Assembly: GCA_050250375.1 (NCBI GenBank)
Contig: JBFWOS010000001.1
Span: forward strand, 830,361 to 894,360
Reading direction: 5' to 3'
DNA: 64,000 nt
Source: Candidatus Omnitrophota bacterium
GTDB taxonomy: Bacteria; Omnitrophota; Gorgyraeia; Zapsychrales; Zapsychraceae
This document shows positions 1 through 64,000 of this stretch, piece after piece. A model generated the notes under the pieces. That model saw only the letters and a program-made list of their open reading frames with translations, was not told where the DNA came from and ran no database searches. Every line of letters begins with the position of its first letter. Position 1 is the first letter of the stretch. A program made the translations under genes and the position numbers.

Positions 1-555
1 ATCACGATCGCACGGGTCAATCAGACACTGCAGTTTCCGGCAAAATTCATATTGATTTCCGCGATGAATCCATGCATGTGCGGCCATTTGGGAAGCTCGC
101 GGATTCCGTGCCGATGCAGTTCCACCCAGATCCAGAAATACCGTTCACGAATATCCGGTCCATTGCTGGACAGGATTGATTTGCATATTGATGTCCCTGC
201 TGTCAATCATTCGGAATTAAACAATCCTGCCACTTCAGAAAAATCGGAACAAATCAAAGAAAGAGTCCTTAAAGCACGGACCATTCAAGCCCAACGCTTA
301 CCGGACGAACAGAATTCCGTTTTCAACGGACAAATGAACCACCGTCAAATCCGCCAATTCTGCGTTCTAGAAAAGGAAGAAACTGAATTGCTGAGGCAGG
401 CCATGATTCAATTGAATTTAAGCGCACGTGCTTATGATAAGATCTTGAAGATATCGAGGACTATTGCCGATCTGGACGGATCAGAGAGGATAAAGTTGGA
501 ACACCTGGCTGAAGCTATTCAATACAGGAGCTTAGACAGAAACTTTCTTTCTTAA
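1..555 (+). CDS. comM: Mg-chelatase-like AAA ATPase ComM/YifB, C-terminal part (5' end lies outside the window)
   Basis: Frame 1 is open from base 1. Motifs GPLLDRIDLHIDVP and LSARAYDKILKISRTIADLDGSE..EHLAEAIQYR are typical of the ComM/YifB C-terminus. Confidence 0.8.
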   Translation: MTIARVNQTLQFPAKFILISAMNPCMCGHLGSSRIPCRCSSTQIQKYRSRISGPLLDRIDLHIDVPAVNHSELNNPATSEKSEQIKERVLKARTIQAQRLPDEQNSVFNGQMNHRQIRQFCVLEKEETELLRQAMIQLNLSARAYDKILKISRTIADLDGSERIKLEHLAEAIQYRSLDRNFLS

Positions 556-578
556 ACAGTCCTAGGCCGATTAAACGA

Positions 579-797
579 TCAACCGTTTTCTTTAATGAGG
601 ATCGCTTTAAGCTTGGAGGATATCTTCACAAATGAATACCCAACAATGAACACGAACAAACCCACCGCAGAATCAAATATATCTTTGTTAATGACACCGA
701 CAAAAGCAATCAGCACGCCCAGAAAAACCGGCAAGATCCCGCTTCTGTAAGCGGTTTTACTTAGATTCTTTAGTTCTTTTTGATTTTCGTCTTTCAT
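579..797 (-). CDS. small two-TM membrane protein, hypothetical
   Basis: 72-aa ORF with two hydrophobic helices; AAGGAGG-like sequence upstream. No family recognised. Confidence 0.35.
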   Translation of the reverse strand: MKDENQKELKNLSKTAYRSGILPVFLGVLIAFVGVINKDIFDSAVGLFVFIVGYSFVKISSKLKAILIKENG

Positions 798-865
798 AAT
801 CCCCTCCTGTTCGTTTTAGTATATCACTATTTTTTTGCTTGAAAAGGGATAATAAAAGAACGGAT

Positions 866-1282
866 TTAGACGAAGGTGATGGAGTAATAAAAAAAACAAT
901 AGGCAAGAGAGATGCAAAAAACGATCTTGAACGTATTAAAAGCGATGCACAGTGCCGTTGATTTGATACACATGATTTTTCCGCGATAGATCAGGTTATG
1001 ATTTTTGACAATCACAAAAACACAGACCAAAATAATAAGAAGAAGCAGCAAATCAAGCATATATATTTCCTTGAGATTCATGTACCCAAGATCCACGACT
1101 GGAATAATATTGAGCATATAAGAGTACAAAAAAAATATTGTCCCGACAAAAATAAACGAGATGTTAATGATGTTCCGGATGGAAACTCTGGTTATGATCA
1201 TATCTGCATCATCCAAGTTGGAATTTAAATAATCATAGAAATATAACATATTTAAAGACATTTGACCAACGCGGCTTAACAT
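866..1282 (-). CDS. hypothetical very hydrophobic protein in an AT-rich islet
   Basis: ORF in an approximately 28-30% GC stretch (800-1330). The translation is dominated by I/L/F/Y/N and may be a spurious AT-rich ORF. Confidence 0.2.
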   Translation of the reverse strand: MLSRVGQMSLNMLYFYDYLNSNLDDADMIITRVSIRNIINISFIFVGTIFFLYSYMLNIIPVVDLGYMNLKEIYMLDLLLLLIILVCVFVIVKNHNLIYRGKIMCIKSTALCIAFNTFKIVFCISLAYCFFYYSITFV

Positions 1283-1368
1283 CTATAACCCATTGTTCTG
1301 CAACTACTTAAAATTTCCAAAGGCGTGCGATTTTGAAATTTCCTCAGTTGGTCCAAACGTCGGAAAAC

Positions 1369-2361
1369 CTAACCATCACCTTTAATCAAATGGACATCTC
1401 TCTGCGGGAAAGGAATGACGATCCCTGCCTGGTTAAAGGTATCAAAGATTTTCTTGTTCAGATCAAAAAGGACGTCCCAATAAACATCCTGACGGCACCA
1501 TACGCGGCCATGCAGATCGACACTCGAATCACCGAACGATTTAATCCCGACCGAGATTTTAACCGCCTGATTAATCCTGTCATCATTTTTGATAATTTCC
1601 TTTATAACATTAATGGCCTTCTGCACATCGGCTTTATAAGAAACGCCGACATTAATATCAATCCGTTTAAAGCTCGAGCAATTATGGATGATCTCCCCGA
1701 CGATGTGACTGTTAGGGATCATAATAAATTCCCCATCAACCGTCCGCAGCTCTGTCCGCGGTAATTTGATTTCCAAAACTTCTCCGGTCCGTCCGGCCAC
1801 CTCCACAATATCTCCGACTTTAAACGGTTTCGTGAAAATCAACGAAACGCCCGCCGCATAATTACCCAACGGTCCCTGAAGCGCAAAACTCAAACCGAAC
1901 CCGGCCACGCTCAACCCGGCAATTAAAGGGGCGATCTCGATCCCAAACTTACCCAAGGCCACAATGACCGCAAATATCATGACCAGCAGCTTTACGCATT
2001 GAGCGGCAAATTTTGATACTGTGATATCAAACTGTTTCTTCAAAAAGAAATCCAATAATTTCTTGGCAATAAACCCGCCAATAAACCAGCCAAGGGCCAG
2101 AACAATTAATCCCCCCATCACTTGAAAACTGTATTTCACAAAGAATTCGATGATGATATCAATTAATTTTTTAAACGTCGCCACCTGTTCAACGGCGACC
2201 TCTCCAAGATTTTGAGGAGGCTCTACCTGCTTAAATTTTATGATCGGTCCACCGGTATTTTCCGGGACATCCGCCGGCGTCTGGGCCGCTGCGAAGGGGG
2301 ACACAACCATGACCATCGCCCAGAACAAAAACACCCAAAGAACTGAAATTCTCTTAACCAT
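1369..2361 (-). CDS. mechanosensitive ion channel, MscS family
   Basis: N-terminal TM helices followed by the MscS beta-domain motif IFTKPFKVGDIVEVAGRTGEVLEIKLPRTELRTVDGEFIMIPNS. Confidence 0.8.
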   Translation of the reverse strand: MVKRISVLWVFLFWAMVMVVSPFAAAQTPADVPENTGGPIIKFKQVEPPQNLGEVAVEQVATFKKLIDIIIEFFVKYSFQVMGGLIVLALGWFIGGFIAKKLLDFFLKKQFDITVSKFAAQCVKLLVMIFAVIVALGKFGIEIAPLIAGLSVAGFGLSFALQGPLGNYAAGVSLIFTKPFKVGDIVEVAGRTGEVLEIKLPRTELRTVDGEFIMIPNSHIVGEIIHNCSSFKRIDINVGVSYKADVQKAINVIKEIIKNDDRINQAVKISVGIKSFGDSSVDLHGRVWCRQDVYWDVLFDLNKKIFDTFNQAGIVIPFPQRDVHLIKGDG

Positions 2362-2576
2362 ATTTTCTCCTTATCTTGGCTCCTACTTCTCGATATTCTA
2401 ATTGTTTGTTCCACAGCAATAGACAGAACCGACTGTTTATTTAACGTTGAACTTTAAACTTTTCAATCATCGCGATACTTACGAGTGAATTGTTGCCTAA
2501 AAGAACTGAAATGTTATAATTCTATCATAATTCAAAAAATTGAAAACTAATAATCCCTCTACGACAGGCTGTTTTC

Positions 2577-3278
2577 ATGATCACATTTGAACAATTATTC
2601 GGGATCCAAAAGGAAAAAATCAAGAAGACCTGCGTCTTGACACCATTCCTTTCTGACGAGTTGGTTCAATCCTTCGACCTAAAAGAATTCTTCCGAGGAA
2701 GCCCGTTTTCTTGCGGCCAATCGGAAGATATCAGTCTCATCCACACACAAATCGGCGCCCCTTTTGTTGGCGACGCAGTTCTATACCTCTCAGACACGCC
2801 TTGTGAAAACCTGATTTTTCTCGGTGCCTGCAGCGCTGTCAAACCGTCCGACCTTCACCTAGGCATGATCGTCATCCCCGGCCCAGTGGCCAATTGTGAA
2901 AGTTTCACGAGCCTATTGACCAGGCAAATAAACCATACGCCACTCATCACGGGCGACCAAACCTTGTTTGGAAAAATATTTGAGTTGGAGAACAGCTTGA
3001 CGAAAGTAACGTGCGCTTCATTCGGATCATTTAAGCTGGAAGAAACATATGGCGAATTCCTGCAACAAAATAATATTCAGGTCGTGGATATGGAGGTTTG
3101 CGCGTTTTATCATGCCGCCCGTCACATCGGACGAAAAGGTGCGGCGCTTCTTTATGTTTCCGAGATCATGGGAGAAAAACACGCCTTCGAACCGCTGACA
3201 CCGCCACAACAATCCTTAGTACAGATCAGCCGGCATAAATGCGCCCGGATCATCCGGCAACTCGCCATCAATCTCTAA
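2577..3278 (+). CDS. PNP/UDP-phosphorylase-family protein (MTA nucleosidase or futalosine hydrolase-like)
   Basis: About 230 aa with a glycine-rich IFLGACSAV motif and a VDMEVCAFYHAA motif resembling nucleoside phosphorylase/nucleosidase family 1. Confidence 0.45.
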   Translation: MITFEQLFGIQKEKIKKTCVLTPFLSDELVQSFDLKEFFRGSPFSCGQSEDISLIHTQIGAPFVGDAVLYLSDTPCENLIFLGACSAVKPSDLHLGMIVIPGPVANCESFTSLLTRQINHTPLITGDQTLFGKIFELENSLTKVTCASFGSFKLEETYGEFLQQNNIQVVDMEVCAFYHAARHIGRKGAALLYVSEIMGEKHAFEPLTPPQQSLVQISRHKCARIIRQLAINL

Positions 3279-3284
3279 GACCAG

Positions 3285-4442
3285 TTATGAAAAAACGACA
3301 ATACTATCCGTGAACCCATGCAGAAAATTTCTTCCCCCGACCGGACCGATTTCTCCGGCACAAAAAAAACCGGCAGCCGGAATCGGCCCAATATATTTCT
3401 GGATCAGTTTAATGTCATGATCGGGTTCTCCGAACAAACTTAACCCGCGTCCATTACAGGAAAAAACAAAGGCCCCCTGAGGCGTCGACGCCTTATTCTT
3501 CTCTTTATATACGGCCAACAGTTGATTCAAATCCTCCTCGGCAGTTTTAGCGTCCCGGATATGAATCTGAATCGTTTGCCCCGGATTAATTATATCGCCG
3601 ATCGCTACTGCGCCAGTTTCCTGGTCAACCCCAATAACGCTGCGGACAATAAAATCCCCCCGGTTAAAGCCGTGTTTATATTCATCCATCACGATGCCGA
3701 TTAAAAGAGCCTGTTGGACAAGCCTCCGTTCATTCTCGGATAACTTTACAAATATCTTGCGAAGAACATCCAAAAAAGGCTCTCCGGCGATTTCATAGAT
3801 AATATTATTTTCCGCCTTGGTCACAATATAACTTTCCCCGATCGGTTTGCACCCTTGTGAAACAATAGTATCAATCTTTATATCACCGGTCATCACCATG
3901 CCGATAATTCCATGATTATAGGACTGTCCGTTGAGCATCAGAAGGTTTCCGTTGGCTGATGCCGATCCGCTGGCCAGTCCGCCGACAACCGGCGAGGCCC
4001 CGTAAGCATTGTTCATGCCCAGGATGAACCGGTTCAGGTCCACCCGGAAAGGATCAGGAAAAATCATGAACACCGGATTTTCATTCGGATATATTTCAAA
4101 AAGCTCATAAAAATCTTCATCCAGAAAAAGATTCTCGATATGTTCCTGATCGATATAGAATGGTTTGATCTTTACCTTCGGCAGTTTAGCCAAAAACAAA
4201 GAAGCGGCGGTCTGGTTTTCAAGCTCAGCCTGACTGCCGATAATTCCGGCACAAGTACAGGCCAAAAAATTCTGAATCTTAACTTTCTCCTGAATTCCCT
4301 GGACGATGATCTGAATATGACTTTCCTGGTGGGGCGTAATAAACAAAACCCCCATATCAAAATCACTTCCGCAACGCCCTGTCAATTGATGGATCATCTG
4401 CTGCGGATCGTTTGACGTAGAAAGGGTTGATTTAAATTCCAT
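3285..4442 (-). CDS. FIST N/C domain sensor protein
   Basis: C-terminus GFFCAGEIGPVGGRNFLHGFT is the characteristic end of the FIST_C domain. Start assigned to MEFKSTLS. Confidence 0.55.
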   Translation of the reverse strand: MEFKSTLSTSNDPQQMIHQLTGRCGSDFDMGVLFITPHQESHIQIIVQGIQEKVKIQNFLACTCAGIIGSQAELENQTAASLFLAKLPKVKIKPFYIDQEHIENLFLDEDFYELFEIYPNENPVFMIFPDPFRVDLNRFILGMNNAYGASPVVGGLASGSASANGNLLMLNGQSYNHGIIGMVMTGDIKIDTIVSQGCKPIGESYIVTKAENNIIYEIAGEPFLDVLRKIFVKLSENERRLVQQALLIGIVMDEYKHGFNRGDFIVRSVIGVDQETGAVAIGDIINPGQTIQIHIRDAKTAEEDLNQLLAVYKEKNKASTPQGAFVFSCNGRGLSLFGEPDHDIKLIQKYIGPIPAAGFFCAGEIGPVGGRNFLHGFTDSIVVFS

Positions 4443-4562
4443 AATTGTTCTTTCTTGGTTGAAGTCTCGACATAATAATTTTTGACATTCTGACCATTTC
4501 CTCCTGTAACAGCCTTGTTCGCGCAAACGATCCAGCCGTCTTGAAAATGGTTAGCTTTTTCA

Positions 4563-5645
4563 TTATAACTCATCCAGGTCTTTGAGGGTGGCGGATGTAG
4601 AAAATAATTTAGTATTCCTTAAATATTTGATCTCGATTCGGTCGCCGTTTTTCTTGGTCTTTTCAATGTATTCAATCAAATCCTCATTATTGTTAACCGG
4701 ATGGTCATCAAGCTTCGTTATGATATCGCCATAAATGATCCCACCGAAGATTCCGCCTTCCCGTTGTGTCGGTGCAAGCCCTGCCTTATCAGCCGGACCA
4801 CCCGGTAAAATATTCAAGATCATGGCGCCATCAACCCCCAGCCGTCGGCGGATATTATCCGGAACAAGAACGATCCCCAGCCCGACTTTTTTAACCTTCC
4901 CGTATTTGATCAGTTGCGGGACGACCCGTTTAACCGTATCCACCGGGATTGCAAAGCCGACGCCGGCCGAAGCCCCGGACGGGCTGTATATAGCGGTCGT
5001 CACTCCGATCAACTGCCCGCCTGAATCCAGCAGCGGCCCTCCCGAACTTCCGGGATTAATCGCCGCATCCGTCTGGATGGCATCGTAAATCCGTGTCCCG
5101 GTCATGGCCTGGATCGAACGTCCGAGGGCGCTGACGACACCGGTCGTCAAAGAATAGTCCAGGCCAAAAGGATTGCCGATGGATAAAACCTTCTGTCCAA
5201 CTTTAAGATGCTTTGATTCCCCCAGCGGAATGGCTTTTAAAATATCCTTCGGAGCATCCACCTTTAACACCGCCAGATCATGATCGGGAGAATACCCGAC
5301 AATCTTGGCATTATAAGTTTTCTGGTCGGAAAGGGTGACATCAATTTTATCGGCCCGGTATAAGACATGAAAATTGGTCACGATATGGCCATCCTTGTCC
5401 CAGACAAAACCCGAGCCCGCGCCGCGCGGCACCTCATAAAACTCCGCGGAAAACCAGTCAACCTGCAAAGCTGCGTTCTTGATAAAAGCCACCGAGGGGG
5501 ATACGGATTCAAAAATAGCGATATTCATTTCTTCATCGCTTTTGATGACAGTCTTGAACCCGCGAGGATCCGGAGATTTTTCACAGGCGGCCGCCAATAA
5601 AATAACTCCGATCAGTAATAAATAGGGAAATTTAAAAATGCACAT
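4563..5645 (-). CDS. HtrA/DegP-family serine protease with C-terminal PDZ domain, lipoprotein-type signal
   Basis: His motif TNFHV and Ser motif GSSGGPLL of the trypsin-like fold, a PDZ segment (GAMILNILPGGPADKAGL), and an N-terminal LLAAAC lipobox. Confidence 0.8.
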   Translation of the reverse strand: MCIFKFPYLLLIGVILLAAACEKSPDPRGFKTVIKSDEEMNIAIFESVSPSVAFIKNAALQVDWFSAEFYEVPRGAGSGFVWDKDGHIVTNFHVLYRADKIDVTLSDQKTYNAKIVGYSPDHDLAVLKVDAPKDILKAIPLGESKHLKVGQKVLSIGNPFGLDYSLTTGVVSALGRSIQAMTGTRIYDAIQTDAAINPGSSGGPLLDSGGQLIGVTTAIYSPSGASAGVGFAIPVDTVKRVVPQLIKYGKVKKVGLGIVLVPDNIRRRLGVDGAMILNILPGGPADKAGLAPTQREGGIFGGIIYGDIITKLDDHPVNNNEDLIEYIEKTKKNGDRIEIKYLRNTKLFSTSATLKDLDEL

Positions 5646-5725
5646 GTGAAACACCGTTTTTATTCGTTTCTTGCCTTCTTGTTTATATACCGAATAACTT
5701 ATCTTTGTCAACTCATCCGACGAGC

Positions 5726-6859
5726 TTAACTTAAGAGCATCTTAGTAAGATAACTTTCGTAGATTTTGTAGAATGTGACCATCGATTCGATATTAATCCA
5801 CTCATCAACCGTATGTAAATTTCCAACCAACGGCCTTGAGATCATAACCGGTATGCCGTGCGTCGATAAAAAGCGGGCGTCGCTCCCGCCATCATCCCTT
5901 GCAAGGACGGTCGACTGGCCAGTCACTTCCTGGATAGTCTTCTGATACTCTATGTCCGGCGAAAGACTGGTCGGATCGGCGCTGATGATGACGTCCATCC
6001 GGACATCTTCGCCTAATATTTCCTTAATATGTTTCTTCATTTTCCTCACTGTATAAGGCGAAGGAAACCGGACATCCAGCGTCGCGCTGGCATCACAGGG
6101 TATCCGGTTAATCTGTTTATTTTCCGTCCCCATCATAGTGACCGCACACGTCGGATACCACCGGTCATCCTGATCATGATTTTCCTGCATGACTTTAAAG
6201 GACGCTTTCAGATACGACAATTTATCCATGATATGTTCAATAGGGTTAAGCCCCTGCCACGGTCTGGCGGAATGGGCTGATTTCCCTTCACAGAATACCT
6301 TTATATGAAGAATCCCTTTCTCCTCAACGGTAACCTGGTTCAGAGAACCGCCGTCCGGAATCATCGCCTTGTGCGCACGCAGCCCTTTCTTACCGACCAA
6401 AAAACCGATACCCGACTCACCCCCGGTCTCCTCATCTGAGGTAATGGCAATCGCTAACGATGCTTTTTGGGATCGCGTGTTTATTAATCGGAAAATTTCC
6501 AGCAAGATGGCGACGGCCCCTTTCATATCCCCTGATCCCGGCCCGTAAATGCGGCCGTTTTCTATATGGGAACGGTAGCAGGAAACATCCTCATGTTCGA
6601 TGACATCAATATGCCCGCACATCAATATCTTTGGCTTTTTAATCCCTTTCGTCATCGCGACCAATGACGGGATACCGTTATCTTCATATTCAGTGACTTC
6701 CAGATGATCCAGAGAATCAAGGTGATTTTTGATGACTTCAAATGCCCTGCGCCTGTCTTCGGGTCTTGACGGGATGCTCGGGATCAACATTAAGTCCCTG
6801 GTCAGGGCGACCAAACGGTCTTCTAAAGAATTGTGACTGCTGGTTTTAATCACGGTCAT
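5726..6859 (-). CDS. M20-family metallopeptidase (ArgE/DapE-like deacylase)
   Basis: MCGHIDVIEHED and GPGSGDMKGAVAI metal-binding motifs of the M20 family. Start assigned to MTVIK to limit overlap with the upstream gene. Confidence 0.7.
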   Translation of the reverse strand: MTVIKTSSHNSLEDRLVALTRDLMLIPSIPSRPEDRRRAFEVIKNHLDSLDHLEVTEYEDNGIPSLVAMTKGIKKPKILMCGHIDVIEHEDVSCYRSHIENGRIYGPGSGDMKGAVAILLEIFRLINTRSQKASLAIAITSDEETGGESGIGFLVGKKGLRAHKAMIPDGGSLNQVTVEEKGILHIKVFCEGKSAHSARPWQGLNPIEHIMDKLSYLKASFKVMQENHDQDDRWYPTCAVTMMGTENKQINRIPCDASATLDVRFPSPYTVRKMKKHIKEILGEDVRMDVIISADPTSLSPDIEYQKTIQEVTGQSTVLARDDGGSDARFLSTHGIPVMISRPLVGNLHTVDEWINIESMVTFYKIYESYLTKMLLS

Positions 6860-8237
6860 ACACTCCTTTAATGGTCTCAATCTCCTGCAAACGTTTAAGC
6901 AAACTAAAAACATCATTCACACCGGGGCCTAAAAATAAAAACTGCCCTTTGACTATTTTCCCAGCTTCATTGGGGTTAAAATTAAAAGGTAAAATCCCCC
7001 CGGACATACCGGGCCGGAAAAGCAATTCCTGCCGGTCGAGAACATCCAGCAGATTATCCGTCTCATAAGAAGGATCGAAACGGATATTGCGCATAAGCCA
7101 GGCCCCCTTCGGCAAAAATGTCCTGGCCAAAATGGCCGGATAGGTAGCTCCGGTCACCCGGGCATTAATCTCACAGATTCTGACTTCTGTCCGTTTGTTA
7201 TGAACAATCACATGAAAATCGATGCTGCCGGTTCCGCGGTAACCCTGATCATATAACCACTGCCCGGCAACTGCAGCCTGGTCAAACAATTCCTGCCGGC
7301 AATCACAGCCTCCGGTAAGAAATACCGGTGGGGCCACATTCCCTTCGTGGATACTGTCCGGACTTAGAATCTGATCCGTCAGGTCATACAAATGAACTCT
7401 CTGCTCATCCACAAAAAGCTGAATACTGGGCGAACCAATATATCGCACCCCTTCAACCGTTTCATCCAGCCAGCCCTGGACAAGGACCTTACCTTCAAAA
7501 AGCAGATATTCCGGAATTGTTAAATCGTCAAATGGCTCATCCAGGGATAATTTCTGCATCCCGATTCCGGATGCCCCGATGGGGGCCTTAACAACAACAT
7601 GATGATACCCTTTAGCTTTAAAATCACGCATACATTTCTTAATGTCCGCCACAGAATCGGTTTCGTAAGAATCAAAAACATTAAATTTGGTTGTCTTCAA
7701 AAACTGATGAAGCAATAATTTGTTGTTTCCGTTCCGGCAGCCTTTTTTTGTCCCAACTGTTTTCTTCCCAAGCAGTTGTGCTAAGTTTACCAGCGCGTCA
7801 TCAACAATATAACCGTCCAGGCAATCAACATCTATCTGCCTGAGCCAATCAATTAACTCCTGGGATCTTCCTGAATAATGGTCTTTTTTCTCGGAGAATG
7901 TTTTATAAACATCAAACGGAACTACCCGAACCTGGGGCAAGGTCAGTTCAAGATCCTGCCTGAAATATTCGATTAATTGGTTATCCGGAGGGACTTCCAG
8001 AAGAAGGACATTTTTTTTGCCATGAAACATCAGATTGATCAGGGGAATAAGACGGCTACCGTAGGTTTCCAAAGCGCCGACTTCTTTTTTTAAGACCTCG
8101 GTCTCTGAAATATTTCCGTAGAACAACGACAGGATATTGGCAAAAAATGCTACGGACCGGTTCCAGAACGGCGGAATCTGACCCGGGATTTGATTGACTC
8201 CTTTAGACATTGTTCTTCCCTTCGCAAAAAGACACAT
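6846..8237 (-). CDS. ATP-grasp enzyme with an N-terminal pre-ATP-grasp-like domain (candidate peptide/amide ligase)
   Basis: C-terminal GTGSIDFHVIVHNKRTEVRICEINARVTGATYPA resembles ATP-grasp metal/ATP-binding loops, and KAPIGASGIGMQK resembles a P-loop-like segment. Overlaps the M20 gene by 14 nt. Confidence 0.55.
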   Translation of the reverse strand: MCLFAKGRTMSKGVNQIPGQIPPFWNRSVAFFANILSLFYGNISETEVLKKEVGALETYGSRLIPLINLMFHGKKNVLLLEVPPDNQLIEYFRQDLELTLPQVRVVPFDVYKTFSEKKDHYSGRSQELIDWLRQIDVDCLDGYIVDDALVNLAQLLGKKTVGTKKGCRNGNNKLLLHQFLKTTKFNVFDSYETDSVADIKKCMRDFKAKGYHHVVVKAPIGASGIGMQKLSLDEPFDDLTIPEYLLFEGKVLVQGWLDETVEGVRYIGSPSIQLFVDEQRVHLYDLTDQILSPDSIHEGNVAPPVFLTGGCDCRQELFDQAAVAGQWLYDQGYRGTGSIDFHVIVHNKRTEVRICEINARVTGATYPAILARTFLPKGAWLMRNIRFDPSYETDNLLDVLDRQELLFRPGMSGGILPFNFNPNEAGKIVKGQFLFLGPGVNDVFSLLKRLQEIETIKGVYDRD

Positions 8238-8302
8238 TTTTTATCTATTTTAGCGAAGATTGGGTTTTAAAGGGACAATTTTTAGAATTTTATTCGGAAA
8301 GA

Positions 8303-8686
8303 TTAATTTAAGTAATGCGGAGGAATGACCTTACGGCTGTTATACCCTTCATCAATGCTGTGAAAAAAGCGGATATCTTGTTCATCCGAGCGCCAGCAGA
8401 GGAAAACGGGATGCCCGTCAATCATACCCGGGAAGTCAACCAGACCGACCTCAAAATTCCAGTCTTTGTAAAAACAACCCAGCGCCTCCAGCTCCTTCAT
8501 CAAATCCTGGATCTCAGACTGAATTTCAAGACCATAGGCTGAAAGTTCGGTTCCGGCCGGAGACTGGGCAATGATGTCTTTTAACTGCTGCCCTTTAACA
8601 AGAATGTCCTCGACAATCTGCTTAACCAGCGGAAGCCGTTTGTTCGCCTCTTGCGGCGTAAATTGTTTTTTATAAACATCTGGCAT
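8303..8686 (-). CDS. DUF2203-like conserved hypothetical protein
   Basis: 127 aa. The pattern GCFYKDWNFEVGLVDFPG..GHPVFLCWRSDE..FFHS recalls the DUF2203 family. Confidence 0.4.
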   Translation of the reverse strand: MPDVYKKQFTPQEANKRLPLVKQIVEDILVKGQQLKDIIAQSPAGTELSAYGLEIQSEIQDLMKELEALGCFYKDWNFEVGLVDFPGMIDGHPVFLCWRSDEQDIRFFHSIDEGYNSRKVIPPHYLN

Positions 8687-8748
8687 TGGATTTCCTCTAG
8701 CTAAAGTATAGCTGTTAATTTTACGCTAGACAAGTTCAACGCTAAAAA

Positions 8749-10227
8749 TTATTCATCCAATTGCATAATCGGAGCAAAATATCCCTTCTCAGTCCTTGTC
8801 CAATACTCATGATTTTTCTGGAATAGATATTTTGATGTGAACTCATAGTCAAAAATCTTCGCGCGGATGTATGTGGGCGGGACCCCAAAAAACGGATCTA
8901 CGAAAAACAAATCCAAGACCTTTCTTTCTCCTTCAAGCAGTCTTTTGAGGAGGGTGGAAAACCAGGGGGTATACCTATAATCGGGCATCAGGGCCGCAAA
9001 CCACATCTGCCAGTCAAGCCGCGGCTGGTGAGGAGCGACCTGAAAAGGGGCCCGAAATACATTCCCGGGCTTATATTTAAACTCATATGTTTTCCAATTA
9101 TATCCGTCGTTACTTCCTTCGATGATAATTTCCGTGCGCTGTGTAGTCATCGTGGCAAACAAGCCGTAACTATTGTTGATCAAATACGGACGGAACGTTT
9201 TCATAACATTATCGACTCCTTTAGGGAGATTGGACTTCATGCCGACAAAGTTCAAAAACGTCATGGAAATGAGAATACCGACTACCGCCTGACAAAATAT
9301 GTCCTTAATCCGGGTCAGTTGCGTATCCTTGAATTTAAATTGTTGCGGCATCTGTCCCCACGAGGCAAAGGCCCTGTCATAAATCTTCTTGCGGAAATGT
9401 AAATCATCAATCAACAAAAAGCATAACGCAATCGTTATTAAATTAAAAAAACCATAGTTTCCGGTCAGCATAATAACCGCCTGCAATAACATAATTGCTG
9501 CGCTGGACCACAGCCTGATTTGACGGTCCATAAAAATGCCGAGGGGTACCCCCAGTTCAATGACAAACATGAACAAACAAGCGACCTCATGAAAATAATA
9601 CGGCTGCTGGCTCATATACCAGCTGATCAGATTCGGAAGCGGCTGTGTGTAATAATGATAGGATAATGCCGTCAGGTTAAGCCAGTTTTCATCCCCGCTA
9701 ATTACTTTAACCAGACCGGACTGAAAGACCAGTTTAAACAAAAGCAGCCGGAAGGCAAACATGACCCAGCGTGGCGGAGGTTCTTCAAACGTATTCAATT
9801 CCTTGGACCAGGGGGCTAGAAAAATACTCAGAAACCCGGCTTCCAGAAGCAATATATCCCATTGAAAACTTAAGAACGTTTGGCCGACATGGACGACTGA
9901 AAGGTAAAAAATCCAGAGAAAAAATAAACATACGGCCGGATAAAAACCGGCCGTCACCAAACCGGAAAGTAACATGCCGATAAAACAGACGGTGACCAGC
10001 ACCCAATCACTGTGATTAAACCAGAAAATCGTAGGCAGCCCGAAGAAATTTTTGTACCCGTAATATTCTTCCGCGGCCTGAAGATACTCGCCGACCGGAA
10101 GAATGCCACGACTGCCGATCAGCCCTTCAATCTGCACCCATATGGACGCGAAGGCAATAAAATAAATAATCCCCAAGAACCGGATAAAAAAACGCCGGGC
10201 AATAAAATATGTATTGGTTTGATCCAT
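8749..10227 (-). CDS. lipase maturation factor (LMF1/HTTM-like) family polytopic membrane protein
   Basis: N-terminal FFIRFLGIIYFIAFASIWVQIEGLIGSRGILP plus multiple TM helices and a large C-terminal domain typical of the LMF family. Confidence 0.45.
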   Translation of the reverse strand: MDQTNTYFIARRFFIRFLGIIYFIAFASIWVQIEGLIGSRGILPVGEYLQAAEEYYGYKNFFGLPTIFWFNHSDWVLVTVCFIGMLLSGLVTAGFYPAVCLFFLWIFYLSVVHVGQTFLSFQWDILLLEAGFLSIFLAPWSKELNTFEEPPPRWVMFAFRLLLFKLVFQSGLVKVISGDENWLNLTALSYHYYTQPLPNLISWYMSQQPYYFHEVACLFMFVIELGVPLGIFMDRQIRLWSSAAIMLLQAVIMLTGNYGFFNLITIALCFLLIDDLHFRKKIYDRAFASWGQMPQQFKFKDTQLTRIKDIFCQAVVGILISMTFLNFVGMKSNLPKGVDNVMKTFRPYLINNSYGLFATMTTQRTEIIIEGSNDGYNWKTYEFKYKPGNVFRAPFQVAPHQPRLDWQMWFAALMPDYRYTPWFSTLLKRLLEGERKVLDLFFVDPFFGVPPTYIRAKIFDYEFTSKYLFQKNHEYWTRTEKGYFAPIMQLDE

Positions 10228-10253
10228 AGTCTACTTAACGTATCTTAAGCAAC

Positions 10254-10607
10254 TTATCCTTCCGGCGGGTACATGAGCTGGGTTTTATAAAACTTCTTAA
10301 ATTTCTTGGCGTCTTCGGAATTGACATTCATGATTTTAACACCCGTATTAAAATCACCGGCATCAAACGACGGGTTCGACCAGATCACCTTCGCCAGTAA
10401 AGACAACGGACCGGTTTCTTTATCCAGGATTATTTTTAATTCAACGGAGTGCCCGCTGTTCACGGCGTGATCTGTTCTGAAACAAATCCCGGTATGGCTG
10501 ATATTCACGGTGGTAATGACGGCAAAGGGAAACTCTGATTCCCAAATACGGTAATTGCCTCTCATTTCGATGGTCAGGCGTTTGGATTCACGGTTGTTAT
10601 TGACCAT
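10254..10607 (-). CDS. PilZ domain protein (putative c-di-GMP receptor)
   Basis: RESKRL (RxxxR-like) followed by an N/DxSxxG-like motif VNISHTGICF, in a single domain of about 115 aa. Confidence 0.5.
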   Translation of the reverse strand: MVNNNRESKRLTIEMRGNYRIWESEFPFAVITTVNISHTGICFRTDHAVNSGHSVELKIILDKETGPLSLLAKVIWSNPSFDAGDFNTGVKIMNVNSEDAKKFKKFYKTQLMYPPEG

Positions 10608-10727
10608 GGCTGTTCCCTTTCTCGGCGTGTGGATTAAGAAGCATATAATTGGATAACTGATCGCATTAATTTTAATGCTATTATAGTAAAAAAAGACGGT
10701 TGGGCAAATGGGTAATTTTGATTTCTT

Positions 10728-11024
10728 TTAGAATGATTTTCGTCGCTCTTCAAGGATCATATCAATTATCTTAAGGTATTTTCGGCTTTTATATAGAACC
10801 TGGACGGTCACCATAAAAGCCAGGAAGGCATAAAAAAAAGTGATCCGGTAAACGGAGGAAAGTAGATTTTCCGGCAGGACAAACGTCACAAAGGCATGCG
10901 CCATCAACAGAAAAGTCAGAATGACCAGAGAATAATAAAATTTCTGACGCTTTTGTTCGCCCTGGATCCATTTCATTTCTTTTTCAGAAGATACTTCAAG
11001 CCCCACGTGATTTTCCTTTCCCAT
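10728..11024 (-). CDS. small membrane protein, hypothetical
   Basis: 98-aa ORF with two hydrophobic helices. Confidence 0.35.
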   Translation of the reverse strand: MGKENHVGLEVSSEKEMKWIQGEQKRQKFYYSLVILTFLLMAHAFVTFVLPENLLSSVYRITFFYAFLAFMVTVQVLYKSRKYLKIIDMILEERRKSF

Positions 11025-11027
11025 CCA

Positions 11028-11864
11028 TTAGAAAATGGACTTCAAAAACGCCTGCATATCATTCCATGACCGCTCATCGGCTTCTTTATTATAAGCAATC
11101 GGCATGCCGAACTTCTGGGCATATTGATCCGCATCCGGATTTGTAAAACTGTGTTTCGCCCCGGGATAATTGATTAATTGATAATCGGCCCGGGCCTGCT
11201 CCATTTCCTCTTGAAAGGCCCTGACGTCTTCAGCCGGGATAAAAGAATCATCCGCCCCGTTGCAGACAAGGATCTTGGCCTTTATATCTCCCGGAGCGGC
11301 CTTAATCTTTGACCCCAGACTTCCATGAAAACTGACCACCCCTTTAAGAGCGGTACCCAAACGGGCCATATTAAGGACGGTTGACCCGCCGAAACAATAC
11401 CCGATAGCCGCGATCTTGCTGGAGTCTGTCTTGGAACTGCCCTTTAAAATCTCCAGCCCGGCTAAAAATCTCGCCTTGGCCACATCCATATTCTTGGTCG
11501 CTTCCTGGACAAAGGCCCCGGCTTCATCCGGATGTTGTGCCTGCTTTCCATCCCCATACATATCGATGGCTAACGCGACATAGCCCAACTCGGCCAGCAT
11601 CTTCGCGCGGTTGCGTACATAATCGTTGTGCCCCCACCATTCATGAACAATGATAATCCCCGGACGCTTTTTTTCAATAGTGTCATCCCAGGCCACAAAA
11701 CCGGTCAGCTCAACCCCTTCGGATTCATATTGGATCTCTTCGGTCCTGATCTCGGCTTGGGACTGGGTTGTCCCCATCAACAAAAGCACCAAAATTAAAA
11801 ATAATCGACGCATGGATATTTCCTTTCTTAAACAATGATTCAATGATCTTTCTTCTTGCCCCAC
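11028..11864 (-). CDS. dienelactone hydrolase family protein, secreted
   Basis: HEWWGHNDY...AIDMYGDG and the nucleophile elbow GYCFGG. N-terminal signal peptide present. Confidence 0.75.
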   Translation of the reverse strand: MGQEERSLNHCLRKEISMRRLFLILVLLLMGTTQSQAEIRTEEIQYESEGVELTGFVAWDDTIEKKRPGIIIVHEWWGHNDYVRNRAKMLAELGYVALAIDMYGDGKQAQHPDEAGAFVQEATKNMDVAKARFLAGLEILKGSSKTDSSKIAAIGYCFGGSTVLNMARLGTALKGVVSFHGSLGSKIKAAPGDIKAKILVCNGADDSFIPAEDVRAFQEEMEQARADYQLINYPGAKHSFTNPDADQYAQKFGMPIAYNKEADERSWNDMQAFLKSIF

Positions 11865-12445
11865 GTTTTCTCGACAAACGGACCCCGTCCGGAGAAATAC
11901 CGGTAACTTTGATAATGCCCCGGATTCTTTTTATAATAATCCTGGTGATAATCTTCCGCTGTATAAAAAATCGTCGCCGGTTTTATCTCGACCACAATCG
12001 GATCTTTAAATTTTCCGGAGGCCTCCAGATCTTTCTTGGACTGTTCAGCCGCCTTTTTCTGTTCTTCGTCATGGTAAAAAATGGCGGTCCTGTATTGGGA
12101 CCCCTTGTCTGCGAACTGGCCGTTTTTCTGCGTAGGATCAATATTCTGCCAGAATACGTCCAGCACCTGGGCATACGTCACCTTCGACGGGTCGAAGGTC
12201 ACTTCAACCGCTTCCGTATGGCCGGTTGATCCGGATGACACTTCCTGATAAGTCGGATCTTTCTGTTTCCCGTCCGTGTAACCGGATACGGCAGAAAGAA
12301 TGCCGTCCATCTGGTCAAACTCGGATTCAATACACCAGAAACATCCCCCGGCAAAAGTGGCTTTGGCTGATTTGGATTCTTGGCTATGGGCTGGTTTCAT
12401 CATTAACAATAATATAAAACAAAGGACCGTAAATTTCTTGAACAT
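11840..12445 (-). CDS. msrA: peptide methionine sulfoxide reductase MsrA (secreted)
   Basis: Active-site motif ATFAGGCFWCIE. N-terminal signal peptide present. Confidence 0.85.
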   Translation of the reverse strand: MFKKFTVLCFILLLMMKPAHSQESKSAKATFAGGCFWCIESEFDQMDGILSAVSGYTDGKQKDPTYQEVSSGSTGHTEAVEVTFDPSKVTYAQVLDVFWQNIDPTQKNGQFADKGSQYRTAIFYHDEEQKKAAEQSKKDLEASGKFKDPIVVEIKPATIFYTAEDYHQDYYKKNPGHYQSYRYFSGRGPFVEKTWGKKKDH

Positions 12446-12490
12446 ATGATTTTATTTTACCCTTGATTGCCTGTTTGTCGAGAAAAATCC

Positions 12491-13483
12491 TTACGGATTG
12501 GCGCCCTTTTTTGAATAACCCAAAGCACCAAACAGCCCGTCATGTCCGTGAAGAAATTTCTGGTCATTCATGGCTTCAATCCACTTCTCTTTAATATACT
12601 CATTCTCTTCAACACGGGCATCGCCCCATTTATCCTTGGCCCACATCGGCATCGAGTCCCAATAGCTATTGATATAACAAAAAGCTTTCACGTTATAATC
12701 ATCGATGTGCTTGAACACAAACCGGTACCACCGTTTCCATGTGTCTTCACCATTCTTTGTTTCCAGTTTAATCGGAGTTGATTCGGCGAGCATCAAAGGT
12801 TTGTTTAAACTTTTGCATAAATCAGCGATTCTTTGCAGGCCATCGGTATTGTACGGGCTGAAATAAGACACCCCGACCCAGTCGACAAAATCATCCCCCG
12901 GATACCAATCCATCTGGGGACGATCATAGATGGGGCCGTGCGCATGCCAGACATAAGCCACATTGTCGACACCCTGATCCCTTAAATGATTCACGATATA
13001 CCGATAGGCCTCAATGTATTTTCCCGGCGCATAATCATTGAGCGGAGAATCAAACTCATACCCGATCCGCAGATAAAACGGACAGTCATGGTCATTAAAA
13101 AATTTAGCCAGCTTAACGATATGATCATCGAAGGCCCCGGCCGTAACCATGTCCAGCGCCCCGACCATATAAAGACCGATCTGGATCGCGCTGTCGGGAA
13201 ATTGTTCGATTAACCACTGCATATGCTGGTCACCCGAACCATAGTCCGCCGGCGCATACAACCCGTCCATTTTCTGGATCGATGTATAAACCATCACGCC
13301 GGCCGGCGTAATACCGACCGCTTTATGGTATTTGTCGATCGTATCTTTGTCCTGACCGACAAATACGAGCACGTTGCCTTCCGGCGGAACAAATTTTGAT
13401 TTCTGGAAACCATCAGCCCGGGCATGGGTAACGGAGAAAATGAAGATTAAAACCGAGAGGGATATGAAATTTTTCTTCTTCAT
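12491..13483 (-). CDS. glycoside hydrolase family 26-like (beta-mannanase-like), secreted
   Basis: YPGDDFVDWVGVSYF matches the GH26 YPGD.YVDW.G.D.Y motif, with candidate catalytic Glu residues in GYEFD and LAEST. Signal peptide present. Confidence 0.5.
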   Translation of the reverse strand: MKKKNFISLSVLIFIFSVTHARADGFQKSKFVPPEGNVLVFVGQDKDTIDKYHKAVGITPAGVMVYTSIQKMDGLYAPADYGSGDQHMQWLIEQFPDSAIQIGLYMVGALDMVTAGAFDDHIVKLAKFFNDHDCPFYLRIGYEFDSPLNDYAPGKYIEAYRYIVNHLRDQGVDNVAYVWHAHGPIYDRPQMDWYPGDDFVDWVGVSYFSPYNTDGLQRIADLCKSLNKPLMLAESTPIKLETKNGEDTWKRWYRFVFKHIDDYNVKAFCYINSYWDSMPMWAKDKWGDARVEENEYIKEKWIEAMNDQKFLHGHDGLFGALGYSKKGANP

Positions 13484-13516
13484 AAAGCGTCCGAAGAAAT
13501 GCTTCGTTTTGCGAAA

Positions 13517-16318
13517 TTAAATTTCTTTGACCACCGATACGCACTCTGAACAGAGGGATGAGTGATCCTTGTCCTGGCCGACGTCCGTCCTGTATTTCCA
13601 GCAACGGCCGCATTTTTCACCGTCAGCCTCTTCAATCACGACCTGAGTCTTCGCGAAATTTTCACTCAGCCCGGATGGGACGTTATCGACTTTATTCACA
13701 TTTGCCTGCGAGACAATAAACATCTCGGCCAGTTGTCCGCCGAATTGCGACAGATAAACAAAATCCCGTTCGCTCGACGTATTAAAAACCACCTTGGCTT
13801 CCAGTGAACTGCCGATCTCTTTGGCCGTGCGTTTATCTTCCAGGGCTTTCAGCACATACGGTCGCAACATAATCATCGGTTCAAAGTATTCGTCAATCTT
13901 GGCGCTTTTCCATTGTTCCGGAACGTCAAGGAATTCTAACAGGTGAACGCTTTGTACACCTTTCATCGACTTCTCTTTGGGCATGAACAAAAAGACTTCT
14001 TCCGCCGTAAACGTAATGACCGGGGCCAGCCACCGGACGAGATGGTTCAGGATATGATACAAGGCGGTCTGGGCCGCTTTGCGTGTCCCGGACTTGGCCG
14101 CACTGACATAAAGCCGGTCTTTGATGATATCCAGGTAAAAATTGGAAAGGTCTTCATTGCAGAAACTGTAAATGGATTTGTAAACTTTCGAAAATTCATA
14201 CGCGTTATAATACTCGCTGAGCGAACAGGAAAGTTCAGACAATTTATTCAGCGCCCACTTATCCAGGTCCATAAGGTCATCATATTTTAATTGTTCCTGG
14301 TCAGGATTAAAGTCATAAAGATTGGATAACAGATACCGCAGGGTATTGCGGATCTTGCGGTACGCATCCACCAGCCGGTCCAGGACTTCTTTGGAAATGC
14401 GGATATCTTCATTGTAAGAACTGGACGCGACCCAGAGCCGGAGAATGTCGGCGCCGTTCTGTTCATAAATTTCCTGGGGAGCAATGACATTGCCGAGGGA
14501 CTTTGACATCTTGCGGCCCTGGCCGTCTACCACAAAACCGTGGGTCAGGACTTCTTTAAACGGGGCCTTGCCTTCCATGGCCACCGCCGGAATTAAGGAT
14601 GATTGAAACCAGCCGCGATGCTGGTCGGACCCTTCCAGATAAAGGTCGGTCGGCAATTCATCCTTGATCATATCCTTCACGACCGCCTGGCAGCTGACTC
14701 CGGAATCAAACCACACATCCAGGATATCAAAGGTCTTCTCAAAGTCAGCCTCACCGGTCTGCGGATCTTTGAAGCCATCAGGAATCAAGTCCAGGATATC
14801 TTTGATAAACCAGGCATCGGTCCCTTCCTTACGGGCAATGTCGGCGAAATGGTCGATCACCTCAGAATACAATTTGATTTCCCCGGTTGATTTTAATTTA
14901 AGCGCGGGAATCGGCACACCCCAGTAACGCTGGCGGGAAAGGCACCAGTCCGGCCGTCCGGCCACCATGGCCGTGATCCGTTCTTCTCCGGCCGGCGGAA
15001 CCCATTTGACCTCATTGGCAATAATTTCTTTGGCTTTGGCCCGCAATCCGTTATGATCAATTTTCATAAACCATTGCTGGGTCGCCCTGAAAATAATCGG
15101 TTTCTTGGAACGCCACGAATGCGGATATGAATGCGTGATATCCTCCCGTTTGAATAAAATCCCGGCGGATTGCAGATCTTCAATAATCAGCTTGTTCGCC
15201 TTCCAGACATGCTGGCCTTCATATTTACCCGCCTCTTTGGTGTAAATCCCTTTTTCATTGACGGGCATGACCACATCCAGTTTGTATTTCATGCCGGTCT
15301 GGTAATCGTCGGCTCCATGGCCCGGCGCCGTGTGGACCAGTCCGGTACCGTCTTCTTTGGTCACATAGTCGGCAGTCACAACCGGGCAGTCTTTGCGCAT
15401 ACCCAATGGATGATTATATTTTAGGGCCGTCAGGCTCGCGCCGTCGGTCTCTTTAATCACTTTGAAACCGGTCAGTTCGCCCTTGGCCAGGACTTTATCT
15501 CTTAAGGAACTTTCCACAATGAGCAGTTTGTCGTCCGTTTCCACGACCGAATATTTAAACGCCCCGTGCACGGAAACAGCCACATTAGCCACCAGCGTCC
15601 AGGGGGTGGTCGTCCAGACCAGCAGAAAACATTTCTTGGCAGCAGCAATGTTCAAGGCCTGCGGATTGGTGACTTCAAAAAAAACGTAGACGGAAGGCGA
15701 TGTGACATTTTCATATTCAACTTCTGCTTCAGCAAGCGCTGTTTCGTTCTCAATATCCCAATTTACTGGCTTCAATCCCCGGTAAATATAGCCTTTTTTA
15801 TTAAGATCCGATAATGATTTCAAAATCCAGTATTCATAATTCGGGTCGAGAGTCAGATATGGATGATCCCATTCACCAAATACCCCCAGCCGTTTGAACT
15901 CTTCGCGCTGGATGCCGACATAATTCATCGCGTATTCATGCGCCTGCTTGCGAAAATCCACGCTGTTGACATCCTCTTTGCGTTTGTTCATTTCCTGAAA
16001 AAGCTTGTGTTCAATCGGCAACCCATGGCAGTCCCAGCCCGGGACATAGTTGGTGTTGTATCCTTCCATGGTCTTAAATTTAACAATCATATCTTTGAGG
16101 ATTTTATTCAACGCGTGGCCGATGTGGATATGCCCGTTGGCATACGGCGGTCCGTCATGCAGGACAAACTTCTTTTTCCCGGCGCCTTTTTTCTTGATGG
16201 CGGAATATAAATCCGCATCCGCCCATTGTTTGAGGTAACCCGGCTCTTTAGTCGCCAGACCGGCCTTCATGGAGAATTCTGTTTGGGGTAAGTTCAGCGT
16301 TTTTCGATAGTCGATCAT
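13517..16318 (-). CDS. ileS: isoleucine--tRNA ligase
   Basis: HIGH motif PPYANGHIHIGHALN, KMSKS motif, editing domain, and C-terminal Zn-finger cysteines. 933 aa. Confidence 0.95.
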   Translation of the reverse strand: MIDYRKTLNLPQTEFSMKAGLATKEPGYLKQWADADLYSAIKKKGAGKKKFVLHDGPPYANGHIHIGHALNKILKDMIVKFKTMEGYNTNYVPGWDCHGLPIEHKLFQEMNKRKEDVNSVDFRKQAHEYAMNYVGIQREEFKRLGVFGEWDHPYLTLDPNYEYWILKSLSDLNKKGYIYRGLKPVNWDIENETALAEAEVEYENVTSPSVYVFFEVTNPQALNIAAAKKCFLLVWTTTPWTLVANVAVSVHGAFKYSVVETDDKLLIVESSLRDKVLAKGELTGFKVIKETDGASLTALKYNHPLGMRKDCPVVTADYVTKEDGTGLVHTAPGHGADDYQTGMKYKLDVVMPVNEKGIYTKEAGKYEGQHVWKANKLIIEDLQSAGILFKREDITHSYPHSWRSKKPIIFRATQQWFMKIDHNGLRAKAKEIIANEVKWVPPAGEERITAMVAGRPDWCLSRQRYWGVPIPALKLKSTGEIKLYSEVIDHFADIARKEGTDAWFIKDILDLIPDGFKDPQTGEADFEKTFDILDVWFDSGVSCQAVVKDMIKDELPTDLYLEGSDQHRGWFQSSLIPAVAMEGKAPFKEVLTHGFVVDGQGRKMSKSLGNVIAPQEIYEQNGADILRLWVASSSYNEDIRISKEVLDRLVDAYRKIRNTLRYLLSNLYDFNPDQEQLKYDDLMDLDKWALNKLSELSCSLSEYYNAYEFSKVYKSIYSFCNEDLSNFYLDIIKDRLYVSAAKSGTRKAAQTALYHILNHLVRWLAPVITFTAEEVFLFMPKEKSMKGVQSVHLLEFLDVPEQWKSAKIDEYFEPMIMLRPYVLKALEDKRTAKEIGSSLEAKVVFNTSSERDFVYLSQFGGQLAEMFIVSQANVNKVDNVPSGLSENFAKTQVVIEEADGEKCGRCWKYRTDVGQDKDHSSLCSECVSVVKEI

Positions 16319-16354
16319 AATATAAAGATTGTTTTTCCGATTGAATTAAAGTCC

Positions 16355-16384
16355 TAAACTACCACAAATGCCCACGGGTGTCAA
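16355..16384 (-). promoter_or_regulatory. candidate sigma70-type promoter for ileS
   Basis: On the minus strand, TTGACA, a 17 bp spacer, then TAGTTT, lying 35-65 bp upstream of the ileS ATG. Confidence 0.3.
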
Positions 16385-16420
16385 TTTTCCGCTCAAGCGT
16401 TTTTTGGAAAAAAGATAAAT

Positions 16421-17383
16421 TTATTTTATTGTGGCTTTAATTTGATTAATTAAATTTTCTTTTAGTGCATCCCATTTATCGTTCTCCCAAACAATATGTG
16501 CATATTGACGAGTATCGAAATGCAATCTTTTTCGTTTGCCAGTGTTAGTATCAACGTCATCCATATGATCTTTCCGACACAATTTAACAACATCTAACCC
16601 CATTCCCATGGCATAGCCCGCTTCAAAGTAAGCCCCATTGTTTTGATCGGTAAAATCAGCGATAATGAACCGAGACTCTTTGATATCACTAATTATTTTA
16701 TGTGAAATATCATCATTATGCCTTTGATCAGATACTAAATTTGCTTCAAAACCACATTCATTACAAGCTTCTTTGATTGTACGGACCAATTCTTCTTGAT
16801 AATCAGTTCCGAATTGACACGCTATAAAAACTTTCTTACTCGAAACATTAATTTCTTTTAATCCCTCATATTTCTGCCAACCTGTCACCGTTGTACGACA
16901 CTTATACTTAGTCAAAGTTCCAACAGGGCCAGAATCAGTATTAAGCTCAATCCATTTTCTTTCTTGTAGATATTCTAATATGGTTTTAAGATCTCCTGGA
17001 GCACTCAAGTAAAAACGATATACATCATTATCGGTTAACTCAACTTTAGTTAAAACCTTAGGAGCGTTAGCATAAATAAATTTCAGAATGTGATTTGTTT
17101 TATCGGGGACCGATATTTTGGTGAACCGTGAAACAATGTCTGATATTTGTCCACACATTTGAGACGTTATACTTAACAAATTTCTATCTGAAGATATATT
17201 ACGTATGTATCCAGAGAACAAATGCAAATGATCTTGAGGAATTCTTTGAAAATTCGTATCTTCCAAAGCCTCCTGTGAAATTCGATAAAGACCACACATA
17301 GGGCATTCTACCTCGACAATATCACGAGATTTAATCTCTTCCCACCTTGTGGTTTCTTTATTGCAAAAATTGCAATTATCCAT
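16421..17383 (-). CDS. zinc-ribbon protein with C-terminal nucleoside 2-deoxyribosyltransferase-like (TIR/SLOG-superfamily) domain
   Basis: N-terminal CxxC...CPxC. The C-terminus KKVFIACQFG...RFIIADFTDQNNGAYFEAGYAMGMGLDVV resembles the NDT-family catalytic Glu loop. GC is much lower than the flanking genes. Confidence 0.5.
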   Translation of the reverse strand: MDNCNFCNKETTRWEEIKSRDIVEVECPMCGLYRISQEALEDTNFQRIPQDHLHLFSGYIRNISSDRNLLSITSQMCGQISDIVSRFTKISVPDKTNHILKFIYANAPKVLTKVELTDNDVYRFYLSAPGDLKTILEYLQERKWIELNTDSGPVGTLTKYKCRTTVTGWQKYEGLKEINVSSKKVFIACQFGTDYQEELVRTIKEACNECGFEANLVSDQRHNDDISHKIISDIKESRFIIADFTDQNNGAYFEAGYAMGMGLDVVKLCRKDHMDDVDTNTGKRKRLHFDTRQYAHIVWENDKWDALKENLINQIKATIK

Positions 17384-17411
17384 ATTCTCTCCTATAAAAT
17401 CAAATATAAAT

Positions 17412-18137
17412 TTATATTATAACCGACCGGGACAGCATTTCGCGCACACCGTTTTTGTCCTGGATATAGACTTCCGGGAGGAATTCGATGGCCTTGGGGA
17501 TCTGCTTTTCGATCACGGCCTGGATCCGCGCCTGCTGTTCGGTGTCGGCCGCGTCAAAAATCGGCTGATTGCTCAGGTCGTTCAATAACAAAATCCCCGG
17601 GTCATGGGCAAACTCAAAATTCTTGATCAGCTGTTTGACCAAAAGATCGAGAAAGACCGGTTTATCTTTAAACACCTCCACCGATGTCTTTAACGTGATC
17701 TTGCCCCAGTCTTCATGGAGCAATTTCTGAATGGTGCCGTAAGCGGATGAATATTTGACCAGGCGCTGCTCGCCGGGTTTAAGCTTGCGGGCCGTGTTAA
17801 GGATCACCGCGGCGAATTCGTTCTGGTTAAACGTGTTGATTTCTTTATGGATGTCGATAGTCAACAATTCAAATACATAAACCCCACGCACACTCAAGGC
17901 GGCGGTCGAGACGCTGTATTTCACAAAATCTTCAACCGCTTCCCAGAGGATATCTTCATCCTTGCGGATGACGTTGAGCGCGAGCATCACGCACGGCTGG
18001 TCTTCATGCACCGCCCGGTATTTGCGGACCTTGCCTTCCAGGTGCCCCTGGTAAAAAATTTCGTCAAAGATCGGCATATGCACAAACAGATTAGAGTGCT
18101 GTATGCCGCCGTTAATTAAATTATATTGTCCTTCCAT
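17412..18137 (-). CDS. hypothetical protein (241 aa)
   Basis: Long ORF with native GC and codon usage; no family recognised. Confidence 0.45.
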   Translation of the reverse strand: MEGQYNLINGGIQHSNLFVHMPIFDEIFYQGHLEGKVRKYRAVHEDQPCVMLALNVIRKDEDILWEAVEDFVKYSVSTAALSVRGVYVFELLTIDIHKEINTFNQNEFAAVILNTARKLKPGEQRLVKYSSAYGTIQKLLHEDWGKITLKTSVEVFKDKPVFLDLLVKQLIKNFEFAHDPGILLLNDLSNQPIFDAADTEQQARIQAVIEKQIPKAIEFLPEVYIQDKNGVREMLSRSVII

Positions 18138-18206
18138 AATGCCCTTTCTTTAATACCCTACGTAGCTCAAACACGAGGCGCAGCGAAGTTTTTGAGCGAA
18201 GCAGGG

Positions 18207-19874
18207 CTATTTCACGACCAGAATTCTAACATCCCCTTGGGAATAAATCACCTGAAAAATATCCGGGTTAAGCAATGTCTTACCGTGGCCGACCTGTTTA
18301 AGCCGGTCATATTTTCCCTGATAAAATCCATCGAGGTCACCGTAGCCGTTCACGACAAATTCGATCCGGCGCAACACTCCGTCCGAATAAAAAACATGGG
18401 AAATCTTGTAACGGTTAATGATTTCCCTGACCCTGGCCGGGTCTTCGGTGTTATACATTTCATAAATGTCATCGAGTACCTGCCAGCTGTCGCTGATATA
18501 AGGAATTCCCGCGCCTTTTAAAGGAAACATACTGCCCAGCAGCGCCCGGCCCGCGCAGACCCCGCTGACCATCTGGGCCGTGTAATAATCTGCCAGGACC
18601 CTGTCCTTTGCCGTCGTATGTTCCCTGAACCAATAGGCCGCGCGGATTTCCTCCAGGCTGAGCATATGTTCTTCGTAGCGGTGATTAAGTTTGAACCCGC
18701 CGTAAAGATCCGCCGTCAGGACCACGACCATAATCATCCCGAACCCGGCACAAAAACGGCTCGCCTTCCATTCCCGCTTCTGAAAAAATCTTGATTTTAA
18801 AAATTGCTCCAGGGCCAGGGCCGCGCACAATGCCAGCGGCTGGGTTAAAAAGCTGTAGAACCGGAACCCTTCGATCGGGCGCACGAGATTGTTCCACATG
18901 AGCGCATTCTTCTGAAATAACAGCAGCATCCCTTCCATGTGCGATTCAATGATCGGATAAATCGCCCAATACACGGGTAGGAGATAAAACATCTCTTTTT
19001 TGTGTTTCCGGCGGAAGATAAAAAATACCAGAAAGAAAAACGCGAGATGCCCGATGACCGCGCTGACCGTCCCATAATGTTTCAATAACAGAATCCGGTC
19101 CGGTGAGGCCGTCGAGGTTGATAACCCTTTGGTCCACCACCAGTAAAGTTTTCCGGGAAGCCACCACCAGGCTGTCAGAAGCTGACTCAATAAAAATGCT
19201 CCGATTAAGTATGCCGTCTTCTTAAAAGAGCCGATCTTCTCAGTAACCAGGCTGACGTGAACAAACAATAAAATAATCACCAGATTAAAATAAGTCAGAT
19301 GGGTCAAGAAATTCACGGTCAGCAAAATGACAAAGATCAAAAAATGGATGAGGCGGTTTTTCAGGATAAATTTGTCCTGCAGGAACGTGACCCACAGCAG
19401 GATGGCCAGCGGTATGCAGAACATCGTGAAACCCTGCGGGGTCCCGATGGATGACCAGAAAATAAATGCCGGCGTCAACGCCAGGAAAACGGTCGAGACC
19501 ACCGCCACGCGCACAGAATAAAGGTAACGGCCGAGAAAATAAAACGGCAGGACCGCCGTTGACTCGACAAACGGCATGATCCGCGAGGTCACCGTCGGTA
19601 AATCAAGCGCCGTCAGTTTGCTTAACAGCGCGTAAATATAAACGGCGAACGGGTTGTACCAGAACGGGACATTCCCGTACGCGGAATAACGGATGTCCCA
19701 GACCGGCAAATGGCCGTTATCCAGAACATACTGGGCCAGGCATAACCGGTACCAGATGTCCGCGTCGAATGTCAACAAGTGCGGATCAAAGACCAGCTTC
19801 GGCAGAAGACGGATACATACACTAAAAATATAAATGAAAACGAGAAAAAATATTTCGGAAGGTTTCAACCGCAT
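18207..19874 (-). CDS. GT-C fold membrane glycosyltransferase (STT3/AglB/PMT-like)
   Basis: About 13 predicted TM helices. The first extracytoplasmic loop FDPHLLTFDADIWYRL...DNGHLPVWD resembles the DxD/WYR loop of STT3/PMT-type transferases. Confidence 0.4.
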   Translation of the reverse strand: MRLKPSEIFFLVFIYIFSVCIRLLPKLVFDPHLLTFDADIWYRLCLAQYVLDNGHLPVWDIRYSAYGNVPFWYNPFAVYIYALLSKLTALDLPTVTSRIMPFVESTAVLPFYFLGRYLYSVRVAVVSTVFLALTPAFIFWSSIGTPQGFTMFCIPLAILLWVTFLQDKFILKNRLIHFLIFVILLTVNFLTHLTYFNLVIILLFVHVSLVTEKIGSFKKTAYLIGAFLLSQLLTAWWWLPGKLYWWWTKGLSTSTASPDRILLLKHYGTVSAVIGHLAFFFLVFFIFRRKHKKEMFYLLPVYWAIYPIIESHMEGMLLLFQKNALMWNNLVRPIEGFRFYSFLTQPLALCAALALEQFLKSRFFQKREWKASRFCAGFGMIMVVVLTADLYGGFKLNHRYEEHMLSLEEIRAAYWFREHTTAKDRVLADYYTAQMVSGVCAGRALLGSMFPLKGAGIPYISDSWQVLDDIYEMYNTEDPARVREIINRYKISHVFYSDGVLRRIEFVVNGYGDLDGFYQGKYDRLKQVGHGKTLLNPDIFQVIYSQGDVRILVVK

Positions 19875-19883
19875 GGACGCCTT

Positions 19884-20465
19884 TTAAAACGCGCCCCAAT
19901 CCTGGTCACCGGGTATATAGTGAGACGGACAGATGTATTTGAAGACATTGGCCACCCGCCGGGCTTTTTTCAGATCCTCTTTGCCTTTGGCCTGCATTGC
20001 CTTGACTTCCGGATTATTCATGAAGACCTCGTTGACAAATTTTTCTCCGGCCTGGTTGCGTTCTTTTTCCGTTTTGAACTGTTTGCGGATCGTCAGTAGT
20101 TCCCCTAAATCCAGCCAAAAACCTCCGCATTTCCCGCATTCGTCAACCGTAACCTGGCGTTTAGGGCTAAAATAACGGCGCAGCAAAGTGATATCCTCAC
20201 AACGCGGGCATTTGACCTTGGGCTTAACGTCCACGGAAGGATCGGCGTATTTTTCCATAGCCTTAACCAGTTCTTCCCCCTCGGATTCGTGCTCTTCGTC
20301 AAACTTCTTGATTTCAAAGTGGTCAAACCAGACGCCGCCGCAGCCGGTTGACACGTCAACCTTGACGCCGCCGAGTTCAATTTCTTTCATGGATTTTCCT
20401 GTCCTGGGACATAACATATCTCGACTCCTTTTCGTCTGATGATCTGATGAGTGGATCTTGATCAA
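19884..20465 (-). CDS. protein with two TFIIB-type zinc-ribbon repeats
   Basis: Two copies of C-P-x-C ... CGGVWFD/CGGFWLD, the zf-TFIIB-like pattern. Confidence 0.5.
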   Translation of the reverse strand: MIKIHSSDHQTKRSRDMLCPRTGKSMKEIELGGVKVDVSTGCGGVWFDHFEIKKFDEEHESEGEELVKAMEKYADPSVDVKPKVKCPRCEDITLLRRYFSPKRQVTVDECGKCGGFWLDLGELLTIRKQFKTEKERNQAGEKFVNEVFMNNPEVKAMQAKGKEDLKKARRVANVFKYICPSHYIPGDQDWGAF

Positions 20466-20562
20466 TTTTCCGAATTATACATCAAAAACCGGGGATGGAC
20501 ATCTGTTTCCCCCATTTTCTGGCCAAATCTAAAAATCCAATCAATTTAAGACAGAATCATTA

Positions 20563-20760
20563 TCATGGTTTATTTTGGAAAAGACCGAAATAAAACAGCA
20601 TTGCGCCAAAGGCGAAGAAAACAGCCACCGAGGACCAAAACATCATTGATTGTTCGTCCCGTGAATAACACCGGCCCTTGCAATAAATCTTACCTTGACG
20701 GATTCCGTATCCGGCGGCGGCAAAAAAAGCCGTACCCATTAATAATAAAAGTATCCTCAT
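20563..20760 (-). CDS. small membrane protein, hypothetical
   Basis: Start at MRILLLLMG chosen to remove the overlap with the GST gene; two hydrophobic helices. Confidence 0.3.
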   Translation of the reverse strand: MRILLLLMGTAFFAAAGYGIRQGKIYCKGRCYSRDEQSMMFWSSVAVFFAFGAMLFYFGLFQNKP

Positions 20761-20773
20761 GTTATCCCTTAAA

Positions 20774-21370
20774 TCACGCGACAGGAATTGTCTGCTGGAA
20801 ACTCTCACGCTGGCTGACCTGGTCAAACCACCGCAGCAGGTTTTTACAACCCTTCTGGGGCCAGAGATGTCCCTGACGGAATTTGACATATCCAAGCGCG
20901 CAGACGACCGATATTGAAGCCATGTTAAACTTCTCTAACAGGGCCAGCTGTTTGTCAAAATATTCAATGGTTCTGATGATGGCGGCCTCTTTGCCCTGAA
21001 TAAATGACTGGTTGAAATCATCCGGATGCAGGACGGCTTTTTCATAATACGTGGCCACGGTTATATCGGCCAGCCCTTTAGCGATCGTATCAAGATTAAG
21101 CACATCCAGCCTTTTTTTGGGATTGGCCGGAATCAGGACCGGGCTTTTCTTCAATCCATCCAGATATTCACAGATCAGCGAACTGTCGCAAACCGCTCTC
21201 TGGTCATCCAGGATTAATGTCGGAATCTTCCCGAGCGGATTGTGGCCGGTCAACTGAGAAGATTTATTCGTCAAGTCTTCAGGGATAAGTTCCAGTTTAA
21301 TTTTTTTCTCAAGGGCCACAACCAGCACTTTGCGGGCGTAGGGCGACCGTTTTGTATATAACAATTTCAT
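20774..21370 (-). CDS. glutathione S-transferase family protein
   Basis: N-terminal thioredoxin-like MKLLYTKRSPYARKV with a GST C-terminal helical domain. Confidence 0.65.
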   Translation of the reverse strand: MKLLYTKRSPYARKVLVVALEKKIKLELIPEDLTNKSSQLTGHNPLGKIPTLILDDQRAVCDSSLICEYLDGLKKSPVLIPANPKKRLDVLNLDTIAKGLADITVATYYEKAVLHPDDFNQSFIQGKEAAIIRTIEYFDKQLALLEKFNMASISVVCALGYVKFRQGHLWPQKGCKNLLRWFDQVSQRESFQQTIPVA

Positions 21371-21384
21371 GATTGAACCCCGGT

Positions 21385-21783
21385 TTAATATTGAAGATAG
21401 TGGACTTTTCTGATCTGGTTGTTTTCATCGTATTCGATGGTAACCAGTTCCTCGGTCTGGACAAAATCTTCCAGAGGAGTCCCGATCAGTTCCCATAACC
21501 CGAGCGTACCGACATCCAGGGCCGTATAAACACCGGCCCGGGTGACACCCCAGCCCCGGCTGTTACGCTGAAGTTTGTATTCGTCGATAATGACGTTTCC
21601 TTTGGCCTGGCTGGATATGGGTTGTCCCAACTGACTGATGACAAAGTTCCGGTCCCGTCCGTAAGCCAGGATCGTCCCTTTGTTGGTGCTGTTGATGGTC
21701 GCGGCTTTTCTCACAGAACATCCGCTCAAAAGCCCGACAACCAGAAACAAACCGATCAGATAATAATTATTTTTTAACGACAT
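21385..21783 (-). CDS. lipoprotein, hypothetical
   Basis: Signal peptide ending in the lipobox LLSGCS. Confidence 0.5.
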   Translation of the reverse strand: MSLKNNYYLIGLFLVVGLLSGCSVRKAATINSTNKGTILAYGRDRNFVISQLGQPISSQAKGNVIIDEYKLQRNSRGWGVTRAGVYTALDVGTLGLWELIGTPLEDFVQTEELVTIEYDENNQIRKVHYLQY

Positions 21784-21897
21784 GTTTTACTCCTTCATTT
21801 TTCTTCATCCCTGAAAAGGAATGCCGAGGTCCGCCTTCGGCGGGATCTCACCGATGCAAAGCATCGGCGGATCCGCCATCAATAATGACGGCCTTTT

Positions 21898-22455
21898 TTA
21901 CATCTCATTGATCATTTCGCTTAAAACAAACAGATACCAAAGATTTCCGCCGATATGTGTTCCGTTCGCGTGTTCATCCAGCAAGTATTGCTTCATATCC
22001 TTTCTCGGGACAAGGACGACTTCAATATCTTCACTGGGTTCAAGCGCCTGCCGGGGCGTTTTATTTTCTTCCAGATGTTCATCGACCTCAATATAAACCG
22101 TCATCCCGCTGTCATTGACAATCCCGGAATTCGTTTTCATGACCGGGCTGGCATGTTTGATGCGGCCGGTGTATCCTGTCTCTTCTTTCAGTTCAACCAG
22201 GGCATGTTCCGGATCACCATCGGCAATCCCCGCCGGAAACCCGATCACGTAACCGTTGATGGCCGGACGAAATTGTTTGACCAGAATAAACCGGCCTGAA
22301 GGCACCAGCCGGGCGATCGCGACGACACCGACCCAAGGTTTTCGGCGTTTAACGCTTTCCCATACAACTGTTTCGCCATGTTTGTTTTCATATACGCTCT
22401 CAACAAGCGTCAGCCAGTGGCCCTGATATAAATCTTTTTGTGAAATCTGCTTCAT
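21898..22455 (-). CDS. NUDIX hydrolase
   Basis: Nudix box GIADGDPEHALVELKEETGY. Confidence 0.7.
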   Translation of the reverse strand: MKQISQKDLYQGHWLTLVESVYENKHGETVVWESVKRRKPWVGVVAIARLVPSGRFILVKQFRPAINGYVIGFPAGIADGDPEHALVELKEETGYTGRIKHASPVMKTNSGIVNDSGMTVYIEVDEHLEENKTPRQALEPSEDIEVVLVPRKDMKQYLLDEHANGTHIGGNLWYLFVLSEMINEM

Positions 22456-22585
22456 CGGAGGTGTATTTTCTTTTCAATTTTATCACACAACTATATCTTA
22501 TTATCTAATTATTTAGTACGACATCAAGCAAATTCATATAATCATGGAAAGAGTTGGATTCCAGGTCTTTTAGGGAGAAATACTG

Positions 22586-23557
22586 TTATTTTCTGGCTAG
22601 AAAAATGCCGCGTTTCGGGGCCGGATAACCTTCAACCGTCAAATCGTGATTATTTGGGTCAAGAAAATCTGAAAGGGACTGATCGCCGATCCAATTCGTA
22701 ACGCGCTGTTCTTGCGAAGTAGTTTTGGTGACATCCACCAGACGGACATCTTTAAGTCCGGCCCGTTTCATCCAAATTTCCAGGATCCCGGGTGACGGGA
22801 TAAACCACACGTTCGACATCCGCGCGTAACGGTCCTGCGGGGTCAGCACTTCCCCCTGCTCATTATCAATGACCAGGGTTTCCAGGACAAGTTCTCCGCC
22901 TTCTTTCAGAAATGATTTTAACTGGAACAAATGATTAATCGGGGAACGCCGGTGATACAAAAGTCCCATTGAGAAAACCGTATCAAAATAATCGAATTGA
23001 CGCGGTAAATCGTCCACACTCAAAGGGAAAACAGCCACAGACGGCAGGGCGACATATTTCTGGATGCTTAAGAATTGCATCACATAATACATCGTCGGAT
23101 CAATCCCGACTACCATCTTCGCTCCTTCAGCCGCCATCCGCCAGCCGTGATATCCGTTCCCGCAGCCGACATCAAGCACATACCGTCCGCGCAAAGGTGT
23201 AATATGCGGGATGACCCGGTCCCATTTTAAATCCGAACGCCATTCCGCGTCGATTTCCACTCCGAACAGATTATACGGCCCTTTTCTCCACGGGTGCAGC
23301 TGACGCAGGAGTAATTCCATAGTCTGCCGGGAAGCCTCATCACAATCTTCAGGACAGCCGATCTGGATAGACGGGGCATTTAAATTCAGTTTTGACGGTT
23401 TGATATCGGGCAGCTGATCAATCACGCTCAGCCATTTGGGAAGGTCGCCCCAGTATTGAAAATCAAAACTCGTTTCAACCTGCCGGGACAGGCTCTCTGC
23501 CCACGACGATAAGCGGGAAGTCTGGATTAACTGGAACGTCTGCTCATAAAAGTTCAT
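22586..23557 (-). CDS. cmoB: tRNA U34 carboxymethyltransferase
   Basis: 323 aa with the typical CmoB N-terminus and a class I methyltransferase fold (VLDVGCGNGYH), immediately downstream of cmoA with a 4 nt overlap. Confidence 0.8.
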   Translation of the reverse strand: MNFYEQTFQLIQTSRLSSWAESLSRQVETSFDFQYWGDLPKWLSVIDQLPDIKPSKLNLNAPSIQIGCPEDCDEASRQTMELLLRQLHPWRKGPYNLFGVEIDAEWRSDLKWDRVIPHITPLRGRYVLDVGCGNGYHGWRMAAEGAKMVVGIDPTMYYVMQFLSIQKYVALPSVAVFPLSVDDLPRQFDYFDTVFSMGLLYHRRSPINHLFQLKSFLKEGGELVLETLVIDNEQGEVLTPQDRYARMSNVWFIPSPGILEIWMKRAGLKDVRLVDVTKTTSQEQRVTNWIGDQSLSDFLDPNNHDLTVEGYPAPKRGIFLARK

Positions 23558-24291
23558 TTGAAGGCGATCATTGAGACAAAATTAAAACAACGGAACCAGA
23601 CATGGGCGTGCTTAAAACCGGCTTGTTGAATTCTCTCCAGGTGCACCTCCAGTGTGTCCGGAACAAGCACGTTTTCAAGGGCCGTGCGTTTCTGGGAGAT
23701 TTCCAATTCACTGTAACCGTTGAGTTTTTTAAAGGAATGATGCAGTTCGGTCTGGACTTTTTGTTCTTCGGGATCCGTAAAATCAATCTTTTCCGAAATG
23801 ACCAGGACTCCTCCGGGTAAAAGTCCGTCGTAAATCCTCCGGATCAAGGATGCCCTGTGATCGGGACTGATAAATTGCAGGGTAAAATTTATAGCCGCAA
23901 ACGAAGCGTTTTCGATCGGGGTTTCAACAATATCCCCGCAGATGATCTCAACCGGGACCGTCAAATTGCTGCGGACAATGTTCTGCCGGCATTTGCCCAC
24001 CATCGCCTCGGAATTGTCGACCGCGATAATCTTGACGTTTTCTTTTTGAATGAACCGGCGCATGGCCAGTGTCCCCGCCCCCAGCGAACAGCCAAGATCA
24101 TAACAAAGGCTGTCGGCTTGGGTATACTGCCCGGCCAGGACACCCACCATGTGGATGATCGACCCGTATCCGGGGACACTTCTTCGGATCATATCATCGA
24201 AGACATTGGCGACCTGTTCATCAAACACAAAGTCCCCGATATAAGCCTGCGGCTGGGCGTACAATGAATCTTTGGATTGCTCCGGCATCAT
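23554..24291 (-). CDS. cmoA: carboxy-S-adenosyl-L-methionine synthase
   Basis: 245 aa with a SAM-binding motif DLGCSLG and the CmoA-like N-terminus. Confidence 0.8.
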   Translation of the reverse strand: MMPEQSKDSLYAQPQAYIGDFVFDEQVANVFDDMIRRSVPGYGSIIHMVGVLAGQYTQADSLCYDLGCSLGAGTLAMRRFIQKENVKIIAVDNSEAMVGKCRQNIVRSNLTVPVEIICGDIVETPIENASFAAINFTLQFISPDHRASLIRRIYDGLLPGGVLVISEKIDFTDPEEQKVQTELHHSFKKLNGYSELEISQKRTALENVLVPDTLEVHLERIQQAGFKHAHVWFRCFNFVSMIAFK

Positions 24292-24360
24292 GGATTTTTC
24301 CTTTTGTCCATTCCTTAAAGAAACGTATTATAGGCAATTTTTAATTTTATTTCTACTGAT

Positions 24361-25386
24361 TTAAAATAAATGGATGGAACGGCCGATTTTTTTCTGCCGG
24401 GCCGTCTGGTAGACAAGGTGGGCGACCGCCGCATCTTGAATGGCTAGACCGGTTGAATCAAAGACCGTAACTTTTTTCGCGTTTCTGACAAATTTCTTTT
24501 TGCCGGCTACGATCTCTCCCAGATGGGCAAAAATTTTTCTCTTTGTGATCAAACCTTTTTTAAGAGGAACATTAATCTCTCCACTGTGAGAAGCCTGCTC
24601 CCAATCATCAATGACCACAGTCCCTTGCTGCAAAATTCTGGGATCCAATTCCTCTTTCCCGGCGGCGTCAGCGCCCATAGCGTTGATATGCGCCCCCGGT
24701 TTGACCCATGGATAAAAAACGATCGGTTTACGCACCGGGGTTGTGGTCACAATGATATCCGCTGATTCGACACACTCTTTAATTTGGGTTGATTGGATCA
24801 TCGCCTCCCCTTTGATTTTCATCCGTTTTATAAAGGCTGAACTCAAACCCGGCAGATGCCCCCAAACACGCACTTCCTTGACGGGAAAAACACAACGAAG
24901 CATCTGCAATTGCGTCACCGCCTGGACACCGCAGCCAACAAGACTGACAACACTGGATTTCTTATCAGCCAGGTATTTCGCCGCGACCGCGCCGGCCGCG
25001 CCGGTTCGCACGGCTGTCAGATACGTCGCGTCCATGATACTTAATGGAAAACCCGTTTTCGGATCATTCAAGATCAACACCGCCATCACGGCCGGCAATC
25101 CGATCTTCGGATTATCCGGATGCGCATTAACCCATTTTAAAACACAGCTCTGCGGATGTTCAATATAAGCCGGCATGGCCCTGAAGTCGCCCTTATATTT
25201 TTTGAGATCAAGATAAACCTTCGGCGGCATCAGCACTTTCTTAAGACCGTACTGCCGGAACACGGCCTGCACCGCGTCAATAGCGCTCTTAAGATGGATC
25301 GTTTTTTCAATATCGCGTCTGGTAAGAATTAATGTGCTTGAGAATTTTTCAGACATTTGGATTATAGGATTTGTTTTTGGGAACAA
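24361..25386 (-). CDS. ornithine cyclodeaminase/mu-crystallin family protein
   Basis: Rossmann motif LVGCGVQA and overall OCD/mu-crystallin architecture. Confidence 0.65.
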   Translation of the reverse strand: MFPKTNPIIQMSEKFSSTLILTRRDIEKTIHLKSAIDAVQAVFRQYGLKKVLMPPKVYLDLKKYKGDFRAMPAYIEHPQSCVLKWVNAHPDNPKIGLPAVMAVLILNDPKTGFPLSIMDATYLTAVRTGAAGAVAAKYLADKKSSVVSLVGCGVQAVTQLQMLRCVFPVKEVRVWGHLPGLSSAFIKRMKIKGEAMIQSTQIKECVESADIIVTTTPVRKPIVFYPWVKPGAHINAMGADAAGKEELDPRILQQGTVVIDDWEQASHSGEINVPLKKGLITKRKIFAHLGEIVAGKKKFVRNAKKVTVFDSTGLAIQDAAVAHLVYQTARQKKIGRSIHLF

Positions 25387-25750
25387 TCATGAACATAATG
25401 ATATAAGCAATAATACCGATCCCGCCGGCAAACGCTCCGACCAGGAATAAGACACGAAAAATAACAGGGTCAATATCAAAATACTGCCCCAGCCCTGCGC
25501 AGACTCCGGCCATTTTCTTATCGTTCTCAGCCAGATAAAGTCTCCGGATTTGACCCGATAATTCCATCTGGTTATTCAACGGCACAATCACCCACATGAT
25601 GATATAAACAAGAAATCCGATCCCGAAACCAATGATGAGGATGAGAAAAATAATACGGAAGAAAACAGGGTCGACCAGAAAATATTCGCCCAACCCGCTG
25701 CATACGCCGGCGATCTTATGTTCTTTTCTAATACGGTATAATTTCTTCAT
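25349..25750 (-). CDS. PspC-domain membrane protein (two PspC repeats)
   Basis: Two repeats of AGVCSGLGEYF / AGVCAGLGQYF, each followed by a TM helix. Confidence 0.6.
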   Translation of the reverse strand: MKKLYRIRKEHKIAGVCSGLGEYFLVDPVFFRIIFLILIIGFGIGFLVYIIMWVIVPLNNQMELSGQIRRLYLAENDKKMAGVCAGLGQYFDIDPVIFRVLFLVGAFAGGIGIIAYIIMFMIVPKNKSYNPNV

Positions 25751-25814
25751 CACACTATACTCTAATTTAATTATAGCATAGCATAATATCAAATTTTTCC
25801 AGGCAATATGTGGA

Positions 25815-26285
25815 TTATAATTTGGCCTGATGGATGGCTTTGGCTTCAAAATTTCTCAGCCGTCTTAACTCGCTGTAAAGAATACTGCGGGCCGGATGTT
25901 TTCCGCCATGGTGGTCAATGACCATAACCGGTTCACCTGCGGTGGTAAAACTGGCGAACTGGTCAATAAACTGTTCCGTGCTGGTCACGCTAGTTCCGAC
26001 TGAATTATATTTTACATTAAGGTACTGGGCGGCCTGAAGCGACGTATATTCCTGGCCTGAACGGATGATTTTGAAATTCGACTGCTTGACCAGATGGATT
26101 AAATATCGTATTTCACCAGCGTTAGCCGACTGGCTGGCCTTGTAAATCTTGTACGCCTCCGATTGCTCGATTTGCCCGTTGTTCGATAAAATTTCATGAT
26201 TCTCATCTCCGGAAACAGGCCTTACCAATAAAGTCAGAATAGACAGCAGCATAAACAACACGATCGCGATGATACGTTTTAACAT
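25815..26285 (-). CDS. secreted hypothetical protein
   Basis: Signal peptide; GGAGG ribosome-binding site 6 nt upstream. No family recognised. Confidence 0.5.
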   Translation of the reverse strand: MLKRIIAIVLFMLLSILTLLVRPVSGDENHEILSNNGQIEQSEAYKIYKASQSANAGEIRYLIHLVKQSNFKIIRSGQEYTSLQAAQYLNVKYNSVGTSVTSTEQFIDQFASFTTAGEPVMVIDHHGGKHPARSILYSELRRLRNFEAKAIHQAKL

Positions 26286-26302
26286 CCTCTCCCCCTCCCA
26301 AT

Positions 26303-26338
26303 AAAAAAGAGCCTATCCTTAATCAGAATAGACTCCTC
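26303..26338 (-). terminator. intrinsic terminator/attenuator hairpin just upstream of the RBS of the 25815..26285 gene
   Basis: On the minus strand, an 8 bp stem (GAGUCUAU/AUAGGCUC, one mismatch) with an 11 nt loop, followed by UUUUUUAUU and then GGGAGGGGGAGAGG-ATG. Confidence 0.45.
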
Positions 26339-26339
26339 T

Positions 26340-26600
26340 ACCTGTACAATAAATGTACACTGCTCCATTCGGTAGCTAGGCTATCCTTTAAAGGACCCTT
26401 GGCTTTGCCGGCCCCCTATCTAGGAGGCCGCCTGATATCCGTGGATACCAGGGTCCCTGAGTTTCCTCAGGTTTGCCGTTTCGTGGTTATCTCAAAAACC
26501 TATACTAAGTATAATCGGTCAAGTCGGGTAATGCCAATTTATTTCAGCACGCCTGTTAATGGCTGGGACATAACCGCTTTAGAATAACAAATACACAGCC
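26340..26600 (-). promoter_or_regulatory. structured 5' leader, candidate c-di-GMP-I (GEMM)-like riboswitch
   Basis: Minus-strand RNA contains CGGCAAACC-UGAG-GAAA-CUCA-GGGACC (GGCAAACC, a GNRA-capped hairpin, then GGGAC), a further GGCAAAGCCAAGGGUCC, and several hairpins. It ends in the terminator above. Confidence 0.35.
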
Positions 26601-26624
26601 GCCTTGTCCAGCCACTCATCGGAA

Positions 26625-27647
26625 TTATTTCGTCTCCCGTTCAACCCGGTTGACAATCCCGCGTAACAACCGGCCCAGAATATCCGCCCCGGTTATAATG
26701 CGCTTTTCTTTTTTCCAATACAAAATCAAATCATCATCAATAACATCATCTTCTTTATGTTCCGCCCTGACTTTAAATTTAAAGATAACCTCCCCTAACA
26801 TGGTGCCGGGTTTATTGATTAAAATAGGCCGGTGACAATACATGAGGATACTTTTGCCCTCTTTGGAATACATGATGTCCCGCAAAAAACCGTCAGAATT
26901 GAGAACTACCATCGGTTTATGTTTTAAGTCAGTAATAATCACCCACTTCTTGCCGGACGCATAAATTTTTTGCAAAAACGGATCATTCGGCTCGCGTTTG
27001 AAGTCCGGAAACACCGGGAGTCCTTTTTCGTTGGATTCCAGGGCGATAATGCTTAATGGGTCGATGATTTCCCCCTCATCCCTCAACTTGACATCATCCA
27101 GTTCAAAAAAATTCATCGCCCCCTGGGTTTCCAGGAGTTCAATGTCTGTGTGTCCGGAATGGACATGACGTTTAAGCATATGCACGATTTCTTTTTCCTG
27201 GAAGTACGCAATCTCCTCTTTGCCCAGCAGTGAATCCAGCAGTTTGGCCGTCGGTTTGGCCAGCGGATATAACAGAAACTGATAAAAACGGACGATCGGG
27301 ACTAGGATAAAACTGGATTTTAACGCGTGCCGGGCCAGGTACGCCTGGGGGAAGATTTCTCCCAATATGGTGATGACAAAGGTCGAAAAAATAAAAGCAC
27401 CGATACCCGATAAAACTGATTCAGAAAGCAACGCCAACAACACATTCACCGAGACATTGCCCCATAACAGGGTGGCTAATAAAAAATGCGCGTCCTTGCG
27501 TAAATTCAATATCCGCAGTGCGTCCTTATTACCCAGGTCAGCCTGTATTTCAAGACGAAGCCGGCTGACCCCGAAACAACCGAGGTTTAATCCGGAAAAA
27601 ATCCCCGAATGCAACAAACAAACCAATATCCCGATCCATTGAATCAT
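26625..27647 (-). CDS. CNNM/HlyC-CorC family transporter (DUF21 + CBS pair + CorC_HlyC)
   Basis: N-terminal DUF21-type TM domain followed by a CBS pair and a C-terminal transporter-associated domain. Confidence 0.7.
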   Translation of the reverse strand: MIQWIGILVCLLHSGIFSGLNLGCFGVSRLRLEIQADLGNKDALRILNLRKDAHFLLATLLWGNVSVNVLLALLSESVLSGIGAFIFSTFVITILGEIFPQAYLARHALKSSFILVPIVRFYQFLLYPLAKPTAKLLDSLLGKEEIAYFQEKEIVHMLKRHVHSGHTDIELLETQGAMNFFELDDVKLRDEGEIIDPLSIIALESNEKGLPVFPDFKREPNDPFLQKIYASGKKWVIITDLKHKPMVVLNSDGFLRDIMYSKEGKSILMYCHRPILINKPGTMLGEVIFKFKVRAEHKEDDVIDDDLILYWKKEKRIITGADILGRLLRGIVNRVERETK

Positions 27648-27680
27648 AACTCTCCTTATATTTTAAAGTTAGTAATTAAA

Positions 27681-29135
27681 TTATAATAGCGGAGCCAGTA
27701 ACCTGGCCAATGAATTCCGTAACTTCACCGCTTCACTCAATTTTCCATAATCGCTCAAATTAAATTCGCGGGAAGCCGATAAATCTTTTTTGAAATCCTC
27801 CTCCAGCTGTGCGGCACATTTTAGATCATAAATCAGCATATTCAGTTCATAATTCAGATGAAAACTGCGCACATCCATATTCGCGGTTCCCACGGAACAT
27901 ATTTCAGAATCAATCATGATCGTTTTGGCGTGCATGAATCCCGCCTGATAATGATAGATCCTGACACCGGCCAGCAACAAATCCTTGAAATAAGAAAATG
28001 CGGACCAGTATGGCAATTTTTTATCAGGAACACCGGCAATAATAATCCGGACATCCAGGCCGCTCAGGGCCGCTGTTTTTAGCGCCGTATGGACACTGAC
28101 ATCCGGAATAAAATACGGCGACTGGATATAAACCTTTTTTTCCGCCAGGGTAATCAGTGTAAAATAAAGCTGTTTGATGGAGGGCCACTGTGAATCAGGC
28201 CCGGAAGTCGATACCTGCACCGCCAACATTTCCTCCTCCCGGATGACCCGGGGAAAATATTTTTGGCCGAACAATTCCTGCCCGGTGGTGTTAAACCAGC
28301 TGGTGGCAAAGACCCCCTGAAGGACAGACACGGTTTCGCCTTCAATCCTAAGATGGGTGTCCCTCCATTCCTTAAAGTGCTTTCCGCCATTGATATATTC
28401 CTCCCCCATATTCATTCCGCCGGTATATCCCATCTTCCCATCAATAATAACAATTTTCCGGTGATTGCGGTAATTGAGGGTATGAATTTTCCATGGAGAA
28501 AGAAAATTAAAATACGGGTATATCTGGACCCCCGCGTCGCGAAGCTCTTTTAGGTAACTCTTCTTAATAAAGATACTGCCGATCGCATCGTAGAGGATCC
28601 TCACCTCAATTCCTTCCGAAACCTTTTTGATCAGAATGCTTTTGATTTCCTGCGTGAGGCTGTCGACCCGCCAGATAAAATATTCCATATGGATAAATTC
28701 TTTGGCATTCCTAAGATCCTCCATAAGAACAGGAAACTTCGAACTTCCATTTTGAAGGATCTGGATTTTATTTGTCGTCGTCAAAATAGAGTTTGAATTC
28801 TTGGACAGCAAATGAAAAAGTTTCTTTTTGTGGACCAGTCCGACCTGTTCCTCAAGTCTCCTGAGTTCATCTTTCTGGCGGTTTATTAACGGCGCGAGGG
28901 TGTCGGCCAATTTTTTCTCCAGGAACTGCTTGGCCAGTCGTTCGTTCTTGTCGATCCGGCGCCAGTTTCGTCCTATAAAAATATAAATGATCACTCCGAT
29001 CACCGGCAGCAGGATAAAGACAAGCACCCACGCTAACGTTGAGGACGGCTCACGATTATCCAGAAGCAGGAGGATAATCGTTACGACCACATAAATATGA
29101 AAACAAACAACCAGCACAGGGATCAGATGTTCCAT
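27681..29135 (-). CDS. cls: cardiolipin synthase
   Basis: Two HKD motifs (NHRKIVIIDGK...GGMN and MHAKTIMIDSE...GTANMD) after two N-terminal TM helices. Confidence 0.85.
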   Translation of the reverse strand: MEHLIPVLVVCFHIYVVVTIILLLLDNREPSSTLAWVLVFILLPVIGVIIYIFIGRNWRRIDKNERLAKQFLEKKLADTLAPLINRQKDELRRLEEQVGLVHKKKLFHLLSKNSNSILTTTNKIQILQNGSSKFPVLMEDLRNAKEFIHMEYFIWRVDSLTQEIKSILIKKVSEGIEVRILYDAIGSIFIKKSYLKELRDAGVQIYPYFNFLSPWKIHTLNYRNHRKIVIIDGKMGYTGGMNMGEEYINGGKHFKEWRDTHLRIEGETVSVLQGVFATSWFNTTGQELFGQKYFPRVIREEEMLAVQVSTSGPDSQWPSIKQLYFTLITLAEKKVYIQSPYFIPDVSVHTALKTAALSGLDVRIIIAGVPDKKLPYWSAFSYFKDLLLAGVRIYHYQAGFMHAKTIMIDSEICSVGTANMDVRSFHLNYELNMLIYDLKCAAQLEEDFKKDLSASREFNLSDYGKLSEAVKLRNSLARLLAPLL

Positions 29136-29138
29136 CGT

Positions 29139-29933
29139 TTATATTTCCATTTCCAGTTCAGCCCAGATTGGAAAATGGTCGCTGGGTTTCTTGGACTGAA
29201 CCTTATCCGTTTCCACCATCCGCAGACCTTTTGTAAAAATATGATCCAGGGACGTTTTTTTATTCAGGATATACCAATGTTTATAAGACCACGCGATATT
29301 CTTCGTTGCCAGGTCAAATCCGCTATGAATAAAAGGATCTATCGTGGCAAAGTAATTTTTCTTCGTCAATGTGTTGAAATCCCCCCCGATAATACAGTGT
29401 CTGACCGTTTCCGGGATGGCGCTGATAATCGATTTCATCTGGCGGGTGCGCAATTCGGTCTTCAACCAGACTCCCATATGGATGCTGATCGCCAGGATTT
29501 TGGTATCGCCGATCGTAATGCCGGCCAGGACAGCGATTCTCTGGAGTTTGTTCATTTCCACATGCGGGAGGATCAGCTTTTGATGATCCGTGATCGGCCA
29601 TTTTGAAAGGATGGCGTTGCCGAAATCACGTCCGTGATTGGGATGTTTAACCGCCGGATAATAGACGAAATTATACTGCAGCTCATCGGAAATATGCCTG
29701 ACCCCGTCCGCATCCATTTCTTGCAGCAGCACGATATCCGCGTGATTCAAATTGGGATGGTTTTTGATCAGCTCAACGGCATGTTTAACTTTCTTGGCGA
29801 ACTGAATATTATACGTAAATACGCGGATCTTCCCGGTCGGTTTTTGCTGTGTTTTGTAATCCAGGTGTAGATACTGCGGCTCGGACGGGTGAGTGTAATT
29901 TCTTTTCTTATTGTTCAAATGTATAAATCGCAC
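29139..29933 (-). CDS. endonuclease/exonuclease/phosphatase (EEP) family protein
   Basis: IVLLQEMD..., GGDFNT and SDHFPIWAEL motifs typical of the EEP fold. Confidence 0.65.
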   Translation of the reverse strand: MRFIHLNNKKRNYTHPSEPQYLHLDYKTQQKPTGKIRVFTYNIQFAKKVKHAVELIKNHPNLNHADIVLLQEMDADGVRHISDELQYNFVYYPAVKHPNHGRDFGNAILSKWPITDHQKLILPHVEMNKLQRIAVLAGITIGDTKILAISIHMGVWLKTELRTRQMKSIISAIPETVRHCIIGGDFNTLTKKNYFATIDPFIHSGFDLATKNIAWSYKHWYILNKKTSLDHIFTKGLRMVETDKVQSKKPSDHFPIWAELEMEI

Positions 29934-29943
29934 AGACGAACCT

Positions 29944-31899
29944 CTAAAAATTTATTTTGTATTTCATCATGATTTCCGCCTCTTCCACTTCTTCGGCCCC
30001 CAAATTTGTTCCGTCGGTATTCTTAAATTCTTTATTGATATCCAGCGTGATCCGCTTTGATACCCGGATTTCGCTCCCCACTTTCTGGGTCAGGACTCCG
30101 TTGTTTGTTGTTTTGGCAGGATCTGTTTCACTCTGAACTTCATATTTGACTTCGACCCCTTCGGATAATTTCTTAGAAGCCCCGATCCCTTTGCGGTCCG
30201 GTCCGAAGCTGACTGAAAAATCGGTCAGTCCGAAGCGTTCCGCCACTTTATTGCCGGTCCCGCCGAAAAACATAAATTCAATCAAGTCTTTAGTCAGCTT
30301 GGGAGAAACGCTTCCGGTCGCGATGGATTCATCAATGCTCTCCCATTTTTTCCCCGTGGCCAGCATCAAAAACAATTCGTGCTCAGGCAGAGACGGTTCC
30401 GATGATAAATTGATCTCCGGCTCCTCTAATGTTCCTTCAACACCAACATGGATCAATACTTTACTGATGGTGGTTTCGCCGTTGATGTCCAGCCTCGGGT
30501 TCTCCGGATTCCCGGAAAAATACAGCTTGCTCGGTTTTAACTTCAGAGACGTACGTTTAGCCGTTACCTTGCCTTTGTTGAGCGCGACTTCTCCGGACAC
30601 CTGCAGATAAGACAATATGTCTTTAAACTTTAAATCAATTTCAACCGGACTTTCTTTTAAAGTCACCATCCGGTTATCCAGCTCGACCGCCAGCAGGTTT
30701 CCTGTCACGACGGGATTTTCATAGCGCCCCTGTATCCTGACATCAACTTTCTTAACCAGGCCCTGCAAATAATTGGTATGGGAATTTTTGGGGATGTATC
30801 CGGCAATTTCGCTGACATCCAAAGAAGTGGTATAAATAACGGCATTCAATTCCCCCGCACTATAATCTCCATTAAGGACCACCGGGTCCGAGACCGGCAG
30901 TTTCAAACGCGCGTTATTGATCCGCACATCCAGCCCGTTGATATCAAACGAATTAACCTTAACAAATAATTCCTGAATCTTGAATTCACTGTTTTCCGGG
31001 AGTTCCTTTAATCCGGTCACCGTCAACCTGGCGGTTACAGCCGGAGTTGTATAGTGCCCCCGAATCTTTGCATCCAGATGTGTGACCATTCCCGGCAAAT
31101 ATTTTATGTCCTGGTTCGCAAAAAAATGCCCGGCCAATTCCCGGACATCGATGGAATCTGATTGCACCCCAGCCTCTACATTACCTTTGTTGAATGATCC
31201 GTTCAAAACAATATCCGTCGAACCCGGCACTTTCAGACGTGCCTGGAAACCCTGAATATCCAGTCCATCAAAATCAAATGAAGAAGCCTTAACATATATC
31301 TCTTCAACCGTCAGTTCACTATTTTCCGGAAGCTCTTTTATATCTGTAACAACCAAACGGGCACGTACGGCCGGCGCAGTATAATGCCCCTGAATCTGTG
31401 CATCCAGATGTTTAACAAACCCCGGGAAGTGTTCAATGTCCTGGCTCTTTAGAAAATGCCCCGCTAATCGTCGAACATCCACAGAATCGGATTGCAGGAC
31501 GGCATCGATATTTCCCTTATCAAATGATCCGTTCAAGACAATATCAGCTGAGCCAGGCACCTGCAAACGCGCATTGACAGCCTGGATGTTCACCCCGTCG
31601 ATGTCAAATGACGAAACGATGACATATAACTCATCGACCCTGACCTCACAATTCTCCGGAAGTTCTTTCCAGTCTTTGAGACGCAGGCCATAGAACCGCA
31701 TCCCCGTGATCAGGTCGCCATCAACTGATTCAAACTCAAAGGTATCATCGGAAGAATAAATCTTGAGGGCTTGCTCGACAGCCATCCGGCCGCCAGAAGA
31801 GGTAAATAAAACAAAATATAAGCCGCACCCAAAACCCAGGATCAAAACCAGAATACTAATCAATATTACTTTTCGAATATACTTTATATTAATCTTCAT
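29944..31899 (-). CDS. TamB/AsmA-like translocation-assembly protein (DUF490-like C-terminus) with internal tandem repeats
   Basis: N-terminal TM anchor, three 108-aa tandem repeats (KELPEN...PAVxARL), and a C-terminal LATGKKWESI...FG region like the TamB C-terminal domain. Confidence 0.55.
   Translation of the reverse strand: MKINIKYIRKVILISILVLILGFGCGLYFVLFTSSGGRMAVEQALKIYSSDDTFEFESVDGDLITGMRFYGLRLKDWKELPENCEVRVDELYVIVSSFDIDGVNIQAVNARLQVPGSADIVLNGSFDKGNIDAVLQSDSVDVRRLAGHFLKSQDIEHFPGFVKHLDAQIQGHYTAPAVRARLVVTDIKELPENSELTVEEIYVKASSFDFDGLDIQGFQARLKVPGSTDIVLNGSFNKGNVEAGVQSDSIDVRELAGHFFANQDIKYLPGMVTHLDAKIRGHYTTPAVTARLTVTGLKELPENSEFKIQELFVKVNSFDINGLDVRINNARLKLPVSDPVVLNGDYSAGELNAVIYTTSLDVSEIAGYIPKNSHTNYLQGLVKKVDVRIQGRYENPVVTGNLLAVELDNRMVTLKESPVEIDLKFKDILSYLQVSGEVALNKGKVTAKRTSLKLKPSKLYFSGNPENPRLDINGETTISKVLIHVGVEGTLEEPEINLSSEPSLPEHELFLMLATGKKWESIDESIATGSVSPKLTKDLIEFMFFGGTGNKVAERFGLTDFSVSFGPDRKGIGASKKLSEGVEVKYEVQSETDPAKTTNNGVLTQKVGSEIRVSKRITLDINKEFKNTDGTNLGAEEVEEAEIMMKYKINF
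30697..31668 (-). repeat. three tandem 324 bp direct repeats inside the TamB-like gene
   Basis: Protein repeats at aa 78-185, 186-293 and 294-401 share more than 60% identity, and the underlying DNA is clearly repeated. Confidence 0.7.
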
Positions 31900-31997
31900 A
31901 CTTAGTTATATATTATAACCAAATTCGCCATTAAATGGAAATTATAAAACCCCGTACATTCGATTAATCGGACCGGGATCAATGTCGATTAAATCAA

Positions 31998-32625
31998 TTA
32001 ATCAATGCTGACGAAAATCTTTTTGTAGGTTTCTTTGAGGAGCTGCTTGGCTTGGAGGGAGTCTTTATCGACTTCACTTAGAATATGCCAGGCGATAAAA
32101 GCCGCGCGGTCATATTTTCTGGAGTCGAACAACTGGTTGGCTTGAGTGAGTAAATATTCCATCTGTTCGTTCGGGTCATCAATTCTTTTCATATGATCCA
32201 TTTCCACCATCGCTTTCGTCATTAATCTGGCGTAGACCAGAAATAATGACCAGCGTTCTGCAGGATTAATATTACGACCCCTTCTCAAATTTTGTCCGGA
32301 ATGTGTCCAGGATATCATTGGCAGCGGTCGATTCTCCATCAATATTATAGATTATGTATTCCGTGACTTCTCTGGCATTCCTGTAATCACGTTTTTGAAT
32401 AAACTTACGGGCATTTCCGATCAGGTAATCATGACGGTCAATGTGGTCGGGGATAATTTCCGCTTTGGCGATCACAGCATCAGCAGTAGGGTTGCGGCTT
32501 TCCGTGGCAAAACTGATAAAACTGATCCCGGCTGTAAAAACAACCAGAAATCCTATTCTGGAAAATTTTTTCATCAAGGCGCTCTCCTCTAATTGACATT
32601 CAAATAAATGGTTTAACCAAATCAA
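31998..32625 (-). pseudogene. secreted repeat protein split over two frames (candidate frameshift or pseudogene)
   Basis: ORF 32272..32625 (signal peptide) and ORF 31998..32342 overlap in different frames. Both carry a related about 40-aa repeat (DYLIGNARKFIQKRDYRNAR / EYLLTQANQLFDSRKYDRAA). Confidence 0.3.
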
Positions 32626-32723
32626 TTTTCTGATGACCTCGATTCAACGGTTTTTTAATTTGGGTGCCGGCCATCTGCCGCCGGCACCCGGGTGTTACGG
32701 GGGAGAACTAGTAGTGAATCAAA

Positions 32724-33083
32724 TTACAATTTTTCTGTGCCGGATCCTTCATCTGAGGCTTCAAGATCGGTTTCGTTGATCAGTATAGCCACTTTTCCGC
32801 CGTCTGTTTCTTTATATTCAATCTCAACGCTGTCGCCCTGATCGATATCTTCGTTCGTGGCTTCTTCGTTGAAGCTTGTTTCTGCGTTAATTGCCAGTTC
32901 AAATTGACTGACTTCATCGTTTTCCGTACTTTCTTCCTGGATCACGATGTGTTCGGAAGTGATTTCGATGACTGTCCCGCGGACAAGTTTCTTGGCATCA
33001 CTTTCTAAAGCGCGTACGGGCACGGCCAAAACAGCACACAAGACACCGGCCAAAAATACAGTCATCATTAATTTTGCGTTCAT
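32724..33083 (-). CDS. secreted acidic protein, hypothetical
   Basis: Start at MNAKLMM with a signal peptide and an Glu/Asp-rich C-terminus. Confidence 0.4.
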   Translation of the reverse strand: MNAKLMMTVFLAGVLCAVLAVPVRALESDAKKLVRGTVIEITSEHIVIQEESTENDEVSQFELAINAETSFNEEATNEDIDQGDSVEIEYKETDGGKVAILINETDLEASDEGSGTEKL

Positions 33084-33234
33084 GGAAAACTCCTTTGTAA
33101 AAATTCTTGTTAACAACATGGTTTGAATTATATGCTTAATGTTTTCAGGAAGCATTTCCTGATATTACCCCCCGTTTATTGACATCACTGTAACAAAATG
33201 AACATTAAGAGAAGATTAAAAACAAATTAATTTT

Positions 33235-34773
33235 CTAAACAGGCTGGCCGGAATGGCTGGATACGGACCTCGGCAGGGTAATATGAAATGCGGCGCCTTC
33301 ATTTATGCGGCTTTTGACAGAGATAGACCCTTTATGAAGCCTGGCAATGGACTGGGCAATACTTAAACCCAGGCCGTGGCTATGGTGGCCCTCACTGGCG
33401 GTGTGATAAAAACGATTGAATATTTTAGGGATATCTTCCGGGCGTATCCCTATTCCGGAATCCCTGACCGTAATCAGAAAATCATGTCTTGAACCGGTCA
33501 CCCCAAACTCAATAACGCCGTTTTTAGGCGTGAACTTGATCGCGTTATCCAGGATATTGAAAAAAAGCCGTCTGAGATGGACCTTATCGGCCGTTATGGT
33601 CTCGGCTGTTTTGGGCAGGCTGGATTTTATCTTAATTGATTTGGGCCGTGCCAGCAGTTTGGCCTGGCTGATAATTTCCTCCAGATAGGAAATAAAATCA
33701 AACTCTTCAAATTTAAAGACCTGGGGCTGATAATCAATCCTGGTCAGCAGCAACAGGTCATTAACAATGCGCAGCATCTTCTCAACCTCTTCCAGATTGA
33801 TTTTCATGGCTCTTTTGTATTCGATGATTGACCGTTTTTCCAACAGCGCGAGTTCCGTCTCGCCTTTGATAATGGTCAACGGTGTTTTAAGTTCATGGGC
33901 GACATGCGAACTGAATTCATCAATCAGGGCGAACGACCGCTCGAGCCGGTTGATCATTTCATTAAAATCATCCATGAGATACTTTACTTCTATGTAAACA
34001 TTTTTTGTTTCCACTCTGGCCGACAGGTCTTCATGGGATATTTTCCGCGCGATGGTCGCGATTTCTTCAACAGGCTTCAGGATCCTCCGGACAAAAATGC
34101 GGCCGATGAAACTGGTCAGGACAAGAAAGACAGGGATGCTGATAAGGACGGATGTCAGCAGGTTGATGATCAGGTTGATAATTTCTTTCTGGTACGTCCC
34201 GACCTGCAGGATGTATTTTTCTTTCCCCTTGTATGTGAAGGGATAATTAATCAGGCGTATCTTTTTCTGCGTGTAATCAATCGTCTGGTATGTGGTCAAC
34301 CCCGGGTTGGTCAGATCAACGCTGGACCGAAACAGGTCGATGAGTTCATCTGATATGTTCGCAGAACGGGCGATCGAGGCCCGGTTGACCGATATAAAAT
34401 TAATATAAAAATCGCTCAGCTCCAGTTTCTCCAGCTGCTTGAACCACCTCTTCTCAAATTTCCTGGTCCACCAGCGGCTTTGCTGTTTTTGTTCATCCTG
34501 GATCGTCTTCGCAAGAGCGAATTTCAACGGCTCAGCTTCCTCCCCCCTGACTTCCAGGTATGAGTTGATCGAGGAACTGATATTGATGGCGGCCAGCTCA
34601 AGATCTTTGTCCTGCTGGACAAACACGGTCCGGAACAAAATTAAATACAAGACCCCGCTGAAAATGATGAGAATAATAAACAGGATGAGACTGTATAAAG
34701 AACTGATTTCAAAAGTAATGGAATGATGTTTGACAGGCAGGGGTTTCTTTCCTGAGGACGGACGGTCAGGCAT
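33235..34773 (-). CDS. sensor histidine kinase (TM + HAMP + HisKA + HATPase_c)
   Basis: H-box HVAHELKTPL with N, G1 and G2 boxes (DSGIGI, GLGLSIA). Confidence 0.8.
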   Translation of the reverse strand: MPDRPSSGKKPLPVKHHSITFEISSLYSLILFIILIIFSGVLYLILFRTVFVQQDKDLELAAINISSSINSYLEVRGEEAEPLKFALAKTIQDEQKQQSRWWTRKFEKRWFKQLEKLELSDFYINFISVNRASIARSANISDELIDLFRSSVDLTNPGLTTYQTIDYTQKKIRLINYPFTYKGKEKYILQVGTYQKEIINLIINLLTSVLISIPVFLVLTSFIGRIFVRRILKPVEEIATIARKISHEDLSARVETKNVYIEVKYLMDDFNEMINRLERSFALIDEFSSHVAHELKTPLTIIKGETELALLEKRSIIEYKRAMKINLEEVEKMLRIVNDLLLLTRIDYQPQVFKFEEFDFISYLEEIISQAKLLARPKSIKIKSSLPKTAETITADKVHLRRLFFNILDNAIKFTPKNGVIEFGVTGSRHDFLITVRDSGIGIRPEDIPKIFNRFYHTASEGHHSHGLGLSIAQSIARLHKGSISVKSRINEGAAFHITLPRSVSSHSGQPV

Positions 34774-35447
34774 TAAGAGCCTTCTTTTAAGATGTAACCC
34801 GTCCCGCGAACGGTATGAATGAGTTTCTTGCCGGCATTGGTGTCGACCTTATTCCTTAGATAACGGATATGGACATCAATGACATTCGTGAAACTGTTGA
34901 AGCTTTCTTTCCAGACATGCTCTGAAATCATGGTGCGGGTGACGACCTGGTTGGCGTTCAGCATCAAATATTCCAGCAGACCGTATTCTTTGCTGGTCAG
35001 AGGAATTTCCTTGTTGCCCCTCATAACCTGATGATTGAGCATATTCAGCTCCAGGTCACCAATCTTGATGGAATCAACTTTCTCCTGGCGTTCCCTTCTC
35101 AAAAGCGCCCGGACGCGCGCCAGCAATTCACTGAAAGAAAACGGCTTGGTCAGGTAATCATCCGCCCCGGCATTCAGTCCCGAAACCTTGTCTTTCACCG
35201 CGTCCCTGGCCGTCAGCATCAGGATGGGTGAGTTGATTTTCTGCTCTCTTAATTCCCGGCAGATGGCCACACCATCTTTTTTGGGAAGCATGATGTCAAG
35301 AAGGATCAAATCATAAGGATTGATCTCGGCCAGGTAAAGCCCTTCTTCCCCGTCATAAGCCACATCAACCGTATAGTGGTGTTCCTTCAAACCGCGCTCA
35401 ATAAAACTGGCGATTTTCTTTTCATCTTCAACCAATAGAATTCTCAT
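34773..35447 (-). CDS. OmpR-family DNA-binding response regulator
   Basis: Receiver domain ([17 protein letters not shown] in LTAR) plus a winged-helix C-terminus. Stop/start overlap with the kinase gene. Confidence 0.85.
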
Positions 35448-35599
35448 CTCTCTACTCCCCTAAAAGTGATTAATGATTATTGGTTTTCTCAATTCCGGTG
35501 ACATTCTACGCAAAAAAAAGAAATCAAACAAGCATATTTTCCAACCGGGAATTAATTATTTATAAATCGTTTATTTGAAGCGAGTTATAATGCGATAAT

Positions 35600-36088
35600 T
35601 TACAGCCATCCGCAAAAGACCAGCGCACAGATTGTTTTTGCGTCACTAATTTTCCGGTGGGCGACCATGGATTTAATTTCGGGCCGGCTGACAATCCTGG
35701 TTGAAATGATCTCATCCTGATCTTTTTCGGCATGCTGCGGCATGAGCTGTTGAGCCTGATAAAGATAAATGACTTCGTTGGTATATCCGGGAGCAGGATA
35801 TATTTTCCCCAATCCGGAAAACTGGCCGCCTTTATATCCCGTCTCTTCAATCAATTCGCGTTTCGCGCAGACCAACGGGCTCTCATTGGGGTCGATTGTG
35901 CCGCAGGGTAATTCAAACAGATATTTGCCCAGCGCCGGCCGGTATTGCCGCAACAAAATAATATTCCGGTTGTCCATAAAAGGAACAATCAGGACAGCCC
36001 CGGGATGATCAATCATCCGGAATTGTCTGGTCAGACCATTCGGTAATTTCTTGCTGCAGATCTTATATTTAAATTTTCCTTTCTTCAT
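35600..36088 (-). CDS. NUDIX hydrolase (ADP-ribose pyrophosphatase-like)
   Basis: Nudix box GTIDPNESPLVCAKRELIEETGY. Confidence 0.7.
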   Translation of the reverse strand: MKKGKFKYKICSKKLPNGLTRQFRMIDHPGAVLIVPFMDNRNIILLRQYRPALGKYLFELPCGTIDPNESPLVCAKRELIEETGYKGGQFSGLGKIYPAPGYTNEVIYLYQAQQLMPQHAEKDQDEIISTRIVSRPEIKSMVAHRKISDAKTICALVFCGWL

Positions 36089-36170
36089 CGTAAAAACCCT
36101 GTTCCTTCCCCGGATTTTCATATTCCTGAATTGTCGCCGCGCGGCGACAATTCAGTTACATTATGTAAAC

Positions 36171-37007
36171 TTATAGATGATCAACCCGGTATGCATCCTC
36201 CGGCACCAGAGTTGTCTCCAGTTGAATTAATTTCATCTTCCATTTGTCGGCCGGGTCCTGACTGATAAACTCCCCGTCTGATAGACGGAAATAATATGTC
36301 CGGTTAAAAAACTGTTCCCCCAGGCCGGTGGCCGCCCAATAAACCTTGAGAGCGTCAAATGTTTCTCCGTTTAGAGTAATTTGGTGTATCCCCTTTTTCT
36401 GGGCCTTCATCCTGAACTCGGTCAGTTCGTCTGTACGGAATCCCCAGAATTCTATTTTATTCTGTCCGGATAAAACAAAACCTTTCAGGCCGAGTTTCGG
36501 ATTGTAATAAAATGGAAGATCATCCTTGAGAACAATCGTTTTGGAAAAATCTTTATTTTTGAATTTTCCTTTAAGGACAAGGGTTTTCCCCTGTTTTCCC
36601 CCCGTATATAACGTACCCGCGGTGGAAAGGCTTGATTGCCACTGCAATGTTTCCCACTGCTCGTTGAGAAGATATTCCTCCACCAGCGGAAAATCTTTTT
36701 TTATCAGGAACCATTGTACAAATTTGTTCCCTCCAGGCTGTTCGGTGATATAAACAATCGTCTTGTCGATCGTGTTATTTGTTTCGGAATCAACCGCTTC
36801 ATACGTTAATTGTTTGCGGACAATTTTATCTTCAACGGGAGCGTATCGATCTTCAATCTTAAGAATCTTCTCCGGTATCATCATGACGGTTTGACTGCCA
36901 GCGGTTACAGAGACCTTGCTTGTTTCGGTTTCTGCCGGTTGTTTTAAAATATAAAAAAATTCTATCCCCAGACAAACTACGGTCAAAAAAATAATTACTT
37001 TTCGCAT
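36171..37007 (-). CDS. secreted hypothetical protein
   Basis: Start at MRKVIIF with a signal/TM anchor; no family recognised. Confidence 0.4.
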   Translation of the reverse strand: MRKVIIFLTVVCLGIEFFYILKQPAETETSKVSVTAGSQTVMMIPEKILKIEDRYAPVEDKIVRKQLTYEAVDSETNNTIDKTIVYITEQPGGNKFVQWFLIKKDFPLVEEYLLNEQWETLQWQSSLSTAGTLYTGGKQGKTLVLKGKFKNKDFSKTIVLKDDLPFYYNPKLGLKGFVLSGQNKIEFWGFRTDELTEFRMKAQKKGIHQITLNGETFDALKVYWAATGLGEQFFNRTYYFRLSDGEFISQDPADKWKMKLIQLETTLVPEDAYRVDHL

Positions 37008-37023
37008 AAAATTGGCGCCGGGT

Positions 37024-37680
37024 TTACTTTTGTTCCCGGACAAAATGGACAATCCGTGAATAAACTGGGTACGGCAGAAGTCCGACGGCATAGGAAGTCC
37101 ATTCGTAATGGATATCCTTCCAAATCTCTGCCAGATCTAATTTGGAATTAGGTTTTGAATAAGGATGCGGAGCCCACTGAACGATCCGGCCCTGAAAATA
37201 TTTACTTTCCCTCATCTTCTTGATCCGGTGAATATGTAAAGGAGAACTGATCAAGATCACCGAATACCATTTGTTGTTGCGCAGGATCGGTGCCGTATAC
37301 CGCAGGTTGGTTTTGGTGTCATACGAATGCGGCTCCAGAAATATATTTTCTTCTTTGACGCCGTTTCGCAGCAGATATTCTTTCATCATCTGTGCGCCTG
37401 AAAAATGGCGGTTCGGCCGGTGGCCCCCCACACATAAATATCGGTCAAAAAAACCCTGTTCCTGAAGTTTGAGGGCATGATCCAAACGTTGACGGGTCTT
37501 CGGTCCGATATCCGTGAAATTTTCATTCACGTCGCCCATCAAGACGATGGCAAGCTCGGCCCTTTCAAGATACTCCGTCTTCTCATCCGCAGTCACGCTC
37601 ATAAACCAGACAAACGAAACCAGAAGGTCCACCGCAAATAAGAAAAAGACGCTGAATAACACTCTTTTAAGAATTTTCAT
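37024..37680 (-). CDS. DUF218 (YdcF/SanA/ElyC-like) domain protein
   Basis: N-terminal TM helix and DUF218-like core LCVGGHRP...SGAQMMKEYL...EPHSYDTKTN. Confidence 0.55.
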   Translation of the reverse strand: MKILKRVLFSVFFLFAVDLLVSFVWFMSVTADEKTEYLERAELAIVLMGDVNENFTDIGPKTRQRLDHALKLQEQGFFDRYLCVGGHRPNRHFSGAQMMKEYLLRNGVKEENIFLEPHSYDTKTNLRYTAPILRNNKWYSVILISSPLHIHRIKKMRESKYFQGRIVQWAPHPYSKPNSKLDLAEIWKDIHYEWTSYAVGLLPYPVYSRIVHFVREQK

Positions 37681-37696
37681 TTCAAATGGTCTCTCA

Positions 37697-38269
37697 TCAA
37701 TTTTGTTCCTGGTTTCTGCCGAGAATTTTATCGCGGTGCGGAAACCGGTTATACGCCTCAATGATTTGCTGATACCTGCGTGCGTATTTCAGGTTTCCCT
37801 CATAATATGCATGGTTCCCCGGCTGCTGCCGTTTGACGTTTTCAGCCAATGCGGTGAAACACCGGACGGACAATTCCTGCATGGCCTGATTTTCCGCGTG
37901 CATGAACGGCATATAAACAAAAAGACGCTCGATATTCATCAGCTCCAGATCCTGGCCTTCCGCGATCATGCGGTTGGATAACGCGCAGGCCTGTTCATCA
38001 AACCGGTAAGCCATCGGTGTGTCCCGGTAAATATTACGGGACAATTGGTCATAAAGGACAATCACGGCCAGCCGTTCCCGCGGGCTCTTCGGCATATCCG
38101 GGCTGATCCCGCCGTTTAACAAATATGCCTCAAACCTTGCCTTCACGTCCTTGTCAAAACTTTTGCTGGTCAAAAACCATTTCCGGAAAGGATTATCATT
38201 CTTGCGGATAACCGTTTCGTCGGTAATCCCTTCAAACCAGAACGCATGGATTTCATCAAATGGTGTCAT
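37697..38269 (-). CDS. DUF924 family protein
   Basis: The N-terminus (FWFEGITDE...WFLTS) and length fit the DUF924 family. Confidence 0.55.
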   Translation of the reverse strand: MTPFDEIHAFWFEGITDETVIRKNDNPFRKWFLTSKSFDKDVKARFEAYLLNGGISPDMPKSPRERLAVIVLYDQLSRNIYRDTPMAYRFDEQACALSNRMIAEGQDLELMNIERLFVYMPFMHAENQAMQELSVRCFTALAENVKRQQPGNHAYYEGNLKYARRYQQIIEAYNRFPHRDKILGRNQEQN

Positions 38270-39068
38270 CGTCTAATCTTGACTGAGCGGCCGCCCCGCT
38301 TGTTTCAATCAGATATTCTGTCCGGATGTTCCGGAGGCTGTTGAATATATTTATGACAATATCCGGATTATTTTGCTCAAACTCCCGCAGCATCTTTTTG
38401 ATAATCATGCGGTGGGATGTATCATCGTTAGCGCATTTGGACTGGCCGATCGCCGTGATCCCGAGTTTCTCCGCAAGCACCCGCATGGCCTCTTCCCTGA
38501 CATACGCCAGCGGCCTGATCAAAGTTATTTTACCGTCGAACAGGATCTGGTTCGGCTTCATCGCCCCGATCTCCCCGCGGTAAAACTGATTCAGAACAAT
38601 CGTCTCAGCAATATCGTCAATGTGATGGCCGAAGGCGATCTTGTTCAGCTTTTCCCTGTCGCACAATTGAAACAGGGCCTTGCGTCTGTTCCTGGACCAC
38701 CAATAGCAGTCGATGTCGCCGTATTTCTCACCTTTCAGCCAGTCAATCTTCTCTATTATATACGGAAAATCATGGACTTTCAGATAGTCCACCAGCCGCT
38801 GGGAATCAAAATCAGAAAATTCAAAATCGATATGGACAGCCAGAAATTCAAATTTGACCGGGCTCATTTTAAGACGGTGCCGCAAAACGTGCAAAAGTGA
38901 CAGGCTGTCTTTCCCCCCCGAAACCGCAACCGCGATGCGGTCTCCCGGGTGAATGAGGTCAAAATCCTTGATCGCTTTCCCCGCTCTTTTGGAAACGGAC
39001 AGAAGCTCGGGAATTTCTTTTATTCTTTTCTTTTTCGGATTAAGTGGTTCGTCCGTCATCAGTGTCAC
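38256..39068 (-). CDS. PP-loop ATP pyrophosphatase (TilS/TtcA-like tRNA modification enzyme)
   Basis: SGGKDS PP-loop in VAVSGGKDSLSLL; about 270 aa. Confidence 0.65.
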   Translation of the reverse strand: MTLMTDEPLNPKKKRIKEIPELLSVSKRAGKAIKDFDLIHPGDRIAVAVSGGKDSLSLLHVLRHRLKMSPVKFEFLAVHIDFEFSDFDSQRLVDYLKVHDFPYIIEKIDWLKGEKYGDIDCYWWSRNRRKALFQLCDREKLNKIAFGHHIDDIAETIVLNQFYRGEIGAMKPNQILFDGKITLIRPLAYVREEAMRVLAEKLGITAIGQSKCANDDTSHRMIIKKMLREFEQNNPDIVINIFNSLRNIRTEYLIETSGAAAQSRLDDDTI

Positions 39069-39273
39069 CCGCGTGAATGATTGTATCCATTTTGAAATAA
39101 TGGGCCTAACTATTTGGACGGGGCCCCAAGCTGTTCAGGCGCGCCTTCCAGTGAAGGCAATTTTAATTTCTTCCCAGACTTTTCACAACCGCCCGCCATA
39201 ACCGCAACACACATCAAAATAAGCAACCATCTCATACTCATAAATTGATTTCTCATATCCCACTCCTTTGATC

Positions 39274-40923
39274 TTATTCGTTTAAATACGGGGTGTCGAT
39301 CTTATACCGTTTCGATAACTCTTCAATTTGTTGAATAAGCCCGGTGTTGTCCTGCCCGTCTTTCAGCTGGCCGATCAAATCATAAATCTTGTTAAATGCC
39401 CAGTTCTTGGCGATTTCCTCCGAACCCTTGACCGCCTGGCTCAGAGACGCGTCAACGACAAACTCCGTCACCTTGCCCTCGACATCGCCGACCATCTGCA
39501 GAAGAAATTTATCTTCCCCTCCGTATTTTCCGTACAGGGAAAACTCGACATTCCGGAAAAAATCCGGCAGGAGTTTCGGAAAGATCTGCTCTTCGTTCAG
39601 CCCGCTGGCATGATAACGCACGTTGACCAGAAGCGGGTCTTTGATCTTGTCATATAAGTTAGATAAATAAACACCGATCTGATGGGACCGGTAAGAATAT
39701 TCGCTCCAGCCGCGGTTCTTATAAGTAATAAAATCAAGCAGATAGCGGTTCACGTTAAGCCCGCCGCTGAATCCGAAGATTGACCGCAGTCCGTTGTTCA
39801 GATCAGAAACTTCATGAATGATCCGCCGGGGTTCAGTAACCCCCTGGGTAGGAAACCCATCGCTCAAAAATATAATGTAAGATGGGGTCTTGTTGACCGG
39901 CCTGGAAATACTTTTGAACAGCGCGTTGTAGGCGTCCGTCTTGGTCCCCAACGACAGGCGGTCGACAAAAAACAAGGCCTTTCGAATATTTTCTTCCGTG
40001 GGTTCAACCGACTGCGGCATAAATTCAACAATAAATTTCTTAAAGGCAAGCACGTTAAAAGTGTCCCCCGGATTCAGATTCTTCAGACTGTATTCAAGCC
40101 CTTCTTTAAACTGGCGGAATCGTTTTTCCGTGGTGCTTTTCGAACAATCAATCAGAAAAACGATCTCCTTATTGATGGTCTTGAGTTCATGCCCGTCCTT
40201 GCCGACTTTCATGTTGATCTGGAAATATTTTTCCTTCGTTTTGGGATCTTCATATGTCAGTATTTCACTGACCAGATATTCTTTCAAATCCGTAAAATGG
40301 CTTTTCTTGGCGATCAGGGGCTGATAATTGCTGTTGATGACACCGGTATTTTCTTTCGTCGATATGTCCTTGTCCAGCGGATTCCATTTCGGGGTAAACC
40401 CGGGCATTTTTTCATGAAATTCTTCCGGCTCGATTTTCTGTTCAATCACCTGTTCCGGATCGATGATCGAATTTTGCTGGGTTAATTTGCTGATTTCAAT
40501 CATCGGGGCATTGGAGTCGGTGACCGGCTGTTTCTTCAACATGGATAAATCCCGGAATGTCCTGGCCGGGTCTTTTTTTTCTTCCTGCACCCGGGATGAA
40601 AAAAGCTTCTCGATTTTTTCATCATACGATTGAACGATCGGCTCGTGTTTGGCGGACTCAAACTGCTCGGTTGTTTTCTTGGACAGCTCCAGCTCAGACG
40701 GCTGCTGGAACTGGATCCGCTCGGTATAATCAGTTGGTTTGGCCTCGGCCGGTTTCCTGTCGGGAATATCGACATGGATTTGATTGATTTTAAAATTCTT
40801 CCGTTCTTTTATCTTTTCACGGGCCGCTCCGCTGAGCTTCATCTTGGTCGTCCCGAACAAAAATAATACGTGCACGGAAATCGAAATCAATATGGCGATT
40901 AATACTTTGTCTTTTTGTTTCAT
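39274..40923 (-). CDS. membrane-anchored von Willebrand factor A domain protein
   Basis: N-terminal TM helix, a charged linker, and a vWA domain (VFLIDCSKST...GDTFNVLAF...FLSDGFPTQG). Confidence 0.6.
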   Translation of the reverse strand: MKQKDKVLIAILISISVHVLFLFGTTKMKLSGAAREKIKERKNFKINQIHVDIPDRKPAEAKPTDYTERIQFQQPSELELSKKTTEQFESAKHEPIVQSYDEKIEKLFSSRVQEEKKDPARTFRDLSMLKKQPVTDSNAPMIEISKLTQQNSIIDPEQVIEQKIEPEEFHEKMPGFTPKWNPLDKDISTKENTGVINSNYQPLIAKKSHFTDLKEYLVSEILTYEDPKTKEKYFQINMKVGKDGHELKTINKEIVFLIDCSKSTTEKRFRQFKEGLEYSLKNLNPGDTFNVLAFKKFIVEFMPQSVEPTEENIRKALFFVDRLSLGTKTDAYNALFKSISRPVNKTPSYIIFLSDGFPTQGVTEPRRIIHEVSDLNNGLRSIFGFSGGLNVNRYLLDFITYKNRGWSEYSYRSHQIGVYLSNLYDKIKDPLLVNVRYHASGLNEEQIFPKLLPDFFRNVEFSLYGKYGGEDKFLLQMVGDVEGKVTEFVVDASLSQAVKGSEEIAKNWAFNKIYDLIGQLKDGQDNTGLIQQIEELSKRYKIDTPYLNE

Positions 40924-43271
40924 GGGTTAAGGACGGCCAGTCTTTTCTGGGCTTCTTCAAAGCGGTGGCTGCCGGTGTAAAGCTGGATGATTTCCTGGTA
41001 AACATTCCGGGCGTCATTCAGTTTATTGGTTTTCTCAAAAATGAGCCCGGCCTGGTAAAGTGACTCGGGACAATAATAGGGTTCATTGTATAATACGGCG
41101 ACCAGCATATAAAATTTCGCCGCTTCTTCCAGTTTTCCCTGACGGGCCAGGAGATTGCCCATTTCAAAACGGCCCTTGAGGGTGATCGTCCCGTCCGCGC
41201 TGAAATCGAGCAGGATCTTGTCGAGCAGTTCTTTGGCCTTCCCGTATTCCTGCTTCTCCGCCAGGCACTGGGCCTTTCCAAGCATCGCCTGCGCCACGTA
41301 TAAACTGTTATTCGGGACGGCTATGGCCGTATCATATAAAACCGCGGCCTGGTCGCATTGCCCCTGTCTCTGGTGGGCCGTGGCCTTAAAATACGCGACG
41401 GCCTGCCGGTCATCGTCCGTGTTTAATTTACCGGCGGCCTTGTCCAGAACAGACAAGACCGTGTCATAGGCCTTGGCCTCAAGGCTTTTTTCTGCCAGCC
41501 ATAAATACATGTCGATGGTCAGATCATTCTGGTCGTAACTATTGATAATCTCTTTCAACAGAAGGATCGCTCTTGGGAAATTTTTCTGATCAATATAGAT
41601 AAGCGTCAGATTCTTCCGGGCGGAATAATAAATCGACGGGTTTTCTTTGTTATGCGGGACCTTTTCATAATACTGGATTGCCTTTTCAATATTTCCATCG
41701 AGCTGAAGATTATAGGCCAGCAGGAACAGGCTTTCTTCCCGCTTCGGATTTTTTGCATCACCGTTAACAATCTGCTCAAAAATGGAAACGGCTTCTTTGT
41801 ATTGTTTCTGTTTCGAATAGAGTGAGCCGAGCAAAAAGCGGATCTTCTCAATATTGGGATCATCCGGATACGCCGATAAATAGAGCAAGGCATCTTTCAG
41901 CGCCTTGTCATTCTGTTCCATCTTGCTTTTTAAGAGGATCTGATTATAAAGGGCCTCTTTTTTCTTCACTTCATCGACGGACGAACTAAAGTACTGCTCG
42001 AACAGTTCCGCGGCCTCGGTCTCTTTTCCCAGCGCGTTTTTGGCATGCGCCAGCCCGTAAAAGGCCTCGTTTTTATATGTCGTCTCGGGATATTTCTGGA
42101 GCAATTCGTTATACAGATCATGAGCGTCCTGGAAGCGAACGAGGCTGTAACTGGATTCGGCTTTAAAAAACAGCCCTTTTTCGGCATAAGCCGGCTGGTC
42201 TTTCCATTTCTGGTCGATCAGGGTGATCACATCCTGGTACCGTTTCGACAGGAATAAAATTTCAACTTTAACGTCCGTTGCCTTGTTGACCTCATCCTGG
42301 GTCAGATCCTTGACGGCCAGGGCCTTGTCGATCTCTTTTAAGGCCTCATCATATTGACCCAGTTGTTTCAAGGAGCGGGAAAGGACATAACGCGCGTCGA
42401 ACAGCCGGCCTTCCGGGGTCAGCATGGATTCATAATGACGGTACCGTGAAACAACGGCATTGTACGCCGGGACATTGAACAAGGCCAATAACAAATTACT
42501 GACCGCATCTTCACCCAGGGCGATGTCGGATTTGATATCAACCACCTCCGCGAACAGGTCAGCGCTGACCTCATAATCTTCCGCCAGAAACGCCGTTTCG
42601 GCCTGCCGGTAAAGCGCGATGCTTTTGACCGCCGGATCCTTGGCCGCCTGAACGGCTTTCCTGAAATAATTGACCGCGGACGGATAGTCCCCGGTGCCTT
42701 TATAGATCTCGCCCAGTTTAATATACCCTTCAATCGCCGTCGGACTTTCATCATCGACACCCTCTATCTTCTGGTAATCCTTGATCGCTTCGGCGGGCTT
42801 CCCCTTGGCCGTATTGATCTGCCCCAGGAACAAATATTTCTTCTGCAGCCACTGATCCTCCAGACCTTCTTCATTGATGGCGGATATGGCCGAATATGCC
42901 TCATCATATTTTTTTAAATTCAGCAGGCATTCTCCCAGACGCAGAAGGGCCAGGTGGATTTTATCGCGGTTATTAAAAAGATTGACGTACTTCTGGTAGA
43001 CGGCCGCAGCCTCGCTGAAACGGCCCATGGAAAAATGGCTTTCGGCCAGCCCGAAATAAGCCTCGTGGACATACGTACTGTCCGGAAAACGGTCAATAAA
43101 CTGCTGATACTCCCCGCCGGCCATGTCATAAAGACCGCGTTGATATAACCCGTGGGCAAAATCAATCTTCTCAAAAAACGGGTCGACAGCCGGCTGGGCG
43201 AAGACAGGGCCCGGCCCGCAGGTCAGGAGCAAATTCAACAAAAATAGGATGGTCCGGTTTTTATTGATCAT
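40920..43271 (-). CDS. tetratricopeptide-repeat protein (783 aa), secreted
   Basis: Signal peptide followed by about 15 TPR-like repeats. Confidence 0.75.
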   Translation of the reverse strand: MINKNRTILFLLNLLLTCGPGPVFAQPAVDPFFEKIDFAHGLYQRGLYDMAGGEYQQFIDRFPDSTYVHEAYFGLAESHFSMGRFSEAAAVYQKYVNLFNNRDKIHLALLRLGECLLNLKKYDEAYSAISAINEEGLEDQWLQKKYLFLGQINTAKGKPAEAIKDYQKIEGVDDESPTAIEGYIKLGEIYKGTGDYPSAVNYFRKAVQAAKDPAVKSIALYRQAETAFLAEDYEVSADLFAEVVDIKSDIALGEDAVSNLLLALFNVPAYNAVVSRYRHYESMLTPEGRLFDARYVLSRSLKQLGQYDEALKEIDKALAVKDLTQDEVNKATDVKVEILFLSKRYQDVITLIDQKWKDQPAYAEKGLFFKAESSYSLVRFQDAHDLYNELLQKYPETTYKNEAFYGLAHAKNALGKETEAAELFEQYFSSSVDEVKKKEALYNQILLKSKMEQNDKALKDALLYLSAYPDDPNIEKIRFLLGSLYSKQKQYKEAVSIFEQIVNGDAKNPKREESLFLLAYNLQLDGNIEKAIQYYEKVPHNKENPSIYYSARKNLTLIYIDQKNFPRAILLLKEIINSYDQNDLTIDMYLWLAEKSLEAKAYDTVLSVLDKAAGKLNTDDDRQAVAYFKATAHQRQGQCDQAAVLYDTAIAVPNNSLYVAQAMLGKAQCLAEKQEYGKAKELLDKILLDFSADGTITLKGRFEMGNLLARQGKLEEAAKFYMLVAVLYNEPYYCPESLYQAGLIFEKTNKLNDARNVYQEIIQLYTGSHRFEEAQKRLAVLNP

Positions 43272-43695
43272 TCAGCGGTTTTTCGTTCTGGGTCGCAAAG
43301 GATATATTCCAGATATTGGCTTTGGCGCAGGCGTCCAGCGCGTTAATGACATATTTGTGAATCGTATTTTCGTCCGCCCGGATGATGACCGACTGGTCCG
43401 GAAAAAGGTTTGAGACCCGCATCAGCATGCTCTCCAGGCCTTCCTGGTTTAAGTTTTTCTGGTTGACGATAAACTGCCCGGCCTTGTCGATGTTAATGAT
43501 GATCTCACCGGGACTGCGCATGGCCTGGGTTGATTCCTTGGCCTGCGGGACGCTGATATTGATCTCCGTTTCCTGCTGGTTGAAAATGGACAGGGTCATA
43601 AAAAAGACCAGGGTCAAAAAGACGATATCAATCAGCGGGGCCATATGGACGACCGGCCTTATTTTCTGGTATTCGGATATTTCATATTTTGACAT
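43261..43695 (-). CDS. biopolymer transport protein ExbD/TolR
   Basis: A single N-terminal TM helix (IDIVFLTLVFFM) and ExbD-like periplasmic domain. Confidence 0.75.
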   Translation of the reverse strand: MSKYEISEYQKIRPVVHMAPLIDIVFLTLVFFMTLSIFNQQETEINISVPQAKESTQAMRSPGEIIINIDKAGQFIVNQKNLNQEGLESMLMRVSNLFPDQSVIIRADENTIHKYVINALDACAKANIWNISFATQNEKPLNDQ

Positions 43696-43697
43696 GA

Positions 43698-44465
43698 TCA
43701 GGCTCCTGACTTCTCAAAAATCTTGATGATATCGGTCCCGTACGTTTCGATCTCATGGGCGATGTTTTGGACGATGCCGCGGAAATAGGTATAAAACAGC
43801 ATCACCGGGATCGCGATCACCAGGCCGCCCGCCGTCGTGATCATGGCCTTTGAAACCCCTCCGGCCAAAAGAATTGGTTTGACCACCGCCGACTGAAACG
43901 CGATCACGTTGAAGGCCTGGATCATCCCCAGGACCGTCCCCAGCAATCCGACCAAAGGCGCCACCGCGGCAATATCCGCCAGGTAACTGATGCTCTGCCA
44001 GAGATCACCGATCTCTTTTTTCACCTGGTTTTCCATGGCCTCTTTGGCAAACAGCTTTCCCCGCTTTTTCTTGTTCAGTCCGGCATTGATAATATTGACA
44101 ATCGGATTGGATACATTTTTGCAGGTCTCGCGGATGATGCTTTCCTGTCCGCTTTCCATCTGTTCGATCAGCCGTTCCGTAAAATCCCGCGGGACCAGTT
44201 TGCTGACCTTCATATTCATGAACAAATAGACGACGATCGCCCCGGCCACAACCGACAAAGCGAACAGCACAATCATCGTAACCCCGCCGCTCTTGATCGT
44301 GTCCCACATGTTCATCCCTTCTTTGGATTTCTCCAGGGAATCAACATAAGACTGGACCTTGGCATCCGTCTGACTGTAAACCAAAACCGGTTTGTAACCG
44401 CAGATAAACAGGGCTAACAAGCCGGCCGCGGCCAATTTAATTACTGTTGATCGTGATTTCATCAA
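43698..44465 (-). CDS. MotA/TolQ/ExbB proton-channel protein
   Basis: Three TM helices and the conserved C-terminal TolQ/ExbB region (LLGTVLGMIQAF...AMITTAGGLVIAIP). Confidence 0.75.
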   Translation of the reverse strand: MMKSRSTVIKLAAAGLLALFICGYKPVLVYSQTDAKVQSYVDSLEKSKEGMNMWDTIKSGGVTMIVLFALSVVAGAIVVYLFMNMKVSKLVPRDFTERLIEQMESGQESIIRETCKNVSNPIVNIINAGLNKKKRGKLFAKEAMENQVKKEIGDLWQSISYLADIAAVAPLVGLLGTVLGMIQAFNVIAFQSAVVKPILLAGGVSKAMITTAGGLVIAIPVMLFYTYFRGIVQNIAHEIETYGTDIIKIFEKSGA

Positions 44466-44691
44466 TAGCTCCTTTAGTCATTATAAGATGGATTTTAATC
44501 CTAAGAATTACTTCGGTGGAATTAACCTGGACCTCTGGGTCTTAGCTGCCCGGACTTTTTGGTTCTCCGGAACAATTTATTGTACTATTTTAAGAAAATT
44601 TCCTATTAAAGCAAACAAATAATTTATAGGTTATACGGAATGGACGAGATTTCTTGGGCCGGACCGGTTTTCCGGAAAAAAGATCCCTGGA

Positions 44692-45735
44692 TTACGGCCT
44701 TCTTTCCCGCAGCATTTGCTCGATCTGGTACAGGACCCCGCCCGCCATAGCCGGCTTAGGCACCAGCATTTTTCTAGCGGTCACGGTGATTTTGACGGTT
44801 TTCTTCTCGGTTTTTTTGATTTCAAACTTCAGGTCATGCCCGTCAACCTTGGCCAGAATCACCCCCTCAAGGCGGTGCTGCTTTTTCAGCTTTCCTTTCA
44901 GTTCAACGTACTTGAGACAAATCTCAAAGGCCTCTTTGGCATCAATCTCCAGTTCGATGGTCGAATCATCCTTGGCCACAATAATGCCCAGCACACCAGC
45001 CGGCAGGAAACCCACCCCCATGACCGCCGCAGCCGCGTAAATACCGGCCCCTTTAATAGCGGTCGGGCCCATCGCCTGGACAATGATCGAAGTGATCAGC
45101 TGATTGACCCCGTTGACATTTTTAATCGTCTTGTTCTTCAGTCCCACATCATACACCCTGACTGCGGGCGAATCACCTTTGGTAAAATCCTTAAAAATCA
45201 CCCGGTCCACATTAAGTTTTAAAAGGTCGATCTTGAGTTCAGGCATGCCGGGGATTTCTTTCTTGGCCGGCGGTCCTGTAGGCGGTTCAGCCGGTTTTCC
45301 TTCTTTCGGCACCGGCGGTGAAACAGAACTGGCCAGCGCGTCCACATTCAGCTTTTTATCTTTGCTTTTAACGACGATCAACTCGTGCACATTGACCACC
45401 ACCAGCGGCAGATGGATCTGCCCGCGCAGCAGGGCCCACAAATTGCTTTTGACGGTTATTTCCGGAATGGTGAGAAAGGCCTCATCGGGAAAGCCGGGCG
45501 GATTAAAAAGGACGAGGTCTTTGAGGCTGATTTTCTGGGTGATCAGGCCTAAGGAAAAATGGCCTAGTTTGATTTTAGTCCCGATCGCGGAAGGGCCCAG
45601 ACGGATGATCGCGGATTTGATCACCCGGTCTTTGACGACACCGGCAGCCATAACAACGCAGACGAAGATCAGCAGATATTTTAATTGGAAGGGCGAACGG
45701 TTAACTGTCTTTTTTCTGGGTTTCGGGCCGGGCAT
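44692..45735 (-). CDS. membrane-anchored hypothetical protein (AsmA-like?)
   Basis: N-terminal TM helix, a proline-rich linker and a beta-rich C-terminus; no firm family. Confidence 0.35.
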   Translation of the reverse strand: MPGPKPRKKTVNRSPFQLKYLLIFVCVVMAAGVVKDRVIKSAIIRLGPSAIGTKIKLGHFSLGLITQKISLKDLVLFNPPGFPDEAFLTIPEITVKSNLWALLRGQIHLPLVVVNVHELIVVKSKDKKLNVDALASSVSPPVPKEGKPAEPPTGPPAKKEIPGMPELKIDLLKLNVDRVIFKDFTKGDSPAVRVYDVGLKNKTIKNVNGVNQLITSIIVQAMGPTAIKGAGIYAAAAVMGVGFLPAGVLGIIVAKDDSTIELEIDAKEAFEICLKYVELKGKLKKQHRLEGVILAKVDGHDLKFEIKKTEKKTVKITVTARKMLVPKPAMAGGVLYQIEQMLRERRP

Positions 45736-45823
45736 CGGGCTGTTATTATTCTCCGGTAAAAAAGGGACAGACCCTCAACTGCGCGAAGATCTGTCCCCTG
45801 GATTTATCCGAAATCAATAAGTA

Positions 45824-46362
45824 TTATTGATTGATTTTTTGTTTCAAACTTTCCACATCCTTGGCAGAAAAGTTCTGAACGATCTGGATCTGATCGTTAT
45901 AGACGGTGACGTCCCCGTTATCTTTGGCAACGGATGAATACAGGATGTTTCCCGCTTCGTCTTTGGCCAAAACAGCGCCGTCTGTCCGTTCAAGGACGAT
46001 CTTCGGGGTCTCCCCGTTTTCTGTCTTTGATTGGAGGGTGATCTGGTCTGTTTCGGCATTATACGAAACGATGACCTCTTCCCCTTTGTTGTTCACGAAT
46101 TTCTTTTCGCCGTTGTCGTTCAGCGCGACCGGGTTTTCCCCTGTCCAGAATTCAATCGAGTTAAAGATGATCGCGTCGGCCCAGGTCGCAATCCCGTAAA
46201 TCGGGATAAGGACACACCCCAGGAAGAACAGTTCATCGGCCCATTTATCCGTTTGTGAGCGGTGGGCGTTGTAGACTTTTTTGGTCAGATTAAAAGAGCC
46301 CGTGCAACCGATACTACTTGTCACGGTTAGAATAAGTAGAAATGTGATTGCCTTTTTCAATG
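45824..46362 (-). CDS. DUF3332-like lipoprotein
   Basis: Probable TTG start giving MKKAITFLLILTVTSSIGC (lipobox). The segment WADELFFLGCVLIPIYGIATWADAIIFNSIEFW matches a DUF3332-like core. Confidence 0.45.
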
Positions 46363-46430
46363 CTTCCTCCTTGTTGGGGTTAAAATTAATTTTTCCCATT
46401 ATACCATATTTCATAAAATCAAATAAATTT

Positions 46431-47201
46431 TTAAAGACTTCTTTGACGGCGGGCCTCATAAATCAGGATGGACGCGCTTACGGTCACGTTCAGGGACGAA
46501 GCCTGCCCGAGCATCGGAATCTTGATGGATCGGTCACAGCGTTCCTGCCAGAATGACGACACACCGTGATGTTCGTTCCCCAGAATGATCGCCGTGCTTC
46601 CGCGAAAATCCGCGTCCGTATACAAGGCTTCCGCTTTGGCGGTGGCCGCAAAGAGACGGATCTTGTTTGATTGAAGGTATTCGTAAAGATCTTCTTTGGA
46701 AGCGCCGACCGTCCTGACACAGAAAATCGTTCCGATGCTGGAACGCACGACATGCTGGTTATAGATATCCGTCTGGCCGTCACACATGATGACCGCGTCG
46801 ACACCGGCCCCGTCGCAGGTCCTGATCACCGCCCCCAGGTTGCCGGGTTTTTCGACATTTTCCAGGATCACGATCAGCGGCTGTTCCCCCAGGATAATAT
46901 CGCTCAAATGCGGCTGGACCGGTTTGCATAACGCGAGAATTCCCTTGAGCCTCGACCCGAAGGCCATTTTCGCAAAGACGTCTTTGGTCACCTCAACAAC
47001 ATTCAATCCGGAAAATTCTCCATCGGCCGGCATAAAAATCTCCGGACAGATATACAACACCTCCACCGGGACCCCGGCCCTGACAGCGCGGTTCACTTCC
47101 GGATAACCTTCCACAATGACTAATCCCGTGAGTTTGCGGTAATCGCGTGTGCGCAGGCGGTTGACTTCAATAACCGATTCGGATTGAATATCACTGATCA
47201 T
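46431..47201 (-). CDS. SpoU/TrmH-family RNA 2'-O-methyltransferase
   Basis: SPOUT motifs GNLGAVIRTCDGAG, ILGNEHHGVS and PMLGQASSLNVTVS. Confidence 0.75.
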   Translation of the reverse strand: MISDIQSESVIEVNRLRTRDYRKLTGLVIVEGYPEVNRAVRAGVPVEVLYICPEIFMPADGEFSGLNVVEVTKDVFAKMAFGSRLKGILALCKPVQPHLSDIILGEQPLIVILENVEKPGNLGAVIRTCDGAGVDAVIMCDGQTDIYNQHVVRSSIGTIFCVRTVGASKEDLYEYLQSNKIRLFAATAKAEALYTDADFRGSTAIILGNEHHGVSSFWQERCDRSIKIPMLGQASSLNVTVSASILIYEARRQRSL

Positions 47202-47836
47202 TGGTCGACGGTCTCTCCGTCTCTCATTTGTTCAAGCGCCCGCGCAAACCGGGTGGACCAGACGCGGAAAATGTCAGAGACCATTTCCGATTCTTCCGGA
47301 CTGGTCAAGGGCTGTTCATGATCCGGTGATATAAGGACATGTTCATCGGTAAAGACAGCCAGTTCTTCTTTGGTTTGCGCGTCCAGCAGCCGGCATTCAA
47401 GGGAAAGGTTTGTTTCCACGGACTTGCTTTTGGTGATCATCCAGTTGATCAGCCCCATGTCTTCCGACCGGAACCGGCCTGACAACTTGATATTCAGGAT
47501 CAGGGCCTTTTGGGAAGGGTCAATATCCTGGTTCTCGTTGACCGGAATAATCTCTTTAATGTTGAGCAGAAAATAATCATACAATTCCAGCGCCAGGTCG
47601 TTCAGCAACTTTTCATCCAGCCGGCCGGTTTCAAACGAACGTTTGTCATCATCGTAAACCTCGAACGTCATGTCCCGCAAATCAATATTCTGGACGTAGA
47701 GTTCCGTGTAAGACGTGTAATCCGCGTCCTTCTTTTTGTGTTCCACCGTAATCTTGGCCTCAGCGCAGATTCCGTTGAGGCTGATTAACAAAATTAAAAA
47801 AGAAATAAACCGATGTTTTAATGTCATCCATTTCAC
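47198..47836 (-). CDS. lipoprotein, hypothetical
   Basis: Signal peptide with Cys (LNGICA); no family recognised. Confidence 0.4.
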   Translation of the reverse strand: MKWMTLKHRFISFLILLISLNGICAEAKITVEHKKKDADYTSYTELYVQNIDLRDMTFEVYDDDKRSFETGRLDEKLLNDLALELYDYFLLNIKEIIPVNENQDIDPSQKALILNIKLSGRFRSEDMGLINWMITKSKSVETNLSLECRLLDAQTKEELAVFTDEHVLISPDHEQPLTSPEESEMVSDIFRVWSTRFARALEQMRDGETVDQ

Positions 47837-47841
47837 CTGAT

Positions 47842-48342
47842 TTAGCGGTTAACCGAATTTTGAACCGGACGGGTACGGATCATGATTTCAACGGCCGCCA
47901 AAGGCAAAAAACTCAGCCAGACAAAGAGCGGATACCAGAAATCAAAATTCATTTTATAATCCGCCCGGGTGCATGTCTCCAGAAAAATAATAAAAAGCCT
48001 CAGGGCCGGCGCGGCCAAGACCAGCGCGTAACTGCGTATCATCCAGCGCTGATGTTCGGTGATCTTTTTTGCCCTGATGCGTTGATACGCCAGTCCCGTA
48101 AACACAAACCACAGCGCCGACTGCAAGGCTGTCCCGGCCGCGGCCAGGGCCAGGTCCGTTTTAAACGAAATGATCAAACCCGTCGGCGCGCTCACACATA
48201 CACACAAAATATATGTCTTTCCCATCAGCCGGTGAAAGTTAAGGGCGTGACGCCTGATCCAGGGAATAAACTGCCACGGCCCCACGAAAAACGTGATCAC
48301 CCCGGTGATGATATGGACCATCTCAATTAACGAATAATGCAT
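47842..48342 (-). CDS. DUF2306-like membrane protein
   Basis: Four TM helices whose pattern resembles DUF2306. Confidence 0.45.
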   Translation of the reverse strand: MHYSLIEMVHIITGVITFFVGPWQFIPWIRRHALNFHRLMGKTYILCVCVSAPTGLIISFKTDLALAAAGTALQSALWFVFTGLAYQRIRAKKITEHQRWMIRSYALVLAAPALRLFIIFLETCTRADYKMNFDFWYPLFVWLSFLPLAAVEIMIRTRPVQNSVNR

Positions 48343-48351
48343 GACTTCATT

Positions 48352-48681
48352 CTATTTTCTGGGCAGGCTTGAATTGAAATTCACCGCGTATTCCACCCAT
48401 TTCTTTAACGCCGCCGGGGTCCCGGTCCCTTCTGCAGACACATAGATCATGCCTTTCATCGGCCGGCCGGTAAAGTCCATCTTGCGCGCGTGCGGTTTTT
48501 TCAAGAGCCCCTCATACTGGTCAGGCCCGACCCGCAGCATCAGATCATCCTTAACGATACCGCAGCACATATGCCCGCGCAGCATAAAACACATCCCGCC
48601 GAACATCTTATGCTCGATGTATCCCGGCTTATCCTTCATAATTTCCCGGACCCGCAATGCCAATTTTTCGTCGTAGGGCAT
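48352..48681 (-). CDS. TfoX N-terminal domain protein
   Basis: 109 aa with a KMFGGMCFMLRGHMCCGI core like TfoX_N. Confidence 0.55.
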   Translation of the reverse strand: MPYDEKLALRVREIMKDKPGYIEHKMFGGMCFMLRGHMCCGIVKDDLMLRVGPDQYEGLLKKPHARKMDFTGRPMKGMIYVSAEGTGTPAALKKWVEYAVNFNSSLPRK

Positions 48682-48776
48682 TTAGAATTTCCCTTCCGTT
48701 TGCCTTGCTATTATATGCACGGATTAATTTAATTCAAGGATCTGACAATTAAAGGAAAAATTCATAATCTAACGAC

Positions 48777-49265
48777 TCATTTATCTCTTTCCTTAATTTG
48801 TTCCGCCTTTGCCAGGACTTTCTGAGTCCAGTTCAAATCATCAGAATTGACAACAATGACATCGAAACCAAATCGGGCTCCATCGGAAATAAATGACTCC
48901 TGATCATCTACATGTAATTTAAAACCAAATTTTGAAGGATATTTGGAAGGCAATGGTATTTTCCGATTGCCAATCACCTCTCTTACATGAATGGGTTGAT
49001 TGACCACCTTCACTAAAGACACACCATAAAACTTAAAAAACCTTTTAACAGAACTTACCGAACGAAAAGAAGTTGTATAAATTGCAATTTGCCATCCCTG
49101 ATCCGTTAACCTCCGCATTAATTCAACTGTTCCCCGCCTTAATGGTTCTTTGTAAAAAAGACGCCAAATAAAGGGTACTCGAGTGGCTTCTTTGGGGACT
49201 TCACTATCTAAGCAGATCAAAGTGTCATCTAAATCAAAAGATATGATCATAGTTTTTTTATTCAA
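48777..49265 (-). CDS. HAD-superfamily hydrolase-like protein
   Basis: N-terminal DxDxT motif (ISFDLDDTL). Lower GC than the flanks. Confidence 0.45.
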   Translation of the reverse strand: MNKKTMIISFDLDDTLICLDSEVPKEATRVPFIWRLFYKEPLRRGTVELMRRLTDQGWQIAIYTTSFRSVSSVKRFFKFYGVSLVKVVNQPIHVREVIGNRKIPLPSKYPSKFGFKLHVDDQESFISDGARFGFDVIVVNSDDLNWTQKVLAKAEQIKERDK

Positions 49266-50427
49266 TTAGCCCTGACCGCTCCGGCGGCCAATAGATTTTA
49301 AAAACTTTACCCTTAACGTTTTCCTCTGGGACAAATCCCCAATAACGGCTGTCATGACTTTTAGCGCTATTGTCCCCTAGGACAAAATAATGTCCCGTCG
49401 GCACAGTGACAGGCCTCTGTCCGTAATATCCGTTAGCATAGTAGTCAATAGATTTTATCCTGGGATCCATAATCAACTCGCCGTTAATATAAATATCGTC
49501 ATTCTTTATCTCAACCTTTTCGCCCTCAAAGGCGATGAGTCGTTTTATAAAATCACGCCTCTTGTCTTCAGGATAAATAAATACGATTAAATCTCCGCGT
49601 TGCGGTGCCGATTCTTTATAAATCCTTTTATCTACCAATATTCTGTCGCCTACTAATAAAGTCGGCGACATTGATCCGGCTGGAATTTTATAGGCTTGCA
49701 CAATATTCTTTCTGACATACATTGTCACCGGAAGGCTAATAACCATCGGCATAATAAATGCAAACACAATCCCACAAATGAGAAACTTTTTGTTGTATCC
49801 AGCGAATCGGCTTTCGAGATCATGAAGTTGATTAAATTTTGTAGAAGAAAAATATGCATCAACAATTATATACAACCTAAACAAAAATAAAGAAACAAGC
49901 AGAGCAATCAAAAAAAGATTGGATTTGGTTTCAGGGAGAAAAATATAACCCGCCAGCGCATTGGAACAAACAACGCGGAGCACAAAAAACAGTATCCCTT
50001 TTTTAGGATACCCTGCATAGATTTGGCCCAACCCATCACAACAAAGACTTAAAATAATCGCCAATAAAGGTTCTTTTGGTTTTTGAACGATGCTTTTCTT
50101 CCAAGGTAAGAATCCCCAGATCTTTTCCCAGACTTGAAATGCATCACCCATCATCTCCAAACAAGCGGAGTCTTTTTCATCCCAGTTCACAAAGGTATAT
50201 TTTTTATTCTTATCGGATATTTTTTCTTCCAACAATCCATATAACTTCATTCCTACCGGTTTGATGGATTTGACTCTTGACACATTAAGGATCTTTACAG
50301 TGAATACTTTCTTGTTATAACCCCGGATGGTAATTTCAAGATACTTTCCTTTTTCACGGACTGAGATAATCGTCCCGTCGTGTATATCTTTCGGGCCGAC
50401 ATAATTTAAGTTTGGATTTTCCTGCAT
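49258..50427 (-). CDS. signal peptidase I catalytic domain fused to an about 115-aa N-terminal soluble domain and four TM helices
   Basis: SPase box B (IPAGSMSPTLLVGD), box D (FIKRLIAFEGE) and box E (VLGDNSAKSHDSRYWGFV). The N-terminal 250 aa, including four TM helices, is not a canonical LepB N-terminus. Confidence 0.65.
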   Translation of the reverse strand: MQENPNLNYVGPKDIHDGTIISVREKGKYLEITIRGYNKKVFTVKILNVSRVKSIKPVGMKLYGLLEEKISDKNKKYTFVNWDEKDSACLEMMGDAFQVWEKIWGFLPWKKSIVQKPKEPLLAIILSLCCDGLGQIYAGYPKKGILFFVLRVVCSNALAGYIFLPETKSNLFLIALLVSLFLFRLYIIVDAYFSSTKFNQLHDLESRFAGYNKKFLICGIVFAFIMPMVISLPVTMYVRKNIVQAYKIPAGSMSPTLLVGDRILVDKRIYKESAPQRGDLIVFIYPEDKRRDFIKRLIAFEGEKVEIKNDDIYINGELIMDPRIKSIDYYANGYYGQRPVTVPTGHYFVLGDNSAKSHDSRYWGFVPEENVKGKVFKIYWPPERSGLIE

Positions 50428-50437
50428 TGTTTTAACC

Positions 50438-51127
50438 TCAAGCCCAACTCAATCCATCAGGCAACGTGTAGTCGCTATACTCTAAATGAACAACTCGACG
50501 TTGAGCCGGTTTGTCCGCTTTGTTGGATGAATGAAGAACATGCGGGCGCATCAGGACCGCATCACCTCTTTCAACGATACAGGAAACGGAATCACGTTTA
50601 ACTTTCAGTTCATCAACTTGATTTTGAGTTAATATACCAAACTGATGTGATCTAGGAATTACCTTTAGACAACCGTTTGATTCATCGGCCGGGTCTAAAT
50701 GGATGCGGATCGTCACCATACGTTCCAGGACATTGATGTCCGGCTGGACATGTTGTACACCATCTTTGATGGTCCATGGCCCCCAGCCTGCTATGTCGGT
50801 TTGCCGGTCGACTGCGATCGTTTTGTCCTGATGCCATACAACACCCCAATTGGCCTCGCTTGTTTTATTAAAATAAATCGCCCTGACCATCTGGGGTTTT
50901 CCATTCAGCACCGTCTCAGCAAGGTCCAGAACTTTTGGGGAACGAGTCAAATGGTACACGGCCTTCACTTTTTTCTCCAAATTCCTTATACCGGAAACAG
51001 CGTCATTTCCTAAACACGATTTGATTTCTCTGCCAAGCAAATCCGCCTCGTCTTGATTCAAAAGATTCTTGAGAACAAAACATCCCTGTTCAACCAGATC
51101 CTTTTTTACGTTATTCTTCACGAGCAT
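50438..51127 (-). CDS. PhyH-family Fe(II)/2-oxoglutarate dioxygenase
   Basis: HxD...H iron triad (VVWHQDK... / RPHVLHSS) and overall PhyH-like length. Confidence 0.6.
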   Translation of the reverse strand: MLVKNNVKKDLVEQGCFVLKNLLNQDEADLLGREIKSCLGNDAVSGIRNLEKKVKAVYHLTRSPKVLDLAETVLNGKPQMVRAIYFNKTSEANWGVVWHQDKTIAVDRQTDIAGWGPWTIKDGVQHVQPDINVLERMVTIRIHLDPADESNGCLKVIPRSHQFGILTQNQVDELKVKRDSVSCIVERGDAVLMRPHVLHSSNKADKPAQRRVVHLEYSDYTLPDGLSWA

Positions 51128-51494
51128 TGGATATCCCTTTACCGTATTTCTTTAGAAACTCTTCTCTTATTTTTTTTGTTTTTTCTACATCTTCAATTTC
51201 TCTCGACATCGGTTCATCGGCCTGGTCTGTTTCGATAATCTTAATGACGATTTCATCCCCACACTTTAATTTTTGATGCTTGATCCAACGCAAATGTTCA
51301 TTCAACTTTTCACGATGTTGGGTTAATCCCCCAACAAAAATATCTATATTCACCTTATCTTTTACATAAACCGCGCCTTTTGATTCTTTGCCCAACGTTC
51401 CGACAGCTGATATTCCTGCATTTAGCCCCCCGAGGTCAGAACCGCCGGCAATAATCGGTTGATCATTATTCACTTGAACTTGAAGTGCAATCAT
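51111..51494 (-). CDS. small protein of unknown family, paralog 1 of a tandem pair
   Basis: Aligns over about 100 aa with the next ORF (I.AG..DL..L...S.....D....VGGL....EHL.WI.H..L...DE..I.I.E.D.AD.P). Confidence 0.5.
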   Translation of the reverse strand: MIALQVQVNNDQPIIAGGSDLGGLNAGISAVGTLGKESKGAVYVKDKVNIDIFVGGLTQHREKLNEHLRWIKHQKLKCGDEIVIKIIETDQADEPMSREIEDVEKTKKIREEFLKKYGKGISNAREE

Positions 51495-51825
51495 CTATTT
51501 GAGGCCTCCTCTTTTTGGGTAAATCCGCTTCATCCATTTCCAGAATTCTTATCTTTAGTTCGTCGTTTATATTTAATTCTCTATGCCCGATCCAATCCAG
51601 ATGTTCTCCCTGGTCACCATTCTGTGGCGCAGACAAACCCCCAACGTGTAGAAAAAAATCATCATTCTTTATTTTAGTAGGATGTATTTTCTTAAGATTG
51701 AAAGAACAGGACAAAATGCTACCTAAAACACACAAATCTTCTCTTCCGGCGATAACCAACCGTTCTCCATTTAATAGAATCTCAAATGCGATCATATCAC
51801 TCCCTAAATTTTTTTGATTCCCCAA
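51466..51825 (-). CDS. small protein of unknown family, paralog 2 of a tandem pair
   Basis: About 30% identical to paralog 1, with a divergent C-terminus ending ...CTSSSSE. Confidence 0.5.
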   Translation of the reverse strand: MGNQKNLGSDMIAFEILLNGERLVIAGREDLCVLGSILSCSFNLKKIHPTKIKNDDFFLHVGGLSAPQNGDQGEHLDWIGHRELNINDELKIRILEMDEADLPKKRRPQIDDCTSSSSE

Positions 51826-51880
51826 AATGCTTGATCAAGAACACTTCCTCACACTTCTATTTCTTGTTTTATTACTAATA

Positions 51881-52129
51881 TTATTTCGTATTACTCTTTT
51901 TTCTCAAATCTTTATTAAAGTAAACAATCGGAAGCAAAATCATCATGGTACCAAGGACAATGACGCTGATAACCGGATAAAGCGGCTGGCCTTTGAAATT
52001 GTCAACCGGTTCGCCGTATCTTCCTTGCATGATACTTGTCACTGCCCAAATAAAAGTCGGGATTGCGGCCAGCATGGTTAATATAAATCCTGCCCTGGAT
52101 AAGTATCTTCTATTCTTCTTAATACTCAT
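51881..52129 (-). CDS. small two-TM membrane protein, hypothetical
   Basis: 82 aa with two hydrophobic helices, at the head of the lower-GC operon. Confidence 0.4.
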   Translation of the reverse strand: MSIKKNRRYLSRAGFILTMLAAIPTFIWAVTSIMQGRYGEPVDNFKGQPLYPVISVIVLGTMMILLPIVYFNKDLRKKSNTK

Positions 52130-52248
52130 CAGCCTTCCCCATTAATCCACAAAAACAAACATTTTAGCGAAAAACATATTATAGATGGATTCTGGAAAAA
52201 TTGGTAGGCTGATTTGGCCGGAGGCCTGGTGAGAGGCCGTGATGGTTA

Positions 52249-52407
52249 TTAGGCCATCACGGTCTGGTTGGATGTTTTGAGGTTATATTTTCTGGACCGG
52301 TTGATGGCCCTGGTCCTGGCTTGCCGGAAATAAAGATAGGTTTCCCCGGCCAGTAAACCGCCGGTGAACCCGCCTGCCCCGCATACCATAATCAATAAAA
52401 TTGTCAT
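52249..52407 (-). CDS. 52-aa small protein (not in the supplied ORF track)
   Basis: ATG preceded by GGGAGGATCAC. Translates to MTILLIMVCGAGGFTGGLLAGETYLYFRQARTRAINRSRKYNLKTSNQTVMA, with a glycine-zipper-like TM segment. Confidence 0.3.
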   Translation of the reverse strand: MTILLIMVCGAGGFTGGLLAGETYLYFRQARTRAINRSRKYNLKTSNQTVMA

Positions 52408-52508
52408 GTGATCCTCCCTTGTTGTCGCTCAAGAACAGGATAAACCGGCTGTGTAAACAAAAGGTGAAATCCAGGTAAAATGAGGGTAAATTTTAATCGG
52501 GGGTGACT

Positions 52509-53879
52509 TCAGCCGGCGGGTTTCTGGGACACAAACAGGGCCTTGCGTTTGTTGAGGGTTGTGTAGGCCCGGACGGCCTGCCGGATGGACAGCATCTTGC
52601 ACTCGATGGAATGCCGGTTCAGGTAATCCCGGCCGTCTTTGGTCACCCGGATCACCCGGTTCTTCCTGGCGACAATCAGGACCTCTGTCTTCTTTTTGCA
52701 GAAACGGCGGATGATCTGGGCGTCGATCATATTCTTCTGGAGGAAGATCTTGAAATCGGTGCCGCCGTTTAGCTCCTTGATCTTCCCGTCGGCCCGGATA
52801 TAGAAGGATTTGTCGATCGTCATGTCATCGATGTGGACCCGGTCCCCGCGCTGAAGGGTGACGAGCGGATATTTCTTGCTTTTGAGGGTCTGCTTCTTTT
52901 TTAAATCCCTTTTCAGAAGAGCGACCGCCCCCAGGATGACGGCATCGTCACCGAGTTCGGACAAGACGATGCGGCAATGGTCGATCCCGGCCAGAAACGG
53001 GTTGGCCCCGGAACGCCGCCTGACGCGCGGAAGGATATACGTCCCGCAGGCCTCCATCATGCCCCCGCCCAGAACGATCAATTCGGGATTCAGGATATGC
53101 CGCATGGAGATGCAGGCGTTGCCGAGCGTCCGGCACAATTCATTGATGACACTGACCGTTAACGGATCTTTTTTGGCCAGCGCCTGCGCGATCACCCGGC
53201 TTTTAATCTGCGCCAGATCATCTCCCTGGATTTTGGTAATCAGGCTTTTTTTTCCGGCCCTGACCGCGTCGCGGATTTCCCGCTCAACCGCCCGGCGGCT
53301 GGTCAGCGCCTCCAGTGTCCCGCGCAGACCCGCGCTCTCTTTGGCGCTGTTCTGGTCGATGATCACATGCCCCAGTTCCCCGGCAATCCCCTGAGCGCCA
53401 TACAGCAGTTTACCGTCAACAATAATTGCCCCGCCGACGCCGGTCCCCGGAAACAGCCCGATGACATTATTCGCGTCCCTGGCCGCCCCCAGCCATTTTT
53501 CCCCGAGAAGCCCCAAATTAACATCATTACCCAAGATGACCCTGACCCCGAACAGCCGTGACAGCCGCTGGGACAACGGAAAATTGGCAAGATTAATATT
53601 GGGCGTACGCAGGATGTCGGTCTTGTTGGGCCGGACAATTCCCGGAACTCCCAGACAGATCCCTTTAAGCTGATTGATGTCTAACTTTTGTTCCTTAAAA
53701 AATCCCTGCAGGTGCGCGCGGACCTGGGCATAAATCCGCTGGGCCGAGGCCTTCTGCAAGGTCGCGCATTTTTTACGGGCCAGGATTTTTCCGGTCCCGT
53801 CAATCAACGCGGCCAGGATCTTGGTCCCGCCGATGTCGACCCCGCAATAAATTTTTTTGTTTGGGTTAACCCCTGTCAT
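52509..53879 (-). CDS. ROK-family sugar kinase or regulator-like protein with an about 130-aa C-terminal extension
   Basis: N-terminal CGVDIGGTKI and a ROK core of about 320 aa, followed by an extra basic domain (KYPLVTLQRGDRVHIDDMTIDKSFYIRADGKIKELNGG...). Confidence 0.65.
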   Translation of the reverse strand: MTGVNPNKKIYCGVDIGGTKILAALIDGTGKILARKKCATLQKASAQRIYAQVRAHLQGFFKEQKLDINQLKGICLGVPGIVRPNKTDILRTPNINLANFPLSQRLSRLFGVRVILGNDVNLGLLGEKWLGAARDANNVIGLFPGTGVGGAIIVDGKLLYGAQGIAGELGHVIIDQNSAKESAGLRGTLEALTSRRAVEREIRDAVRAGKKSLITKIQGDDLAQIKSRVIAQALAKKDPLTVSVINELCRTLGNACISMRHILNPELIVLGGGMMEACGTYILPRVRRRSGANPFLAGIDHCRIVLSELGDDAVILGAVALLKRDLKKKQTLKSKKYPLVTLQRGDRVHIDDMTIDKSFYIRADGKIKELNGGTDFKIFLQKNMIDAQIIRRFCKKKTEVLIVARKNRVIRVTKDGRDYLNRHSIECKMLSIRQAVRAYTTLNKRKALFVSQKPAG

Positions 53880-53889
53880 TCCGTGTGTC

Positions 53890-55245
53890 CTATTTTTTAT
53901 TCCATACTATTTTAATATTTTTCTGGAATACGTCCCGAAATAAATCACCTTTTTTCAAAGCGGTCTCTTTGTCTTGGTCAGCGAAATCATTGGATTCAAT
54001 ATGGATGGTGATGTCCCCGCCTTTCAGCGAACACTCCAGGTCTTTAACGGAATTCAGGTGGCTGCGGTCGAGGCCGTCGGCGACTCTTAAAACCCCCGCC
54101 AGTTTTTTGAGTTCGTCTCTTTTACCGGCCTCCAGATCGGAATAATATTTGTGAGAATTTCTCGGCAACACCCGGCGATGATACCGGGCCACCAGGGCGA
54201 CGATCAGCCGTTCTTCATCCGTCAGCGGCAGGCCGAATGATTTAAGGATGATGTCCCGCGCCGTCTTGTGATGCCGGATCCTGCCCTTGACCCACCCGAT
54301 GTCATGCAAAAGCGACGCCGACTGCAGCAGAAGCCGCTGGCGTTTTCCCAGCCCATGCAGGGCGGTCAGTTCATCAAATAATTTCAAGGCCAGCCGTGTC
54401 ACCTGGTGGGAATGCGGCTGTTCGTAATCACAGGAGCGGGCCAGCTTCAAAACTTCATTGATCACGGCCTGCTCGGGGCTGTTTTTATTTTCTGTATTAT
54501 TAACATCACTCAGGCTGCGGCCCGATTCAATCGACCGGCAGATGTCTTTGGGAAATCCTTCATCTTTCATTTTTTTCAGGACCTTGCGCAGATCATATTT
54601 GATCCTGACATTACGGACCTTGATCCCGGTCTTTGACTTTTCCAGGATGATATAAGACGCGGCCGGATTCCCGTCAAACGGACGGCCGACGCTGCCGGGG
54701 TTGATAAAATGCACACCTCCTGCGTGGCGGGTCATGTAGACATGCGTATGTCCAAAAAGCACGATATCGGCCTTGACGGTCTTGGCCAGTTCAACAAACC
54801 GTTCCCTGGGCGTGTCAACGGTCAACGGCTCATCGATCGACTCGGGACTTCCGTGCACCAGCAGAAATTTCTTTCCCATCGCCTGCGTTTCAAGCATATG
54901 CGGCAGGCCGGACAAATACGATTTTTCCTCTTCCCCGAGATGTTTGTAGGTCCAGGCGAAGGAAAAATATTTGGACGGGTCTTTGATCCGTTTCCATTTC
55001 TTTTTTTTGTCGGGAAACTTGAGAACATTCTGGTCATAGTTCCCGGCGATGCAGCGGGAAACACAACCTTTAAGAAGATGGACAACCTTTTGGGGGTTCG
55101 GACCGTACCCGATAAAATCGCCCAGGTACCAGATGTGTTTGATCTTGTTCCTGCGGACATCTCTCAGCACGGCTTCAAGCGCAGGACCATTCGCGTGGGC
55201 GTCAGCGAGGACAGCAATTGTTTGGGTATCTTCAGTCGGCATCAA
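53890..55245 (-). CDS. calcineurin-like metallophosphoesterase fused to an HD-domain phosphohydrolase
   Basis: N-terminal MPE motifs (DAHAN, GDFIGYGP, GHTH) and a C-terminal HD domain (LLHDIGW...HHK) resembling the Ppx/GppA C-terminal HD region. Confidence 0.65.
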   Translation of the reverse strand: MMPTEDTQTIAVLADAHANGPALEAVLRDVRRNKIKHIWYLGDFIGYGPNPQKVVHLLKGCVSRCIAGNYDQNVLKFPDKKKKWKRIKDPSKYFSFAWTYKHLGEEEKSYLSGLPHMLETQAMGKKFLLVHGSPESIDEPLTVDTPRERFVELAKTVKADIVLFGHTHVYMTRHAGGVHFINPGSVGRPFDGNPAASYIILEKSKTGIKVRNVRIKYDLRKVLKKMKDEGFPKDICRSIESGRSLSDVNNTENKNSPEQAVINEVLKLARSCDYEQPHSHQVTRLALKLFDELTALHGLGKRQRLLLQSASLLHDIGWVKGRIRHHKTARDIILKSFGLPLTDEERLIVALVARYHRRVLPRNSHKYYSDLEAGKRDELKKLAGVLRVADGLDRSHLNSVKDLECSLKGGDITIHIESNDFADQDKETALKKGDLFRDVFQKNIKIVWNKK

Positions 55246-55305
55246 TCATTTCCATCCGTTATTTAAAAAAGAGTAATCCCGATGATCCGGCCCGGCGCCG
55301 TTGGA

Positions 55306-57339
55306 TTACGTCCCGTAAAGTTTGATCAGGTGGTTCTGAAAGTTGAACGGCGCTGTCTTGGATTTTAATTTCTGGTACTTCTGGCCCGCGGTTAATTCCC
55401 AGGCCTTCTGATTGTCTTTCCAGCTCAGGTCCATGACTTCCATCAGGTGTGATTTTAATTCGGTCTTGTTGATCTCAAACAAAATCTCGATCCGGCGGTC
55501 AAAATTCCGGGCCATCCAGTCGGCCGACCCGAGGAAGACCCGCGGGTTTTCGTTATTGTTGTAAATAAAAATGCGGGTATGCTCCAGAAACCTGCCGACG
55601 ATGCTGCGGACTTCGATATGTTCACTCAAATCTTTCACTCCGGGGACCAGGCAGCAGATGCCGCGGACAACCAGCCTGATTTTAACGCCGGCTTGTGAGG
55701 CTTCGTATAATTTATCGATGATCGCGTGATCTTCCAGCGAATTGAACTTGGCAAAGATCTTTCCGTTTTTGTATTTATTCTGGAACCGGATCTCCCGGTC
55801 GATCAGGGACAGCGTATATTCCCGCAAACTCTCCGGGGCCGTGACGATCCCTTCCCACTGGGTCGGCTGGGAATAGCCGGTGATCACGTTAAAAAGCTCA
55901 GAGATGTCCCTGGCCACGTCTTCATTGACCGTAAAATACCCCAGGTCCGTATACGTATGGGCCGTCTTTTCATTATAATTCCCCGTCGAAAGATGGACAT
56001 ACCGCCGGATCTTCCCCTCTTCTTCACGGACGATCAGGGTCATCTTGGAGTGGACCTTCAGTCCGGTCAGCCCGTAAATCACGTGACACCCGGCCTCTTC
56101 CAGCTGGCGTGTCCATTTGATATTGTTTTCTTCATCAAACCGCGCCTTGATCTCAACCAGGGTTGTCACCTGCTTGCCGTTTTGCGCCGCTTCCTTGAGG
56201 GCATCAATGATGGCCGATCCCTTATTGGTCCGGTATAACGTCATCTTGATCGCCAGGACATGCGGGTCGCGCGCCGCCGCCTGAATCAGGTCGACCGTCG
56301 GATAAAAGGACTGGTACGGCAGATGAACCAGCATCTCCTGCTCTTTGATCCTTTCAAAAATATCGTCATATGGGACTTTCCGGGGATTGTGGCTGTCGTA
56401 TGTAATCCTGGCGGTGTCCAGCTGGTTGAACAGCTCGAATAAGAACGTCAGGTCGAGGCAGGCCTTGATCCTGGTTACCTCAACCAGGGGAAAATTCAGG
56501 CCGTCACACAACATCTGCTGCAGTTCGGAACTGCAGTCGCCTTCGACCTCCAGATAAACCGGTTTGGCAAAGGTCCGTCTTTTAACCTGTTCATCAATGG
56601 CCTTAAGAAGGTCCGATGTCAGCTCTTCATCTCCCTCGATCTCGCTGTCCCGGATAACCCGGAACAAAGAAAATTCCGTAATATGATACCCTTTAAACAG
56701 TCCGGATAAATATTCCCGGATAATCTCTTCCACCAGGATAAATTGATATTCATCCCGGGGAGAAGGCAACTTCACCAGTCTGGGAATATTTTTGGGAACA
56801 GGAATGATCGCCAGATGGCTCTCCCCTTTTTTATCGATATGGACGGCAAACGACATGGTTTTGGACGGAAGCACCGGAAACGGATGTCCCGGATCAACCG
56901 CCATCGGGGTAATGATCGGAAACAGGGTCGTCTCAAAATAATTTTTGATAAATTTCTTCTGGTCATTTTTTAACTCGTCCAGGCTTTTGATAAAAATCCT
57001 GTTCTTGGCCAGCTCTTTGAGGATCTTGTTATTATAAATTTCATACAGGGCGTCGATCAGCTGATGGGATTTGTCAAGGATCAGGCCCATCAGTTCGGTG
57101 GGCGTATAACCGTAACGCGGGTCATTGTTGATCTGGGACTCGATCATATTCTTCAGGCTGGCCACGCGGACCATAAAGAATTCGTCCATGTTGCTGACGA
57201 AGATGGCCAGGAACTTGGCCCTTTCCAGGATCGGGTTTGATAAATCGTTGGCTTCGTTCAGGACCCGTTCGTTAAACAGCAGCCAGCTGTAGTCTCGCGG
57301 GATATATTTTTCTTTATCACTGATGGTTATCTTTTTCAT
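55306..57339 (-). CDS. ppk: polyphosphate kinase 1
   Basis: 677 aa; N-terminus YIPRDYSWLLFNERVLNEA...FLAIFVSNMDEFFMVRV plus two PLD-like C-terminal domains. Confidence 0.9.
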   Translation of the reverse strand: MKKITISDKEKYIPRDYSWLLFNERVLNEANDLSNPILERAKFLAIFVSNMDEFFMVRVASLKNMIESQINNDPRYGYTPTELMGLILDKSHQLIDALYEIYNNKILKELAKNRIFIKSLDELKNDQKKFIKNYFETTLFPIITPMAVDPGHPFPVLPSKTMSFAVHIDKKGESHLAIIPVPKNIPRLVKLPSPRDEYQFILVEEIIREYLSGLFKGYHITEFSLFRVIRDSEIEGDEELTSDLLKAIDEQVKRRTFAKPVYLEVEGDCSSELQQMLCDGLNFPLVEVTRIKACLDLTFLFELFNQLDTARITYDSHNPRKVPYDDIFERIKEQEMLVHLPYQSFYPTVDLIQAAARDPHVLAIKMTLYRTNKGSAIIDALKEAAQNGKQVTTLVEIKARFDEENNIKWTRQLEEAGCHVIYGLTGLKVHSKMTLIVREEEGKIRRYVHLSTGNYNEKTAHTYTDLGYFTVNEDVARDISELFNVITGYSQPTQWEGIVTAPESLREYTLSLIDREIRFQNKYKNGKIFAKFNSLEDHAIIDKLYEASQAGVKIRLVVRGICCLVPGVKDLSEHIEVRSIVGRFLEHTRIFIYNNNENPRVFLGSADWMARNFDRRIEILFEINKTELKSHLMEVMDLSWKDNQKAWELTAGQKYQKLKSKTAPFNFQNHLIKLYGT

Positions 57340-57343
57340 AAGG

Positions 57344-58876
57344 TTATTTCGATTTTATTTTTAAGTTGAGCTGGTTCCCGGATATTTCCTCAAAGAACCG
57401 CTTGCGTTCCAGGAACGACGTCTTCTCCAGCGCCAGGCTGTCCTGTGCCAGGATGACCAGGTTGATTTCGCCCGGTTTGACAAATTCCACTTCAATCTTT
57501 TTTACTTTTTGTTTATGGGAGGCGTCCAGGGCATTGGCGATGCGCAGCAGCGATGTTAATTTCTGAACGAGGATCTGTTCGGTCGATGTCAGGTTCTGGT
57601 AATAATAATGTGAATTCTGCGGCGTGGCCTTGCGGTGATAACGGGCGATGCAGGCGATACACCGGATCTCATCAAATGTCAGGCGAAAAAGACTTAAGGA
57701 ATTAATGATATATTCCGTGTGTTTATGGTGTGAGCGGTTATTAATAAAAAGTCCGATATTGTGAAGATAGGCCGCCAGGTTTAAATAAAGCAGGTCCTTG
57801 TCTTCCAATCCCATGGACGGCTGAAACTGCTTGAACAATTCTTCTGAAAGCTGGGCGACGTGCCGGGTGTGTTTGATGTCCAGGTCAAATTTGTGGCACA
57901 AAAACTTGGCCACGGAAATGAGCTGATTTTCCTTATTATATTTCTGGGCCAGTTCCATCCCGAAAATGGTGTTGGCCAGCAAGGCCTCGGACAACGAGGT
58001 CTCCAGGATGTTGATCGTCCTTTTCTTCAACAGTTTGAACAGCTTGTTCAGGATGATCGCGTAGCCGTCAATCGAATCGGCCAACTCAATGGGAATGTCA
58101 TAAAAATCAGACAGGTCGTCCAGGTTCTTGCCCTGAATCCTTGAGATCAACTGATTGGACTCACGGAACTTGAATTGAAAAAAACTGGTCTGCCGGGTTT
58201 TATTCGGGAGGATCTTGTGCAGCGCCGCGGAATAACTTTCATCAATCAGGATAATATCATCAATCTTGATGTCCGGAAACGAGCGTTTGGTGTTGATGAT
58301 CTCGTTCTCGACATATTCTTCCAGGGCCTGATAAATTTCTTTTTTGGTGCCTTCGATACGGTTCCGGAACTGGGTCAAACGCAATGTACCCAGAGGCATC
58401 CCGAAACTGGCAACGGCAAAGCCTTTTTCCAGGACAGATATGTCCAGTGATCCCGCCCCGAGTTCCACGATCAGAAGATTCTTTTCATTGATGGGATAAC
58501 TTTTCTTCAGTTTGTAGGACAAAAACGCGTCGATGTAATAAACAACATCACCGACGTTCAGGACCTCGATCTCAAAACCTGTCATCCGTTTGACGGTATC
58601 GAGGAAGATGTCCCGGTTGAGGGCTTCGCGGACAGCAGTCGTCGCGATGATCTTGACTTTCTGGATTTCATACTGGGCGATGACGCTTTTATATTTATTG
58701 AGGACGCTGATGACATCATAAAAGATGTCCTGGGAGATTTTCCCCTTGTAGAAGGTACTTTTCCCGATCGCGTTGATATTCTTCAGGGTCTCCAGGATCG
58801 TAATTTCCTGGCCGACATCCTCACCGATGACCAGTTTGGTTGAATTTGACCCGATATCAATGACTGCTGCTCTCAT
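57344..58876 (-). CDS. ppx: exopolyphosphatase/guanosine pentaphosphate phosphohydrolase (Ppx/GppA)
   Basis: N-terminus AAVIDIGSNSTKLVI (ASKHA fold) plus a C-terminal HD-like domain. Confidence 0.85.
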   Translation of the reverse strand: MRAAVIDIGSNSTKLVIGEDVGQEITILETLKNINAIGKSTFYKGKISQDIFYDVISVLNKYKSVIAQYEIQKVKIIATTAVREALNRDIFLDTVKRMTGFEIEVLNVGDVVYYIDAFLSYKLKKSYPINEKNLLIVELGAGSLDISVLEKGFAVASFGMPLGTLRLTQFRNRIEGTKKEIYQALEEYVENEIINTKRSFPDIKIDDIILIDESYSAALHKILPNKTRQTSFFQFKFRESNQLISRIQGKNLDDLSDFYDIPIELADSIDGYAIILNKLFKLLKKRTINILETSLSEALLANTIFGMELAQKYNKENQLISVAKFLCHKFDLDIKHTRHVAQLSEELFKQFQPSMGLEDKDLLYLNLAAYLHNIGLFINNRSHHKHTEYIINSLSLFRLTFDEIRCIACIARYHRKATPQNSHYYYQNLTSTEQILVQKLTSLLRIANALDASHKQKVKKIEVEFVKPGEINLVILAQDSLALEKTSFLERKRFFEEISGNQLNLKIKSK

Positions 58877-59212
58877 ATCCCCCCGTCCTTTATAAGGATG
58901 ACATTATACTACATCTGCCGCCAAACTCAAATTATCCTTTCCACTCCTCTGCGTTAATGACATCTCGCCCAAAGACGGACACCAAAAAGGCATACAGTGC
59001 TTGTTCAAGCGGACTGTATACCAATTTAGAAGGGTAGGATCTTTGGCAGGAGTAAAGAAGAAATTTAATGCGGGTCTTATGGAAGGCTCCTATTAAACAA
59101 TGAGAAATTTTCATTTCTGATTGATCGTATTTTCCTTGATTTCCTAGTAATGTTATAGGCCGCTTGTGTTATTAATACGTGGCATCCTTGTGAACATTGG
59201 GAAAACTTTACA

Positions 59213-59258
59213 AAAAAAACCCGTTTTTCCTAGAAACGACAGAAAAACGGGTTTTATT
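59213..59258 (-). terminator. rho-independent terminator downstream of cspA (bidirectional in form)
   Basis: AAAAAAAACCCGUUUUUC...GAAAAACGGGUUUUAUUU: an 11 bp stem flanked by an A-tract and a T-tract. Confidence 0.6.
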
Positions 59259-59290
59259 TAACAAGATCTATAGATATCTAAATTGAACGA

Positions 59291-59491
59291 TTACAATTTG
59301 ACAACATCTTTTGCTTGTTCACCTTTTGGTCCGTTGGCAATCTCGAATTCAACTGCTTGCCCTTCTTCCAATGTTTTGAATCCATCACCTTGAATATCAC
59401 TGTGATGAACAAAAACATCCTTACCAGACTCCAGCGCGATAAATCCAAAACCTTTTTGATTGCTGAACCATTTTACTGTACCTTTAGCCAT
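59291..59491 (-). CDS. cspA: cold-shock protein (CspA family)
   Basis: [18 protein letters not shown] with RNP1 and RNP2 motifs; 66 aa. Confidence 0.9.
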
Positions 59492-59640
59492 TTAACTATA
59501 TCCTCCTTTCTTCGAAATATAGTAATGACGAGAGAAAATAGAAAAACCGCAAGGTCAATGTTCTCTAACCTTACGGTCTAGATCTTTTTCCTTTATCTCT
59601 TACTACTTATGGAAGAGTATGTACTATTTTCCAATATTTG

Positions 59641-61257
59641 TCAATTAAATTTTTTCTTGCCTTTATTTCGCTTGCGGCCGGAATCCTGTCCCTTCTGGGT
59701 CGCCTTCTGAACAAATTTTTTATTGCCTTTGTCAAGTTTGTTCAATGAATGCAGGACGATTTCGGCCTCGTTAAACGGAAGCGTGACAAATGAAAATTTA
59801 TCGAGCACCTGGACGTCACGGATGGCCCCCTGCGAGATGGCGCATTTCTTAATGATAATCTCAACCAATTTCTTTGGGGTCATCCCGTCGACTTTCCCGC
59901 TCTTGATAAACAAACGGGTTTTGCCTTTATGGTCAACCGGGGAGTCATTGATGTGCGAATAACTTTTTTCGTCCAGCGAATCCTGGAAGGAATATTCAAG
60001 CAACGCTGCCAGGACCGTTGACGGATCATTTTCTTCCAGCAGTTCCTGCGACATCGCCAGGTAATGCGGCTGCGGGGATGCCTGGATAATCTCGTTGATC
60101 TGGCTGATGATCCTGTTCTTCTTGGTCTTGATCAGGTCCCCCACCGTCGGCAGTTTGGCTTTTTTAATATCACTCTTAATGACGCGTTTGATAAACTGCA
60201 GCTTGCGGTATTCTTCAGAGGTGATGAACGTGATCGCGCTGCCTTCTTTCCCGGCCCGGCCGGTACGGCCTATGCGGTGTACGTACGACTCGGGGTCCTG
60301 CGGAAGTGAATAGTTGATGACATGCGTCAGGTTCTGGACATCAATACCCCTGGCGGCGACGTCGGTCGCCACCAAGACATTAATGACACCTTTCCTGAAA
60401 TTATTCAGGGTCTTTTCCCTGAGATTTTGCGAGATATCCCCGTGCAGACCGGAAGCGTCATACCCGCGTTCAATCAAATGGGAGGTGACCTGGTCCACGT
60501 CAATCTTGGTCCGGCAGAAAATCAGGCCGTAAAATTCTTCTTCGATATCAATGATCCGGCACAGGGCCTCGAATTTGTCGGAGGAAGAAACCTCAAAATA
60601 AATCTGCTCTGTCTGTGACGTCGTTAACTGGTCCTGGGTGATCTTGATAAACTCATATTCCTTCATGTATTTTTCAGCGATCTTTTTGATCGCGTTCGGC
60701 ATCGTCGCTGAAAACAGCAGGGTCTTCTTGTCTACATTTGTTTTCTCGATAATCTCCTGCACTTCTTCCTGAAACCCCATATTCAGCATTTCGTCCGCCT
60801 CATCCAGGACAAGATATTGGATTTGATCCAGCTTTAATGTCTTGCGGTTTAAATGGTCGATGATACGGCCCGGTGTCCCGACAACAATATCAACCCCTTT
60901 TTTCAGGCTGCGCAGCTGCAGGCCGATCGCCTGGCCGCCGTAAACGGGCACAATGGTGAATGCCCGGTTTCCCTTGAACGAACTGATCTCTTCGGTGACC
61001 TGGATGGCCAATTCCCGGGTCGGAGTCAAGACCAGGGCCTGCACCGTTTTGGACTTTCCCTTCAAATTTTCGAGAATCGGTAACCCGAATGCCGCTGTTT
61101 TCCCGGTCCCGGTCTGGGCCTGGGCGACCATGTCTTTCTGGCCGTTTAAAATGGCGGGAATCGCCTTTTGCTGGATCGGGGTCGGCACTTCAAACCCCCG
61201 GTCTTTTAATATTTTTAATGTTTCTTTGGATAAACCCAATTCAGTAAAATCATTCAT
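59641..61257 (-). CDS. deaD: DEAD-box ATP-dependent RNA helicase (DeaD/CsdA-like with C-terminal RNA-binding extension)
   Basis: Q motif, AQTGTGKT, DEAD, SAT and HRIGRTGR motifs, and a C-terminal DbpA-like/basic tail. Confidence 0.9.
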   Translation of the reverse strand: MNDFTELGLSKETLKILKDRGFEVPTPIQQKAIPAILNGQKDMVAQAQTGTGKTAAFGLPILENLKGKSKTVQALVLTPTRELAIQVTEEISSFKGNRAFTIVPVYGGQAIGLQLRSLKKGVDIVVGTPGRIIDHLNRKTLKLDQIQYLVLDEADEMLNMGFQEEVQEIIEKTNVDKKTLLFSATMPNAIKKIAEKYMKEYEFIKITQDQLTTSQTEQIYFEVSSSDKFEALCRIIDIEEEFYGLIFCRTKIDVDQVTSHLIERGYDASGLHGDISQNLREKTLNNFRKGVINVLVATDVAARGIDVQNLTHVINYSLPQDPESYVHRIGRTGRAGKEGSAITFITSEEYRKLQFIKRVIKSDIKKAKLPTVGDLIKTKKNRIISQINEIIQASPQPHYLAMSQELLEENDPSTVLAALLEYSFQDSLDEKSYSHINDSPVDHKGKTRLFIKSGKVDGMTPKKLVEIIIKKCAISQGAIRDVQVLDKFSFVTLPFNEAEIVLHSLNKLDKGNKKFVQKATQKGQDSGRKRNKGKKKFN

Positions 61258-61331
61258 AAAGTATTTCGCCTTTCATCAAAAAATCTGAGTATACAACCAT
61301 CCGTTTTCTATCAGATCATCGATCAGTATTT

Positions 61332-62144
61332 TTAATTTTTAATAACACTTATATCGTCCAGGGCCGGAATATCCAGGTTTAATTCCCTGGCCTGCGCGAC
61401 TGCCCGCTGCAGACGGGCCGGGGCCGAGCGCCCCATACAGACATGGTCCGGGTCACCTTCAAACGCGTGAACCATCCCCGCGATCAACCGTTCCCGGTCC
61501 AATTCCTTGCCGGCGATCTTAAACTGGATATCAAGGACCTCCCGGGCTACCTGCCGGGCCAGTTCCTGGTGATGTTTCCACAAGTCGCCGACTGTGCCTC
61601 CGACCTTTAATCCGCAGACATTGGTTGTGAGGATATATAGATTCTTGAGGATCAATTCAAAAAGCAGGTCATCCGCGTTCTTCAGGATTCTGGCGGATAT
61701 TTTTAACGCGCCCAGGATATCCGAGACCAACGGCGCCTGCGGTCCGAAGACCGGAGACGGGATGATCACCTTGAAATCCCTGGGTTGTTTCTTCTCAAAC
61801 CAGACGGAAATAACCGTCGGCTCTACCTTGTACGCCGCCCAATCCTTCGGGAGCAACTCATTCTGTACCAGGACAAGTTTATTCCGCCACGTTAGAGGCA
61901 TGGATCCCATCACGGCATGAAAATCCTTTTCACCAACGGCGACAATGACGCAGAGGAAATCCTGACCTTGACGGTCCGCTTGTGCCAGGTCTGTTCCCCG
62001 CGTAACCGGATACACCGGATGCCCGAGTTTTAATAATCCGCGCGCGAACACACCGCCGATTTCTCCCGCTCCAATTAATGCGACTGGTTTCTTCACTGTT
62101 CCGCTTCCCTTATTGATTGGTAAATTTAAGTTTTGTCCCGTCAA
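61332..62144 (-). CDS. NAD(P)-binding Rossmann-fold oxidoreductase-like protein (ketopantoate reductase or DUF2520-like)
   Basis: N-terminal GxGxxG motif (VALIGAGEIGG). Confidence 0.45.
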   Translation of the reverse strand: MTGQNLNLPINKGSGTVKKPVALIGAGEIGGVFARGLLKLGHPVYPVTRGTDLAQADRQGQDFLCVIVAVGEKDFHAVMGSMPLTWRNKLVLVQNELLPKDWAAYKVEPTVISVWFEKKQPRDFKVIIPSPVFGPQAPLVSDILGALKISARILKNADDLLFELILKNLYILTTNVCGLKVGGTVGDLWKHHQELARQVAREVLDIQFKIAGKELDRERLIAGMVHAFEGDPDHVCMGRSAPARLQRAVAQARELNLDIPALDDISVIKN

Positions 62145-62550
62145 TTTTACGGTAATAACAGCCCAGCCTGGTCTGCCCGTTTTTATGTTTGGTGTGGCAC
62201 GATCCCTTGCCGACCATTTTAACCAGATAAAGCAGCGAATTTTGTTCGCAGTTCACATACACATCCACCAAATCCAATTGATCCCCGGATGTCAGTCCCT
62301 TCACCCAGAGTTCATTGCGGGATGTGCTCCAGAACGTGGCCACTTTGTGTTCCAGGGTATGCTTTAAGGCCTTGTCGTTGGCGTAACCGATCAGCAGGAT
62401 TTCTCTGGTGGCGGCATCCTGGACGACGACCGGAACGACCGCCTCTTGAGTCTGCGCGATCTTGCGCAGTTTTTCAAAATCAATCAGCATCTCCTCGCTT
62501 TCCTCGAGAAGGCTGGATGAAATCTCTCCCTTAAAATCTTTGCGGTTCAT
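62110..62550 (-). CDS. hisI: phosphoribosyl-AMP cyclohydrolase
   Basis: VVQD...LIGYANDKAL...FWSTSRNELWVKGLTSG...YVNCEQNSLLYLV...GSCHT, a set of core motifs typical of HisI. Confidence 0.7.
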   Translation of the reverse strand: MNRKDFKGEISSSLLEESEEMLIDFEKLRKIAQTQEAVVPVVVQDAATREILLIGYANDKALKHTLEHKVATFWSTSRNELWVKGLTSGDQLDLVDVYVNCEQNSLLYLVKMVGKGSCHTKHKNGQTRLGCYYRKIDGTKLKFTNQ

Positions 62551-62690
62551 GGCGCGTTCCTTTCTGGTAATAATCCTCGCTTCGCCCTGTCAACGCGCGT
62601 CGTTTGCAAGGCGGATAATTGAGTCCCCATTATACATGAATTCGCCAATTATACAAAACTTTGATTTGGACGGATGTCCGAAGGAATTAA

Positions 62691-63215
62691 TTAATTATTT
62701 AGGGAGGCGTTGTCAGAAAGGCACTTTTCCAGGGTATCCAGGATATCGTGCCGGGTAACGATACCGACGACTTCACGCTGTTCGTTGATTATAGGGACAC
62801 ATCCGATCTTCTTTTTTACCATCAGATGGATCGCGTCTTTGACAGAATTTTCCTCGGTCAGAGTCTCCGGGTCCTTGCGCATGACCCGGCACAGGATATA
62901 TTCATCAAGCGTTTGCCGGTCATAAAAAAACTGGTCATTCTCGACCAGCAGTTCTTTTTCGTAAAAAACCTCGCCCTGCTGATTTTTCCGGGGGGCGACG
63001 GTCCGGTAAATATCCCTTTGCGAAACAATACCGATTAGCCGGTTATTTTCGTCAATCACCGGCATATGCCGAATCCGGAATTCGATAAATTCCTGTTCGA
63101 CCCTGCTCAGATCAGCTGTTTCCCGGACGGTGTGGACCGGCCGGCTCATTACTCGGCTGATCTTCAACCGGCCTAAACCGTCTCTCATGAGCGCATTCAA
63201 CGTTTCTTCTGTCAT
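62691..63215 (-). CDS. CBS-domain pair protein
   Basis: Two CBS motifs (HMPVIDENNRLIGIVSQRDI and CVPIINEQREVVGIVTRHDI). Confidence 0.7.
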   Translation of the reverse strand: MTEETLNALMRDGLGRLKISRVMSRPVHTVRETADLSRVEQEFIEFRIRHMPVIDENNRLIGIVSQRDIYRTVAPRKNQQGEVFYEKELLVENDQFFYDRQTLDEYILCRVMRKDPETLTEENSVKDAIHLMVKKKIGCVPIINEQREVVGIVTRHDILDTLEKCLSDNASLNN

Positions 63216-63244
63216 CGCATTCTTCTCCTAGTGCTTCGGCATTT

Positions 63245-63628
63245 TTAAATACAAGCCTTTGCAAATTCAGGACATTTTTTAATGGCCGGAACCAGCCGTT
63301 CATAGATATCGCTTTTGGCAATAAAATCGAAAGCATTAACGTCTTTGGCCGCTTTTTTAAACGCTTCTATTTCAAACATGGTTAGTATGATTAAATGACA
63401 TGCGGGAAGGTCCTTGAGGATTTCCCTGGCGGCGGCCAGCCCGTTTAATTTAGGGAGATTGATGTCCATCAGGATAATGTGCGGCTTAACAAATGAGGCC
63501 TTGGTCACCGCCATTTCCGCCGAGGTGGCCTCGAATATTTCCAGATTCAGGTTTTGTGTGATCAAATAACTCTTCAGGATAGCCCTAAATTCGCAATTGT
63601 CATCAACCATTAACAGCCGAACAGACAT
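63245..63628 (-). CDS. single-domain response regulator receiver protein (CheY-like)
   Basis: LLMVDD, ILMDINLP and K in the LTMF region; 127 aa. Confidence 0.75.
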   Translation of the reverse strand: MSVRLLMVDDNCEFRAILKSYLITQNLNLEIFEATSAEMAVTKASFVKPHIILMDINLPKLNGLAAAREILKDLPACHLIILTMFEIEAFKKAAKDVNAFDFIAKSDIYERLVPAIKKCPEFAKACI

Positions 63629-63750
63629 GGACGCTCCTTTTTTCCAGGTTCATGCTTTTCATTCAAAATAAATATAACATATCACCGGAAACTTCAAATT
63701 CGACCAAGTACGTATTGAACTCCGTAAGACTACTGAATCAAAAGAAAAAA

Positions 63751-64000
63751 TTAAACCAGCCCCTTGGAAATCGCGTATTTAACGAGCCCGGCAGTGGACT
63801 TAATACCCAGTTTGTTGGTGAGGTTATTCCGGTGGGTTTCTGCCGTCCTGATACTGATTTTCAGTCTGGAAGCAATATTTTTATTGGCCATTCCCGAGGC
63901 GACCAGATTAAGAACTTCTTTCTCCCGTTTGGTCAGGATATCCAGGGAAGGCGTATCCACCTCATCCATGGACCGGAGATAACGTTCCGTTTCCAATTGG
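63751..64000 (-). CDS. LuxR/NarL-type HTH regulator, C-terminal part (N-terminus lies outside the window)
   Basis: LTKREKEVLNLVASGMANKNIASRLKISIRTAETHRNNLTNKLG is a GerE/LuxR HTH. The ORF is still open at the window edge. Confidence 0.7.
   Translation of the reverse strand, partial: QLETERYLRSMDEVDTPSLDILTKREKEVLNLVASGMANKNIASRLKISIRTAETHRNNLTNKLGIKSTAGLVKYAISKGLV

What the first reader, a model, noticed from the sequence alone, without database searches (positions are those of the whole stretch)
51111..51825. Tandem paralogous 120-aa proteins of unknown family
The two adjacent ORFs start with MIAL/MIAF and align over about 100 residues, sharing AG..DL, VGGL, EHL.WI.H, DE..I.I.E.D.AD.P. Their C-termini differ (KKIREEFLKKYGKGISNAREE versus DDCTSSSSE). 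Conserved body with variable tail is reminiscent of precursor/substrate or toxin-immunity duplications. They sit directly upstream of, and overlap, a PhyH dioxygenase gene.
Basis: seen in the sequence. Interest (0 to 1): 0.7.

Follow-up and report, generated by a model that had tools for sequence, protein, structure and literature searches.

The report
Paired paralogs of unannotated protein family
Two neighbouring small genes in an Omnitrophota genome are real, intact, ancient duplicates from a large bacterial protein family that no database describes and whose confidently predicted shape matches no solved structure. They probably work as a two-part unit, but their function is still unknown.

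Summary
On the minus strand, ORF A (51466-51795, 109 aa) and ORF B (51111-51494, 127 aa) are paralogs (35% identity, E 6e-16). B overlaps a PhyH gene by 17 nt.

- A's odd tail (DDCTSSSSE) is only its 29-nt out-of-frame overlap with B's start.
- Across the family the tail is a conserved helix, not hypervariable.
- No gene recurs next to the family in about 45 independent loci. Signal peptidase never recurs. PhyH recurs once, as a barely related PhyH.

What is there:
- A stand-alone, cytosolic, roughly 100-aa all-beta domain with an optional C-terminal helix.
- It has 1173 clusters (50% identity).
- It has no Pfam, NCBIfam, PHROG or PADLOC model.

Most genomes carry one copy. An A-type followed by a B-type, translationally coupled, is conserved in three Omnitrophota-type loci. 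Eleven of the 150 listed cluster representatives fuse two copies in one chain. I infer that the working unit is a dimer, here an A/B heterodimer, and most likely a binding scaffold rather than an enzyme. The function was not shown.

The parts
51466..51795 (-). ORF A, 109 aa (MIAFEILLNG...). This is the 'A-type' paralog: short beta3-beta4 loop, G.LG motif lost, R60 lost, no C-terminal helix.
   Evidence: identical to NCBI AB7S78_09795. Family HMM E 8e-34. A-type orthologs in L020 (49% by BLASTP; 54% over the aligned core) and L022 (44% / 48%).
51111..51494 (-). ORF B, 127 aa (MIALQVQVNN...). This is the 'B-type' paralog: long loop with G.LG, and a C-terminal helix at residues 103-126.
   Evidence: identical to AB7S78_09800. 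Family HMM E 2e-38. AF2 model pLDDT 91.4. B-type orthologs are P0007 (58% by BLASTP, 61% over the core) and the second gene of L022 (39% / 41%).
51800..51805 (-). Shine-Dalgarno-like AGGGAG, 4 nt upstream of A's ATG.
   Evidence: Read from the sequence.
51505..51513 (-). Shine-Dalgarno AAGAGGAGG for B. It lies inside the 3' end of A, 10 nt upstream of B's ATG.
   Evidence: Read from the sequence.
51466..51494 (-). 29-nt overlap of A's end with B's start, in different frames. It encodes A's 'divergent tail' and suggests translational coupling.
   Evidence: The orthologous pairs in L020 and L022 overlap by 4 nt.
51111..51127 (-). 17-nt overlap of B's end with the start of the PhyH gene (50438-51127).
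51880..51907 (-). Promoter-like site TTGAGA-16-AATAAT upstream of A. Weak candidate only.
   Evidence: The number of such sites in the region (9) is not above the shuffle expectation (9.7).
48600..52150 (.). Context: a low-GC islet (GC 0.36-0.43, flanks 0.48-0.58). It holds six tightly packed minus-strand genes: an 82-aa ORF, A, B, PhyH, an extended signal peptidase I, and a HAD-like protein.
   Evidence: No flanking repeats and no tRNA.

Best explanation
A and B are two intact, anciently duplicated members of a large unannotated family of stand-alone cytosolic proteins. Each has a roughly 100-residue all-beta domain that starts at Met1, and many have one C-terminal helix.

Shown:
- The family is large.
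- The predicted fold is confident and has no solved neighbour.
- Most genomes carry one copy, with no fixed neighbouring gene.
- An A-type gene followed by a B-type gene, overlapping and co-directional, recurs in three Omnitrophota-type loci.
- In other lineages two copies are fused into one polypeptide.

Inferred:
- The working unit contains two copies of the domain. That would be a homodimer in most bacteria, a pseudo-dimer in the fused proteins, and an A/B heterodimer here, made in equal amounts by translational coupling.
- The nearly invariant residues are mostly glycines, core hydrophobics, an NG turn and a GD hairpin. Sequence and length variation is concentrated in two loops between conserved strands. 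The domain is therefore more likely a binding scaffold (protein or ligand binding, adaptor- or inhibitor-like) than an enzyme.
- Its job does not depend on the PhyH gene it overlaps.
For: - Paralogy: (E 6e-16).
- Family size: 1173 representatives at E up to 1e-3 and 306 at up to 1e-10; 278 clusters at 90% identity.
- No known family: Pfam on both proteins and on 107 members, NCBIfam on 120 members, PADLOC, PHROGs, PDB sequence profile.
- The domain starts at residue 1 in 231 of 266 proteins.
- Copy number: single copy in more than 40 loci; two copies only in the window, L020/L021 and L022.
- Orthology within the pair: A-A 47-54%, B-B 41-61%, A-B 35-43% identity. A-types are monophyletic in 75 of 100 NJ bootstraps.
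- L022 is from Candidatus Omnitrophica.
- Fused two-domain proteins: 11 of the 150 listed representatives.
- No recurrent neighbour in 44 loci.
- Conservation and loop variability.
Against: - Dimerisation is inferred from gene order and fusions only.
- The conserved polar residues N9, D20, E66-H67, D80 and D93 (numbering of ORF B) could form a metal or catalytic site.
- In this genome the pair sits in a compositionally distinct six-gene islet with overlapping junctions to PhyH and signal peptidase. A second family member (P0107) also lies next to a PhyH. A functional link to PhyH is therefore not excluded.
- The AlphaFold database could not be searched, so 'no structural neighbour' covers only the PDB and BFVD.
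Confidence: 0.45

Rival explanations
1. Orphan immunity- or inhibitor-type proteins. On this reading the family neutralises a toxin or effector delivered by other cells, and tandem paralogs and fused repeats broaden the specificity, as in homogeneous polyimmunity loci and polyimmunity proteins.
For: - The proteins are small and cytosolic, with a patchy spread across phyla.
- There is no fixed neighbour.
- Loops are variable on a conserved scaffold.
- Tandem copies and same-domain fusions exist.
- Several homologs lie in same-strand runs of small unannotated genes, once with a DMP19-like gene, and near GNATs, transposases or a PIN/HicB pair.
- These features match those described for immunity genes in PMC3482391.
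Against: - No toxin gene or toxin domain lies next to any of about 45 loci.
- No neighbour hit a known Imm, SUKH or SuFu model.
- The family matches none of the Imm Pfam models.
- The A/B pair is conserved as orthologs across lineages. That looks like a fixed two-subunit unit rather than rapid turnover.
Confidence: 0.15
2. Partner or substrate of the adjacent Fe(II)/2-oxoglutarate dioxygenase. On this reading PhyH hydroxylates a conserved residue of A/B, or A/B present a substrate to it, and the six-gene low-GC islet is one functional cassette.
For: - B overlaps PhyH by 17 nt. PhyH, signal peptidase and the HAD-like gene follow with a 10-nt gap and then an 8-nt overlap.
- All six genes share a low-GC composition distinct from both flanks.
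- In L049 a fused two-domain family member lies 63 nt downstream of another PhyH gene.
Against: - PhyH is absent from the other two A/B loci (L020, L022) and from all other loci.
- The two PhyH proteins are barely related: 25% over 67 aa, E 0.006.
- My rough estimate of one extra chance adjacency in about 45 loci is 0.1-0.2. This is an inference, not a computed value.
- The whole 25-kb stretch is co-directional and tightly packed, so an overlap carries little weight here.
Confidence: 0.12
3. Nucleic-acid-binding protein distantly related to S1/OB-type or PUR/Whirly-type domains. In those, two repeats also pair to form the functional unit.
For: - There are weak recurrent matches of the L.VGDE..V.V.E.D hairpin to S1 domains: PDB profile E 0.06, NCBIfam GSP13 E 0.011, and one member hitting Pfam S1 at 7e-4.
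- JGI names one member 'Rpb7'.
Against: - The match covers about 20 residues of a common hairpin motif.
- The core is net acidic in 61% of members, median charge -3.
- Only 1 of 107 members touches the S1 model.
Confidence: 0.08
4. Small metal-dependent enzyme or ligand-binding protein that uses the conserved N9, D20, E66-H67, D80 and D93 set.
For: These polar residues are 84-99% conserved and are kept in both the A and B types.
Against: - Most of them sit in turn or hairpin positions (NG, GD, AD.P) that are typical structural motifs. This is an inference from the secondary structure.
- There is no neighbouring pathway genes in any locus.
- R60 and T58 of the main clade are lost in A-types.
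Confidence: 0.1
5. Ribosomal peptide (RiPP-like) precursors with a leader or body and a hypervariable core at the C-terminus.
Against: - The domain is folded, with pLDDT 91.
- A's tail is an overlap artefact.
- The family tail is a conserved helix or is absent.
- There is no conserved modifying enzyme or peptidase.
Confidence: 0.02

Closest known systems
S1 RNA-binding domain (PF00575; for example GSP13, PDB 2k4k; ribosomal protein bS1)
   Same: Shares a roughly 20-residue beta-hairpin motif, L.VGDE(V/I).V.V.E.D, around a Gly-Asp turn.
Immunity proteins of polymorphic toxin systems, including homogeneous polyimmunity loci and polyimmunity proteins (Zhang et al. 2012, PMC3482391)
   Same: Small cytosolic proteins with a patchy distribution, variable neighbourhoods, tandem paralogs and same-domain fusions.
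   Different: No adjacent toxin in any locus, no match to any Imm or SUKH model, and the A/B pair is stably inherited.
PH-like superfold (seven strands capped by a C-terminal helix) and bacterial PH domains
PUR repeat / Whirly-like domains (Pur-alpha, PDB 3k44)
   Different: A PUR repeat has four strands, not seven. There is no sequence similarity, and the score is not significant.

Membership tests
S1 domain / OB fold (PF00575) | Full-length match to the S1 profile above Pfam's gathering score | tested here: not met
   No hit for A or B. One of 107 members hits at E 7e-4. The PDB profile match is limited to about 20 residues, E 0.06.
S1 domain / OB fold (PF00575) | Five-stranded OB barrel recognisable by structure comparison | tested here: not met
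Polymorphic-toxin immunity proteins (Imm/SUKH/SuFu families, PMC3482391) | Match to a described immunity family model | tested here: not met
   No Imm, SUKH or SMI1 Pfam hit in A, B or 107 members.
Polymorphic-toxin immunity proteins (Imm/SUKH/SuFu families, PMC3482391) | Gene lies immediately downstream of a toxin gene, or inside an array of recognised immunity genes | tested here: not met
   No toxin gene or toxin domain was seen next to the family in about 45 loci. This rests on the precomputed Pfam labels of called genes in about 15 loci and on scans of selected neighbours. Scanned neighbours are mostly unannotated, with one DMP19-like and one ASCH protein.
Type II toxin-antitoxin pair | Two different proteins: a toxin fold plus an antitoxin, usually with a DNA-binding domain | tested here: not met
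   A and B are paralogs of one fold. No PADLOC or Pfam TA family hit.
RiPP precursor peptides | Short unstructured peptide with a hypervariable core and a conserved cognate modifying enzyme | tested here: not met
   The model is confidently folded, pLDDT 91. The tail is a conserved helix or absent. PhyH is present in 2 of about 45 loci and signal peptidase in 1.
Phage-encoded small proteins (PHROGs, IMG/VR, INPHARED) | Homologs on phage genomes or in viral families | tested here: not met
   No PHROG hit at E below 0.02, no phage record, and no IMG/VR locus.
ClpX-ZBD-linked adaptor (SspB-like logic) | Direct binding to the ClpX zinc-binding domain, or a conserved ClpX-binding tail | not testable with these tools
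   The only lead is one member (P0107) fused to a ClpX-type C4 zinc finger, PF06689, E 8.9e-14.

The most novel reading that the evidence does not exclude
The domain is a previously unrecognised fold that works only as a two-copy unit. The Omnitrophota A/B pair would be its obligate heterodimeric form. The unit would act as an adaptor or regulatory subunit for another protein. Two candidates exist. One is Fe(II)/2OG PhyH-type dioxygenases, which sit next to family members in two unrelated loci. The other is the ClpX-type zinc-finger machinery, which is fused to one member. Either would make it a new class of small accessory protein.
Probability: 0.12. Interest if true: 0.7.

Novelty: categorically new. 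Interest (0 to 1): 0.42.

Why it matters
It adds a well-defined piece of protein 'dark matter'. The family has more than a thousand sequence clusters across Verrucomicrobiota, Omnitrophota, Betaproteobacteria and Desulfobacterales. Its predicted structure is confident, yet no domain model, solved structure or function exists for it.

The series of forms (single gene, conserved tandem pair, fused double domain) is a natural experiment on how a homodimer becomes a heterodimer. It also gives clear constructs for structural work.

The rating 'categorically new' means only that no known family or fold could be matched. No new mechanism has been shown, and many such orphan families exist, so the practical interest is moderate.

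Tried and rejected
1. A first AF2 run with a 3-sequence alignment gave pLDDT 46 and was discarded.
2. The search for related loci with broad alignments failed for lack of a conserved stretch. A narrower alignment worked.
3. The afdb50 fold library was unavailable.
4. Internal duplication within the domain: hhalign of the two halves gave probability 0.2%, so this was rejected.
5. Phage origin: no hits in INPHARED, IMG/VR or PHROGs.
6. Plasmid carriage: only one Variovorax 800-kb replicon.
7. A riboswitch or other RNA element near the pair: none.
8. Mobile-element borders of the low-GC islet: no flanking repeats and no tRNA.
9. Programmed +1 frameshift fusing A to B: considered because fused homologs exist. 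There is a TAG directly before B's ATG in B's frame, no recognisable slippery site, and the orthologous pairs use a plain 4-nt overlap. Rejected as unsupported.
10. Antisense ORFs (for example 51515-51817 on the plus strand) that look 'conserved' across loci are shadows of the coding strand.
11. A literature search for ClpX zinc-finger fusions with immunity proteins found nothing useful.

Full report
**Observation.** The finding lies on the minus strand.
- ORF A is listed mechanically as 51466-51825 from a TTG. The sequence shows an ATG at 51795 preceded by AGGGAG. That gives the 109-aa protein NCBI annotates as AB7S78_09795 in a Candidatus Omnitrophota MAG.
- ORF B is 51111-51494 (127 aa, AB7S78_09800). 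A strong AAGAGGAGG sits 10 nt upstream of its ATG, inside the end of A.
- BLASTP of A against B gives 35% identity over 111 columns, E 6e-16.
- The next gene downstream (50438-51127) is a PhyH-family protein (PF05721, E 2.2e-14), and B overlaps it by 17 nt.
One detail matters: A's 'divergent tail' DDCTSSSSE is encoded by the 29 nt in which A's frame runs across B's start. It is an overlap by-product, not a designed variable region.

**The family.**
- Neither protein hits Pfam, NCBIfam or PADLOC.
- Word-indexed searches found almost nothing.
- An exhaustive HMMER profile search found 1173 cluster representatives at E up to 1e-3 and 306 at up to 1e-10. A profile-seeded search found 278 clusters at 90% identity, all named 'hypothetical protein'.
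- Of 107 members scanned against Pfam and 120 against NCBIfam, none has a real family hit. PHROGs gave nothing.
- Named sources include Verrucomicrobiota (most hits), Chthoniobacteraceae, Luteolibacter, Desulfobacterales, Massilia sp. MB5, Variovorax, and Omnitrophota.
- The domain starts at residue 1 in 231 of 266 proteins. The median length of single-domain members is 129 aa.
- Conserved positions (ORF B numbering) are M1, N9, A16-G17, D20, L24, G32.LG35, G55-G56, H67, W70, G79-D80 and D93.

**Structure.**
- With a 120-sequence alignment, AlphaFold2 gives pLDDT 91.4 and pTM 0.74. The model has seven beta strands (2-8, 14-17, 21-32, 48-58, 66-76, 82-88, 97-100) and a C-terminal helix at 103-126.
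- A PDB sequence-profile search matches only a roughly 20-residue hairpin of S1 domains (E 0.06).
- The AlphaFold database could not be searched.
- There is no internal repeat.
- The order of secondary-structure elements recalls the PH-like superfold, and some low-Z hits are PH domains. This is a lead, not a result.

**Tail and variability.** It does not hold.
- 156 of 266 members have a 25-45 aa tail. A conserved helix motif, ER..FE.AK..Y..LK.KYE, is recognisable in 79 of the 277 domain sequences.
- 64 members have almost no tail.
- B has a degenerate version of that helix. A-types lack it.
- The variable parts are the beta3-beta4 loop (2-23 residues) and the beta4-beta5 loop (2-11 residues).

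**Genomic context.** I collected about 45 independent loci.
- The family HMM finds one copy in every locus except the window, L020/L021 and L022.
- An all-against-all BLAST of neighbours within 4 kb finds no gene family that recurs across independent loci. The only recurring items are the family itself and its antisense shadow ORFs.
- Neighbours are often small unannotated same-strand genes. Others seen are GNATs, transposases, a PIN/HicB pair, and once a DMP19-like protein.
- Signal peptidase never recurs.
- PhyH recurs once. In L049 a PhyH gene sits 63 nt upstream of P0107. The two PhyH proteins share only 25% identity over 67 residues, E 0.006.

**The pair.** Tandem A-then-B is not an accident of this genome.
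- In L020/L021 a 91-aa A-type overlaps the B-type P0007 by 4 nt. In L022 (Candidatus Omnitrophica) the A-type P0022 is followed directly by a B-type.
- Identities are A-A 47-54%, B-B 41-61% and A-B 35-43%. A-types are monophyletic in 75 of 100 crude NJ bootstraps.
- All A-types share the short loop, the VLG..LSC signature, loss of G.LG and R60, and the absence of the helix.
- The duplication therefore predates these lineages and both copies are maintained. Neither is a decaying pseudogene.
- Independently, 11 of the 150 best representatives are single chains with two family domains.

**Interpretation.**
- Conserved adjacent paralogs with overlapping reading frames, together with recurrent same-domain fusions, are the classical signature of a unit that contains two copies of a domain. 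I infer a homodimer in most bacteria and an A/B heterodimer here.
- Most invariant residues are glycines, core hydrophobics, an NG turn and a GD hairpin, and variation is concentrated in two loops. I therefore favour a binding scaffold over an enzyme. This is an inference and nothing here tests it.
- An immunity-like role fits the distribution and the duplications, which parallel the polyimmunity loci and proteins of PMC3482391. It lacks any toxin neighbour or known Imm neighbour.
- A link to PhyH cannot be dismissed. In the window the pair belongs to a 3.5-kb low-GC islet (GC 0.36-0.43 against 0.48-0.58 on both flanks). The islet holds six tightly packed genes: an 82-aa ORF, A, B, PhyH, an extended signal peptidase and a HAD-like protein. 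A second PhyH adjacency exists in L049.
- Against that link, the other two A/B loci and all other loci lack PhyH. The 25 kb around the pair is uniformly co-directional and compact, so overlaps are weak evidence here.

**Novelty and score.**
- No sequence or structure resource available here places the family in a known kind, so I rate it categorically new as a family or fold.
- That says nothing about mechanism, and orphan families of this size are not rare.
- A specialist would find the clean series of single-copy, tandem and fused forms, and the unmatched high-confidence model, worth a structural follow-up. It is not a major surprise. Interest is 0.42.

Noticed in passing
window 48600-52150: A 3.5-kb low-GC islet (GC 0.36-0.43 in 1-kb windows; flanks 0.48-0.58; window mean 0.463, sd 0.037). 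It coincides with six tightly packed minus-strand genes: an 82-aa ORF, A, B, PhyH, signal peptidase I and a HAD-like protein. No flanking repeats or tRNA were found, so its origin is unexplained.
   Followed up: partly
window 49258-50427 (minus strand): The signal peptidase I gene is unusually long at 389 aa. The S26 domain covers only residues 224-380. About 110 N-terminal residues are unannotated and apparently soluble, followed by hydrophobic segments with a weak TM2-domain hit.
   Followed up: no
L049 15-2470 (JGI 3300055007 contig): P0107 is a 302-aa protein with two family domains plus a C-terminal ClpX-type C4 zinc finger (PF06689, E 8.9e-14). By eye there may be a second, degenerate zinc ribbon before it. 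It is flanked by a PhyH gene upstream and an aldo/keto reductase downstream.
   Followed up: partly
L023 (Variovorax sp. SRS16 plasmid 2, NZ_LR594667.1 264775-279152): The family member sits in a run of same-strand 'hypothetical protein' genes downstream of a WYL-domain gene. One of the run is DMP19-like (PF14300), and a SHOCT-domain gene lies at the far end. It looks like an accessory or defence-type island, but nothing in it is characterised.
   Followed up: partly
window 51515-51817 (+) and equivalent positions in 16 other loci: Long antisense ORFs opposite the family gene appear 'conserved' in BLAST between loci. They are shadows of the conserved coding strand, not genes.
   Followed up: yes
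window 47842-48681 (minus strand): Immediately beyond the islet lie a TfoX_N-domain protein (48352-48681, E 5e-15) and a DUF2306 membrane protein (47842-48342, E 7e-29). No link to the pair was seen.
   Followed up: no
L020 744-1001: In the orthologous A/B locus, the gene after B is an unannotated 85-aa protein with no Pfam hit, followed by convergent large membrane proteins. Nothing there resembles the window's PhyH, signal peptidase or HAD genes.
   Followed up: partly
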